Assembly (NCBI GenBank): GCA_029953675.1
Contig: JAMWBK010000007.1
Span: forward strand, 992,001 to 1,056,000
Reading direction: 5' to 3'
From: Rhodosorus marinus CCMP1338
Taxonomy: Eukaryota > Plantae > Rhodophyta
DNA length: 64,000 nucleotides
Below are positions 1 to 64,000 of this stretch, in pieces. The first letter of the stretch is position 1; each line of letters begins with the position of its first letter. The notes beneath the pieces were generated by a model. It was given only the letters and a program-made list of their open reading frames with translations. It was not told where the DNA came from and searched no databases. The translations under genes and the position numbers were made by a program.

Positions 1-2182
1 CGGTTGAAGTCTGTCCGCTGGGTTAAAGCGAGTTCTTCGTGAAGGGCGCCTATCCGAGGCTCTCTCCTCGCAGCTGAGTACCTTTTTGAGGAGCTGACGA
101 CAGTCATGCGGCAGTGTACGTTGCTTGGCAGCGGGATCCAACCGCAGTAGAGCTCCTGGGAGTGGTGTTTCACGTCGTTTGGGAGCCCGGCTATCTCAGG
201 CTCTCCGGCTGCGGCGAATTTTGGACAAGGTCGAGATAGTTTCTGAGAAGAGCGTCCGTGTTGCTAAAATCGACACTACTGTCGACACTGCAGACGACGA
301 GGCTGTCCCTGAGAAGCCGCCAGCGGAGTCTTCTTCGTCGGGACTCGCATCCAAGCGTCCCAGGTCGATCCTCCTCTTTGCCCGCTACCTAGGCCCGGTT
401 CCAGAGCTTGGGCAGCAGTCTGAGCTCCAAGTTCTTCACGGTGATTCCTGCCTACCCTTGACTAGCCTTAACGGATTTTTCGAGCTGCGTGTGATACTAC
501 GTTCATATCTGGGTCTCCCACAGCCGCTTGGCCTCTCGAGCGGAATACCCCGTCTCTCCTCTCTGGTTGCATTGTGGAATCCCGCGACTTTGGTGCCCGC
601 CTGTTGGCGTCCTCTCCCGTGGTCCAAGGCGCCGGTTTGCGTCGTCATATGCGTATAGACTGGTTTTTATTCCGATATCTACGGTTGCAGGCTCTTGGTA
701 CGGATCACGAGGCGGAGGTCCCTTCGCCTGCAGCTCATTCGCTTGATGCTGTTGATGAGATACCTGTTGTCCAGCGTGTGAAGGATTTGGTGGTCACTGA
801 CCTGGGGCTAGCAGGATTGAGTTTATTGACTTGCCCATTCCTTGTCTCCAGGATGCGCGATATCTTCCCACGTCGTCAAAACGTCGTGATGCAGCCGCTG
901 GTTCAATTCGACTACTGAAGGAGTCCCAGTACGCTAAGCGACGACTCATCCAACCTTTCGGGACTCGGCGCTGTCTCATCGGCTTGTACCGTTGAGCATC
1001 AAGTTTAGACATTGTTGCTTCTCGCTGGCATAGTCGCGTTTTCCCTAGGCCGTTTCTGCTCGAGCGATGAGGACCATGTTAACAGGGTTGCTTCTCCAGG
1101 CTTCGTGTTTTTCGAAATGCTGCAGCGGATTTGATAGCCTCTTCAGGGAATTGTCTCTGACGCTCTGACGCTTTAACGTTGCATGGTAGTCGGGCGCCCG
1201 TTATCATCTCGCTTGCGCTCCTCGGCTTGGATAGTCCAAACGCCGGTGTTATCTTGGTTTAGCTTTCTTCCTCTCAGGGTAGTTGGCTCTGAATAAAGGA
1301 GGATGATGATGTTAACAAAGCGGATATCATCTGCGGGCAGAGTTTTCATCTCCGATTTCCGTGAAGAACTGTCAAGAAGTCCGCGGGGGAGGTGGCTGGG
1401 CCGGGCAACACGTTTTCTATTCTCTGGAAACGTGTACGTTTTGTGGTTGATCTTGATAGTTGATATCGTCCGAGTTCAGGATTTGTTTACAATTCGGCTC
1501 CCATCCAGCCATCACGGTGAACCAAAAGAAACCCGTCCATCTCCTCATTCCCCGGCATTCCCCGGACAGTATAAACTTACTGTTTATCCCCTTCCACATA
1601 ATATATTTACTCCATATACACGCTATCACGCGAATTTGGTCGAACCCCTAAAAGAACAGCCCAAATCGTCTATTTTTACAAAAGCCTCGATTTCAAATAC
1701 GAAAACCCCTTTCCAAAGTTCATCATCTAAAAACTATCTAAAAACATGTAATTCGGTGGCAACCAACCAAAAGCAAAGGGCTACTAGCCCCCTCAATCTT
1801 GTCCCACGTCACCAGTTATGACATATCCACTGAAAATCATTTCCCAAAGGATAAACGTTTTTGAAAACCCTTCTTTTTGACCCTGATTTATCGAAATCAA
1901 ATGATTAATTTTTTTTTGCTATTCTTTCACAGTATGGTCTAAAAACTTCCAAAATGCAAATCCACCCCCGAGCCTTACAAAAACATCCATAAAATGATTA
2001 AATATTTTTTTGAAAAGTGGGGTTTTAACTGAAATTTTCAGATATCCCAATTTTTTTTGTTAGGTGAAACGGGATCGTTGTTTTTCTTATGTTTTTGGGC
2101 GGAGGGGTTTGGAAATTGGAAAGAGTGGATTTCGTCTAATTAAATATTTGGTTTTTATGTTGTTTTTGGGTTGGGGGAGAAA

Positions 2183-2835
2183 GGGATTTTGGGTTAGATT
2201 TTGAGGGTTTTTGGGGGGGAGCAAGATGGAAACTTTGTTTAAGAGGAAATCTGGAAAGGATTGGGGGGGGTGGGCGAAGAGGTTAGAGAAGAAAGAGAAG
2301 AGAGAGAAGAAAGAGAGAGAAGAGAGAGAGAGTGAAGAAAGAAGAGAGAAGAGAGGAAGAGTGGAGAAGAGAGAGAGAGAAGAGAGGAAGAGATAGAGAG
2401 AGAGAGAGGGAGAGAGGGAGAGAGATAGAGAGAGTAAAGGGTTTTTGGGTTTGATTTTTGATTTTTGGGGGTGGAGGAAGATGGAAAATTTGTTTAAGAG
2501 CTAGGAATTAGGAAAGGATTTGGGGACAGAGAGGGAGAGAAGAGTGGAGTGAAGGAGAAAAGGATTTGGGATTAGATTTTGAGGTTTTTGGTAGGAGGAA
2601 GATGGGAATTTTTGTTTAAGAGCTAGGAATTGGGGGAAAAGGATTGAGGAGGGGTGAGGGAGGAGAGAGAGAAGAGGGAAGGAATTAGAGTGAAAGGGAT
2701 TTTGGGTTAGATTTTGAGGGTTTTTGGAGGGGAAGAAGGAAACTTTGTTTAAGGGCTCGGAATAAGGAAAGGATTGAGGAGAAGAGAGAGAGAGAGGGAG
2801 AGAGAGTGAAGTGAAAGAGGAATGAGAAAGGGTTT
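2183..2835. repeat. Degenerate purine-rich tandem array (4 copies) with (GA)n tracts
   Basis: The anchor TTGTTTAAG, flanked by GG(G)TTAGATTTTGAGG and GGAAAGGATT, recurs at about 2235, 2490, 2612 and 2745. An AG-only tract lies at about 2281-2430. The + strand is nearly C-free. Confidence 0.85.
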
Positions 2836-3334
2836 CGGATTTGAGGTGGTGATATTGGTTGGTATATAGAGGGAGGAAGTTAGTGAGGGAAGGAGAAGGA
2901 GGAGGAGGTGGAAGAGGGAGATTTTTTTGGTTTGACGAGGGTGCAGTACGTGGGGTTGGAGGGAGAAGTGCTTGTTTTTTGGGGGGGAGGGGGATTGGGG
3001 GAGGTTGGGAATTACAGAGGTTGGGATTTAGAGTTTTTGATGTTGAGGTTTGGTTTTTTTTGTTTCGTGTAGGCGGTGGGTGGGTGACAAGGGTTTCCTT
3101 TTTGATGGGGGGCATTTTGGGGAGTTGAGGATGTGATGGATTTGTTTATAGAGTGACGAGCGGCGCTTTTTAGGATTTTTTGTTAAGCGCGAGGGTTTCT
3201 GCCGCTGTGAGTGTGTTGTTTTTCTGTTTTCTGTTTTTGCGGGGTTTGGGTTTCGTCTAGATTTTTTGTGTTTTTCGCGTGTATGATACGGAGAGGCTGG
3301 TTTTCTTGGCTGCGGACGCTTTGAGTTGTACACG

Positions 3335-5969
3335 ATGGTGGAAAATGGGGATTTAGATGCAGACGCTTATGAGGTATGAGTCAATCACGCCCGCCAGCAT
3401 GGATTAAATTGATTTCACTGTTTTGGCTCCAGCGTGATTCTCACAGCAGCCTTCTTGTTTCTTGCGCTCTCGATCACTCCAACAGGGTGTGGATTACGTC
3501 GTCCTCAACGATGATGTTCTCACCAGTGTTTATAACGCGAGCACCGTACTGGCTGAAGGGAACGACCTTGAGAGGCTCGCCGTTTTATTTCAATTTCCGC
3601 AGTTTTTGGAGCACTGCCCGGCTGACACGATCAATATTATGATTCCCGAAATTTGTAGCAACGTTACGGGTTGGACAGAGAACGCGACTATGGCTTCGGC
3701 TGAGGTAACTTTTTATCCCCGCTTTGGTACATCTGTTTTCCTGGACCTGGTAGCGCGAGACTATGGTATTGATACTGTTCTACTTTCGTCTGATTAGGCC
3801 CTCTACTTCGTTATTGGCGTAGCAATACCGGACGACATAGCAAGTGCAATTTTGGACGTATCTCTGAAGATCCTGGACAAAATGGGACAGGGGGATATTT
3901 TTGACGCTTGGGGAGAGATTTTGTCCATGATCGTTGCACAAGTGAGCTCCAACGATGTTCATAGCAAGCTCATTCCGATGACTATTGAGCGCCTAGGTTC
4001 CAAGACCATTGATTCGAGGCGTCTTGCGGCGAGGTTGATTGGATCACTCGCCGACGTTTTATCATCTGAAGAAGTAGAGGACCTGTTCCTGAAGAGGGTC
4101 GTGGATCTCTGTGATGACAAGGACAGTTCTGTCCGGGCCATGATTGCGCAGTCCCTGGCCAGTGTTGGCGCCAAACTCCCGCTGAAACTTTGTGAGGAGC
4201 ATCTTTCCCCAAAATTGTGCTTTTTGACTGAGGACGACAGCGCTCGAGTACGAGCTGCAGCCGTCCGCGCCGTTGCGAAGATAGGCGATGCACACAAAGC
4301 TGAAGCTACCAACTCAAACATGTTCAAAACGGTAAGCCCCGTCCTCTCGATCTCAAGGAGGTCACCCTTCGGGAATCGTCCCTCCGGGAATCGAAACCTA
4401 TCGAAGGATCTGAAGGTGACAGGTACTAACAGTGCGCCACTGTCCATCTTTGTTCAGCTTCTTCTCTCGATGTTCATTGAAAAGTGCAAGGACGCAACTA
4501 TTACCGCGGCAACCGACCTCAGAACGGTGGACGATGATACGTATGTGATGCTGGAGATTTTCGCAGAGGTGTACGGATATTTTCTGATAGCGTTGAACCC
4601 TCTTTTTGAGGATGAGGAGACGTGGACGCTCACCCTGAACGGCCTGCGGAGAATGGTATCCTGCAACGGTCCAACAGTTCGACATTGGTGCGCGTTCAAC
4701 TTGCCCGCGGTAGCCACATGCTGTGGTGCTGATAGACCTGACCGCATAAAGGGCGTCCTGCACGCTTTGTCTACAGACACGGACGTTGAAACGAGAGCGA
4801 CTCTTGCGGCGGGAATACACGAGACTGCCCGTGTTGTCGGTGACACTGATTTGCGTGGAGAGGTGCTGGTGGCCGTCGGGGAACTGATGACTGACCAGAA
4901 TCCTCAGGTCCGCTTGAATGCCCTTACAAATTTTGCGGAGCTCTTGGAACTGCTTTCCGAGAAGGAACCTGCCGCTAGGAAGTTAGACCCTGTTTTCACG
5001 AACTTGGAAGCGCTGGCACAGGATTCATGGCGAACGCAAAAGGTTCTTGCGGAGCAACTGGACAAGGCTGCGTGCAACATACCGCAAGAAATGCTTTGTG
5101 AGTACGTCGCGCCTGTTCTTTTCCAGATGGCGAGGGAGAGCACCTACCTCGTTCGAAATGCTTCCATCGCTGCGGCAGTGCGCGTTCTGCGCTACATTTC
5201 AGCGATTCGACGGCGGGATGGCATCCACAACCATTTCATTAACGAGTGGGCTCAGGGAAAAGTTTACTGGACTAGACTTGCTTTCCTTGAGGGAGCTGAC
5301 GTGGCGCGCACCATTTTTAGTCGAAAGTTGTACAACAGCATGTTTGCTGAGTCGGCATTGAAAATGAGTGGCGATTCCGTCTCAAATGTTCGTCTCAGAC
5401 TCGTCAACCTGATGCAGAATTCTATTGCGGAGAGCAAGGACCTCAAACTGTACAGTGAAGCCCTCGCCAAGTTGGTCGAAGATTCGGACCCGGAGGTAAA
5501 AATCCGTTTGGCCCTTGGCCTTTGATTCCCTTGCTTCGTTTGCTGACTCTCGTGTCGGTTCTATTTTGCTTCTCAGGTGAAGGAGGCCGCTTTAAGTTGT
5601 CAGGAAGCTGTAGCCGGGTTCAAGGGTTTGTCACCGGAACAGGTGAAGGAAGACAAGCAAAGGGAGGAGGCGGAGGACAAATTCTTTGTTCTTCCAAAAG
5701 CGCAGGTCTCCAAGGGTGCGAGTCAGAAACCTGTAGTCCTTTCCACGCGAACCTCTTCGAAAAAGCAATTTGTGAAGAGCCAACCGCCGCTCAAGCCCCC
5801 AGTTCCATCCGATGTTGTGCTGTCCAAATTTTCAACTGGCGACCCGGAAGGTATGGCCGAGGGTAATGACTTGAACTCGGCGAATGGCGTCCGTGGGGAA
5901 AAGGACGAGGAAGAAACATTGGACAAGCGAAAAGGACTTTTGAGGAGGGCGTGCTGCTCTGTCTCATAA
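3335..5969 (+). CDS. PPP4R4: HEAT-repeat protein, PP4 regulatory subunit 4-like (PP2A A-subunit fold)
   Basis: ATG at 3335. GT-AG introns at 3374-3485, about 3706-3797, 4332-4457 and 5496-5576 join the ORFs in frame. The HEAT repeats include DxDxxVRxxxA motifs. WAQGKVYWTRLAFLE...DSVSNVRLRL resembles PPP4R4 (GKSYWNRLRFLD...DPVANVRMKL, recalled from memory). Ends TAA at 5967-5969. Confidence 0.75.
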
Positions 5970-6477
5970 AGGATTCTTAGGGTCTTCCAGACTAGGAAAG
6001 GCGGTACCCGTGCATAGACATCGTTTCCGGCGTGACCGGGTCCTTTTCTGAACGCACCCGTGTTGACGTTCGCAGAACGAGGGCTGATATGTCCTACCTG
6101 TGGGAACCGCTCGCTTTCTCCCCTTATCTGTATCACATAAGCCTGTGGTGTGGGTCGGGTGTAGTTCCAACTTGGAAAATGTTAATTACTATCTTCTTCT
6201 CTAACGGAGACTGTTTTCTGTTTTTCTTTTTCTGGCATAAGGAGAAACTATGTCACATATAATGTCAATTTATTCTAAAGTTTTATGGTCAAGAGAATTG
6301 TTTTGTTTCTTTCTTTCTTGATTTTGTACAATCGCAGATTCGAGTTCCAAGCCTTTTTTTTTTTGGGGGAATGGGGCACTGCAAACCGAAAAGAAAAAAC
6401 AAGGGAACCCAACTGAACGCACAAGTAGGGAAGGGAGTTATTCAAAACTGCCATGAATGGGAAAAATAGGTACTATC

Positions 6478-7256
6478 TCAAGATGATCCCCTAAAGTAGC
6501 TCATGGCCTGGTCCATGACTGCGGAGGCCATGTAGCTCCTCATCTGCTCCTGTTGTTGTCTACTGCACTTGAAGTAGGCGACGAGGTTTGTACCAGTGAG
6601 AATTAGAGCGACGGCTACTACCAACAGCCATGTGAACTCAAACCGGAAGATGCACACTATTCCGAGTCCAACCCATAGAACTGGTTGTAAGTACATAGAC
6701 CACCAGAACAGTCTGGAATCGATGACACTGTTCGTATTGTTATCCTGATTTGTCCATGACGAAGAAACACACAGGTTGTTGTCAGCGATGGCTTATCATA
6801 GTCTACAATACGGGGAGAAAGAACAAGTTAAAACGCAGTATCGATTTCAACTCATACCTCCTTGCATTCAAAGCGCCAAGCAGTTGTTCCGTCTTCATTC
6901 ACATCTGTCCACCATCTCAAGCCCACCATCAACCTCCCGCTCACATTTTTCACTGTCCAAAAGTCGAAGGCCAGAAGAGTAACCGTGACCACAAACTGTA
7001 CCACAAAGTTGCCCAGGAAGAACCCAAGCAGAAGGTACGACGCGATTGCCGCTAGCTTTAAACCCACATGAAACAAGGCCACCCCCGGGTGCGAGCTCTT
7101 CCTCAAAATCGTTCCAATCGCTCCACCGCCTCCTTCATCGTCCAATCCACCGCCCCCTTCCTCAACATCAAACTGCTCCACACGAGCTCCTTTCGTTACG
7201 TGAGGAAGACTCTCTTCCTCATAAAACTGTACTTCATTCTCATCTCCGCTCGACAT
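6478..7256 (-). CDS. TVP23: Golgi membrane protein TVP23/FAM18 (ECHIDNA-like)
   Basis: ATG at 7256. Motifs HPGVALFH, LLAFDFWTVKNVSGRLMVGLRWW and LTGTNLVAYFKC are present. One intron (about 6857-6745, GTATGA...AATCAG) joins the two ORFs in frame. Confidence 0.93.
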
Positions 7257-8069
7257 CGCCCCAAACCCCAACCAGCCCAAAAAACCGAAACCCACAACGC
7301 CTCAAATACAAAACGACTTATCCAACTTCAAACGCAGAAGCGAAAGACCAAACCAAAAAGAAACCCACTTTCTCAGATCCTATTCTGACAATGACCGATC
7401 GATACTCTCGACAGTTTCCACCCAAAAACAGATACCTTTGCCTTGTCTCCAACAGTCCCCGTGAATCTATTCCCTCCTTCCCCACCACTCAAAAACGACA
7501 AAACAAAACTTTCCTCTCTTTCCACTTATCAAAAGAAAACCAGCACACAGACAAACCCTGTCCCACAACTCTAGATATTAAAAAGAACAAAAACGATCTT
7601 AAATAAGTACGATTAACTCCTTAAAATTACAATAAACCTGATATTGTCTCTCAGAATTAGTGTGTAGTTTTCATATTCTAGATCGACTGACAAGGTGCGG
7701 TTTTTCCCATCGGGTGGTCTATGATCTAGAGCATAGTTCTTAATTAAGTACCTTTTCGTGTTTATTTGTTTCATTTCAATTTATTCTGGTCGTGTGTTCT
7801 AGTTTATCTTATTCTAGATGTTATGTCCCGACAAGATTGGGCTTTGGCGTAGAAGGTTTGGGTAGAGGCTATGATTGCATGAGGCGTGCTTAATAGACCC
7901 GATGTATTGACCTCAAAACCTCAGCAAGTAGAGCTGTGGTGTATATTTGTATACACAAGCTGTTCACTGTACACCTACTGTGTTAGCCGCGAGAGATAGC
8001 GCCGCGATAATCGCCTCCACGAGGGCGAATCAATGCGCTTTTGAGATGTCATGCCTGAGATAAAAAATT

Positions 8070-8119
8070 GCAAAGAGGAGATGCAAATGGCGTTACTGGC
8101 CAGTGCGTCTCCTCTTTGC
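8070..8119. other. 16-bp stem hairpin in intergenic DNA
   Basis: GCAAAGAGGAGATGCA (8070-8085) pairs with TGCGTCTCCTCTTTGC (8104-8119), with one G-U pair. An A6 run lies just upstream, which is a T run after the hairpin on the minus strand. Confidence 0.8.
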
Positions 8120-9514
8120 TTGAGGGCAACCTGTAGCCTTCCTTCCAGGTCCTAGATGCGGCTCTTCCTCTGGACGGGACTGGGTGGAAGGGGACGTGGT
8201 AGATTGGTAGATTCGAACTGATACTGATGATCGTTGCTGTGAGGATTCAGTGGGGAGTTCTAGAGTCTATAAAGCCTCATTTTAGCTAGGTAGAATAGGT
8301 TCTTTCCACCATCCCCGTCCCGTTCTATCTTTATCGAACTATGGACCATTCAGCCACAACTCGTGTCGCACAACACCGAAAACCGCTCAAATTATCCCCA
8401 AAAAAATCCATCACGCATCCACGACAATTCATCGAAAAACATATATAAAATTTCGCTCTTTACTCCCCTTGCGATCAGCAGTTATGCGTTTCTAAATTCA
8501 TATATTGAGAAATTAATACAAACTTATTTAAAACTCTTATTGCAAAACAACTACCCGTCCGAAAACTTCAATGATTCTTTTAAGTTTTGCTTTTAAAAAA
8601 CCAGGGAAGAAGTTAACCATAAAATAAAATAAAATTAGCTCACCTTCAAAATACTACAATTCAATATTTCGAATTAAGCAAAAAAATTGCATATCAGTCT
8701 TTATGAAATTTTGACTGAATATGCAGTCATTATTGCGTTGGCGGGTGTTGCCGTGCTGCTAGCGCTGTTGGGACAAAAAATAGCATGGGACGCTTCTGGT
8801 CGATCAATGTGGACCGAAGCCGTGTGGATCTGAGATACAAAATTCGCCTCCAGAACCTCTCTTTTGTTGAGCTCAGAGGACCTTCGTGTTTGTTGATGTG
8901 TTCTTGTTGATTGTTTTGCGTGATTCTACTGACCATATTGAGCCCACCCTCCCTCCTACACCCGCCACTCCGCAAGTGTTTTGTCCTACCCCCAGGGCGT
9001 TTCCCAACCAGCGCTTTGGGATTCCCTGTCCTGGTAGTATTATCACTGGGGATCTTGGAGGACTTGGAAGGACTGCCCACTTTTTTCTATTTCCCCAATC
9101 AATTAGCCTTGAATCACGCGCTGGCCTGTCAAGCCCTACACATATACCTTACACCATATACGCATCAACGCACACGGAGAGCGTTTCCTGCTAACTCCGA
9201 CGATTGCCGATCAGGATGCACGCCGGATCTGTCAGAGCCACAGCACGTCCCGTGAACATTGAACATACTAATGCTTTGACAACTTCCAGGCACAACAGAC
9301 AAGAAAACTACAGCCCCAGGGGTTGACTACCAGCCTGGAAAAAGCGGGGTCTTCTCCGCCTCTCCCGCTTTCGAAGCTCTGCCATGTCAATAGACTCGCT
9401 CAAGTCGACTCTGAAGATCCGCAGTGCTTTACAATCTTGGCTGATGAAGAAGAAGAGCAAGGATGAACGTTTCCAGAGCCTAACAAGACCAAGATCTAGG
9501 CAGTCCGAACTCTG

Positions 9515-9960
9515 TGGCAATAAGATCCGTCTTGAGTAACGATCGATCCGGTTGGTGGGAAGAAGAGTAGCGAACGCGGCTGTGGAATCTCTTCCGAAGA
9601 GGGAGCCTGGTGACTGGGAATTTGAGAATCGAGGAATCTAAATCGTCCTCAAAAGAAACCGTACAAGCTTTGTCGTTGTTCAAAGTTTGGGGTTTTAAGG
9701 ATCGGTCTTCTTAAGAAGCGATCGAGGTGGAGGAAGGTCAGCTGGTGGGCGTGTGAGCCTCTTTCGAAGAGGGAGGTTGGGGATTTTTGGTTTACCGAGG
9801 AATCCAAATCGGTCTGGGCAAGCGCTTTGTTTTTTTGTCTGAACTGTTACGATAAGATCCGTCTTCCTTAGAAGCGAACGCGTTGGGGAAGAAGGGACGT
9901 CAGGGTGAGTCTCTTCCGAAGAGGGAGGTTAGGGATTCGTTTTTGCGAGGCTCAAGAATC
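9515..9960. repeat. Three degenerate direct repeats upstream of COPB2
   Basis: The quasi-palindrome CTCTT(C/T)CGAAGAGGGA occurs at 9589, 9759 and 9911. Each copy is preceded by an AGATC(C/G)GTCTT-like motif and followed by CGAGG...AATCG. Confidence 0.8.
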
Positions 9961-9973
9961 GGGTGATCGCAAG

Positions 9974-12900
9974 ATGGTAAGGGTTGGATGTTTTGGTCCT
10001 TGCTTTTTTGTTTTTCCAACTGGTGTGGTTTCTCGTTGGGTCTAATTGAGGTTTGTTTGTTTGTTTTTGATGTGGAAACAGCCGATGAAACTTGATATTA
10101 AGAAGGAGCTGAATTCTCATTCGGACAGGGTGAAGAGCGTTGATCTTCATCCAACGGAGCCATGGGTTTTGTCTTGTTTGTATGACGGAACGATGCACAT
10201 CTATGATTACTCGACCGGAACTGTGGTCAAGTCGTTTGAAGTGTCGGATCAGCCGGTCCGCTGCGGAGTGTTCATCCCGCGAAAGCGGTGGATCGTGTGT
10301 GGGTGCGACGACATGATGATCCGCGTCTACAACTACAACACTATGGAAAAGTTGCAAGCTTTTGAAGCTCATATGGACTACATTAGAAGCATCAGCGTTC
10401 ATCCTTCTTTGCCGCTGGTCGTCACCGCGTCTGACGATATGTTGATCAAGTTGTGGGACTGGGAAAAAGGATGGGCTACCACAATGATCTACGAAGGTCA
10501 TGGCCACTATGTTATGCAGGTCCTCTTCAACCCCAAGGATCCCAATACTTTCGCATCAGCGTCTCTCGATCATACTATAAAGGTAACGCCTACAATTCCA
10601 AACCAAAGTAGTCTGAGGACTGGCTGGAATCTCACAGACTATCTCCGGTTTCTTTACCTGGCGCGAAAGGTGTGGAGCATATCTTCTCCGATTCCCAATA
10701 TGACTCTGGAAGGTCACGAAAGGGGAGTCAACTGTATTGATTACTACGCGGGGCCGGACAAACCTTACCTGTGTTCTGGAGGAGACGACCAAGTTATCAA
10801 GCTGTGGGACTATCAGACGAGAAGCTGCGTCCAGACTATGGAGTACCACGAGCACAACGTCTCGTGCGTCTCCTTCATTCACGATCGCCCGTTGATCCTC
10901 AGCGGGTCAGAAGATGGCTCGGCTGTGCTGTGGAATTCCAATACTTACACGAATGAGGCCACGATCCAGTTGAACAAGGAGAGGTGCTGGTCAGCCTCTC
11001 ACCAAAAGGGATTGAACAGAATCGCACTTGGTTATGACTTTGGTGAGTGTTGGACCTGAACCCGTTTAGAACCCTGGAAAGATGCTGATATCAGTCGCTT
11101 CTGTGATACTCGGTAGGAACTGTGGTCATCAAGTTCGGTAGAGACACTCCTCTGGTGTCGATGGACAGCTCTGGAAAGGTGATTTATATAAAGCAGAACG
11201 AGGCGAGCACGATAAACCTGCGCAGCATTGATATATCGTCGTACGCAGATGGTGACCGACTGCCTCTTGTTGGCAAGGAGTTGGGGGCGACAGAAAACTC
11301 TCCGCAGTCCATTTCTCACAGTCCAAACGGGCGATTCGTTGCCGTTTGTGGCGATGGAGAGTACATTGTATACACTGCGCTGGCTTGGAGGAACAAGAGT
11401 TTTGGTCAAGGTGATGAGGTGCGATTGTGCTACTAGGCAGGTCGTGGCTGTCGTCATGCTCGGGAAATACTAACCTCGCCCTTGGACGTTTGTCCAATGC
11501 AGGTCGTTTGGGACAGGGGAGGAGGAGAATACGCAGCTCGGCGGGGCGCGTCAGATATTCGCGTATTCTCGAACAAGTTCAAGGAGAGGACCTCGGTTCA
11601 GACGGATTTCATGGCCGAAGGGATATTCGGGGGCAACTTGCTGTGTGTACGGTCCAGCGACTTTGTCTGCTTCTTCGATTGGGAGTCAATGCAGTTGATC
11701 CGGAGGATTGACGTCGTCCCAACCAATATCTATTGGGCAGACTCGGATTTGGTAGCCCTCGCGACGGATCAATCTCTTTTCATTCTTCAATTTAACCGAG
11801 AGGCGTTTGAGACAGCGCTCGATCAGCACGGGGGAGTTGTGGGGCCGGTATGAATCTAAGCAGGCAATATGGATGCTCCCTATCGATGTTTTGGAGACCC
11901 AAACTGATTTAATCGTTTGTGATTCTTGCCCGAAGGATGGCGTCGAAGAGGCTTTCCAGCTGCTACACGAATACTCTGAGAAGGTCACGAGTGGGCACTG
12001 GATCGGTGATTGCTTCATCTATACCAACTCAAACAACCAACTGAATTGCGTAGTGGGCTCGGAGGTCAGCCTGTTAAACCACATGGACGGGCCAACGTTC
12101 ATTCTCGGGTATTTGACAAAGGATAATCGTATCCTCGTGGCGGACAAGAGCGTCAGCATTACATCCTATGCCTTGAACCTCGCGGTGGTCGAGTATAAGA
12201 CGGCAATCATCAGGAATGACCATGAGGAGGCCGCCCAAGTTCTTCAAAAAGTCCCCGCCAGCGAGCACAACAAACTGGCCAAGTTCCTGGAGAAGCAAGG
12301 TTACAAAGAGCAGGCCTTGGACCTCGCGACCGACCCTGATTACATGTACGTTTCTGCTCTCGTTGTCGAACTAGTTTCGTAAATGGCTGAGGACCCCTTT
12401 TGTTCTTTCCGGTGGTTTAGGTGTGAATTGGCTATAGGATTGGGCAAGCTGGATCTGGCGGCAGATATAGCCAAGAAGGATCCAAGCCCGTTGAAGTGGA
12501 AGAGCATTGGAGAACTGGCTACGCAAGAGGGCCGCTTGGACCTCGCAGAGAAGTGTATGGTAGAGGGCGAGGACTTGCCCGGACTAGTGTCCCTGGGAAT
12601 GGCGACGAGTAATGCGGAGATCCTGGAGCGTGTCGCCGAGACTTCGGTGGACGGAAAAGCGATGAACATTGCATTTCTCAGTAGCTTCATGCTGGGGCGT
12701 GTAGATGAGTGCTTGAAAATACTGATATCGAACCAGAGAATACCCGAGGCTGCGTTGTTTGCTCGGAGCTATTGCCCATCCGAGGTACGGCGTCTTGAAA
12801 TTTCTCTTCCTTCGACACCCGTCACTCACATACCTTGCGATTTCTGACAAAATCAGGTTGCGAGGATAGTGGAAATGTGGAAGGCAGAGTTGCGAAAATC

Positions 12901-13285
12901 TGGGCACGTACGAATGGCGGATCTTCTGGCAGATCCTATATCTCACGCTCACTTGTTTGAGGGGTACGATGCCTCGCTTCAGTCTGAGAAGGACAATGCG
13001 GACCTCATGTTGAAGATGAAGGAAGTGGATTCCGATTACTACCCTGCGTATAAACAAACTCTGGAAACTGGGATTCCCCATGAGAATTCTCCGGACGACC
13101 GGAAAGACGAGGCACAGGAAAACGGGCTTGGGACAGCAGAACCAGCTCTTGATCCACGGGCGGAGTTGGAGCGAGAGGACGACGAAGATGAAGATTACAA
13201 TCCGGGAGAGGCTGGGAACGTTGACGATAATCCATCTGAAGAGGAAGATGACGACGAAGAAGGGTTGGACGAAGAAGAGCTGTGA
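9974..13285 (+). CDS. COPB2: Coatomer subunit beta' (WD40 + alpha-solenoid)
   Basis: The first coding exon is ATG only (9974-9976), followed by intron 9977-10081, giving MPMKLDIKKELNSHSDRVKSVDLHPTEPW. Other motifs include FEAHMDYIRSISVHP, LEGHERGVNCIDYY and SGGDDQVIKLWDYQ. Further GT-AG introns link the ORFs, and an acidic tail ends at TGA 13283-13285. Confidence 0.97.
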
Positions 13286-14189
13286 GCGGGTGATACTCAC
13301 CAGGTGAAGTTAATATAGATACCACCGCGTTTGGGGAGCGTTGTCATGTACATCAACACGCGTGAGCATTTCCCTTGCCCATCCGACGCGGCGAGGGGAT
13401 GCAGTCGCAACAGAGACGATGCCACTGAACTTGAGAACTAGCGTACGTTAGTCTGGGTTTCCGCATTCCATAGCATGGAATCATGGGCGTGCGCTGGGCT
13501 GAGGTCTGTCCAAACCGAGTAACCCCACACTGTACAACTCACCTTCTAAGCATACAGCGTTTCGATGTAGACTTTAGCTTTGCTTTTTGGGGTATGGAAA
13601 CTCGTCACAAACTAAAGTAACTCTTACTGCTCGAGACCGGAGAACCTCTTTCGCGACTCTCTTTTGTGTGGATTGCAATCCACAACACGTCCCTACAGGC
13701 AGACCGTATCTCTACTGGCATCTGCGCTTGGACCATTCCGTTCGTTCAGACCAACTGGCACAACAACCATAGCTGAGATATTGATTAAGCCGTTGAGCAG
13801 AGTTGTGTTTATGCAAAAGACGAAACCTTGCAAGCTTGTAAAGTGGACTGGCTCATCCGGTGAAATCGCTAATAGCCTGTATAGGCATGTCCATGGTTGG
13901 ATCAGAGCCAATTCAGGTACGGGATAAACCACTCAGGAGGTACTGACTCACGAACTTTAGAACTCAAGCAAGGGTCTGAACGCTAGGGAGCTTCGGGACC
14001 TTGAAAGTAAACTGTAGATTCCTCATCCTAATGCGTTTATCACTGTGATCGGGGTTGTTTCACTCGAGGACCAGTCCCTTTCCAGCCTAGCTCTCTGCTG
14101 AGATGGAGTCTTGACGCTTCCGTGGTCTGGACCCAGGAGAGAAAAGCATGAAAATCCTCGAGGGCTCCATTTTAGGCCGCACTCTAGTC

Positions 14190-15180
14190 AAATCATCATC
14201 TATCCGGGACCAGTCTGTCCCAGTCCATCCACATCCCTTAACCCTAGGAAAAAACACTTCGCGACGGTGGGCATCTCGACGGATCCGTGGTAAGAGGCCT
14301 GGAGACAGCAGACGAAAGCCTGATCATCCTAGAGTACCACGAGGCACTCATCGTTCTACTGAGATCATCAAATCTGATGAGGCGAGTTCATCACCGGACC
14401 AGTCAGTCCTACTCCATCGTCATTCCCAAGCATTGGGACAAAACAAATTCCAACGTTGAGATAGAATCTCCAGCGATCCAATTCCAATCAATCCAATCGA
14501 TGAAGAAGAGACAGTGGACACTAGACGCCCATTACATATCCACTCATCACTCCTATGAGGCCATCATCAGACCAGTAAGGCCCTTCCATTGCCCTCCATC
14601 CAAAACCCCGGGGACACGAACAACAGAACCTCCAGCGATCCAATTCCAATCGATCCAGTTGATGAGGAAGAGACAGTGGACATTAGAGGGCCATCACATT
14701 CATCATGCCGATGAGGCCATCATCGGACCAGTCAATCCCCTTCCATCGCCCACCATCCAAAACCCTGGGACACGAACAATAGTTCTGTTGTTCGTGACGA
14801 ACCTCCAGCGATCCAATTCCAATCGATCCAGTTGATGAGGAAGAGACAGTGGACATCAGAGGACCATCACATTTCCATTTCATCAATCCGATGAGGCCAT
14901 CATCGGACCAGTCAATCCCCTTCCATCGCCCGTCATCCAAAACCCTGGGACACGAGGAACAACAGAACCTCCAGCGATCCAATTCCAATCGATCCAGTTG
15001 ATGAGGAAGAGACAGCGGATATTACAGCGCCATCCAATTTCCATTTCATCAACCCGATGAGGACATCATCGGACTAGTCAATCCCCTTCCATCGCCCACC
15101 ATCCAAAACCCTGGGACACGAGGAACAACAGAACCTCCAGCGATCCAATTCCAATCGATCCAGTTGATGAGGAAGAGGGT
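14190..15180. repeat. Tandem array of about 166-bp units (4 full + 1 partial, plus about 2 diverged copies on the left)
   Basis: CTCCAGCGATCCAATTCCAATC starts at about 14468, 14629, 14802, 14968 and 15134 (spacings 161/173/166/166). Weaker GGACCAGTC-containing copies occur at about 14205 and 14395. Confidence 0.93.
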
Positions 15181-15628
15181 GGAAGGGGACATCTTGCTAA
15201 AGATAGGATACAGCTTATGAGAGGAGAGCTACCTTGAGCTCTGAGTGCTCTATCTTTCTGTCTTAAGATTGCGTACTTTGGTTTCTGTTCGTTTGGTGAC
15301 AGAAGAAGTTTTCAGTGGGGTTTGGCGGAGACCGTCTTCTTCGTCAAAAGAAGGAATTCACGAACGGGTGTGTGTAGTGGGGTCGGGAAGGAGAGTTCCA
15401 GCGAAGCTTTTTGCTTTGCTTCGTGGAAGATGGGGGGGTGTTACAGACTGTCTCGGATGGTATTGAGATCTTAAACAAGCTTCACAAGGCGCCCCCTCTC
15501 GCTCTTGTCCTTCAGGGTCGTGGCTGAATTCTTCAAGTTTCCCGTCTGAGTTTGTCAGTCGCTCTTGTCGCGGCTGCTGCCGCTGTTCGCTTTTTTGCTC
15601 GCTTTTCGGCTGTTCGAAGAGTCAAGAA

Positions 15629-16699
15629 ATGCTTCAGAATATATCGGAAAGTGAAAGATGGACCAACTTGGCGGCCGGTGGATTCGCTGGATTCGCCAAT
15701 ACGCTGCTCTTCTATCCATTGGACGTCGTGAAGACAAGGATGCAGGTTGAGGAGGTGACTCGAACGTCTCTGCTCACAATTCTTCGAAAAGGGGGTCTGT
15801 TCCGAGGACTGAGTGTGAGCATGCTCGCCTTCGTTCCAAACTGGGCACTGTACTGGATCACCTACGAGGAGCTCAAAGTCGTAGCCGGGAAGTCCACGCC
15901 GCTCGTTCATATGACGTCAGCGGTCTCTGCCGGTGTGGTCACAGCTCTAGCGACTTCTCCACTGTGGGTCATTAAGACCAGGATGCAAGTAGAGCCCGCC
16001 ACACCCGGGTCAAAACCAGAATACTCGACGATAGGACAGAGCCTGAAGAAGGTGGTCGGCGACGAGGGATTTTTCGCCCTCTACAAAGGCCTTTTTCCAA
16101 CGTTGATTGGCTTACTTCACGTCGCAGTACAGTTCCCACTTTACGAATCGATTCGATCGCGACTAGACGAGACGCCCACGGGCTCAATCAACACAATCAT
16201 CATAGCTTCTTCCGTCTCAAAGGTACGTAACGGAGATGGCCAGCTCTTCTGTCAATCATTAATGCCTTCCTTATCCTATCGAGGACAACATTGACGAATG
16301 TGGACAGACAGTCTGCTGTATGACTGAACGATGGAAGCGATCAATCCACCTGAGATGGACTCGGCCGCGCTGGGGGCAACAGTCCGACGAAAAGTCGTGC
16401 GCTGAGCAATGCTAGCCTTCTTCTGTGTCTTTCAGGTTGTAGCAAGTCTTGTTGGTTACCCACACGAGGTAGTGAGGAGCCGTTTGCAGAACGAGCGGAT
16501 GCGCGTGAGCTTCAGACATAACGAAGTTCGGAGAGCGACGAAGATGGTGAAGAAAATGGTAAGGAATGAGGGTTTTGCTGTATTCTATAGAGGACTTGGG
16601 CCCAACCTTTTGAAAACAGTGCCGTCGACCGTGATCACGTTCACGGCGTACGAGCTGGCGAAGCAGAAGCTGAGTGAGGGAAGAACGAAGAAGGATTGA
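15629..16699 (+). CDS. Mitochondrial carrier family protein, NAD+/folate transporter-like (NDT1/SLC25A32 clade)
   Basis: Three carrier signatures are present: YPLDVVKTRMQ, SPLWVIKTRMQ and YPHEVVRSRLQ. VPNWALYWITYE and LLHVAVQFPLYE are typical of NDT carriers. One intron at 16223-16435. Confidence 0.9.
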
Positions 16700-18449
16700 A
16701 GGAACAAAAAACGCAACAGCATTGAGTGATCTGTTCAAATCTTCTTTTATTTGAAAAGAGTACGAACAGAGCTACTACGATGAGAGTATGCGTTTGACAA
16801 CGGGACGACGCGATATAGGACGACGAGATCGGGAGTAAGAACAGCTGCGCGCGAAGGAATCGGCGGAATGGAGGTACTTGACTGTTGTTTTGAACGAGTA
16901 TTGGCGTTTCAACGGTGCGAACTCTGCCTTTGGTGAGAGGGCGCATGGGGCGCTCTAGCTTTCTGTCAAGCAGCGGAGACTTGGAGACATCGGTAGGAAA
17001 TCATGGCCAACGTTGAAGAGTCTCCTGAAAAACGCGTCCAATTGCTAGCTATGCGTTGGAGGATTGGCCACGGGTGGGTTCTCAACGGCAGCGCACGAAG
17101 TCTCTTCGACATCCCCTGAGGGGATCGAAAAGTTGCCTTGAAAGCTTGAGCGAAAGCGGATTTGACTCTTGCTGGAGCCGCTTCCTACTGCGATACTTTT
17201 TGTGAGAAAGTTCCCTACAAGGTATGCCCAGAGAGCCAATACCAGAAAGTTTTCGGCTCTCGATCCAAGTCAGCGCTTGAGATGATGGCAGGCTTCCTGT
17301 GAAGTACGGCATTTATGTGACGGGAGGCGGAACCACTGTACAAATGAAGGTTCCAGTCAGATACATATGCAACCGGTCGCATTATACAAGCCACTGCTAT
17401 CCTAATAAACAAATCAGAGATCTGAATTAGGTTTGTTATTCATTTCGTGGCTTGTATTCATCTGACGACCATTGTACCTTCAGGGATGAAATCTCCTCCT
17501 TCGCGGGCACTCCAGGCTTCTCCATCCGCTCGACAAGAACCAATCCCAAACCGCAGGGACGAAGGATTTTTTTCGCCGGAGTTCTGCGCAAAATGCAGTC
17601 TATGGATAGCGGAGACGTGATTTGGTCTTTCAACATGCCGGGTTTCACTCTGCCTTTTCCACAGGGCCGACAAAGTTAAAGGAGTCCAAGCATCCGGATG
17701 CAATTGTGGACGACGTTTTCTGTCCCATTCCGCGCATAGGCATTTAGCCTACTGGGCAAGCAAGCTCATCGATTCCTGAGAGAGGCTGGTGTAAACCTGA
17801 GGAACCAGCTGCACCCAAGCCAGTGACACCCAGGCGGTTCTGAACCGGCGCCATCCGGTCGAAAGCGAACACCCTCCTCGCCACTCAGGCTGCCAGAGTT
17901 GAGCAGTAGGACCTTGAGGTGCGTCAGACATCACAAAAAGTTAGGGAGGAGCTGTCTAGTAACGCGTTCTAGTAGATAACCTCTTGCGTCCTCGAGCACA
18001 TTCCACCTCGAGCAAGACGTGAGCAAATCCATTCCGCAATATCAACAATTTCATTCTTTATTAGATATAAATTCTCAATAACGATTGGTATAAGCTCACG
18101 GTATATATTCATAATAAATAATTTTATGGGGGATAGTTAATATAATTTCGTTTATATAGACAATATGTAATCTATTAAAATATATAAGTTTTGAGTAGTC
18201 GTTTATTATTTGCTTTTAACTGTAATAATCGCTTTCAATTGGTCAATAACTATTATTATTTTGAAATACTTAGTGAAGGAAGTTATATTTAGTATTTGTT
18301 ACGCGCTACGCGTTTCCGCTCGGGAGTTCGGTCCGTCTTTACTTCCAACTAACTCAACTGGCCAAGCCTGCTAGCCAGAGTTTTATAGCAGTTTGATACT
18401 ACCTGTCTAAGCACATTCAAGAGGTAGTAATGCGGAAAACACGAACCCT

Positions 18450-18975
18450 ATTTTAGCCCGCTTCTTGACCTGTTCAGCCGCTCGAGGCTCGTTTCTTGAC
18501 TTGGTCGATCGTTCCGAACTCTTTCTGCGCCCTTCGGACTGGTCAGGACTTCTTTTGGTCCCTTCAAGAGCGGCTGTGCCTCGTTTCTGACCAAGCACCC
18601 CCCCGTGAACGTTCTTCCATTTCCCCATCCGATGGGAAGGTAGCCGAAGGAGTTCTGAACGATCGACCAAGCAACACTTTCTGGTGTCGATGAAAACAAC
18701 CCCTCTCTGCAGTCGTAAACTGTCCGAAGGGGACAAAAAGACTTGTAAACGATCGAACAAGTCGCTTCGAACCCGCTGAACGGGTCAAACAAGGGGGCCA
18801 AAACAATAGTAACTAGTCGTATTTTCCACATCGCTACGCGCTGAAAGTGCTTCCACAAAGTAGTAGCAAACAGCTCTAAAACCGAGGAATCGTTCATGAC
18901 TTCTTTGGGTCCCTTCAAGAGCCGTTGCTCCTCGTTTCTGACCAAGGACCCCCCTACCTGAACGTTCTTCCGTTG
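18450..18975. repeat. Imperfect fold-back plus direct-repeat complex (MITE-like or template-switch product)
   Basis: About 18450-18540 is inverted at about 18720-18805. TTGGTCGATCGTTCCGAACTCTTTC (about 18501) is inverted at about 18647 with 2 mismatches. A 70-bp direct repeat occurs at about 18546 and 18898 (GACTTCTTT.GGTCCCTTCAAGAGC...CTCGTTTCTGACCAAG). Confidence 0.8.
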
Positions 18976-19849
18976 CGACATTCCGGTGCGAAGGAAGTTT
19001 CCCCTGTTGCCTGCTCGCAACCAAATTTTTTTTCTTACATTTGGATTTATGAATTTAAGAAATTTATAACGAGTTCTGTTGATTATTTCTATCATTATTC
19101 ATATATATCTATTCATTAGTTTTATGGGTTTTTGTAAGTATTCCGTTATTTGGTCTCAATGAGCGATTTCTCTACAGATGGTCGATGAGCCTTTCAATCT
19201 GGAAGGAGTTGGTTCTTACTATGACGTCTTTCGTGAAAGAGAGAGCAGTACTGCTTCGTTTGATGCAATAAAGGCCCGAAGATGGTACCTTTAAGCTTTT
19301 TTTCATTCGAGTCCGAGCGTCGCGGGTGACGAATCGGGTGGGATTCCTGCTGCGAGTTGCAACCCCCTTCTTCTCTCGTCAAATGTGCGTGGGATCATTG
19401 CGGGGTGGAATCCATGCTCTTCCAATTCTGTTTCTTCTGTAGGGATCATCAATCCGTTGCTGGTTGCAAATTGAGACACCAAACAGTTGGCAAGTCATTA
19501 CTCTTCGATGTGCAGGGTCGCGTTCGCTGTCCGCCTATTGATCGGTTCATACTTCACAGCGCAGTGACCATGAGACACTCCAAGGCTCAGGGACCATCAT
19601 GAGAAGCCCACAAAGCTTGCTGTTATCAGCTCTTGACTGCGTATTCATTCCTGAGAAAGGTTGATTGATCACGTTTGCGAATCGTACTGGCGTAGCGATG
19701 GTAAGACTGCTACGCCAATTTCGACGTCTGCATTTTGGAGCATTGGCCCAGAGTTGCTTTTGATCGGGCGATGAACCAAATCGTTCTTCTGACCGTCATA
19801 CTCCCGATGAGAAATGTTAGCCGGACGATGGTTCAACCTAGCGTCCTAT

Positions 19850-21064
19850 TCAGAGTCTTCTTTTACGGCCGTTTGGGTCCCCGGAAAGGTTTGAATCTCT
19901 TGGAGCGATTCTTTGGTTGGAGTAGGGGGGGGGCGACCTGCTCTGGTGAGACGGGCTCCGCGACCGCGGGGGATTTCCCCCACCTCGGAAATCGCCCTTC
20001 TCAGTCCGTCGCGATAAGAAACCGCGGCGCTCGACTTCGGCCCAATCCTCAGGCTGGGGCTCTGGAGATTGATTCCCTCCGTGGTCTCTGGGTCCTCGGA
20101 GTTCTCCTCGTCCCATGTCCGCCGGTCGACCGCCTTGATACTCTGATCTGCTATTCTCGCGTCGGTACCCATCGTCACCATGCCACTCAACAGAGGGGCC
20201 TTCATGCGTGCTCCTATCATCCACACGCGATCTGTGCGTATCCTCCCTCTCCATGACGCGGGAATTTTGTGCATAGTTACCGTCTATGGGTCGTCGATAA
20301 ACTGGATCGTGGTTTTTATCTGCGTAGTCCGCTTCTCGGCTGTCCCGCGGTATTGCTCGCTGGGCCTTAATCCGGTCATTGTGCGCCGTTCTTGGTTCCC
20401 CACCGACGGGGGTGTACTGACCAGATCTTTGCACGCTTTTCGGCTGAGCAGGTCCGGGCTTTTCGACTACTTTCCTCTTGTGCTTGTTGATCATGTCCAC
20501 TACTGCATCAACGTCCCTTGCGTCGAAGATTGCGGGGATATCACGCGTTAAATGTTCTGGTAGCCTGTCGATGAACTTGTTCGCAAGGACTTGATCTGGC
20601 ATTGGAGTAGGGGTCGCTAGCGATGCCGTCCTCAACCTCTTAGCGTAGCTTTCTACGCTTTCATCAGATCTGAAACAGCACTCATCCAATCGCTCGTACA
20701 GAGTAAGGCGATGCACCATATTGAACACCTTGTCCTTCATATGCTCCCAGAGCTCATCCGATGAAGCGCTTTTCAAGCGTGGCTCATCTCGAAGATAGTC
20801 GAATATTACCAGGGCTTGTCCGACGAAGCAGATGGACATGATACTTACCGCATCCCGCTCCGAGATGGGAAAGTCGTGGCGGGTGCGCTCCCATATTCTT
20901 TGGCATAAAGTAAACCTCGGATCGCCAGGTTCTCGTACTCGTGCGGGCTCAATTAGGGTCGTGTAGAACGGGAACACCTGATCCAAAGGCTGTGAAGGCG
21001 GAGGGTAAATTCGCTCCTTTCTCGATTGAGGCGGAGGTCGCTTGTGGCCCGATATACGATCCAT
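19850..21064 (-). mobile_element. Retrotransposon gag-like ORF (about 404 aa), with no recognisable pol or LTRs
   Basis: Intronless ORF with capsid-like motifs: GQALVIFDYL...ELWEHMKDKVF...DESVESYAKRLR...VLANKFIDRLP. The C-terminal half is Arg/Asp-rich and disordered, and no CCHC knuckle is seen. Confidence 0.65.
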
Positions 21065-21928
21065 GACGATGGGTCTTCTAAAACCTCGGCCAACCGCAGG
21101 GTTTACAAATTTTCGCGTCTCTCCACGCTCTCCAGGGCTCTTTTGCACAATGGCGCTTTCTTTCCCGCGCTGCTACTCCGGCGCCCGCTTGCAACCACGA
21201 ACAAACGCAACCCCTTGAAAACTCCTCGTCAGCAATCGAGAAAGAGCTGGGTTGCTTTTTTGTGTGTGTGTGATTATGCTCCTCTCCTATCCAAAGCCAT
21301 TCAACGCAAACAAACGGTTTCCTACATCGGCCTCGAACCCACCTCCGTCCCGCCCCGCTCCGCCGGCGAACTCTAAAACCCGCGAAAAAGAACACCAGAC
21401 AGATAGTCAAGAGAGGGAATTCTTCCTGCGTCTAAAAGGATTCAGGTTCTCGTTGAAAACTCTCGTCTTAGAGCTTGAAACAACAGATCCCATCCTCCTC
21501 CAACCCCTCTCCATCCTCGATGTCTTCTTGGCCATCTTCACCAGCCACCATGGAAACAGGAAGCTTACGCCTGCATAAATATGTACATAGTTAGTCTATA
21601 GATATCTTATTCAAAGAAATATCCCTAAATATCGTTCATTAGATATTGTTTTCCAAACTTTTAGGACATATATATAGCTTAAGGATCAAAAAAGCAATTT
21701 CATAAATATGATGAAACGTAATCTATAAATATCTTATTTAAGAAATATCATCTAAAGTTCATGAATAAAATAGTTTTATTTAGAATATTATGATATTTGT
21801 CTAGTTTATGGATCGGATGTAGGGTTTTGGGTGGAGTGGGGAGTTGGATCGATTGGGACGGAAAGGTGGGTTGGGGGAGGACGCACGAGAAGTTACCCTC
21901 TAGATGTCAGGATTAGGATCTGGAACGG

Positions 21929-23105
21929 ATGCTGAACTTTGTTAAGGTGGTTTGCTGTGGATCGGGTCCGATCACCAGTAAGGCCAACAGTAGGGTTAAG
22001 CATGCGCGAAAGGTGCTGACGAACCGGAGGGTTCGGGAGAGGGAAGGACTGATCTTCGTTGAAGGGATTCGGTGAGGAGAAGCAAGAAGACAGACGAAGA
22101 AATCTTCTATTGGTTGTTATGGCCCCTGCTTATGAAACCTGGGAAAAAATTTCGCATGACTTGGCAAAAAACCTAGACTCGTGCTGGACGCCGTTGCCGC
22201 GAAGAATGAGCCCGAGGTCTTATTTTTCACCGACAGAGCGATGAGCAAAGGAGAATACGGAGCTGCCATGCAGAAACTTATCAGCACGCTTCCACATGAT
22301 AGAGTCGTCTATTCCAGCGAGGAGATCATGCAGCACTTAACGGACACGGAGAATTGTCAGGTACTATCACATTCCGCCGTACCCTCAAATGCTCTTTTTC
22401 TTGCATCCAAATCGTCTAGTTGGAAATCAACTAAGTTAGAAACTTTGCTTCCCATTGTCTCATCTGCTCTGATCCCACTCTCTTCACGATTCATGTCAAC
22501 AACGGACAGGGTGTGGCCGCTGTTCTGAAGAAGAAGCAAGCAATTGCACCAGCTCAGCCAAGTCTCGTGCTAGCTCTTGACAGACTGTCCGATCCTGGCA
22601 ATGTAGGAACTTTGATCCGTACTGCCGCTGGTGCTGGTGCGCATGCCGTCTTCTTGACGAAAGGATCGGCGGATCCGTTCGGGCTGAAGACTCTAAGAGC
22701 TGGAATGGGAGCGCAGTTCAGGATTCCCGTTCTTCCCAATTGGGAATGGTCAGATATTGAATCCTATTCAAGAGGTAAGGGGAGGGAACACAGACCCCGA
22801 CGAAGAGAGGAACCCGCTACGAAAATGTGACAGCTAGTGTATTCTTTTGTTTCTCCATAGAGAGAGGGCTGGCACTGATCGTCGCCGATGGTTCTGGAGA
22901 CGTTCGGCACTATAGCTACGACTGGAAGGAGCCCTCTATGCTGGTCGTGGGTGCGGAAGCTGATGGCCCGAGCGAGGAGGTTTTAAAGTCGGCAGACTGT
23001 TGCGTGAGCATTCCGTTGGCTGAAGATTCAGCGGAGAGCCTTAACGCGGCGGTCGCGGGCGCCGTAATACTGTTCGAGGCTCAACGGCAGAGAATAGTTG
23101 GATAG
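21929..23105 (+). CDS. TrmH/SpoU family RNA 2'-O-methyltransferase (MRM3/RNMTL1-like)
   Basis: The N-terminus reads ITSKANSRVKHARK...EGLIFVEG. SpoU motifs are LDRLSDPGNVGTLIRTAAGAG, LVVGAEADGPS and IPLAEDSAESLNAAVAGAVILFE. There are three GT-AG introns (about 22073-22178, 22361-22509, 22775-22860). The start codon is inferred. Confidence 0.9.
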
Positions 23106-23243
23106 ATCCGGTCATCGAAGTGATTCGCTTGTCTTAACCAGCACTTGTACAGCTGGTAATGTGACGAAGACTTTTTATCACTCAAGTCGCGCATCCTCGG
23201 TCTGCTACCTAACACTGAACATATTGAAGAACAATACTAAAAG

Positions 23244-24910
23244 CTACGTTGAATCCTTTGGCGTGTCTTCTGGAGCTTCCTCGGGCTTATTCTTCGGCTC
23301 CTTCTCCGGATCCGAATTCGCCTTTCCACCACCAACGGCGGGTTGGTCTTCGACTTTCTTTCTTCGAGGTTCACCTCGCTTATCGCTGGCTGCCCACGAC
23401 GGGGTTTTGAACTCAGTCAATTTTCTCTCATTGTGAAGGTAGCACCAGTGCTTGGTCTCCGAATCGTATCGGACACACGCGTCGTCTTCGTAGTGAAGGC
23501 GATCCAATGCACCGCTCACTACCTGGTTCAGCTGAGCCATCGAGGCGCCTTCACGAATGTACTGCGATTCCAGCAGAAGATCGCAGATTTCCTGACGATT
23601 GCCTTCATTCTCTGTCGTGATCAATTGCACAGCATAGATCGTTAGCCACAGCGTAAAAGAACACAAAAGAAGTGTTTCATTCGAAAGGATATGCCTGGAT
23701 CGTACTCGGAAGCCGACTCGCACCATCCCGAACCAGACACAAGATGGTTACATGACTTGGTCTCTCGTTCTTCAGCAACGGATGCTCTCTTGGACGTCCA
23801 CCATCCAGTGCAGGGCCTCGTTTGAGTGGAGCAACAACCGAATTGCCCCATTCGTTGCGGTATATGAACGCTTTTTCGGGTACAGTGTACCTCTCAGTTT
23901 CCTTTTGTGGTAGATAAGCGATAGGAAACAGTAAAAAGCCCGGTTAGAATATTCTCTTCGCTGAGAATTTGCAATGGGGGAGGATGGGAAGACGTCACAA
24001 CGGTTACCTGTCTCCTGTAGTCCATAGCGCGTTTAATCCGAGCTTCATCCCATCCTTCGAGATTGTCCCTGTTGAGGTACCCGCCTTCATTCTTGTCCGA
24101 TGAGAGTCCGCCGACTCTCGGACGCTTTCGCACGAGAATTTTGCGTACAAAGCTGTCGTGGTACTCTCTCATCGCCTGCAGATAACGCCGCTTCTGCACA
24201 GGAAGACGAGATAACAGGAAGTTTCCTCAGCTACGGACAGTGACCCGCAGGGCAGAAGTCATACTCAAGCGAGAGCTCACCTGAAGCAAAATGAGCCTCT
24301 GTTTCCACCGTCGAATTCTCGGATGTGTCATCCCAGATAGCACGTAGTCCCACGCATTCTGCCTGAGATCCCCAAAGAAGCTGATCTTGCCGGAGAGAAA
24401 CTCGGACACAATCTGATCCTGCTCTGCTTTGTCCTTTGAGGGGAGGAAAGGCCTTAGGGAGTCTCTTTCATCGGCATCGAGAGTCTCCATCCAAGTTTTC
24501 ATGCTCAAGATATCGGAAGCACCGATTCCAAGCGCCGAGAGTGCTCCCACCTATGATCACGATTGCTTGAGCGTGAGCACAAACTAGTCGGATCTCCGTC
24601 AGACCTGTCAGACTCGTACCTGTCCAATATAGTTCCCCATGAGGCTCTCTGGATACTCCTCTCCACTTGAGGCATCGTTTTGCTCCGGATGGGTACTTTT
24701 TCGCTTGGCTCTCCTGGCGTTATCCCTCCTCCTCTCAAGCCGCTCCAACTCCTTCTTCTTCTTCTCGGTCGCGAGTTCATTCTGGGACATCACCACCTTC
24801 TGACCCGATGGCGGAGGAACAGAAGTAGGAGCAAAGGGCGCTTTCACTACTTCCGTCTTCACATCTCCTGGAGGAGCAACCGTAACCGTTGCATCTCTTG
24901 ATTCCTCCAT
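23244..24910 (-). CDS. NFRKB: NFRKB/INO80G-like chromatin protein (DEUBAD + winged helix)
   Basis: DEUBAD-like segment DILSMKTW...ERDSLRPFLP...FFGD. Spliced exons give ERYTVPEKAFIY...HPLLKNERPSHVTILCLVRDGASRLP...RQEICDLLLESQYI...VSGALDRLHYEDDACVRYDSETKHWCYLH, the NFRKB winged-helix signature. Four introns. Confidence 0.88.
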
Positions 24911-27638
24911 TTCCCTTGTACCAAAAACAATTTGCACTTTCCAACACGCAGTCAGTGCTACTCAAACTTCTTCAAGACTACCCACCAAAAAAACAGCCGC
25001 CTCGGAAGCTCCCCGTCCTCACCAGGAAACCTTCTTCAACCTTTTCTCGAAGCAGGAAGTCAATCACACAGCCCTTTGTTCCATCCACGTCGCCAGAGCA
25101 AAGACGAAAAAGCCGAACTAAAGCACGTATCAGACTCTTTAACAAGAGACCAAACTATTTCCCAAATCCACCCTCAGCTCCAGCGAGAAGAAAGGAAATC
25201 GTCAGACGCACGCGACTCGTGTTCCCGAAAGGATCCTAAAGAAGAGATACACAACCAGAAGAAATCCTCCCGTTCTCACTCCGCGTTCACCTAGATCGAT
25301 CGCCAACACGAGACCTCCAGAACGAAATTCTGAAGCATGAGAATGATGGCAAAGAGTCCTCGTCCTCATCAAGAAGATCCGAAGCGGCTTCGGCCAAGAA
25401 GGCTACAAAGGAACCGCAGCAAATATTGGCAAACCGGACAGACAGGGAGAAGGCTTAACTGTTCCTCACGTTCGCCGAATCGCTTCGACCTTGTTCTTGA
25501 AGAAGATCATGAGAGCAGTAGAGATGAGTGGAACCACCCCGTTGATGACATCCTGTCGTGGTCAGATGGTAGCAGCTTGCGTCTGACGCATTTTACGAAA
25601 CAACGTCGTATCGTTTCTCTAAGAGACTACTAGAACAAAGGGTCGCAATGAGTCAGTGTGCTGAGTGAGGATCGTTTGGGGGTCTGGAGAATGCGAAGAC
25701 TGTGAAGAAGCCAGAACTGGAAATTCAACTCGCGTATTGTCCCCAGGTGGGGAGGTTGTGTTGCTGGAATTAGGTCCTGGAGCATCCGCGTGCACTAGAT
25801 GCCGACTTTGTTTGTCGGGGGGCACGCACGGGGCTCCAATATTTGGACCACTCATTCCTATCTGGGTTCACTGGTTCCCGCGCCCTGGGAACTCTCGACT
25901 GCATTCTGTCCACCTGTGTGGATTCGTGTGAACGAGCTGCCCCAACAGATTAGGGTGTTCTCTTGTCCCGTGGTCTGTGTTCCCATCCCTTTCGCGTTTG
26001 CTGCCTTGTGTCAAACCTCGATTCGAAGCACCCCAGCTATCAATAGGTTGCCCGCAAAGGGGCTGCACACCGTGCGTGGTGGCCGCGCGTGCGTATTGAG
26101 GGGAAAAAGGAACATTGCATGGACCATATGGTTTGCTAGACGAAAGGCAGGTATCCCCACTGCGTAGTCCTTCGGTAGGTATTTTCAAAAACAGGGGAAT
26201 TTCAGACGGGATGCGGTCCTACTTGCCAGCTGAGAAACCCGATTGCTACATTTCAATCAACCTTCCTGCTCCCAGCAGCGGAGAACTCCTCAGGCACCTA
26301 AACCATAACAGTCTGATGCATGATCCTTAAATCGGATGTATCCACTGCATCGACCTTGAAAACGATGTAAGTGGCGTGTGGTTCCCACATTATTATATAG
26401 TGCTAGAGATAGCGTTGCGCTGCAGTAGTCAGCTGCCAAGTAAAGTTTACGGCTACCAGATATTCCAAGCGCCGAACGACTTCATCCCTGACGACCGCCG
26501 TTTGTGGCTCCTAGCTAACCCTTACCAACTGATCGCCACAGATCCTAAGCATCCGATTTCCATATTCCGATAGAAAAAAGACATAGACACGCGCAATAAA
26601 ATAATTTGTTTATTTTCTTGAAAACGGACGCGTGCAGATATTTAATTCGTGAGAAAAGGAAAAATGAGGCAAAATATTTACAATATACATACAGTAAGAT
26701 CAGATCCGACAAAAAGCAACTGTACGGATGGTGGCCAAGCTCTTTGTTCTCCAAAATGCGAACATTGTCTAGCCAATTAAGACCCCATTTCAAATTACAA
26801 ACAGGCTGTCCATAACGGGATGATGAGATTTGTCTGATTTAACATGGGTCATGGAGGGGGTAAAATTGTATCAATTTGTCTAATCAAGCATGATAAAAAA
26901 TAATTTTAGAGAAGATAATGAAATATTCGCTAGTTATAGAAGGGGGGTGATATAGTAGGGTATGGTGGAATCATGTAATAAAGAAAATTGGATAAAAAAT
27001 GAATACCATTTCAGGGCGTTCTGAAATGTGTTTCGTTTCGATTCCCAATGGACAGGATTTATCTGTTTATTTTAAAATATTTTGAGGGTTAGAAATGTGA
27101 CTGAGCTCTGAGAAGATGAAGGAAAAAATTTGACCTCGTAGGGCTTTCCGGGAGTGGAGGGGGTTAAGTACCGGTACGATGTCGCTGATACAGATTTCTT
27201 TCATGAGAGCTCGGCACTGTGAGCGTTTTGAGGTTTTGAACGTAGTCAGATCTCGAGCTGCGGCTCCTTGCTCTGGATGGGGATGACGTTTTTTTTTCTG
27301 GAACGTGAGTTGCATAATTGGTTCACGTATTGTCGCATGCCTTCCCCCCAACACCCCTCTGATGAAAGTTTCAACTGCCCTGAAGATGAGCATTGTAGTT
27401 GGACGAGCATTTTCAGTTTTGGCCACTTCAAGAGGATAACGATGAGTTTTGTTTTACTTAGAGCGAAGTTGAGGAAAAACTTATAATTGTAAATAAGTAA
27501 ATAAGGCTACTGGGATGGATTGAACACGATGATCATCCCTGTACTTTTGGTCTGCGGTATTAACAATCATAGGACAGGACGATAGCAGGCGCATGTGTTA
27601 TGTACAAATCACATAGAAAAACTCTCGTAGGAGCTCAA

Positions 27639-28019
27639 TCAGACCATTTGATCCTTGAACTTGTTGACCACCATCAGTCCGGCAAAGATACATTCGTATC
27701 TGTCGACGTCCACGTAGATCTTTTTCGGCACCCTGTCCTTCAGAGAAGCGTTCGTGCGAACTTTCTTCCCGACCCTTCCGGTGGCCACTCTCGCGGAGGG
27801 GATACCGTTCCTCTTCGCCTTCGCGGCGGCTTCCCTCCTCGTCGAGGAATCAGAGCTACCTGCAGAGTTCTTATCATCAGAGTCTCTCAACTTCAGCGCA
27901 CCCTTCTTCCATCTCAACCCGCACGCATTGCAAAGCGACTTCGGACCGGGCGGTCCAGCCCGCCACATCGGGGTACTCGTTGCCCCACAATTCACACATA
28001 ATCCCTCAACCATACTCAT
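27639..28019 (-). CDS. GATA-type zinc finger transcription factor (C-X2-C-X18-C-X2-C)
   Basis: [32 protein letters not shown]. Single exon, ATG at 28019. Confidence 0.92.
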
Positions 28020-28469
28020 CCAAAAAATACTTATCAAAATAAGTCAGACTATCCCTTCCTTTCCGTTTTCACCCAGCTACAACCACGTACCTCCAACTGC
28101 CCCCCCCACCCATTGCACCTCCATCCCGAATCCGCCCCACTCTTAAGTAGCTCTTTCCCTCCCTCGATGCTCCTCAAAGGGACATCGAAGAAACCCAAAA
28201 GATCAGCTAGTATATCATCCTCTTACCATTGGCTAAAATTAGATTTACTCCACCCAACCAAATCATCTGTTTCCACCAAATCTCATCGTTTTCATCGTCA
28301 ATACAACCAATTTTATAAACCATGTTCTAACCAATGATATCACAATAATCACCCCTAAATACGGAGAATTTGGACGGGCAAAATCGAGAAGTTTCTTCGG
28401 CCCAAAAACAGGAAAAAAATTCACACAAAACTGCCCGTTCAGTGCTAAGTCACCTTCCAAAAAACAAAG

Positions 28470-28690
28470 TTTAACTTGACTGAGAATCAGTCAATATATT
28501 TATTCGTTTAATTGAATACTTATTAGATGCTGTCGGTATTAAGTTATAGCGATAATTTCAATATTAGAGAGGTATATAGTATATAAATTATTTTATAATG
28601 GAAATAAATGAAGGGATGTATTGTTTAATTAGTAATATACGTATTATCATTTATTTATTATAATATTTATATGGTGTGTAATTTTTTTCC
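28470..28690. promoter_or_regulatory. AT-rich island, probable nucleosome-depleted promoter region upstream of the GATA gene
   Basis: Abrupt, strongly AT-rich block in an otherwise roughly 50% GC window. Similar blocks lie upstream of other genes (about 1850-2050, 8400-8700, 21590-21810, 53960-54080). Function is inferred. Confidence 0.45.
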
Positions 28691-30052
28691 GTTGGGAGGT
28701 TACGACGTTGATAGAGTACCTGACAGTTAACTGGCTCTCAGGATACGAGGTGGTTACAGTCAACACAGGGGATGGGGTGGATTTGAGTACCGCTGTGAGG
28801 GCGTGCGGTAGGGACGGTGGATTGCCAGGAAACGGTCAACGTCAGGCGGCTTGGCTTTTGTTGGATATTTTGGGATCGTCCGTTGTCGACCTCGTTGTTG
28901 TACGCTTTTTCCTTTTTTTGTTCAGTGGAGGGGTATCCCTTTGTATTATCGGTAACGGAGGCGGCTGTTGAGCTCGATCGGTAGTGGGATCTGGATGGGG
29001 AGAGCCATGCTTGATTGGTAGGTGAGAGTTCTTCGTAGAGGCTAGATTTCGCTCTGGACTGCGTTGAGGAGTGGTTTCTCTGGGGCTGGTGGCGTTGTCG
29101 ATGTTGTGCTTGTCGTCCTTCTGGCGTGTGTTGAACTCCATTTGGCCGGGCTGAGGGAGACACATGAAGAATTAGGTTTGGATCGCCCCTGGGATCTGAC
29201 TGCCTTCAAGCTCGTGCGAAGTGGAAGGTTTTCCGCAAGATCTGCGTAACTTGTGACCTAGAATATGCTCACTGGCAGAACAGGATTGGCAAACGCAAGC
29301 GTCAGCATCGGCACTCTCGTCATGCGTCCCCGTTGCAGGAGAGTTCATTCGCGAAAGCTGTACAGCTTCATCATTCATGTCGAGAACGTTCATGTATATT
29401 GCGGATCATTCCACGATGGCTATTATTCTCAAGCACGAGCTTCCAAAATCCACCTGGTCCGTATCCGTCTCGTCCTTATCTGTGCACTAGACGTGAGCTT
29501 CATACAAACTGAGACGCAGCTACGATGATGCATCCATTCAAAACGGTATCAACAGCCCTCGAAACTAGTGCGGTTACGTGTCTTTTCCTCGCATTCAAGT
29601 CAACAGCAATAACGTCCAATCTTCACAGCTATCTTCCCAGGAATTTAGAGAGCTGCGCAACCCGCTTTGAACTCACACCGTGACAGCTCCGCAGGAAGCT
29701 TGAGAGAATCACTGAGCTTGCTACGCTCGGTGTTCCCCAGAGCACTTCTCAAGCAGTCCTAAAACACATTCTTCTCCTTTCTAATTCCTGGTATATGTCA
29801 CACCTGTGGCTCCCGCAGTGCTGCTCAACTACGTTCATGGCTCTCACATTCAAAGTCGAACCCGGTCGCCAGGGACCTCACCAGTTTTATGCCAAGTGAT
29901 CTATCTAGTACTCTAAACTAACTACTATGACGTACTACAACGTACTGGTGTGAAGGAGTCCGTGGACGTCTTTTGCGGAAGTTGTGGGGCCGGTGGTGGA
30001 CAGCTTGGTCGGAGGTGTTGATAGAGACGACTCTTGATTACTATCTCACAAA

Positions 30053-30645
30053 ATGGAGGAAGATTTTTTAGCCGATCTAAGGCTCTACAAGCCCTTTACG
30101 ATGCCTCTTCATGGGGTACCGTTCGGGTTGCTGGGTAAGTGTCGTTCCCAACTAATTGTTGCGTATCGGGTTTTGGTTTTTGTGTCTGAAAGGTTTGACC
30201 CGTTGGTGCTGAACTGCGTTCGTCCGTAGCTACTATTTTTCTGTGTTTAGGACTAGGATTTGCGGGTTGGTTCATGGCGTAAGTCTTCGAGCCAAATGAA
30301 ATCGAGTAGATCGCTTTTCGGGTTTGCTTTGATAGATCGAGCCGTGATGATCTATTGTACTTTACATAACTGTTTTAAGCTGATCTACTTGAAGATATCT
30401 TCTTAAGTATTCTGAGCTCGCTTTCGCATTCTTGGTTTTAGCCCTATGCCCACCAACGCGTTGACCACATGCTCTGTCAATACGCTTACGCTTGTGTTTG
30501 TGGCTGCCGACTCTACAGGACCGTGGTGACCTCAAATAAGTACAACAAGAACATTCCTCTGGAGCTGGTCTACGCGGGGATCTCTTCGATATTCATGTCC
30601 TTGGGTATTGTAATGATGTTGCTGGCAAACGGCGTCTGGATCTGA
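30053..30645 (+). CDS. TMEM258: TMEM258/OST5-like oligosaccharyltransferase subunit (about 79 aa), absent from the ORF track
   Basis: Exons 30053-30134, 30251-30278 and 30519-30645 (introns GTAAGT...AG) translate to MEEDFLADLRLYKPFTMPLHGVPFGLLGLGFAGWFMATVVTSNKYNKNIPLELVYAGISSIFMSLGIVMMLLANGVWI. Size, two TM helices, TSxKY and the C-terminal GVWI match TMEM258 as recalled. Confidence 0.88.
30338..30420 (+). ncRNA. Intronic box C/D snoRNA (candidate guide for the 18S A99/A100 region)
   Basis: Terminal stem CGAGC (30338-42) / GCTCG (30416-20). Box C GTGATGA 30344-50, D' CTGA 30380-83, C'-like TTGAAGA 30389-95, box D CTGA 30412-15. The guide ATAACTGTTTTAA is complementary to TTAAAACAGTTAT. Confidence 0.8.
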
Positions 30646-31517
30646 TTTAATCAGGGCAACCGCGAGGTTCAGATGATGCTGAACTTTTCAGAATCTTTGA
30701 AGCAATCGTATCCGTAGACTCAGTATCGCATCCAGCTGTAGTCGAGAGAGGAGTGAAAGAAGAAATTCGGATCCCAGGTGATCATCCAGTCAGCGTACAT
30801 TGCTAGAAGTCCCGCCCGAGTACAAAATTCCAAGCACAGCACTTGTTGCCGGAGGTGACTTCTTGCAGGCGAGGCCGCAGCGAAGTTCTTATCTCAGGGA
30901 GAGGTGGATGAAGTGCGGTCTATCTAACCTCTCGCGACGGCGACGTGCATCAACCCAAGCCGCCGGTGAAAAAATCGCCAGAGAAAATCTAAACATATAC
31001 CGATTCAGTGCTTTCGACGTCCATGAAAGGATTCAAGTGCCTTGAATTATACTTCTACACCTTCTCCAGCATAGATTCTCTTTCAGAAGCATTCTCACGC
31101 CCGCATCCTAAACTCTCACACCTCAACTGCAACATCTGATCCAGTCAAAACTCGCAAGCATAAATAAGCGTCATCTGAACTAAAAAGATTGAATAAGCAC
31201 ATCATTTCTGGAATACAATATAATCTAGTCATTATTGATCAAGACAATCGATCTGCGGATGACACTTCACAGAAATCTTCAGAATGTACAAGCACACACT
31301 CCAGCAAGATCATGAGTATGGAGCTCGAGCGGGACGAACGATCCGAGAATACGTACATACTTTCGAACGGACCCTCGACGAACTGCTGAAGTATGAACCG
31401 GACTGCATGTCTGACTCTATGATAGTGCCGGCTTTCGTAAAAGAGTGATCACGACAAGCCCGAGTTTACGTAGCATCAACCAGACCAACCAATACAGAAG
31501 ACGCCATTTACGTGGCA

Positions 31518-31832
31518 ATGACCATCCCGGAAGAGAATAAGGAGTCAGTTGAGCAAGACCAAGGCTTCGAGGTACCGCTGCATGGCTACGAGCTTGGGAA
31601 AGCCCCCGTATCAGCAGTCGTTTATAACCGTGGCAGTCGGAACGGGGAGGAGCCAGTCCAGGAGGAGGTTTACCAGACCAATGGTAGTAAGAGAACCACG
31701 GTGGAAGATACCGCCATCGGACAAGTGATTTCAGAGTACGAGATGTACTCCTCAGGCCACCAAAGTAAGACAAATCCGGTGCTACAGCTACCTGCGCGAT
31801 TCGCAGGACGAGCGGTGGAAGTCCCGCACTAG
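31518..31832 (+). CDS. Small acidic hypothetical ORF (104 aa) forming one arm of an inverted duplication
   Basis: Open ATG-to-TAG frame with Glu-rich composition. No family recognised. Confidence 0.25.
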   Translation: MTIPEENKESVEQDQGFEVPLHGYELGKAPVSAVVYNRGSRNGEEPVQEEVYQTNGSKRTTVEDTAIGQVISEYEMYSSGHQSKTNPVLQLPARFAGRAVEVPH

Positions 31833-32253
31833 CTGCGGATTTCTGTTACCTTGGAGGCCTGCGGAGTACGCCTTGTATTCTGAAATCACAATCCCCGCAG
31901 TCTGTGATGATCGAATGCCACCGTGAGCACAGCGAGTTTCCACATCGCGCGGCGCTGGGCGGTGCGAGCGCACTCTTGGGATTTCCAGGCAGTAAGACAT
32001 TCTACACACATGCTAACCGCATCGATCAGGGCTTGGACATCGTTTGTCCTGCTACTGGCGCAGGGAGCTGTAGCTGGGGACTTGTGTTACTTTGGAGGCC
32101 TGTGGAGTACATCTCGTACTCTGAAATCACTTGTGCGATGAAACTGCACCTTCCACCGTATCGGAAGAGCTCGCAAGCACCGTTGACACGGTGGCTCTCT
32201 TAGTACCATTGGTCTGGTTCAGCGTCTTGTTCCGGAGCCTCCTCCTGGACTGG
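31653..32253. repeat. Nested inverted duplication (arm A plus two antisense copies)
   Basis: 31715-31777 matches the reverse complement of 32078-32140 at 58/63 nt, including a 31-nt perfect run. The match extends to 31653-31809 versus 32047-32253 with indels. A second antisense copy lies at about 31836-31889. Confidence 0.92.
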
Positions 32254-32255
32254 CG

Positions 32256-33290
32256 GTAGTCACTTTTTAGTTTCTGTCTTCTTTGAGGGGATAGTTTGGA
32301 TGGGATCGACCAGGTAGAGAGCTTGGAAACGGGTTGAAACCGTACTAAGATGTTGCTGTGTCTCTAGCTGGTTGGGCTTCGTGTGAGGTTTGGTCGCTGT
32401 CGAGGACTGCCGTTAATATCTCTAGTCACTCTTTTAGTTTCCGTCTTTCTTGAGGGGACGGTTCGGATCGGATCGACTACGTAAAGAGCTTGGAAACGGT
32501 TTGAAACCGTCCTAGTATGTTGCTGCGTCTCTCGTTGGTTGGGCTCGTGGAAGGTTTGGTCGCCGTGGAGGTAGGCCGTTAATATCTATAGTCACTTTTT
32601 AGCTTCCGTCTTGCTTGAGGGGATGGTCTCGGTGGGATCGACTATGCATAGAGCTTGGAAATGGGTTGAAGCAGAAGCCGTGCTAGCATATTGCAGGGTC
32701 CCCTAGGGTCCCTTAGTCGGGCTTGGGGTTAATTTTGTGTTTGCAAATGAACGTAGAAGGATAAGGAGCGTGAGAGGGTGGACTTCGCTCGAGGTTTGGC
32801 CGGTGAGGAGGAAGATCGTCGGTACTAAAGTCACGTTTTAGTTTCTTAAGGGGATGGTTTGGGTGTAATTGACTAGGTAAAGAGCTCGAAAATAGGGTTG
32901 TTAAGCAGAAGCCGTCTAGTATATTGGGTCTCTTGCTCGTTGGGCTTGGGGATGCTTAGTGTGGTTGCAAATGAACGTAGAAGGATAAGGAGGATGTGAG
33001 GGTGGGCTTCGTGAGAGGTTTGGTCGGTGAGGAGGAAGGTCGTTGATATCTATACTCAGTTTCTAGTTTCTGTCTTTTTTTAAGGGGATGGGTTGGATGG
33101 GATCGACTAGTTAAAGAGCTTCTGAATGGGATTAAGCTAGTTAAAGAGCTTCTGAATGGGATTAAGCAGAAGCCGTACCAATATATAGCAGGGTCTCTTG
33201 TTGGTTGGGCTTGGGCATCTTTAGTGTAGTTTGTAAATGAACATCGAAGCATAGGGAGGTTGTGGGGGTGGGTTTTCGTGAGAGGTTTGG
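32256..33290. repeat. Degenerate tandem array, 5 copies
   Basis: The AGTCAC(T/G)TTTTAG(T/C)TTC anchor occurs at 32258, 32424, 32590, 32829 and about 33054 (spacings 166/166/239/225). There is a perfect internal 30-bp duplication at 33107-33166. Confidence 0.9.
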
Positions 33291-35937
33291 TCCCCTTTTG
33301 GGCTTTTTGGGGGTTGTGCGGATGATAAGGATATGGTTTTAGATTGGGCAGGAGGGGTATGCTGAACCGTTGGTAAGGTGTTCTGGTGTGTTGTGGGTTT
33401 GGAAACTGAAGGAGGTTTAGAGGTGTTTGCGCTGGCTGGGCTGTGGATTTGCTGGTGTTTGTCTTGTCTGGGAGAGAGATCGAGAGATTAGCGTTTGTTT
33501 GATCTTGTAAGGGACAAGGAAGAACGAGACGTTTTGGACTATTGGTCATCGAGTTGTGTTTGAGTTAGGAAGCAAGATGTAGTTGGGCAACATAGGCTGA
33601 TCTTCCGCGGGGAGATTGAGTGCTTCGGGCGCTTGATCTCTGCTCGCAAGATGAGCTTCTGTTGGGTGACTACATCACTTGCTTCCTTTCTTTGACGAGC
33701 TCGTTGCATCACGCTTTGGACGGACACTAGTAGCAGCAACGCGAATCTTGGAATCTTGATCTGGGCTGAGAAACGGGTGTATCTTATCCGCGCTCTCCCA
33801 TATGCTCAAGTTACAAGATAGTGACTAGATTTTATTCTATTAGTTTCTTATCTGGCCTTAGTCTTTCCAAGCCTGGCCGGACCCACGCTTTCTTCCGAGA
33901 ATGAGCGATTTTCTGTTCTTGGTCAAGAAGACCTGACGCTTGCGGGACAGCTCATCGGACTTGAGCAAGAAAGAGATGGTTGAGACGGTTTGCCACCAAA
34001 TCTTATCCGTCGCAAGAAAATTCCGTGAAGAATATGTCTGGACAAAGACGGACGAACCCTCTCCTTCAGCCTCCTTTTTTTGCTACGAGATTGGAGGCAA
34101 GCCGCAGTCTTCGAGGGCTTCAAAAATGAGACCTTCCGAGGATAAGGGTGATGAAAGTAACTTTTGCAAATCATGAGAGGAATCTTGCTATTTTCCTGTT
34201 CCTAAGATACCGCTCAAGGTCGCGAAGCACGAGCCACGTAGCTCGTTCTAAGCTCTCGGTTTTTGAACTGTTTGAGAACAAAATATCTGCTCCTTTTGTC
34301 CCGCTTTACACTTTCCACGCAAAGATGATTTTCTGTGGTTGTCTTTTCATCTTCGGTCAAAAGTGGAGATCTGCTGGGCACGTGTCAAGGCACCTGCCAA
34401 GGCACCTGTCAAGGCATGGAAAGGTACATAAGCGTATGATGGGTGAAATTGGTTGGGGGATGGTGGGGGTTGAGAAGAAAGGAGGGTGAACGATAGGTGA
34501 AGAGCTCAGCTGTGTATCATCTGAAATATTTTCTTGTCCTCATCGACAAGAAAATACTTTCGGTTTTTTTTTTGTGGCGGAGAACGGGTTCCTTAGATGA
34601 GAGAGCGAATTTAGCTTGCAGTCAAAAAACATATGCTTGATGTCCGAGCAAGCCCAAGGGAAGGATCTTGAAGCCCTTTATCTTTCTCGTGCTTACAAGC
34701 TTGTGCTCGTTGACCAAGGTTTTCCTTTTCTTTCTTTTTTTTGCCACTGAGCAAAGCAAAAAGGAAGAAAGGTGGAAATTCAGAATTTCGTTTTGAACTT
34801 TCGTGTTAGATGCAACCTTCGCGTTCCAGTTCTGCACGTGTCGGCAAAGTGGGCACGCATGAACGAATATCTCACGAGATCATGGAACCAATCATTTTTT
34901 CATCTTCAGTTCGAGAGGTGGGTGCTAGTCGACGTTTCTCAGTTCAAGGTCCACTCTCTACGTGGGCCCTTGAATTGTAGAGATGCCATTCAGACGACCC
35001 TGCTGTCGTACAAAGTCCATATCTCGTCATGTGTTTCTGGTTTCTGAGGGGTATTTTGCAATGTGGATGTACAAGAAACGAACTTTGTTGATGAACAAGA
35101 AAGCAACTTCTTGGATATCACAGAAGATCAGAATTCGGCTGAAAGGATGAAAGGAGACGAGAGGATTGCCGCGGCAAGTTTTGATACGTACACGTACACG
35201 TTCACACGGCCATGTTCGAGCATGAGGAAAATGATCTGATCCAGTCAAGATATTTCTTCGCTGTAGCTCCTTTCTCAAGTGAAAGTTTGCCGGATCGGTA
35301 GAGCACTAACGGTTTCTGGAAGAGGTTCAATTTACCACACTTGATATCTACTACGACGGGAAGTTATCAAACGGTGAGGGATTGACCTGCTCTGACAGCG
35401 TGGGTACTGGCCTGGCTTGAACGACGAAGTGGGGGAAAAGCTTTCTATCTGATTTAGAAATCGCCGAGGTTCTCCACGATGCAAGTTGTCGGACTCCGTA
35501 TCCCCGGGACAGAGCGAAAGGCTAGACCTTCGAAGCTTGAGTCCAGTTTTCTACGTTTTGATTTCGATGAAAGAACACACGATCAACCGCGTATCGTCTT
35601 CGAAACGGATTGAAGGACATCCCTGATCTAGCTCTCCAGTGAGTTGTGCCACGATATGACCGACGATTCTTCATCTTGTTGAAAATTTTTTGTACGACTA
35701 AGTCGAAACAGGATTATGCCAATCCCATTGAACCTAATATTTGAAACTGGCCGGACTATCTCACAAACTCTACTGCAGTACGTCAATGCATTGTTAAAGA
35801 TGGTTGATGCGGTTTCCGGTTGCTGCTGTTTAGAGTCGTTCCAAACGGCTTCCTTGAGTGACCGCGTGAAAGAAAAAGGGTCTGGTGCAGGAAACCCGGG
35901 AGGTTGAGTTCTGGCTGTAAGGAGTTGTGAGGAGAAG

Positions 35938-38900
35938 ATGTCATCAAGGACGGGCGAGGTCTCCAACCATCGTAGGGGGGGTCGCAGTACCCGTGGGAGG
36001 ACACGCGCAAGCAGGTGCTCCCGATTCTTAGATGATTTTCAAATGCCACTCCTGGACGTGAATCGAAGGAGGAAGTTCTTGGACGTCGTGGATGAACACT
36101 TAAGTAGTCGATCAGTGTCTGACGCAACTCGGGTGATCGAACAGTTGGCGACTGATGTAGGCCAGGAGCGGTTGGTGGAGGTGTTCAGCCATAGAGTTGC
36201 CGGTATCGTCTCGGACAGGAAGCTAGAGGAAGAGCTCAATATGTCAGTGATCAGGTTACTGGCACGTCCCGAAGTTGCCCAAAGTGTTGTTGCGTCGAAG
36301 ATCTACACAGCTTTTGCGCAGTTCGCTGTGAAGTTCTTTACCCAAGTTTTTGAAGAGGACGTCCTTTCTCGATTGGAAAACCATCCCGAGATGTTTGATG
36401 TATCGTCGCCATTGGGAAACAGGACTTTGACCTTTGGTCTCACGAGATTTGCAAGGAGAATTCTCCTCGCTTACAAGGCTTTCTATGAAGTACTCTACCG
36501 AGTCCCGGATATTGTGAGGCAGGACGTCCAAGCTTCTTTGAACTTGGTTGAGCTGATGTTCAAACCACACGAGGAGATCGTAGCTTGGAGCCAAGTGGAT
36601 TCCCTGGGGCTAAGCAACCTCACCGACCCTGCGGTTCGGCAGTACTTGGTATCGGCAGCGTCGCTGCTGACGAAGATACAACATATTGCTGAAGAGATCC
36701 ATGCTCAAGCGCTTATGGGAGAGACTGTTCAACGTGATTCGCTAAAGAGTGGCGATCGGTCAGATGAGAGCAGAGCTGGAGGAGAAATTCCCGCGCGAAA
36801 CGGACCAGGCGTTTTGTCTCTAAGCAAGAGCGCTCGTCATGACAACGACTTTGAGGATTATAAAAAAATTTCCGTTTTGCCAACTGAGATGGAGATATAC
36901 TCGAAGCTATGAGACTTCTTGCCGAGGGACGGCGTCGAGGGAAAAGCTTTTTGTGCGCCTGAAAACTTCCTGCCGCACGGGACACTGCGACTCTTCGACA
37001 AGCATTTTCGGCTACTGCGACATGATTTTCTGTGCCAAGTGCGTAACGCAGTGACTGCATTCGTGGGCTTCCTACAAGACAACCAGGTAAGTCAAACGGA
37101 ACGACGTGCGAAGATGAAGATGAATTGGGCTCAGCTTGAGAAGGAAGAGCGTATAGAAAACTTCAATGTTTATCACAATGTGCAAGTCATAGGCTGCGAA
37201 ATGTACAGACAGGGAGTCGGTTTTGAGATATGCTTCTCCTGCCCGATTCGGATAAGTCGACATCTAAAGTCGACGTCGACGCGTGAGGAGTTTTGGACTT
37301 CCCATAGCAACCTTCTGACCTTCGGCAACGTTGTTTGTATTGTGGTAGACGACGAGACCCACAAGCCTCGGCTGCTGGTATGCTCGATTGTCCGACGAGA
37401 CCCAAAGCACATGATGAACCCGGAGATGGGAGATGCTCGTTTGGGTGTGGCTCCAGTGGATGATGGCTCCAGCGCGGACTTCTTGGCGTCTTTGATAAAG
37501 TCAGCTGAAAAGCGAAGAATTTTTATGGTGGAGGTTCCTGGTCTCCTCTTCGAACCCTATAGATGCCTCCTGAATTACCTCCAGGAAACTGTACCAGGGG
37601 TAATGCCGTTTGCGGAAATTCTTGCTCCGAGTCCGAAAGATCAGGACCCAGTTGGAGTTTTCCACCCACCGGCGAGAGTCTGCAGGGTGGATGCTCCGGA
37701 GTTTACCTATTGCAAAAACTTTAGGTACAAGTTAGGGGATCTGCTTCATCCACCGCGGCGGCTTACATTCACTCCGAATAGCATGGACACGGAACACCGG
37801 TCCTCTGTTTGCAGAGAACTAGCTGATGGGTGCGACTTGGATGATGGGCAGCGTGAAGCTCTTCTCAACGTCCTTTCTCACAAAGTAGCGCTTGTGGAGG
37901 GTGAGATATTTGCTTTCGAATAGTGCTCGAAGGTCGTTACGAATCTAACTTGAGATCTTTCAAACCCTCCTCTTCCTTCAGGACCTCCCGGTACCGGAAA
38001 GACAAAACTAGGAGTGGACATTGTCCGCGTGCTCTTGGAAACGAAAGAAGCGCAGCCTCAGCTCCTGCAGGGCCCGATATTCTGCATCTGCTACACCAAT
38101 CATGCATTGGACCAGTTTTTGAATCATCTGCTGGAGAACAAGGTGACGGGCATTGTTCGAATTGGTGCACGGAGCAAGGATGAGAGGATTGGCAAACTCA
38201 ATCTTGAGACCTTGGTTGCGACTGCTGAGGATAGAATATTCAGAGGGAGGGAATTCTACCACAATAGAGAGAGACTAAAGCAACTAGAGACAGTGAACCA
38301 AAGTCTGCATGAAAAAATTATCGGCAGGAGAAGCTTGGACTTTGAAGACGTGCAAGAGCTTCTCCCCCCGGGCTGTTTAGAGGAGGTGGAGGTTCTCGAT
38401 CACGTGGAATGGAAGGACCATAATGAAATAACTGGACCAAGGGGACAAGAAGAGCTCACGCTGGGTTCTCGTGGTCCGTCGTTGACGCGTTTGTTTCATC
38501 ATTGGCGTCGATGTGAGGATATAACTGCCATGGAAAATACCCTGGTTGAACTTGAGAATCGCCTCAGGCGGGGTTCGGGAGTAGCGAACGGGACTTGGAG
38601 CGGGATCGAGAATTCTTTTGCGATCCTCGAGAACGAGACATCGGAGTCGAGTTCGGAGTCCGAGTCCGACATGAACGATGACCTCCTGGCGCAGATTGAA
38701 TCTTTGCGCGGAAGCATAAAGCGCCTCAAGAACAGGGACTCCGTGCGAAGTGCAGAGGAGATTATTTCTGTCGGCGAGAAATTCAAGCTGTTCGAGCTGT
38801 GCCAAGCGGAGAGGGCAACCTTGTACGCTTTCCTGGTGGAACAGATGCGGGGGCGATTAATTGCGGAGCTGAACATGGGTTTGGCTGAAGCGAATGAGTG

Positions 38901-41900
38901 TTATAATATGCAGAGAAACATGAATAATGAGCAGAGGAAGTATATCTTGCAGAATAGTCCGATAATAGCAGCGACGACAAGTGGTGCCGCAAAACACTGT
39001 CAGATGATTCTGGCGGCGCGACCGTTTGCCTTGATTTGCGAGGAGGCTGCCGAGGTGCTTGAAGTACATGTTCTGGCCTCGCTTAGTGCAAGCGTTCAGC
39101 ACATGATCCTGATCGGCGATCACCTGCAACTGAGGCCATTAGTTCAAACATACGACCTGACTATAGAAGGAGGGAAGGGCTATAGGCTGAACGAGTCGCT
39201 ATTTGAAAGACTGGTTAATCAGTATCCAGACCACTACCCTAGCTCGAAGCTTTTGGTTCAGAGGCGAATGAGGAAGGACGTATCAGACACGATACGCGAG
39301 ACTCTGTACCCGGAGCTGCTGGATGGAGAAAACACATTGGAATTCCCGGACGTGAGGGGAATGGGGAAGAATGTGTTCTTCCTTCACCATACGCATGCGG
39401 AGAACCAACACGATCGCATGAGCGCTTCATCGGACAGGAGCAAAACCAACTTGTTTGAGGTCGATCTAGTCGAGGCGCTTGTCCTATACCTCGTGAAGAA
39501 CGGGTACAACGGACAGAAGGATATTGCGGTCCTTACGCCGTACCTTGCTCAGCTCTTTTTGATAAAGAAAGCCCTCCAAAGGCGAATAGTCGTTACGCTC
39601 GCCGAAAAGGACATGGACCTTTTGGCAAGGGAGCGCCTCGACGAGGATCCGAGCCAGGGGGCTCAGGGTGTCTCTACGTACTTCACCAACGAATCCCTTT
39701 CACAAAGCGTGAGGGTCTCCACGGTGGACAACTTCCAGGGAGAGGAAGCTAACATCATTGTTCTGTCGCTTGTGCGCAACAGTGGCTCACCGGACGTTGT
39801 AGACAGGCCGATAGGATTTGTGCGCAATTCAAACAGGATCAACGTGATGTTGTCGAGAGCTAGGTATGGAATGTACATAATGGGCAACGCCTATCAGCTC
39901 GAGTTTCAGAGCAATATGTGGTCCAGAATACTGGCGACCCTGAAAGAAAAGGGCCTTCTCGGTGCGGCTTACCCCCTGACTTGTCATACACACAAGGACT
40001 ATCACGTGTTGGTAAAGTCAGCCGAAGAATTCTACCGCATCTCGCCCGACGGAGGATGTCCGAGGCCATGTGGGGTTCGCCTGCCATCATGCGGGCATAT
40101 CTGTCCCCTTACATGCCATGCATATGATGCTGAGCACAGGTTGACAAAATGCAACGCGATTTGTTTGAGACTTCGGGAAACGTGCGATCACTCGTGTCCA
40201 GCGAGATGCGGGGAAGTTTGTCCCCCGTGCCAAGTTTTCGTTGGGTCGTTGACGCTCAAGTGCGGTCACGAACTGTCACGAGCTCGGTGTTTTCAGAAGT
40301 TGGGAGTCGACTCAATTCAGTGCGTGGTTCCGGTGGGCGTGACGCTGCCATGCGGGCACGAGAAAACAGTCGAGTGTTCTATTCTCGAAGATGAGCACTT
40401 TTGTCAAAAGCAGTGTACGCACGTACTGGAGTGTGGGCATACTTGCGAGGCGGTTTGTGGTTCTTGCGCGAGAGCGAAAGAAGGCTTGAGACAACATCCA
40501 AAGTGCCGACGTGCGCGCGATCGACCACTGAATTGCGGGCACCTCTGCAATGTTGAATGCAACGTGCATGTCACCAAGGAGTCGGACGGACAGCAACGGA
40601 CACTATGTCCGCCTTGCAAGGCACTGTGTGTGAATGCGTGCGAACACTCCTCCTGCAACGCAGCGTGCAGTGTCGTTTGCGTCAGCTGTGCTGAACCTTG
40701 CGCTTGGAAGTGTCCACACAAGAATAGGAAATGTCCACTACCATGTGGTGCGCCCTGCTCCATGTTGCCCTGCGATTTTCGCTGCCCAGAAAGGCTACCG
40801 TGTGGACATAGGTGCCCGGGTTTGTGCGGCGAACCGTGCCCGGAATCCACCTTCTGCCATACCTGCGGGAATCAGTCTACGAAGAAGCTTTTGGTAGACT
40901 ATGTTTTGATGTCTAAGTACGAGGATATCAACCCCGACAAGGACCCAGTAGTTTTCTTAAACTGCGGCCATCCTATGACTATGGAGAGCATCGACAATCT
41001 CATGGAGATCGACAAGGTCTACGTGCGATCCCGAGTTTCGGCAGAGTTTGTCGATCTAGTACCATACAACGTGTCCAGCATTTTGTCAGAGAAGAGGCCC
41101 GTGTGCCCTTTATGCCGCACACCGATTCACGGCGTGCGTCGATATGGGCGAATTCTCAATCAGCACACGCTCAGCGCGATTATGAGGAACTTCAAGTACG
41201 AGTTCCTGCGCGTCAAGGAAAGTTTCGACTCAGCTGCAGATCACAGAGCCAGGCTTTTGGAGAAATACAGAGAGGAATTCAAATCCCTTGCTCAACGCAA
41301 GAGCAACGAAACCTTGAGAGAAGAGCGAAACGTTTCGGGCGGACGTACAAGCATAGACAGGTATCATTTGAACCTCTGCAATTCGGCAGTCAAGAAAGTC
41401 AACTCCGTCTTTCCAATGAGAACCATCGAACGTTTCTACAAACGGAGTCGCCACCCTCCAACCGAAAGAGTCTACCAAGCGAGCTTGGTCTACATGGAAA
41501 ATGACCTGCTCGATTCGGAATCGTGCGAAGCTCAGGTTGGCTTGGAGACACCACGTCCGGACTATGAGCTATGCATTTGGAGCGCCATGCAATATGCAGA
41601 GTTCCTGCACCAGCAGGCCGACGCGCTAGTGCTGATGACGAAATTGAAACCTGCTGGAATGGACGTGAACAAACTGATAGAAGTTGCTTTCATCGACCTT
41701 CTGCATGCTTACAAGTGGTACATGGACAAGGCACTCGTGGATGCGACCGCAGCCAAGTACTACAGACATGCGGCGAACACTCGTCTCGCAGTGGCGGGTT
41801 TGAACTATGCTGTGATGCAGTTAATTCAGCAGCACCAAGAAGTGGTTAGGAAGCTTGTGGCTGTTCGCCACCAAAACGCCATAGCTCCGAATACTACGAG

Positions 41901-42504
41901 AAACAGTTTTCGAGAATTCATTCTGACGCTGAAGGACTGGCTGGACTATGTTGGTCGTAAAGACAAGCGCGTAGTTGCTAAGGACTGTCAGAGGGTGCAT
42001 GACTTGCTCGTGACTACGAATTTGGACGAGGCTGTGTCTATCTGTCCCGATGGATACAAGCCGATCCTGGAAAAGGCCGTTGCTGAAGCAAGAAAGGAGT
42101 ATAGCCGCGAAAACACGGCAGAATACAAACTTGCTCTACGATTAGAAATTATCGAAGCCATGAAAGCGTCGAGTATTGGCCTAGGTACGTAGCCTCCAAC
42201 CCCACGTGGTTTACGACAGTTTCTAACCCAAAGTCCTCCACTCCACGCTGATCGGATATGTATGACCAGGAGTCCTTCATCATTGTCCAAGAGGCCATTT
42301 GGTAAGCAAGACCAGTAGTATTTCCGCAAGCGGTAGTCTCCTTGCAAGCAGGGTCTTTCGCTCATACAATTCTAATCGTATCTTTCGTAGTACTCAATCA
42401 TGAACTGTGGTGAGGCAAATCAAGCAGCCCATTGCGTCGAGTATGGATTGCCGATCGGGGGATCGAATTATGCCCTACTACCAGGGAACAGAAGGATAAC
42501 CTGA
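35938..42504 (+). CDS. ZNFX1: ZNFX1-like SF1B (UPF1-like) RNA helicase with NF-X1 zinc fingers, RING-like domain and RZ finger; one in-frame TGA at 36910-36912
   Basis: Exons 35938-37900, 37982-42184, 42270-42301 and 42391-42504 total 6312 nt. Motifs: RHDND...ISVLPT, RLLRHDF, EG|PPGTGKT (split by an 81-nt intron), CYTNHALDQFL, CEEAAEV, IGDHLQLRP, SLFERL, TVDNFQGEE, NRINVMLSRAR, a Cys/His NF-X1 array, CGH...CPLCR, and C-terminal CPRGHLYSIMNCG...IGG. Confidence 0.92.
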
Positions 42505-43122
42505 CCCTTCCAGTGGCCTACGAGTCAGCGGAGCACAGCCCAGACTTCTCACCCCGAATCCGCGCTTCCGGCAAGATAATCCGGTTCGTGTTATGTATCC
42601 TCTGAAAACCTAAAAACGGAATAGTCGGTTTTCAGTGTTGATGCGATCTCCCATCAGCAACACCCGTAAAGGCCACTAGTATATCGATCAGCAACACCGG
42701 TGCACAGTTTCGGTTTCAACTCGTTCCTAGCTGATCCAAGCTCTGGTTCCAGGCAAGCTTGTGCTGGGAAGTGGGTCTTCACATTTGAGTCAGGGGCCGA
42801 ATCACGGAAAGCCATTTGGCTCACGGAGGCTGCCCTACTCATCCGCCGATTCAACATCAGTCAAGCATCTCTGGGCACATTTGCACATCTCTTGCGCACT
42901 AAGTTATGAGCATTTGGTCAAGCCAGGCGATCCTCGTTGAGATGCCGAGTCTGTTCCGGTTCAGGGACCAAGTCAAAACGGCTTTTACAAAGTTCGATGG
43001 CCATGCTTCGAGCACCCAAATCCGAATAGCACGGGCGTTCTGCTGCTTGTGTGTGTGGATTAGTCGATTTGCCGAACGCTGACCACCCCATCCTCCGCGC
43101 AAACTCGAAAATACTGTAAAGA

Positions 43123-44983
43123 TTAGAATGGGTCCGCAACATCGTCTTCGTCATCGTTCGGTAGGTCATCATCAAAATTCAGCGCCCTAGCCCTGTACCG
43201 ACCACTTCCACGTTCGGAGCCGTCGTTCGAGTCTACCAGATCCCTCATCGACGTCTCCAATTTCTCGGCTGTCTGGAGGACGATATCATTCGTAGGATTC
43301 TCTAGTAGAGCCTGTTTGAGATGCTTCCATCCTTCCTCGAACTCTCGATGCTCCGTCAAGATATCCACGATCTCAACCCTAGCTCTTGAGACCGCCGCTC
43401 GCTGCCCCCGAGATCCGTCGCCTTTATATTTGTCTATATATTCTTCCAGAGTTTTGATGGCACTAGCAACTTCACCATCCTGTTCGTGCCTTCTAGCCAA
43501 CCCGATCACTGCCGGCACGCACTTTGGGGAGAGCTTGAGGGCCTTCTGAAATGCTGACATAGCTTTGCTTAGCCTCTCCAAGGAGATCATGACCTATAGA
43601 ATTCGCATCGGAGTTCGGTGTGTGAAGTAAATATCTGATTCAATCTCAACAGAACGCTGCAGTAAGCTCTGTACCTTGGCGTATACGCAGTAGGCGTAAG
43701 CCGAGTTAGGCGATCTCCGGATAGCATCTTTTGCTGTAAGATGTGCCTCGGAGATCGCACCGTTTCGCAATTGGATCTCAGCAAGGCTGATCTGCTGCGA
43801 TGGCCTCAACGAGATCGGATTCTGTAGCTTCCTTGCCTCCCTCTCACAGATTCTCTGAAGTTGTGCATCCAGTTTGGAGCCGTGATCTTTGTCATCCTGA
43901 AGCTTACAAAGCATAGCCGAAGATCTCCATGCGACCGGAGAGAACTCGTCTACCTCAACGAGCGAGGAACACAGAGAAGTCAGCTCGGATCCCTGTCCGT
44001 TCTCCAGGAGGAGCGAGCAGTAGTCATCCATGCTTCGCGTGGTCCACGAGTCCGCGGATCTCGCCATCTGGAACGCCCTGGAGCTTCGTTCAGCCGCTTC
44101 AAAATCGCTCAAACCTACGTACTGCTCATACTCTGCTTCAGCCAGCGTGATGGTCAGCGGTACACACTTTGGCGCCTTCAAGACCCCACGATGAAGCTCA
44201 AAACGAGCGCCTTCGATGTCTCCAGACGATATGGAAGCGATTCCTACAGAGACGCGGTGGCGCTTTGAATCTCTGAGAAAAACGCGGCCGAGCTTCTTCA
44301 AATCAGTTGTTCAATAGTCGTTCCTACCTCTGAAATAGTTCTGCATGGCCTCGACTATCACATCCGGGATTCCAACAGTTGAGCAGCTCCTCGTTATCTG
44401 ATCCAACGTTGAAGTTTCTAGTTCTCCGCCAGACTCCAATAGCAAAACGGCGGCTTCGATGGCCAGCGGGTTTCTCTTCAACGCGTTCTTGAAGCACGCT
44501 CTCGCCGCGCGAATCGCCGAGCTATCGAGGTACAGCTTTCCGAGCAAAATTTCCGCTTCAACGTCACATTCCGATCCTCGAATTGACTCCAACATCTTCA
44601 GAGCGCTCTCCTTTCTGCCGCTCGCGACGTAGGCCTTCGCAATCTTCTTCCGGACCCCCGCCACCTTGACCGATGGCTCCAAGCTCGACGCGGTAAGCGC
44701 CCGTTTGTACTTCTCAACCGCGCTCAAGTACTTGCCCTGAGCGTAGAGCGAATCACCAAGAATCTCTGCCGTCTCAAACACAGAAGACGCTGACAGACTT
44801 CCAGAGCCTCCCAGGAGGAGCCATCCGAAGAGTTCAGCGGAACCTGTTGTCACAGTTGCGAAAAGTATAAGCCGATTAGATCAGAGGTAGATCTGAATAG
44901 TAAACCCAAGATAGTCCCTTTAAAACGTCCTCACCATGAAGTCCTTGAGACGATAAATTTCTCAAACTCACAGATGGACCCAT
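43123..44983 (-). CDS. ANAPC7: Anaphase-promoting complex subunit 7 (TPR protein)
   Basis: ATG at 44983. Introns at 44934-44844, 44327-44244 and about 43674-43592. LGDSLYAQGKYLSAVEKYKRAL, ALKRNPLAIEAA and FQMARSADSWTTRSMDDYCSLL match APC7 TPRs as recalled. Acidic C-terminus. Confidence 0.8.
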
Positions 44984-47175
44984 TGTCTCTACTCCTTCCA
45001 CACCCATCACTAACCCCCTTCCTCACCAACCGATCCCAAATCCGATCAGCCGATCGGGTGAATGGATCTTAGCAAAACTTATCCGCAATCTTCCCTTGAA
45101 AACTCAACTAAAACGTCTTCGACAGCGTTCCCACCGATCTTCTTCCGTAACCCAACCCGCCGCGTTCAGAGATGGCTTGGAGGCAGAACAAAAAAAAACC
45201 GCGTTTGCATTTTTCAACAGCGCTCAAATACGTTCTCTCGACCCTTGCCGAATCAATCCCGCCTCCCTCCAAAACCCCTAGTGAACAGATCAGAGCAAGA
45301 CTATCTGCTTTGCTACCAGCAAAGGTTTAACAAAATATTCGACCAGCAGGTTCCGGACCTTGAAGAAACTCCACCCATACACGTCAACGTTCTCTGATTT
45401 CAGTCTGTTGACCAGTGGCTCTTCAATCGGCTTGTTTTACTCCTTAATCAGTTCCGGTCCTCCCCCTCGGACTTGATGTAGTGAATAGATGAGAATAGAC
45501 TATCCACCTTCCTGAAAGACTACGTGCAAAACATAGACGAGAAGAAACAGATGCTTGCGGGATTGGAAGAGGTCCACCTGCACGTCAAAGGTTGCGCAGT
45601 TCTGTTTGTTGATCAGTCGCTTTGTTTTGGTACCGCAAAGCAGTTCCGCTCCCGCCTCCGGTCGCCGTTTCAATCCGCGACTATCCATAGAAACCTGATT
45701 TAGTCGATCTGTTAATCCCGTGTGTCTAGTGAAATACAATTTTCTCACCCCTAAACGGAGATCCTTCTCTTTGCTTTCTAATGAAAAGATGGAGCGCTTC
45801 CCTTCGCAACTAAGCTCTTCTGCTTTACTCAGGTCTCTATTCTAATCCGCCGCCCACATCAACCACTGATCAATTTACGTTCAATTCCGCCACCATTCGA
45901 TGCGACATTCAAAAAAAAACCTCTTCTCGCTCCGTTGAATAGCTCAATACTGCACCTAACACTTTTGAAGTGGAGGCTTTCTTCAAGCTCAGGAGAACTT
46001 CGTGTAGCTCAATGAAGTGAACGGCTACAAGCTCGCGGGTCTCAAAGAAAAGAAGACCCCGTGTGCTCCCCCGCATCTATGCTGGGTTTCAGTTGAGTAG
46101 CTTCGGAAGAGACAGTGGTCCCTGCCGCCACGCATTCGGCTAGTAATCAGTTCGCACCTCTCAATATACCTTGGAGGCACGGATTTCAGCGCAAGCGAGA
46201 TTCTACATGCCGTACTGTCTAACTGAAGATGGTGAAGGTGTTTTAATCAGCAAGAACTGCTGGAAAAACTAATTGCCGTGTGGTGGTAGATCCTGATCCC
46301 AGTAGCGAAAGTCGGTAAAAGCACCTCTTCCACAATTTGACTTCCTTGACCCCTTGGATGAGAGCAATCGGTTATCGACCGTGTGAGGAGTCCTATACAA
46401 GTTGTCTTCAAGCGTAGAAGGTTGTTGTAAACCTCTTCATCGCAAATCCCGTCCCACGAGCTGAGAACTGCCGATGGACGAAGATGCGACAATGTACGTA
46501 TTGGCTTGCCGGCTACTTCCGGTGCTCACCGCTTTCCATGCCGCAGCCCCGCAACCGCACGGCCATCATGTTTGTTTTTTCCTGATCTACCTCCCGGTTG
46601 CATCTCTGCTGAATACATCCTCCGTGGCCTCGCACATCAAGCTCCATGATAGGGCATTGAGAAATCTAATGTTCCCTCTTGCTTTTCAGCAATGATAATT
46701 TCAGTCCGGAGATTTGCAGGTGTTCCTCGTCTGCTATGGCTTGCTCGAGGCAAGGCTTCGAAAATGTTCTCCACAAACTTAGTGGGACTTTCTAATCCAA
46801 TCTGCTGATCTGTTTGTTCCAAAGGCCTCAACGTCCTCTGCTCCTCAAGCGAGGACGAGAATTCCTGCACGGCTGGATTCATAAAACAGTCTGCGATTGG
46901 ATGCCTGGAGAAGTTCAAGGCGCCTTCAGCTTTGACCAAGAGGATCTAGTGCTGATCAGACAAGCATCTCTCTCAACGAAGGCATTGTATTGCGCGAGGT
47001 CAACATGATTAATTTCCCCTTCCCACTGGTCTTCTTCGCTTCTTGCGTCTCGGAATGCCCGTTTCAGTGTTCGGAAGAGTCCTTAAACTCGCTCCGACTA
47101 GGTTCGCAGCAAATAGACCATGTTAGCATCAGCAAGCAGATAAGTAAAAGCGAGGACAACAGTCCGCAGCGAATG

Positions 47176-50100
47176 TCATTCTCTAGGAAACCGAATAGAC
47201 TGCACTTGAAAAGGTGAAAGCGTAATCTTCACGATCAACCAGTCCGAGACCTCGATAGCCTCCAATTCACCAGTCTTCTCCTCAAGTATGTTACAAAGCA
47301 TTGCCTCCTTAAAACCAAGGCGTGAGGAGACTTTCACACGAACCGTCTCAGTGCCACCTAATGACTCGTACAGGCGAAGCACCAGGTCATATCCAACCTC
47401 AGCCTTTTTAACGCAGTCTAGAAGCACACTGCCTTTGTATTGCTGCTCATTCTCATCCTCCAAGGCGAACATCTCCCCAATGCCGTCCTCTCGCACATAG
47501 TTTCCCGAAATGACTCTCAACTCTGCTGACTGGTTGAACGCCACGGCCGACCTCATGACATCGACACAAGGAAACGATCCCTTGTGCGGAAGTAGGGCAT
47601 ACTTGTACTGGTGATCTCCCATATCGCACAGGTCATCCGGACTCTTGGGCGAGCGCAGCAGCGATAACCTCATCAGCGAGTCTCTTACGGAGTATCCATA
47701 TTTGCAATCGTTCAGAATGGCTAGGCCATAGTTCTTCTCTGAGAGGTCCGCATACCGATGACCACATACCTGAGAACCATCAACCTCGAAGTTGAGCGTA
47801 TGAGAAGAAGCACTACGAAGCTGACAGACCCATTCATACCTCGAACTTGGCAGCATCCCAGGATGTATTGAAGTGCGTAGGCCGCTGTACGTAGCCATAC
47901 TGAGTCTCATATGACGCCGAAGGTGAACGAAGGAAGGTGTCGAACTCGACGCGAAGCATCTTCCGATCAAGATGCCAGCTCACAAAGTTGTCAAAGGTAA
48001 GGAGGTTTGAAAAGCTCTCTAGCGACACTGTTTGTATGATCCGACTGTCAGATCCAAGCACGTACTCAAACTGTAGAGTAGCACGCAGGGGTCCCGTTTC
48101 AAGAACCTGGGTAGACGGAACGAAACACACAATGAGTGACCTCTCGTGGCGGATGAAGTGTTCGTGCCTACTAACCTTGAATGACACAGCACTGTCAACT
48201 GGATAGCACTTTTCAAAGTTGTAGGCTTCAACATCCCATGCGTCCCAGAATAGTGAGATGTCGTCGTAAAGTACGAAGCGGTTGGCGCAGCCCTTAACAA
48301 AGTTGGGGCTATCTGGAACGTTCCCGCTCCCTCTCAAGACGAGGCTATACAGGCGTCCATCAAGTCCCATCTCTACTTTCAAATGGCCGTTGTTGAGGTA
48401 CAATCTGTCACCTCGATGTGCAACTGAGCAGCGATAATCTTCCTGTAGTTCTGACATGGTCCTATGCGAGGTTCCAGAACTCGGTGAGCTTCGTATAACC
48501 TAAAAACGAAAGCTCTTTTTCCAGATGACGTACTTTGGAGAAATAGTGAGCGCAATTGAGCTCGGAACATCCTCGACAACTACAAGGCTCGTCTCCGTGT
48601 CAACCTGTTGAACTAAACTAGATTTCAACAACATCTCCGAATCCACTCCCACGGAAACGTTCACAACCACTGGTGTACTTAGGAAAGCGTTGGGGTTGAA
48701 AAGCACCAGGACTTTTTCTTTTTCCTGGCGAAGAGGACGAGAAGACGGGAGAGCCGTCAAAACCCCATTTCGCATCTTCGACTGGACAGAAAGAAACTTG
48801 ATCTCTCACCTGTTCTCGTTCTTCAACTCGAAGAGCGGAGGAACTTAACCCAGTCAGTCTAAACACTAGATCGCTTGATACGCGCTTAGCATGTTCGAGA
48901 ATCTTCCTATGTCCAGCTTCAGCTTCTTCAACAACGGGCCTTATACATGTACCCGGTAGCGTATCATGAAACTGGTGAAGCATAAGAAGCTTCCAGCAGT
49001 GGCTCAGCAAGTCCGAGAACTCCGTGATCAGATCGCGTTCGGATGCAGAATCCCGAATTGATGCGAAAACTCCGATCACCAAGTCCGCCTTTCTCAGCGA
49101 CAATTCGGCTTTTCGGTTGCCCTTCTTAATCATCGCTTGCGAGGTATAGGTTCCTCTATGAAGCTCAAAGTACAGCTCTCTGAATCGCAACCGTCGTACT
49201 TAGAGGGTCAGCTTCACAGATATCGGTACGCGAGTGACATCTTTGACATCCTTACCCAACCCATCGAGGCAGCTCGCTATATCTACTAGCGGCGTGCTTG
49301 AAGAATCGCTTAGGAGTGTCCGCCACAACGTCGGGAAGACCAGGTACGTTGTTCCGCATGATCCTAAGTGATTCAATCATAGCGGGGTTTGGACCTCCTC
49401 CGCCGTCGCCGTGGCCGAATAGCATCATCGCAGCGTTAAGTACGCCGGCATCTTTGTTGTCTTGAACAGTCTTGATGACTTCATCGACTTTAACTGACGT
49501 GTTGTAGGAGTCGGCAGGGGGAAAGTGACCTATGACCTCCGACCCTATTTCGAAGAAAGCGACAAGCGAGGGGAGCCTCAGTCAATTGCTGAAGTACTCC
49601 CTTTCTCCCTACTGGTGACCGGTGAATTGAGAAGCATCCCTCACCGTCAAGACCCTCCCAACGGAACACGGAGTGCGGAAACTTATTGAACAAGTTCCAG
49701 CTCAACTTTTGTGTTAGGAAGAATTCGATCCCGGCACTTTTCATGATCTGCGGTAGCTGCGAGGAGTACCCAAAAGTATCAGGCAACCAGAACACATTGC
49801 AGGGAGCTCCGAATTCGCTCTCGAAGAACCTCTGGCCGATCAGAAACTGCCTAACGAGAGATTCTCCTGACGGCATGTTGCAGTCCATCTCTATCCATGT
49901 TCCTCCGGTGACCAGGAACTGTCCCTTCTTGTGCCATGCCTTTATCTCCTGGGAACCGACAAAAATTGCCTCTTGGATATCAGCCAACGGCTAGCCGTCT
50001 TCTTCCTCTCCTTCACGCAGCTATGCTTACCTTATAAAGCGACGGGTAATCCTCCTTCACCCATTCCAGCTGTTGAGCCTGGCTACATACGAATTGGTAC

Positions 50101-51248
50101 TCTGGATACTTCTCCATGTTCCGGACCTGCGTTGACCAGCTGCGCGCACATTTTCTCCTAGTTTCTGCATACGGCCATAGCCACGCGGTGTCAATGTGAC
50201 AATTCCCAATCGCGAACACCGTTGGGGTTGCTCCGGTTCGTGCGAATTCGTTTGAGTCGTGTGGACGACTAGTGCCCGATTGAATGAAGTACTTATCCGC
50301 GATCTCTAGTCCCTTCCCGTATGTATCCTTGTCGAGAACATCGACCGCGTTGATCACGCGGTTGGCACAGTGAAGAGCCGTCTGCTTCCGTGTGTTTCCG
50401 ACTGGCAAGCTTGTTGCACAGCCTTCCAGGAACTGTGAGTAGAATGTTCACACTGAGCTCTCTTTTTTTTGGCGGGCACGGCAGTCGTTTTCTGGATTTA
50501 CTGGTGAAGGGATTTGTACCGTTACACACTGGAGAAGTTGCCACGCCTCAGCATCAAAGGTGGAAATCCCGCATTCGCTGAGCGTATAGGAGCAAGTCGG
50601 ATCGGGAGGTTCTATATGTCCGCCTCGGCCAGCGCCAAAAAGACCGTTGCAAGCCATTTCGACGTAGAGAACAACCTCCGCGCCTCCGTTTGGAACCTCA
50701 TGGAAAAGCGGGTAGTAGTCTCTGCGAACTACTCCTCCTCCACCAGTAAGCCCTTGCCTCGGCTGTCCCTGATCCAACCAGACCATGGCTTCAGAGTTCG
50801 AGTCCCACATGAGATGAACTTCTTTACCGCTGTACTCTGGACTGATGCGAATCTTCAGTTTGAACCAGAAAGTAGACCAAGTAGGTCCAAAGCTTTCTCC
50901 AACTTCAGTTCTCTCAAAATGCAGGTCCTTCACCTCGGCAAACGGAATCCGCTCCTGTCGGTCGGAGACTTCCAAGTCGATACACGTCCGGTCAGGAGCG
51001 CTCCAGACTTGGCCTGAGGGAAAACTCACAACAACAAAAGAAAAACAACGCTCAGTTATCCCAGAGGGCTAAGTGATAAAAGAATAAAAAAAAACGAGCG
51101 CTCGGCCTGACCAAGGCGTTCTCTCACCTAGCAGGGTATGCTGCTTCCTGCCAATCGGCTGGTTCCCACCGACGGCAAAGTCCTTCCACCCCGTGAAAAC
51201 GCCGATCCTCTCCCTCGCAATCCTCTCATTCTTATATTCAACCGCCAT
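47176..51248 (-). CDS. MAN2C1: Cytosolic/vacuolar alpha-mannosidase, GH38 (MAN2C1/AMS1-like)
   Basis: Motifs: [139 protein letters not shown]. About 10 exons, all reconcilable with GT-AG introns. Confidence 0.97.
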
Positions 51249-52439
51249 AAGCCTTTTCCTAAAAATTCTCCAGTGGCCATCACTCACTAGCCTCTCTCCA
51301 GTCTACAGCCTCTTCCCCCCAGCCACAGAAAGCGATTGGCATCGATGGAGATGATCTCCAACCCATCAATATTGACACGTCCCAGGTGTCCCACAAGGGT
51401 ACTGCCTCAATTGTTCCCGAATTCAAGGTTTACTTCCTCCTAATTAATCCCTAATTACGTAGTTTATCCCAAAACTAACCTTCCTTTTCTAACTCTGGTT
51501 CTTCTTCCTTACTTGTTTTCTTCTCTACCTTCAAGCTAACCTTGAAAATGATCGTGGATTCCATCGCATTTATACTGTTACTTCATCGGGATGTTCAATA
51601 CAGCCGAGGCTAAAATAAGGGTGGATCCTCCATAGATTCTGGCACAGCCCGAGCATAATTTAGCTCAGCCATACTGCGGGAAGGTTGAACTTGCTTGGAG
51701 GGCTGAGACGCACAAATATCTCAGCAACTAGGACAGCTTGTCCTCTAATTCCTTTTCCTCCAATGAAAAGATTGGAATAATAAGCCAGGCTGTCTTTAAT
51801 ATCTGTTGGCCAATCGCTCCTTGTGTCTGAGACAGACTGTACCTACAAACGGGACTTTATTGTACTTTTTAGTACGTTGTTAGTACATCACAAACCGACT
51901 CATTCGACCGGGGTCAGTTTGGTATCTCTATAGAGGTACTCTAGTGGACTTTGTGTTCCGCCAATGGATTTTTCTGGGGTAAGACGTAGATAATCATCCA
52001 TAGACAGCATGCACGTCTCCGATATCGCTCTAACGAAAAAGCCTTCATGAATTTAGGGACTCACTGCGAAGTTTGTTTTCCCGTGTTGGCTGTTGGCCCA
52101 AGGAGAGTCGAGTTATGTGAGTCAATCTCTGAGTTGGGAGCACGCAAGGGTACGAACAGCACACGGGGGCGCCTGCGACAGCTCGTTTGGCGTTATCCAC
52201 GAGGTGGAGAGGTCGGGAAGGGCAGCGGACAGGTGCGCTGTGAGGATCACGGCAAAGAAGCGGGATACCGACTGGGAACGCGTCATATTCGATATCTTGA
52301 TGATCATGAAATCGGCGGTTCAGACAGCAATGGGCAGCGCACGAAGGGCATTTCGTACATGCACCGCTGCCTTAACCATCGCGTCGATAATCAATCCGAG
52401 CGCTCCAGCAGTTTGTAAAAAATGCACTGGGTTTATTGT

Positions 52440-53709
52440 CTATGATGCAGATACCTCCATCTTTTCGCTTTCTACAACAACGGATATGTCCGTGCGCGGC
52501 TTGTCGATCTTTGAAGTGAGGACCTCCTGCTCATCATAAAAGGAAGAACATGAAAAGGGAAAGCAAAATCTTCAGTACTTGGGAGCACATGATGTAAAGC
52601 CGTTTTCCAGCAACCCTCACCGTCTTCGGGAAGGTGTATGGCGTGGACTTTCTCCACGGTCGCATATTCTCCTTCGCATAGCCCTTCAGCATCTCAGTCT
52701 TATCCTTCGTTATCACGCACAAGTTGACGTTACCTCCAGAGCCCATGTCGTTGTAAATACCGGCTGAAATCGCTTCGTATACAATCTGCTTCCCTTCTTC
52801 TAGAGTCATGTCGTCCTTGTACTTGCTCTCGAACACCGCCATGGCCGCTAGTGATCCTGATCCCATGGTCACGAACCTGATCACCAATAAGGTCTGGTTC
52901 AATATCTGTATAGCAAAACTTGTTCGCGAAGCTCGGGGAAGGCATGAGAGATTCTTACGGAAGAGCATCGGTAGATCCGTGAGGGTACACCGTATACAGG
53001 TGCGGTCCATGAAGATCTACTCCTCCGAGCACCAGGGCCGCTGATACGTGTCCTTGATATTGGAAAAGATGCCTTTTCAGCATTGTCAAGCAAGTCGTAA
53101 CTCTGCTTTGTCGTCCCTGAGAGGTGCAGTCCATGGCAACGTGATCAAGTTAGATTTTAAGGAACCGTCTCTTCGTTTTGAGTTCAAAATCGTCCATCTT
53201 ACGGTGTCAAGTCGATGGAGCTCTAGCTTGGATGCAATCATCGCCGTGGTATGCTCAGTATCAGCGGCAGTTCCAGCGCCACAGCAATATATGTTTGGTG
53301 CAATGTAGTGGATCTTTTCGCAATATTTTTCAAACACCGTAGTCTCTGAAGTTGCCCTGTTCATCCCAATTGTCACCCTTTGAGCCAACACCAATTCGAA
53401 ATAGCATTGCAGAACAACAAGAAATCCATCGGAAAAAAGCAAACCAAACCTACCTTGTATCAGCTCCAAGCACAACACCATCTTTATACACCACACCAAC
53501 AATCGTAGTTCCAGTTTTTGCAGCCTTGGGCATCTTCATCCCCCTGAACGAAAACCCGAAAAGTAACAAAAAACTTATCCCATCAGATCCCAACACTGTG
53601 GTCCGCAGACACAACCAAAACAAAGACACACGTACTTCTCCTCCAAAACATGATTCCTTGCGACGTTATCAAAAGAAAATCCGCCACTCCTTTCACTCAT
53701 CGACTCCAT
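52440..53709 (-). CDS. PSMB7: 20S proteasome subunit beta-2 (PSMB7/PUP1)
   Basis: Propeptide GGFSFDN, then [74 protein letters not shown] and DMGSGGNV. Six exons. Confidence 0.97.
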
Positions 53710-54961
53710 CTTGTTCCCCTCTCTCTCCCACACACCCCCACCTCCCCCCGCCAAAATTCGTCCTTCCGATTGATCCTTTGGTCCTTATGTCCTTCAAAAA
53801 CAGAAAATCCTCTCTAGTACCTCTCTAATCCCTTCTTAACAAACTTCAGATCCGTAAAATGAATTCCAATCCCAACCTGAACGCTTCCTCTTCCATGCAC
53901 TTCCCTCCCAACGCCAATTCCATCTTCTACCTGCCGATCTTAACATCAACAGCACCTTCCCTTCTACCTATAAAAACGCTAAATTAGAGTATATACATTC
54001 TATATATTCATTTTTCACTTACACTAATTATCGTTTATATATATGAATTATCGTAATATACTTTATAATTATTGGTTTTTTGGATCCGAAACGATTTCCG
54101 ATTTTGGCTTGAGGGATGGAAGGGTAGGTCGCTTTGTGATGCATTGGAGGTCTTTGGGTGATGATTTGAGACTTGTATTAGAGGGATTTCTACAACATGT
54201 ATCCAACTCTGGTCCCCCCCCAGGCCCACACCCGCGGTTTGGTGAGGTTAATCCCGATCGGAGCGGAGGCTACATCGGGAATTGTTCGCTTTTCAGGGTA
54301 AGTTGTCAGGTTTTCGAAGACCGTGTTAATCGTGAAAGACCTTCAAGTAGGGTAACGAGTTCTTTTTTTCCCCAGTTGACCAGGAGAAAGCCAATTCCCA
54401 GCTGAGAAAGCGAACTTAGCGCCGGCCGGCGGCACAGGTGCATCCAAGTCTGAGGATCCACACCGTTGATGAAGTCGGAGACTAAAGATCAGAACTCTTC
54501 AGATATCATATGAAGCAGTCCCCGAAGAAGTGAAGCCATCCCCTCGAACATAAAGTGGCCAAGCAGTGGCGTGCTACAGTTATGGATGTGATGACTCACA
54601 GCTTGCTTCTCATTTCGACTTGTCACTCGCCACAACTTTGCCTGCAAGAGTAGCTTTCTTTGGATGCAATGGAACTCATCAGTCGTTCGAAAAATGCGAA
54701 CAAGTTTAGCTACTGAGCCTGGCAACTTTGCATCCGTCGAAAAAGGTTCTTGCCAAGGAGAGGCGTCCATATTAGTACCTCTGCCATAGCTTTGTTTACT
54801 CCATCTCCTACTCTTCGTTTAGTGTTCAATAATTCTACATCCAGTTGCAACTCAAGACATCAGACCAGGTCATTCTCGGTGCTCTACTCCTCCAGCGTGT
54901 ATACGGAGCAAACGGAGTCATTCGCTGGGGCAGTGAAGACATTGTCTGCCCCTTTCATGTT

Positions 54962-56370
54962 CTAGCTTTGGTTGTTAACCTCCTTCAGTCGAATTGTGAC
55001 GGCGTTCTTATGCGCGTGAAGCTGCTCCACAGATGCCATGGTCTCAACATGCGGACCGACATTCCGTATGCCAGTGGGAGTCAGCTTCTGAATCGTTATG
55101 TACTTGACAAAAGTATCCAGGCTCACGCCGCCATACATTCTCGCATATCCGTACGTCGGCAGCGAATGGTTCGTTCCGGAAGCGTAGTCCCCCACAGATT
55201 CTGGTGTGTAGTGACCCAGAAAGACGGACCCCGCATTGACAATCTTATCAACGTAGGCCTCTGGCTCGTCCACTGGGATCACGAGATGTTCCGGGGCGTA
55301 GAGATTGGTGAAACGAATTGCCTCATCAATACTATCCACTCTCAAGAAGAGGCTCTTTGAGAGGGCCTCCTTCACAATCTCCTTCCTCGGCAGGGCGCTA
55401 ACCTGAGCCTCCAGTTCCTCTGCGAATACTTTCTCATCAAAGCCCTTGAGAGCGACGCATACGACCTGAGAGTCCACCCCATGCTCCGCCTGAGATAGCA
55501 GATCCGACACAACAAAAGCAGGTTTGGATGAAGCATCCGCTATACACAACTGCTCAGATGGACCCGCGGGCATGTCGATTGCAAGGGAAGCCTCTCCAGA
55601 GTTCTGCAAGATCATCTTCGCCCCTGTGACGAACTGATTTCCCGGCCCACAGATCTTGTCCACCTTGGGACAGGTTTCGGTTCCAAACGCCATGGCCGTG
55701 ATAGCCTGAGCACCACCGGCCTTGAGGATCTTCGTCACACCGCACTTGAGAGCGGCGTAGAGAACCTCCGGACATACGCTTCCGTCAGCTCGTGGAGGCG
55801 TCGCAAGTACGACCTCGGTACACCCAGCGAGCTGAGCTGGGACACCGAGCATGAGCGCCGTAGACGGAAGCACCGCAGTTCCACCAGGTACGTAAATCCC
55901 AACGCGCTCGATTGGTCTGGGAACTCTTCTGCATTCAATCCCCTCCATCGTCGATACAGAAAGAGTCTCGCGAACCTGAAAACGCGAGAGGTTTTGTGAG
56001 GAAACCAGGCCTCGCACCTTTCTCTGACGTCACGATTTGGCTCGTAGCTTACCTGGGCGCTGTGGAACTTGTGAATGTTGTCGTAGGCGACGTCAAATGC
56101 CTTCCGGACTGAGTCCTCAAGCAATGGTTCTTCAAGTTCCCTGGGGTTAACAACCACCTCATCCAGCTCCACTTTGTCGAACTTAAGAGTCAGCTCCCGG
56201 ACAGCGTCATCACCTCTCGACTGCACTTCCGATATGATCGGCTTCACCAAATCCATCGTCTTGGAGAAGTCAATCTTCGGCCTCAGAGTAAGGTTCATAA
56301 GCATCTCCTCGCTCAGGTTTTTTAGCTCGAAAGCCATCACTATACCCGCAATCCTTTCGCCACCGGCCAT
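54962..56370 (-). CDS. hisD: Histidinol dehydrogenase (monofunctional)
   Basis: Motifs: [70 protein letters not shown]. One intron at 56052-55976. Confidence 0.97.
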
Positions 56371-56583
56371 CTTTGTCCAACAACCCTATTGCCAGCTTGG
56401 CGCTCTGAAGTAAAAAATCAATTGTCTCAGCTGCAAAGCGAACACCTTCAGAAAACCAAGCCTCAGAACATTCAAGACTCACACATACGAGAGGGGAAGA
56501 GCTAGCCAGAAGCGCCACCTCTTGTCAAGTTCAGATTACGACCTCCGCTACCAAATGCCTTTTTCACCGTCGGAAAAATGGCC

Positions 56584-56815
56584 GGTGACCTCGTCAATGT
56601 AAGGGGGGTGGGGAGGTGGGTGGAACATTTTGGATGGTAGGATTGACAGACAGCGCCGCCAGACACTTTGGAAGAACCTTTGCGATTAGGAACAGGTCGT
56701 AACCTCCCCCTCGAAGGGAATACTGCTCCGCGGTCGGAAACATGGCAGGTGACATCGTCAATGGATTAGGGTTGTGAGGATGTGGATGGAACACCTTCAA
56801 TGGTAGGATTCACAG
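56584..56815. repeat. Pair of degenerate direct repeats upstream of hisD
   Basis: GGTGAC(C/A)TCGTCAATG occurs at 56584 and 56748, and ATGGTAGGATT at 56634 and 56800 (spacings 164 and 166). Confidence 0.75.
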
Positions 56816-59800
56816 CGGAACCATGGCGTTTCTGTGCTTTACAAGAAGCTCTGTGAATCGGAACAGAGTGTAGGAGTTGCTCGCGGATTTCCAGGCGCTC
56901 TCGGGGGGCGTTTTGGTGTGAGACCGGCTGAGAAACTTCGGTTTGTGTCCTGTGGTGATTTCCTGACTTCGCAAACCCCGAAATGCTTTCAAACTTTTTT
57001 TGCGGGGAGGATTTCCCAGGGTGCGCGTATTTACTGGCAGCCTAGACAAGCTCCCGAAGAAAGAGCCCACTTGGTCAGCTTTCAAGCCGCCGTGAGCCAA
57101 CTCCGTGGGGGAAATCAGCAAGATCAATACATCGACTCTTGGTCGTGCTGAGCGTATGTTATACTCTATCGTCAAGAGTCTTGTCGGATCAGGTCAAGAG
57201 CGATCCCAGAGAACCCATAGCCACCCAAATTCCTCCAGGAAACATTTCGCTAAGTAGGCCGATAGAGGTACTTGTACAAACTGCTTCAGGGTAGGTGACA
57301 GTTACTGAGCATCATTTACCGAAATGGAGCCAGGGTGTGAATCAGCTCAAACTTCAGGGTTGGTGACAGTTACACTCACTCTGTCGGAGATGGACAGACT
57401 GCCCATTCAATTTTGTTTTGCTTCAGGATTGGTGACGATTAACCACGCACGAGTGCTAGGACAGTCTGTCCTGGAGTTTCCAGCCTTATGGAGTGCTTCC
57501 GCAGGCATATGACGGAAGCCCTGTCATTACCTACAGCTGGATCAGACAGCTCCCTTTCCAACTTGAAATGTCGAGGAGCAGGTTTAACCTGCGCAAATCC
57601 GATTTTAGGCGACGTACCATAACAAGGGGCTGCTTGGTTCAATCGGAGGCGAGGGTCCCCAAATGAAGTACTCTAACGAAGTACGAAGGACGCAGAGAGC
57701 GCGCAAGGCTTCCACCCTGGACCATCCGATGCCTGAATTTAGCTGCCTCGCATTAATTGTCTTCTTCGAATGGAGAGCGATGTGCGGCTGCACGCATCAT
57801 GCACCGCCGCAAGGGGTACCAGGAGACCCTTCCGAACGCCATCACCTTGCAATCGGGTGCGTCAAACCGTTTCGTTCCGCTTGCTATGTAGGTATTTGGA
57901 TTCATTGAGAGCTCAGGGGCGACATGTCTGTTGGACGCTTTCGCGATGGTGATGAGACACGCTCGCGATACGCTGTGGTGTCTAATCCTTAGTCTTCCGG
58001 CTCTCATGGTTTTGCCTAGCCTTCCTCCAGAGACTTCCCCCTCTCAAGGTTGTGGTCTCTGAGTAAACGATTGGACAAGGTGAACAAGTTTGGCTCCCGC
58101 GCGATCTTGTCCGCTAACTTCTTGTGATCCGATCCTACCGTTCCGAGCAAACCACGGGGTACTTCTGCAAGAACGGACCCATGACGATGTTGAAGATTCT
58201 TGCATACTTGGAGTAGGTACATAGCACGAGTTGATGCGCTGTTTTCGTAAGCATGTCCAGGGGGCAGTACATCTGCTCACGACCAGTACGTGCGAAATGC
58301 GCCCACTGACTAGACGTGATAAAAAGCCGGGCTATGAACAAACGAACATTGTCATTAGAAGAAGACACATGTGTTGTGAAGCGCCAGCCATGAGCTAGTA
58401 GTTTGGTGGCCAACTGTGGGTGAGTTTTTGGACGAGTCAGTGCGGCTCAAAGCTGATCATGTTGGATGGGTATGTGAGTAACCGCGCCCGTTCATAGAAC
58501 GTAGTTGTACGCAAGTCGGCCTGACTCTAGCTTTCGGGTGCCACGGTACACACGAACTTTCCCTACGGGTTTTCAAACCACTCAACGAAACAAGGCCATC
58601 TGCAAGCTGAAACCGAAACTATTAGAAAAGCTGAGAGTTCACATATTTTGTTGCAGGTTGTTTCCGGAGAGGGAGGACCGATAGAATAATATCGGTTTTC
58701 ATCGCCCTATTTGGTCCAAGTGTTTTTGTTTGTAGACGTTTACGTTGTCGGACAGAAACGAATATCCAGGGGCCCATACGTACGGGCCTGGGCAGGCACT
58801 TTCCCGTTGTATAGATTCCGTTGAAGGTGAGGAGTAGTTGTCCTTGCATACAGAACTAGTTATTCGCACCTGCATTCAACCAAAAAAGCATTTGAGATGG
58901 ACTTGCGCACCTCGTCGCCGGCAATTTCAGGGAGCCGTGTTGTTGAGACTTGTTGAGGCAACCGATCGGCGGTGTGATAACCCGCGGAGTAAGACTAGGT
59001 AGTCCCCAAGGATGTGGCCCGCCGTCCAAGCAATGCCAGTCAATGTAGGTCGACTCGTGCCCGCTATCTCTGCCTGGAGAAATTCACCTTGCGATACTGT
59101 TTGCAAATCTCTCCAACGGCATAAGGCCGGTAAGAAGATCTGCTACCAGAGTGGGCGTGCGAGCAAAAACGAGAATATACCGCGTGCCAGTTCGTCGCCT
59201 ACTGGAAAGCGCTGATAGGTTAATCGACTTCAGTAAAAGTTGTAAAGTGGCCAACAGGGTCGATCCTCTAAACACCGTACACCACCCCCCCCCCAAAAAA
59301 AAAAAAAAAGGAAGAGGAGCAGAGGCATCACGAACTCGTGAAGTCCACCGGCTCGCGCCGGCCAAATGCCACACACACAAGCGCCACAGCCCACGAAAAC
59401 ACGTCATACAAACGAATGGCGAAAGAAAAAAAAACAGTAAGGGAAAGAGGAAAAAAAAAAAAACAAGAGAGAAGAGACCACAAACCACCACTTCTGATAC
59501 CTTTATTAGTTAGAAGGGAGGAAGGAAACGAAGATGATATGGTCAGGGTGCGTTGGTGTGCGCGCGCGTGAGTGGTAGGGGGCTAAAGTTTGCTGCATTT
59601 AATTTTGGTCTCTAATGGAAGTTCATGAGAGATCTGGGTACACACCGCTAGATTACACAGCAATGGACATCTACCTTTTCTTTTTGCGGGAAAAGCTAAA
59701 TTATTTTAGGGATAAATTAGCGGGGTTTTCGTATGGCCAATTAGCACACGATAATGTATCGAAATACATTTAATTTTCACAAGTAGGGATAGTTTTTACA

Positions 59801-62315
59801 AAATTTCTATTGCATCGAGTTTTTGGATCTTTTTGCTGTAAAGTTTATCTCCTACTGCTTTTTTTGTCTGGTTGTTTTGGTGTTTTTTTTTTGTTGACTC
59901 GGGCAAGACTATTTTCCTCTTAAGTTTTGAAAGATATGGACATTTTGGACTTTGACTTGGAGAAAGAGAATTCGCTGTCCAATATATCTTCGAGAAACCT
60001 AAATTTTTGTAAACGATATGGTTTCACAAAGGCAGGGAGGTGGGTTAGTAGAAAACATCTATCTTCGTTTTCGGATACAAATATATGAATTTCTAGTATC
60101 GTTCATCATTTCAGGCTCTATTCGCCGGTTCTACCCCAGAGGAAAATACGGGAGAGAAACTCTTACTTTGATATTACTTTCGCAGGATTTGGGAATCAAA
60201 ATAAAAAAATTTGAATAGTGACGTAACTGGCTGGGCGAAAAACGATCGGGATTGAAATATTCCAAATTCAATCATCTTCAGGAACGTGCGCTTTGTAATT
60301 GGTCTTATTAATTTATGTTATGTTGTGGTTTTACACCTTTCGAGTCCATACTCATTTTTTGGCACAAAAAAAAGAGAAACTTGGAGGGGAAATCGCTCAC
60401 CGTACCGACGACAACTCGATTCCCCTTGGGAATAGACATTTTTCCGATTTTCAACGAATATCCATTAATTCCAAATCAGAAACGGTGTTTCAGGGCTATT
60501 TTCTTTTTTTGTTTCTTTTTTCGTCATATTTCAGAGGAGGAAAACAATATTCTGGCGATGGTTTCACAGGCACCACATGAGGGCTACCTCATAAACTACA
60601 AAAACTTAACTGATTGGAGGTTAGGAGTAGCTGAGCGAGGCTAAAATTGGATGTAAAATGTAAAGCACCTTATGTTAGTTTGTTTGCTGATCTTGTAAGT
60701 CGAGGACCCGGACGGTCCGCTTCGCGCCAAGTATGAAGATCTGAGTCTTCTGTTTCCTCTTGTCCTCGAGGAATTTTGTATTCTTCGATTCGAGAGCGTG
60801 GTCGTGGTGCAGTTGCGCCGCCGCGAGGAAGTTTCGTATTCGTTCGGCCTGTTATCGAGGTCTTTCGATTGGTGGCGACTATTTTTCGCCATTTCGATGA
60901 GACTCTCGCTCTCGCTCTTCGCTTCCTCAATTCGTTGAGATTCATGGCTGCGTTTGGCGTTCTAATGTGGGCTTGGTCTCAGAGGCCTTTCTCTCTCGGC
61001 TTTTAGCCTAAGCCTTCTTGCTCTCAGGGTTTCTGTCTCCGAGTAAACGATGGTGGTTCGTTGTTGTTTTTCGCATCGGGCGTTTTCGTGTTTCAAAGCA
61101 CGACGGTGAGTGGTACCTATAACGTGCGGGGAAGGTGCAGGCTTGCAACCTGAATTTGAAATCGATAACTAGCAACGGCTTTAAATGCAGCCCGTCGGCA
61201 GTCAGTGGTCAAATGTAAGCCAGTCTCTGGGAGCGTAGAACTCTTCTGGGGGTGGTTTTGTTTTCTAGGTGCTTCCTTTAAAGCTTGTTTCCCGTACAAC
61301 CGCCGCTTGCTGTGTGCGTTCGCGAATGCGACGCTGTCCTAGCTTTCTAGTTTTCGGTCGGCCTGAACAGCCTGCGCTTTCAGTTGAATCGGGGAATCAT
61401 CGTTCCTCGGGGAACCCCGTGGTTAGCCGCCTTCCCAGCACGCATTCTGACTTCTTAGCCTTTGCAAATACTAGCCGCAGACTAACAGTAACAGAACCTT
61501 AAAGAGAGCCTTGCGTGACTGAAATCATCAAGTTCTCATCATCGTCGCGCAGAACTAGCCCCATCCTACAATTCCTTGTTTCTCTCATGGTGACGTGCGC
61601 CCGGTGTGAAAGAGCGGCAAGGTCCGAATTCTATCGAACCGTCCGCAAAGCGTTTATCACATAGTATTCGCTAACAACTAGGCCATTTCTCGATCGGCCT
61701 GAGTCCGAAAAGTTTTTTATCGGACATGAATTCAAAAGCAACAAGGGCAATCGAGCGATAACTGTCCGATATCTTCAATCAATATCAATCATCTTACGCA
61801 GATTGTTGCGGACAGGCTGTCCATGTCAGGTTTCATCCTACAGAGACAATGCGAGTCACTCGCGCGAAAGTCATGCTAGTCACTTGCTAGGAATATCTTG
61901 GAAAGACCGGGAGGTTTTGATGTCGTGCCGATGAAGAAAGGTCTTTATTTCTCCGGGCCAAAGAGCGGCTCAAGCTCTCTACCAGCTCAAGCCTGTTGAT
62001 CTGGGGTGATATCGTGCCACGTTCTTTCTGGAGGCCCCGTTACCTTTTAGGATCTCGCCTGTTTGTTAAAGTTTCTTGCCTCTTAGCAGATGGAGCTCTT
62101 TTTCTGAAAAGTGACCGAGAAAAGTGGGTCCTACACAAACAACCCCCAGTATAAGGAGTCCTCTATTGCCAGCGTAATCCTTCGCGTTGTAGACGTCTCC
62201 ACCCGGTCGTCCGCCTCTTGTCCTCCGTAGACCCAGCGGAGCTCCCCAAATGCACGAAAAATTATGACGATAAAAGGTAGCCTGCAGATGGACGCCTTCG
62301 AGGAACCAAAAAAAC

Positions 62316-63075
62316 AAAAAACAAAAGGTCCTAACCGTAAAATTCTAAGCATTGGCCAAAGAAAAATTACACCACCACCACGACTTCTATTTTTGTTATA
62401 TTTTAGGACCCGCAAACGGCCACTCCTCAATTACTGTAGAAATAAACCATGCACCTTGAAAAATACAGAAAACAAGATGTGGATACAGGGGAAAAACCCT
62501 GCTCTACGGGCCGGCCAAAAAAAGGGAAAACATTTTGCTGAAGAGATCTATCAGTAGCCAACAATTAGCCCTCCGAAGAGAATATATATTATTAAATATT
62601 ATTACCATAGAACAAGGAAGAGTAAAACGTCGTTTCCGATGGATAATCAATAAAAAATTGATCAGGCCTGGAGAAAAGTTGCCATTATTGAAGAATTGGG
62701 TGTGTTTTTTTTTGTTAGTTTGACAGTTGAGAAGAGTACGCATGTAATGTGCGTTTTTTGGCAGAGAACGAGTTGCTAGTTTGAGGGTGGGGGGACTGGG
62801 TTGAAAAGACGACTGGTGGCTTGACGTAAAAAAAGCCATTTTTTGGGGTACTTGCTTCACCTGGAGATCATGGCAAGTACTCCCGATAAGTCTTGAAGTC
62901 GAACAGCGGCAGGGAAAGCGGCTGGATCTCTTCTTGAAAAGGATAACGAGAGCCGGAGGACGGGGCGGGAGTAGGGGGGCCGGTTCATTATTGAGGCAGA
63001 GACGCGGTTTTCTTTCAAAAGGGAAGAAGGGAAAGTGCTTGCTTATCGGCCACAAGCAAAGACCTTTTGTTTTTT
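62316..63075. repeat. Degenerate long inverted repeat (decayed fold-back/MITE-like)
   Basis: Three roughly symmetric inverted anchors: AAAAAACAAAAGGTC 62316 / 63061, CCTCAAT 62425 / 62990, and GAAGAGATC 62540 / 62925. Confidence 0.4.
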
Positions 63076-64000
63076 TTTTCGGGTGTCCAGAGGCAAACTT
63101 TTTCGTTGAGGGTTTTTTCGCCGGAGTCGCTTTTTTTCTGTCGCTTAATCGTTTTTGGTAGTCGAATATATCGAAAATATGCTTGATGCAAGGGAGAGTC
63201 TTTTCCCGTTGGTGAAGCCCGTGTGTTGGCAAACTGGAAAAGATGGTGAGTGTGGTTTGATAAAAACAAAAAAATAGACGGCTTGTCTAGTCACCACCAT
63301 GGCAGTGGAAGCGGCCATAGTGGTGACTAGACGAGCCGTCTTTTTTTTGTTCCCAAGAGCTAGCAGTGGCAAACGACGTAACCACCACACTGCGTAACTT
63401 GTTCGTCACAAACAATAGCGAGCGGTTCCCCAACGAAATTCTTCAGTTTCTTCCTTCTTACATACTATCGCTCAATGACTTGATTCGGTTATCCGAACTT
63501 TTCCTCCCAGCTTCGTTTAGGCTCCAAACTTTTGCCGATCTGATCATGGCTGACTATGACTCAGCAGCCAACCGAACGTTTTGTGTCAGGGAGCCCTCGT
63601 CTCCTCCCGAAGAAACTCTAACCAGTTCAGTCCAAGATTCGCTGGCCGCGTATCTAATACCCCACCTCCTGTAACAGGGGTTGATTCGTATAGATAGCCT
63701 CTCCTCGGCTACAATGCTCGAACGTGTAAATCCACTCCAGTCTTCTCGTACGAGTATGACCAGGGGGGCGTCGCAACCAAACAAAAGAAGAAGAGCTTGG
63801 ACTCCCAGTAAGTTGGTACCTACAAAACACGCCCAGTGCACCAAATCAATACAAATGCGCGGATCATGCCAATCAGGTTTTTTTTTCCGCGGAACCCCCC
63901 TTTCCGCCTCCGCCCCTGCCCCCTTCACCTGAGGCGAAGATAAAGGATCCCGGCGTTTCTTCTAAGAATGACGTATTGTGCAGTTCTTTAGGCTCTGGCA

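Follow-up and report, generated by a model that had tools for sequence, protein, structure and literature searches.

Does the single in-frame TGA in an otherwise open ZNFX1-like gene of the red alga Rhodosorus marinus CCMP1338 mark a gene that has recently been lost, a stop that the cell circumvents, or an error in the assembly? We analysed this gene within a 64,000-nucleotide stretch of the genome ("the window"), which matches assembly GCA_029953675.1 without a difference; positions given below are those of the window, and features lie on the plus strand unless stated otherwise.

A ZNFX1-like gene interrupted at codon 325

The stop is codon 325, at 36910-36912, in the sequence …TCG AAG CTA TGA GAC TTC TTG CCG…. 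The initial annotation had described two open reading frames, 35938-36912 and 36919-37923, that share a frame and are parted only by this TGA, which takes up one aligned codon. Both the coordinates and an alignment to 91 RHDND-containing ZNFX1-like proteins bear out that description: the alignment is collinear across the stop, and the TGA occupies exactly one column. Since homology is collinear across the TGA, we are dealing with one gene carrying an interrupting stop, not with two chance reading frames. The stop lies inside the conserved block RHDND…VLPT.EI…FLP…FRLLRHDF (36835-37029), though its own column is variable, with Q in 17 of the 91 homologues, P in 15, A in 13 and other residues in the remainder; W and C occur in none. 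The first in-frame ATG past the stop is codon 393 (37114-37116, MKMNW), which would start any N-terminally truncated product; in a related Rhodosorus, the TransDecoder ORFs P0124-P0127 start at the homologous Met. An antisense ORF at 36713-37060 has no Pfam match and was taken as spurious.

Exon and intron limits were derived from the cDNA of an orthologous Rhodosorus transcript (L001) together with GT-AG boundaries. Exon 1 (35938-37900) encodes the N-terminal region, the RHDND block and the ZNFX1 domain, as far as VALVEG. It is followed by an 81-nt intron (37901-37981, GTGAGA…CAG) that is present in neither L001 nor P0005, both of which read VALVEGPPGTGKT. Exon 2 (37982-42184) contributes the P-loop, the SF1 helicase core (AAA_11/AAA_12), a Cys/His-rich finger region and a C-terminal helical region, assigned by Pfam and homology. 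Intron 2 (42185-42269, 85 nt, GTACGT…CAG) is retained in L001 and spliced in the MMETSP isoform P0126, and intron 3 (42302-42390, 89 nt, GTAAGC…TAG) is not in L001. Between them, exon 3 (42270-42301) encodes the start of the RZ finger (GVLHHCPRGHL), and exon 4 (42391-42504) encodes the remainder of the finger and ends in the terminal TGA, both being placed by a PF20173 match on the spliced peptide. The resulting four-exon coding sequence of 2104 codons, counting the internal and the terminal TGA, has no further stop and no frameshift, just as the initial annotation had held. Global reassignment of TGA, which that annotation had dismissed on the grounds that TGA ends at least six neighbouring genes, is indeed excluded; the count that we could verify is four of the six annotated genes in the surrounding 26 kb (the ZNFX1-like gene itself and three of its five neighbours). 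The neighbouring TPR gene at first also seemed to contain stops in frame; these were due to ordinary introns, of which L001 retains two, and reflect no genome-wide oddity.

The assignment to the ZNFX1 family, also made initially together with the description of the conserved block, was correct. The ZNFX1 domain (PF25396) scores 30.8 bits against a cut-off of 27 at about 37150-37416; the helicase core matches AAA_12 (124.8 bits, 4.3e-36) and AAA_11 (45.9 bits, 7.8e-12), with the GPPGTGKT P-loop straddling intron 1; and the spliced C-terminus matches the RZ finger PF20173 with 51.1 bits (62.1 bits in the relative). Pfam zf-NF-X1 gave no match at E<=0.01, nor at E<=1 on the residues encoded by 40300-41400; the translation has repeated CGH.C…C motifs there, and the region aligns with family members. 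The NCG Cys of the RZ finger is kept in the window, and both Rhodosorus strains have an RZ finger without the conserved His after IGG... By its domain content the gene is a predicted ZNFX1-like SF1 RNA helicase with Cys-rich fingers and an RZ finger, and it looks single-copy. Its nearest non-Rhodosorus proteins are fungal and oomycete NFX1-type/RZ-type helicases, at 33-41% identity. The same collinear architecture is found in human ZNFX1, in C. elegans ZNFX-1 and in the fungal and oomycete proteins named "NF-X1 finger and helicase domain" or "RZ-type domain-containing": the RHDND…LPT…FRLLRED block with PF25396, a UPF1-like SF1 helicase, a Cys/His-rich finger array and a C-terminal RZ finger. 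The Rhodosorus gene differs from them in the stop at codon 325, in the absent RZ His and in the absence from the window of one C-x-x-C cysteine. Human ZNFX1 is an RNA helicase in which the catalytic Cys of the RZ domain gives E3 ubiquitin-ligase activity (bioRxiv 10.1101/2025.09.05.674436); we found no literature linking ZNFX1 with red algae. A word-index search with a 655-aa query spanning the stop was unreliable for this region, returning three distant matches and missing P0004, P0005 and P0128, so the family picture given here comes from the other searches. Exact matches for 11 plausible ORF products of the window were absent from a collection of 15 billion proteins. Pattern scans of JGI metagenome contigs, at the protein and at the DNA level, gave no match to the locus, nor to L001, so these transcriptomes are not part of that collection. 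The region upstream of the gene (32.2-35.9 kb) is conserved, and comparison with L001 revealed no conserved ORF in it.

The public model of this gene, NDN08_004501, conceals the stop. Mapping of the P0004 sequence by tblastn showed that the model cuts out 36760-37347, a stretch holding both the TGA and the conserved block, by means of two predicted introns and an 11-codon mini-exon (37053-37085) in another frame. The annotation was produced with BRAKER 2.1.5 (PMC10250338), and the related transcript L001 is unspliced across the region. AUGUSTUS/BRAKER does not allow a stop within a coding sequence; hence, the public model makes up introns, and the conserved block is lost. We conclude that the introns of NDN08_004501 around the stop are an annotation artefact. 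The public protein KAJ8903393.1 is thus artefactual, lacking the conserved N-terminal block of the family and concealing the premature stop, and for this reason is unsuitable as it stands for comparing algal ZNFX1/RZ-finger immunity proteins.

Age and likely origin of the stop

Two related Rhodosorus transcriptome sequences have Gln in place of the stop: the orthologous codon of L001 is CAA (3931-3933), and a third sequence, P0129, likewise encodes Gln. Conservation of the stop in orthologues, which had been raised initially as a possibility to check, was therefore not found. In comparison with the 75%-identical orthologue, dN/dS is about 0.38 both upstream and downstream; the NG86 method gives omega values of 0.376 upstream and 0.387 downstream, with 0.076 for the 33 codons directly after the stop, at dS of about 0.39, and the helicase core has values of 0.12-0.23. 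Both the part of the gene before the stop and the part after it have been subject to purifying selection in the past. Under neutral drift, about 77-104 nonsense mutations would be expected at that divergence, and one is observed; hence, the lesion must be recent, spanning no more than a few percent of the divergence. In a three-way comparison, the codons past the stop showed no acceleration peculiar to the window, which fits a very young lesion and, equally well, a sequencing error or continued translation.

Two further changes are specific to the window lineage. Codon 1500 in the Cys-rich finger region (40516-40518) is CGC, giving C1500R at a position that is Cys in 99% of homologues and in L001, and codon 2084 (42442-42444) is TAT, giving C2084Y at the second Cys of the RZ-finger C-x-x-C, which is Cys in 90% of homologues and in L001. 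Overall, 21 lineage-specific changes at conserved columns fall in the window and 9 in the relative. The two lost cysteines and the excess of changes are compatible with relaxed constraint.

We consider the TGA to be most likely a recent nonsense mutation of the CCMP1338 lineage, which would make the gene a very young unitary pseudogene or null allele. A putative disabling lesion that is absent from orthologues is combined here with the signature of past purifying selection, the pair of properties by which a unitary pseudogene is recognised. The ancestral codon would have been Gln (CAA or CAG), two substitutions away from TGA, and the most plausible order is a change of CAA to CGA (Arg, tolerable at this variable column) followed by one of CGA to TGA. 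Hypermutability of CpG as the driver of that second step is unsupported, the observed/expected ratio of CpG being 0.94. On a full-length mRNA, translation should end after 324 residues, before the ZNFX1 domain, the helicase and the E3-type RZ finger, and the transcript would be a target of nonsense-mediated decay, an intron lying about 1 kb downstream of the stop. The protein output would then be, at most, an N-terminal fragment with trace amounts of product from readthrough or re-initiation. We infer both the loss of function and the correctness of the TGA base call. The situation resembles that of unitary pseudogenes, or segregating null alleles of immune-type genes, that ab initio predictors have masked, which likewise present a single disabling substitution in a constrained ORF and spurious introns; unlike the usual cases, it is accompanied by independent lesions, no more than 85 codons from the stop, in two related sequences.

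If the base call were wrong, the true CCMP1338 codon would be a sense codon, such as CGA or TGG, and the gene would be intact. The source assembly is based on Nanopore (ONT) reads, the rest of the 2104-codon coding sequence is intact and constraint downstream of the stop is not distinguishable from that upstream, all of which speaks for such an error. However, the assembly received three rounds of Pilon polishing with Illumina reads (PMC10250338), and residual ONT errors are mainly indels, of which there are none in the 6.3-kb coding sequence or in the neighbouring TPR gene; since those 6.3 kb are free of indels and of a second stop, local consensus quality looks good. Moreover, two conserved cysteines have been lost in the window lineage, and the same gene is disabled in both relatives, so a real lesion here would be unsurprising. 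We therefore regard a consensus or assembly error as unlikely, if the least so of the alternatives to a recent nonsense mutation. Among the explanations offered in the initial annotation, the evidence thus favours the two mundane ones, a nonsense allele of very recent date and an error in the consensus.

Readthrough, recoding and splicing

Programmed readthrough of the stop would yield a short product of 324 aa and a rare full-length helicase. UGA is the leakiest of the stop codons, the ORF after it is intact, and the variability of the stop column means that any inserted residue would be tolerable. Nevertheless, the stop is conserved in neither relative, and the GAC at positions +4 to +6 differs, to our knowledge, from every context known to stimulate readthrough, UGA-CUAG and UGA-CGG/CUA among them. 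Folding of 36910-37010 against shuffled sequence indicated no downstream RNA structure beyond chance (z = +0.35), and an Rfam search at E<=5 across the gene and its 3' flank (35500-43200) found neither a SECIS nor any other element. The effect of stop-codon context has been discussed elsewhere (bioRxiv 10.1101/2021.04.18.440353). Genes with programmed UGA readthrough, namely the animal UGA-CUAG class and fungal peroxisomal isoforms, likewise have an in-frame UGA followed by a long, open and conserved frame, but their orthologues share the stop together with its 3' context, whereas the Rhodosorus stop is confined to one lineage and is followed by GAC. Readthrough or recoding, as first proposed for this locus, is on these results very improbable.

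Recoding at the level of RNA or decoding could take the form of A-to-I editing of UGA to UGG or of selenocysteine insertion, and we give it hardly any credence. UGA is the selenocysteine codon, and we know of no mRNA A-to-I editing in red algae. Neither Trp nor Cys appears at the column in any of the 91 homologues, the relatives encode Gln, and the gene and 3' flank contain no SECIS match; the suggested repair of TGA to TGG would thus restore a residue without precedent at this site. Restorative editing of premature stops is known in filamentous ascomycetes (PMC10776026, PMC11156358), and filamentous fungi have the only known system of this kind, which strongly favours U at -1, that is, UAG and UAA (PMC11156358); at the Rhodosorus stop the A is preceded by G. 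The edited "pseudogenes" of Fusarium and Neurospora are similar in having a genomic premature stop within an intact conserved ORF (PMC10776026). In those fungi, however, the edited codons are UAG or UAA, in which U stands at -1; they often lie in hairpin loops, and the edit brings back Trp (PMC11156358). The Rhodosorus stop, by contrast, is a UGA that gave no sign of a hairpin, at a column where Trp was never ancestral, and the host is a red alga, in which no such system has been described.

Splicing offers no better escape. It had been claimed that no GT donor could remove the stop without deleting RHDND; in fact, a single GT is present after RHDND and ahead of the stop (GTTTTG at 36874), and an in-frame removal of 66 nt (36874-36939) is formally possible. 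We rejected it, as it would delete the LPT..EI…FLP motifs and use non-consensus splice sites. The related transcript L001 is unspliced there, so that cryptic splicing around the stop, likewise raised at the outset, was not observed in it.

Lesions in related Rhodosorus sequences

Each relative has a frameshift of its own near the position of the stop. In L001, four bases of codons 358-359, corresponding to 37011-37014 of the window, are absent, and a truncated ORF of 358 aa (P0128) is on record from the JGI and MMETSP assemblies alike. In P0129, from the third Rhodosorus transcript (Transcript_6683), the frame shifts after codon 409; this lesion was deduced from the protein sequence alone and is seen in a fragment, and the transcript may come from the same MMETSP sample as L001. 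Transcript_6683 appears to hold further lesions, as a plain pseudogene would. Three different lesions in three sequences thus fall within 85 codons of a 2103-codon gene, for which simulated random placement gave P of about 0.005; with only the two fully observed genes, the simulated value is P = 0.03. The clustering hints that something beyond random decay may be at work, and the locus is evidently prone to loss in Rhodosorus.

One process that could concentrate lesions in this way is the separation of the N-terminal ~320-410 codons from the helicase body, leaving a short N-terminal protein and an N-terminally truncated helicase started from Met393, from Met422 or through an internal promoter, so that lesions in the N-terminal zone would be tolerated or even selected. 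It would account for the position of the TGA at codon 325, the 4-nt deletion at 358-359 and the frameshift after 409, for the roughly 1,740 downstream codons that are still open (omega 0.39; helicase core 0.12-0.23), and for the four of four Trinity isoforms of the relative whose ORFs begin at the conserved MK[MI]NW Met. Against it, the stretch between the lesions and the candidate starts is among the best conserved at protein level (omega 0.076-0.23), and hence belonged to the translated protein until a short time ago; the P0129 frameshift falls downstream of Met393; and eukaryotic re-initiation after an ORF of 324 codons is very inefficient. In addition, the third lesion was ascertained only within the visible fragment, the coincidence of two lesions has P = 0.15 once any of the first 420 codons may be hit without harm, and the further lesions apparent in Transcript_6683 look like those of a plain pseudogene. 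Such uncoupling therefore seems improbable to us. Rather unlikely, too, is the broader proposition that independent hits between codons 325 and 410 in three Rhodosorus lineages reflect either selection, acting convergently, for a shortened or lost immunity-type helicase, as might happen in clonal cultures kept for a long time, or a gene in the course of splitting in two; the split gene would produce an N-terminal protein of 320 aa separately from a helicase/E3 body with an internal start.

Under the reading that we prefer, a recent nonsense mutation, and if the stop is real, the only close ZNFX1-like gene that we saw in the species would be naturally null, or nearly so, in CCMP1338, a strain that could then help to ask what this ancient RNA helicase/E3 does outside animals. 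The independent frameshifts in two relatives suggest that cultured Rhodosorus can do without the gene, or even pays a cost for it, and its dispensability is a small, testable point on the turnover of immune-type genes in algae.

An internal TGA in a ZNFX1-like helicase gene

ORFs 35938-36912 and 36919-37923 share a reading frame and are interrupted by a TGA at 36910-36912 (…TAC TCG AAG CTA TGA GAC TTC TTG CCG…). Homologues align straight across the interruption, confirming the in-frame stop that the initial annotation had described. The window is identical at every base to contig JAMWBK010000007.1 of GCA_029953675.1, which represents R. marinus CCMP1338, a red alga. For that assembly, Nanopore reads were joined with NextDenovo, the result went through three rounds of Pilon polishing with Illumina reads, and BRAKER 2.1.5 supplied the annotation (PMC10250338).

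We derived the gene structure by comparison with L001, an 11.8-kb transcript-derived contig from a related Rhodosorus (JGI sample 3300017118) whose ORFs are found under MMETSP Trinity transcripts as well. L001 is collinear with window positions 33144-45377, minus three short GT-AG segments. The gene has four exons (35938-37900, 37982-42184, 42270-42301 and 42391-42504, the last ending in TGA), separated by introns of 81 nt (GT-AG, missing from L001), 85 nt and 89 nt. With the internal TGA at codon 325 and the final TGA included, the CDS runs to 2104 codons. Matches to the Pfam domains ZNFX1, AAA_11 and AAA_12, with an RZ finger on the spliced C-terminus, show that the gene was correctly assigned to the ZNFX1-like family. 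A 1392-aa C-terminal ORF is 100% identical to the public protein NDN08_004501 (KAJ8903393.1); its next best match is P0005, encoded by L001 (75% identity), followed by fungal/oomycete 'RZ-type / NFX1-type' helicases (33-41%). For the whole gene, the closest homologues outside Rhodosorus are from Mucoromycota/Glomeromycota fungi and oomycetes (33-41% identity), and none of the top 120 matches is from another red alga, a pattern that biased sampling or patchy survival of the family among red algae might explain. Both Rhodosorus RZ fingers (window ~42391-42501) have the putative catalytic NCG cysteine and lack the His after IGG.. (IGGSNY in the window, IGGTGA in L001) that is, by spacing, the counterpart of the general-base residue His1881 in human ZNFX1.

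The public model, which covers 36043-42504, begins at Met36, leaves the frame after …SLKSGDR (36759) and rejoins it at 37348. The intervening sequence (36760-37347) is skipped except for a mini-exon at 37053-37085 that encodes 11 residues in another frame and ends at a fortuitous GTAAGT. Such a skip is an annotation artefact, typical of how an ab initio predictor responds to an in-frame stop; it removes the TGA, and with it the RHDND block and some of the ZNFX1 domain, which leaves the deposited protein without the conserved N-terminal block. The model also treats ~37725-37813 as intron; in transcripts of the relative this stretch is coding.

The 3.7 kb upstream of the gene (32200-35900) carry no annotation and match the transcribed 5' portion of L001 at 68-80% identity, with no ORF conserved between the two on either strand; this stretch includes a 167-bp tandem repeat (2.5 copies, 32257-32670). 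Candidate interpretations are a long 5' UTR, a non-coding RNA and a decayed gene. Downstream, a TPR gene on the minus strand (43123-45007; L001 9572-11514) contains in-frame stops that are merely apparent, falling in ordinary introns of ~80 nt. Two of the three TPR introns are retained in L001, which is thus a mix of spliced and unspliced RNA. Elsewhere in the window, the strong GC skew of the 2-4 kb bin (0.54) is due to a purine-rich (AG)n-type low-complexity tract at 2285-2811.

Origin of the stop codon

In an alignment of 91 retrieved homologues with an exact RHDND motif, the stop occupies one column of the conserved block RHDND…(I/V)LPT..EI.S….(F/Y)LP…FRLLR(E/H)D. The column itself is variable (Q 17, P 15, A 13, T, E and D 7 each, and others); Arg occurs in five homologues, and neither Trp nor Cys in any of the 91. 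It had been proposed that no canonical GT donor could remove the stop without deleting RHDND. A single GT does lie between the two (36874, GTTTTG), but its use would lose the LPT..EI…FLP motifs, and the L001 transcript is unspliced there.

The stop is not conserved in relatives. The homologous L001 codon is CAA (3931-3933: gag cta CAA gac ttc ttg), and P0129, an ORF from a third Rhodosorus sequence (MMETSP Transcript_6683) that is 80% identical to the N-terminal part of the window protein, reads …EEIYSKLQDFLPRDG… across the site, also with Gln. A three-way comparison groups the window with P0129, L001 being the more distant (15 changes unique to the window, 18 to P0129 and 32 to L001), which places the origin of the TGA on the terminal branch to CCMP1338. 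CAA and TGA differ at two positions, and the simplest path would be CAA to CGA to TGA, Arg being found at this column in homologues. CpG is not depleted (observed/expected 0.94).

Programmed readthrough or recoding, as initially proposed, is not supported: the stop is unshared; an Rfam scan of 35500-43200 (E<=5) found no SECIS, its three hits all being chance matches below threshold; and the 101 nt that start with the stop show no more structure than shuffled controls (z = +0.35). To our knowledge, GAC 3' of the stop is none of the known readthrough contexts. TGA terminates this gene as well as three of its five annotated neighbours, so global codon reassignment is excluded, as previously argued. 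Editing of TGA to TGG is likewise unsupported: fungal 'restorative' A-to-I editing favours U at -1, i.e. UAG/UAA, and yields Trp (PMC11156358, PMC10776026), whereas no homologue has Trp at the Rhodosorus stop column.

Selection and age of the lesion

Nei-Gojobori comparison of the window gene with L001 (overall dS ~0.39) gave similar dN/dS before the stop (0.376, 314 codons) and over the remainder of the gene (0.387, 1738 codons), with 0.076 in the 33 codons directly after the stop. Values were 0.12-0.23 in the helicase core and 0.7-0.9 in the C-terminal region, and 0.165 for the TPR neighbour. Neutral drift across the full window-L001 distance would be expected to produce ~77-104 nonsense substitutions, against one observed; the frame was therefore protected for almost all of this divergence, and the lesion is either young or not real. 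The latter reading, an uncorrected consensus error in the polished assembly, we consider unlikely. There are weak hints that constraint may be relaxed in the window lineage, which has 21 lineage-specific changes at columns conserved at >=50%, versus nine in L001. These hints include two highly conserved cysteines that L001 keeps and that are replaced only in the window: C1500R (40516-40518) in the Cys-rich finger array, and C2084Y (42442-42444), which affects the second cysteine of C-x-x-C in the RZ finger.

Separate lesions in the relatives

Both relatives are also broken near the window's stop, each in its own way. L001 has a 4-nt deletion at 4031/4032 (window 37011-37014, codons 358-359, within FRLLRHDF), a frameshift 33 codons downstream of the TGA position that splits the gene into a 358-aa ORF (P0128), recorded from both JGI and MMETSP assemblies, and an ORF of 1740+ aa that is still open. 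P0129 covers window codons ~152-409 and follows the window's frame to …EKEERAGNF (codon 409), beyond which, as judged from the protein sequence alone, its residues (…ESVLI*) agree with the +1 reading frame of both the window and L001. P0130, from the same transcript, spans codons ~530-654, starting at the Met530 equivalent and entering retained intron 1; at least one further lesion before that Met is implied if the intervening Mets are conserved. Transcript_6683 thus resembles a multiply broken copy. L001 and Transcript_6683 may come from different strains or may be paralogues within one strain.

Random placement would put three lesions inside an 85-codon stretch of the 2103 with a probability of ~0.005, the third having been ascertained within a fragment only; counting just the two genes observed in full, the probability is ~0.03, rising to 0.15 if tolerance of lesions is confined to the first 420 codons. 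ORFs in all four Trinity isoforms begin at the first Met past the L001 frameshift. A functional split of the gene with internal initiation is the most interesting reading left, and a quite improbable one. The initial suggestion of a very recent nonsense allele is favoured by the Gln in relatives and the single stop: the TGA is probably a nonsense mutation that the CCMP1338 lineage acquired recently, and the gene it hits seems to be readily lost among Rhodosorus strains.
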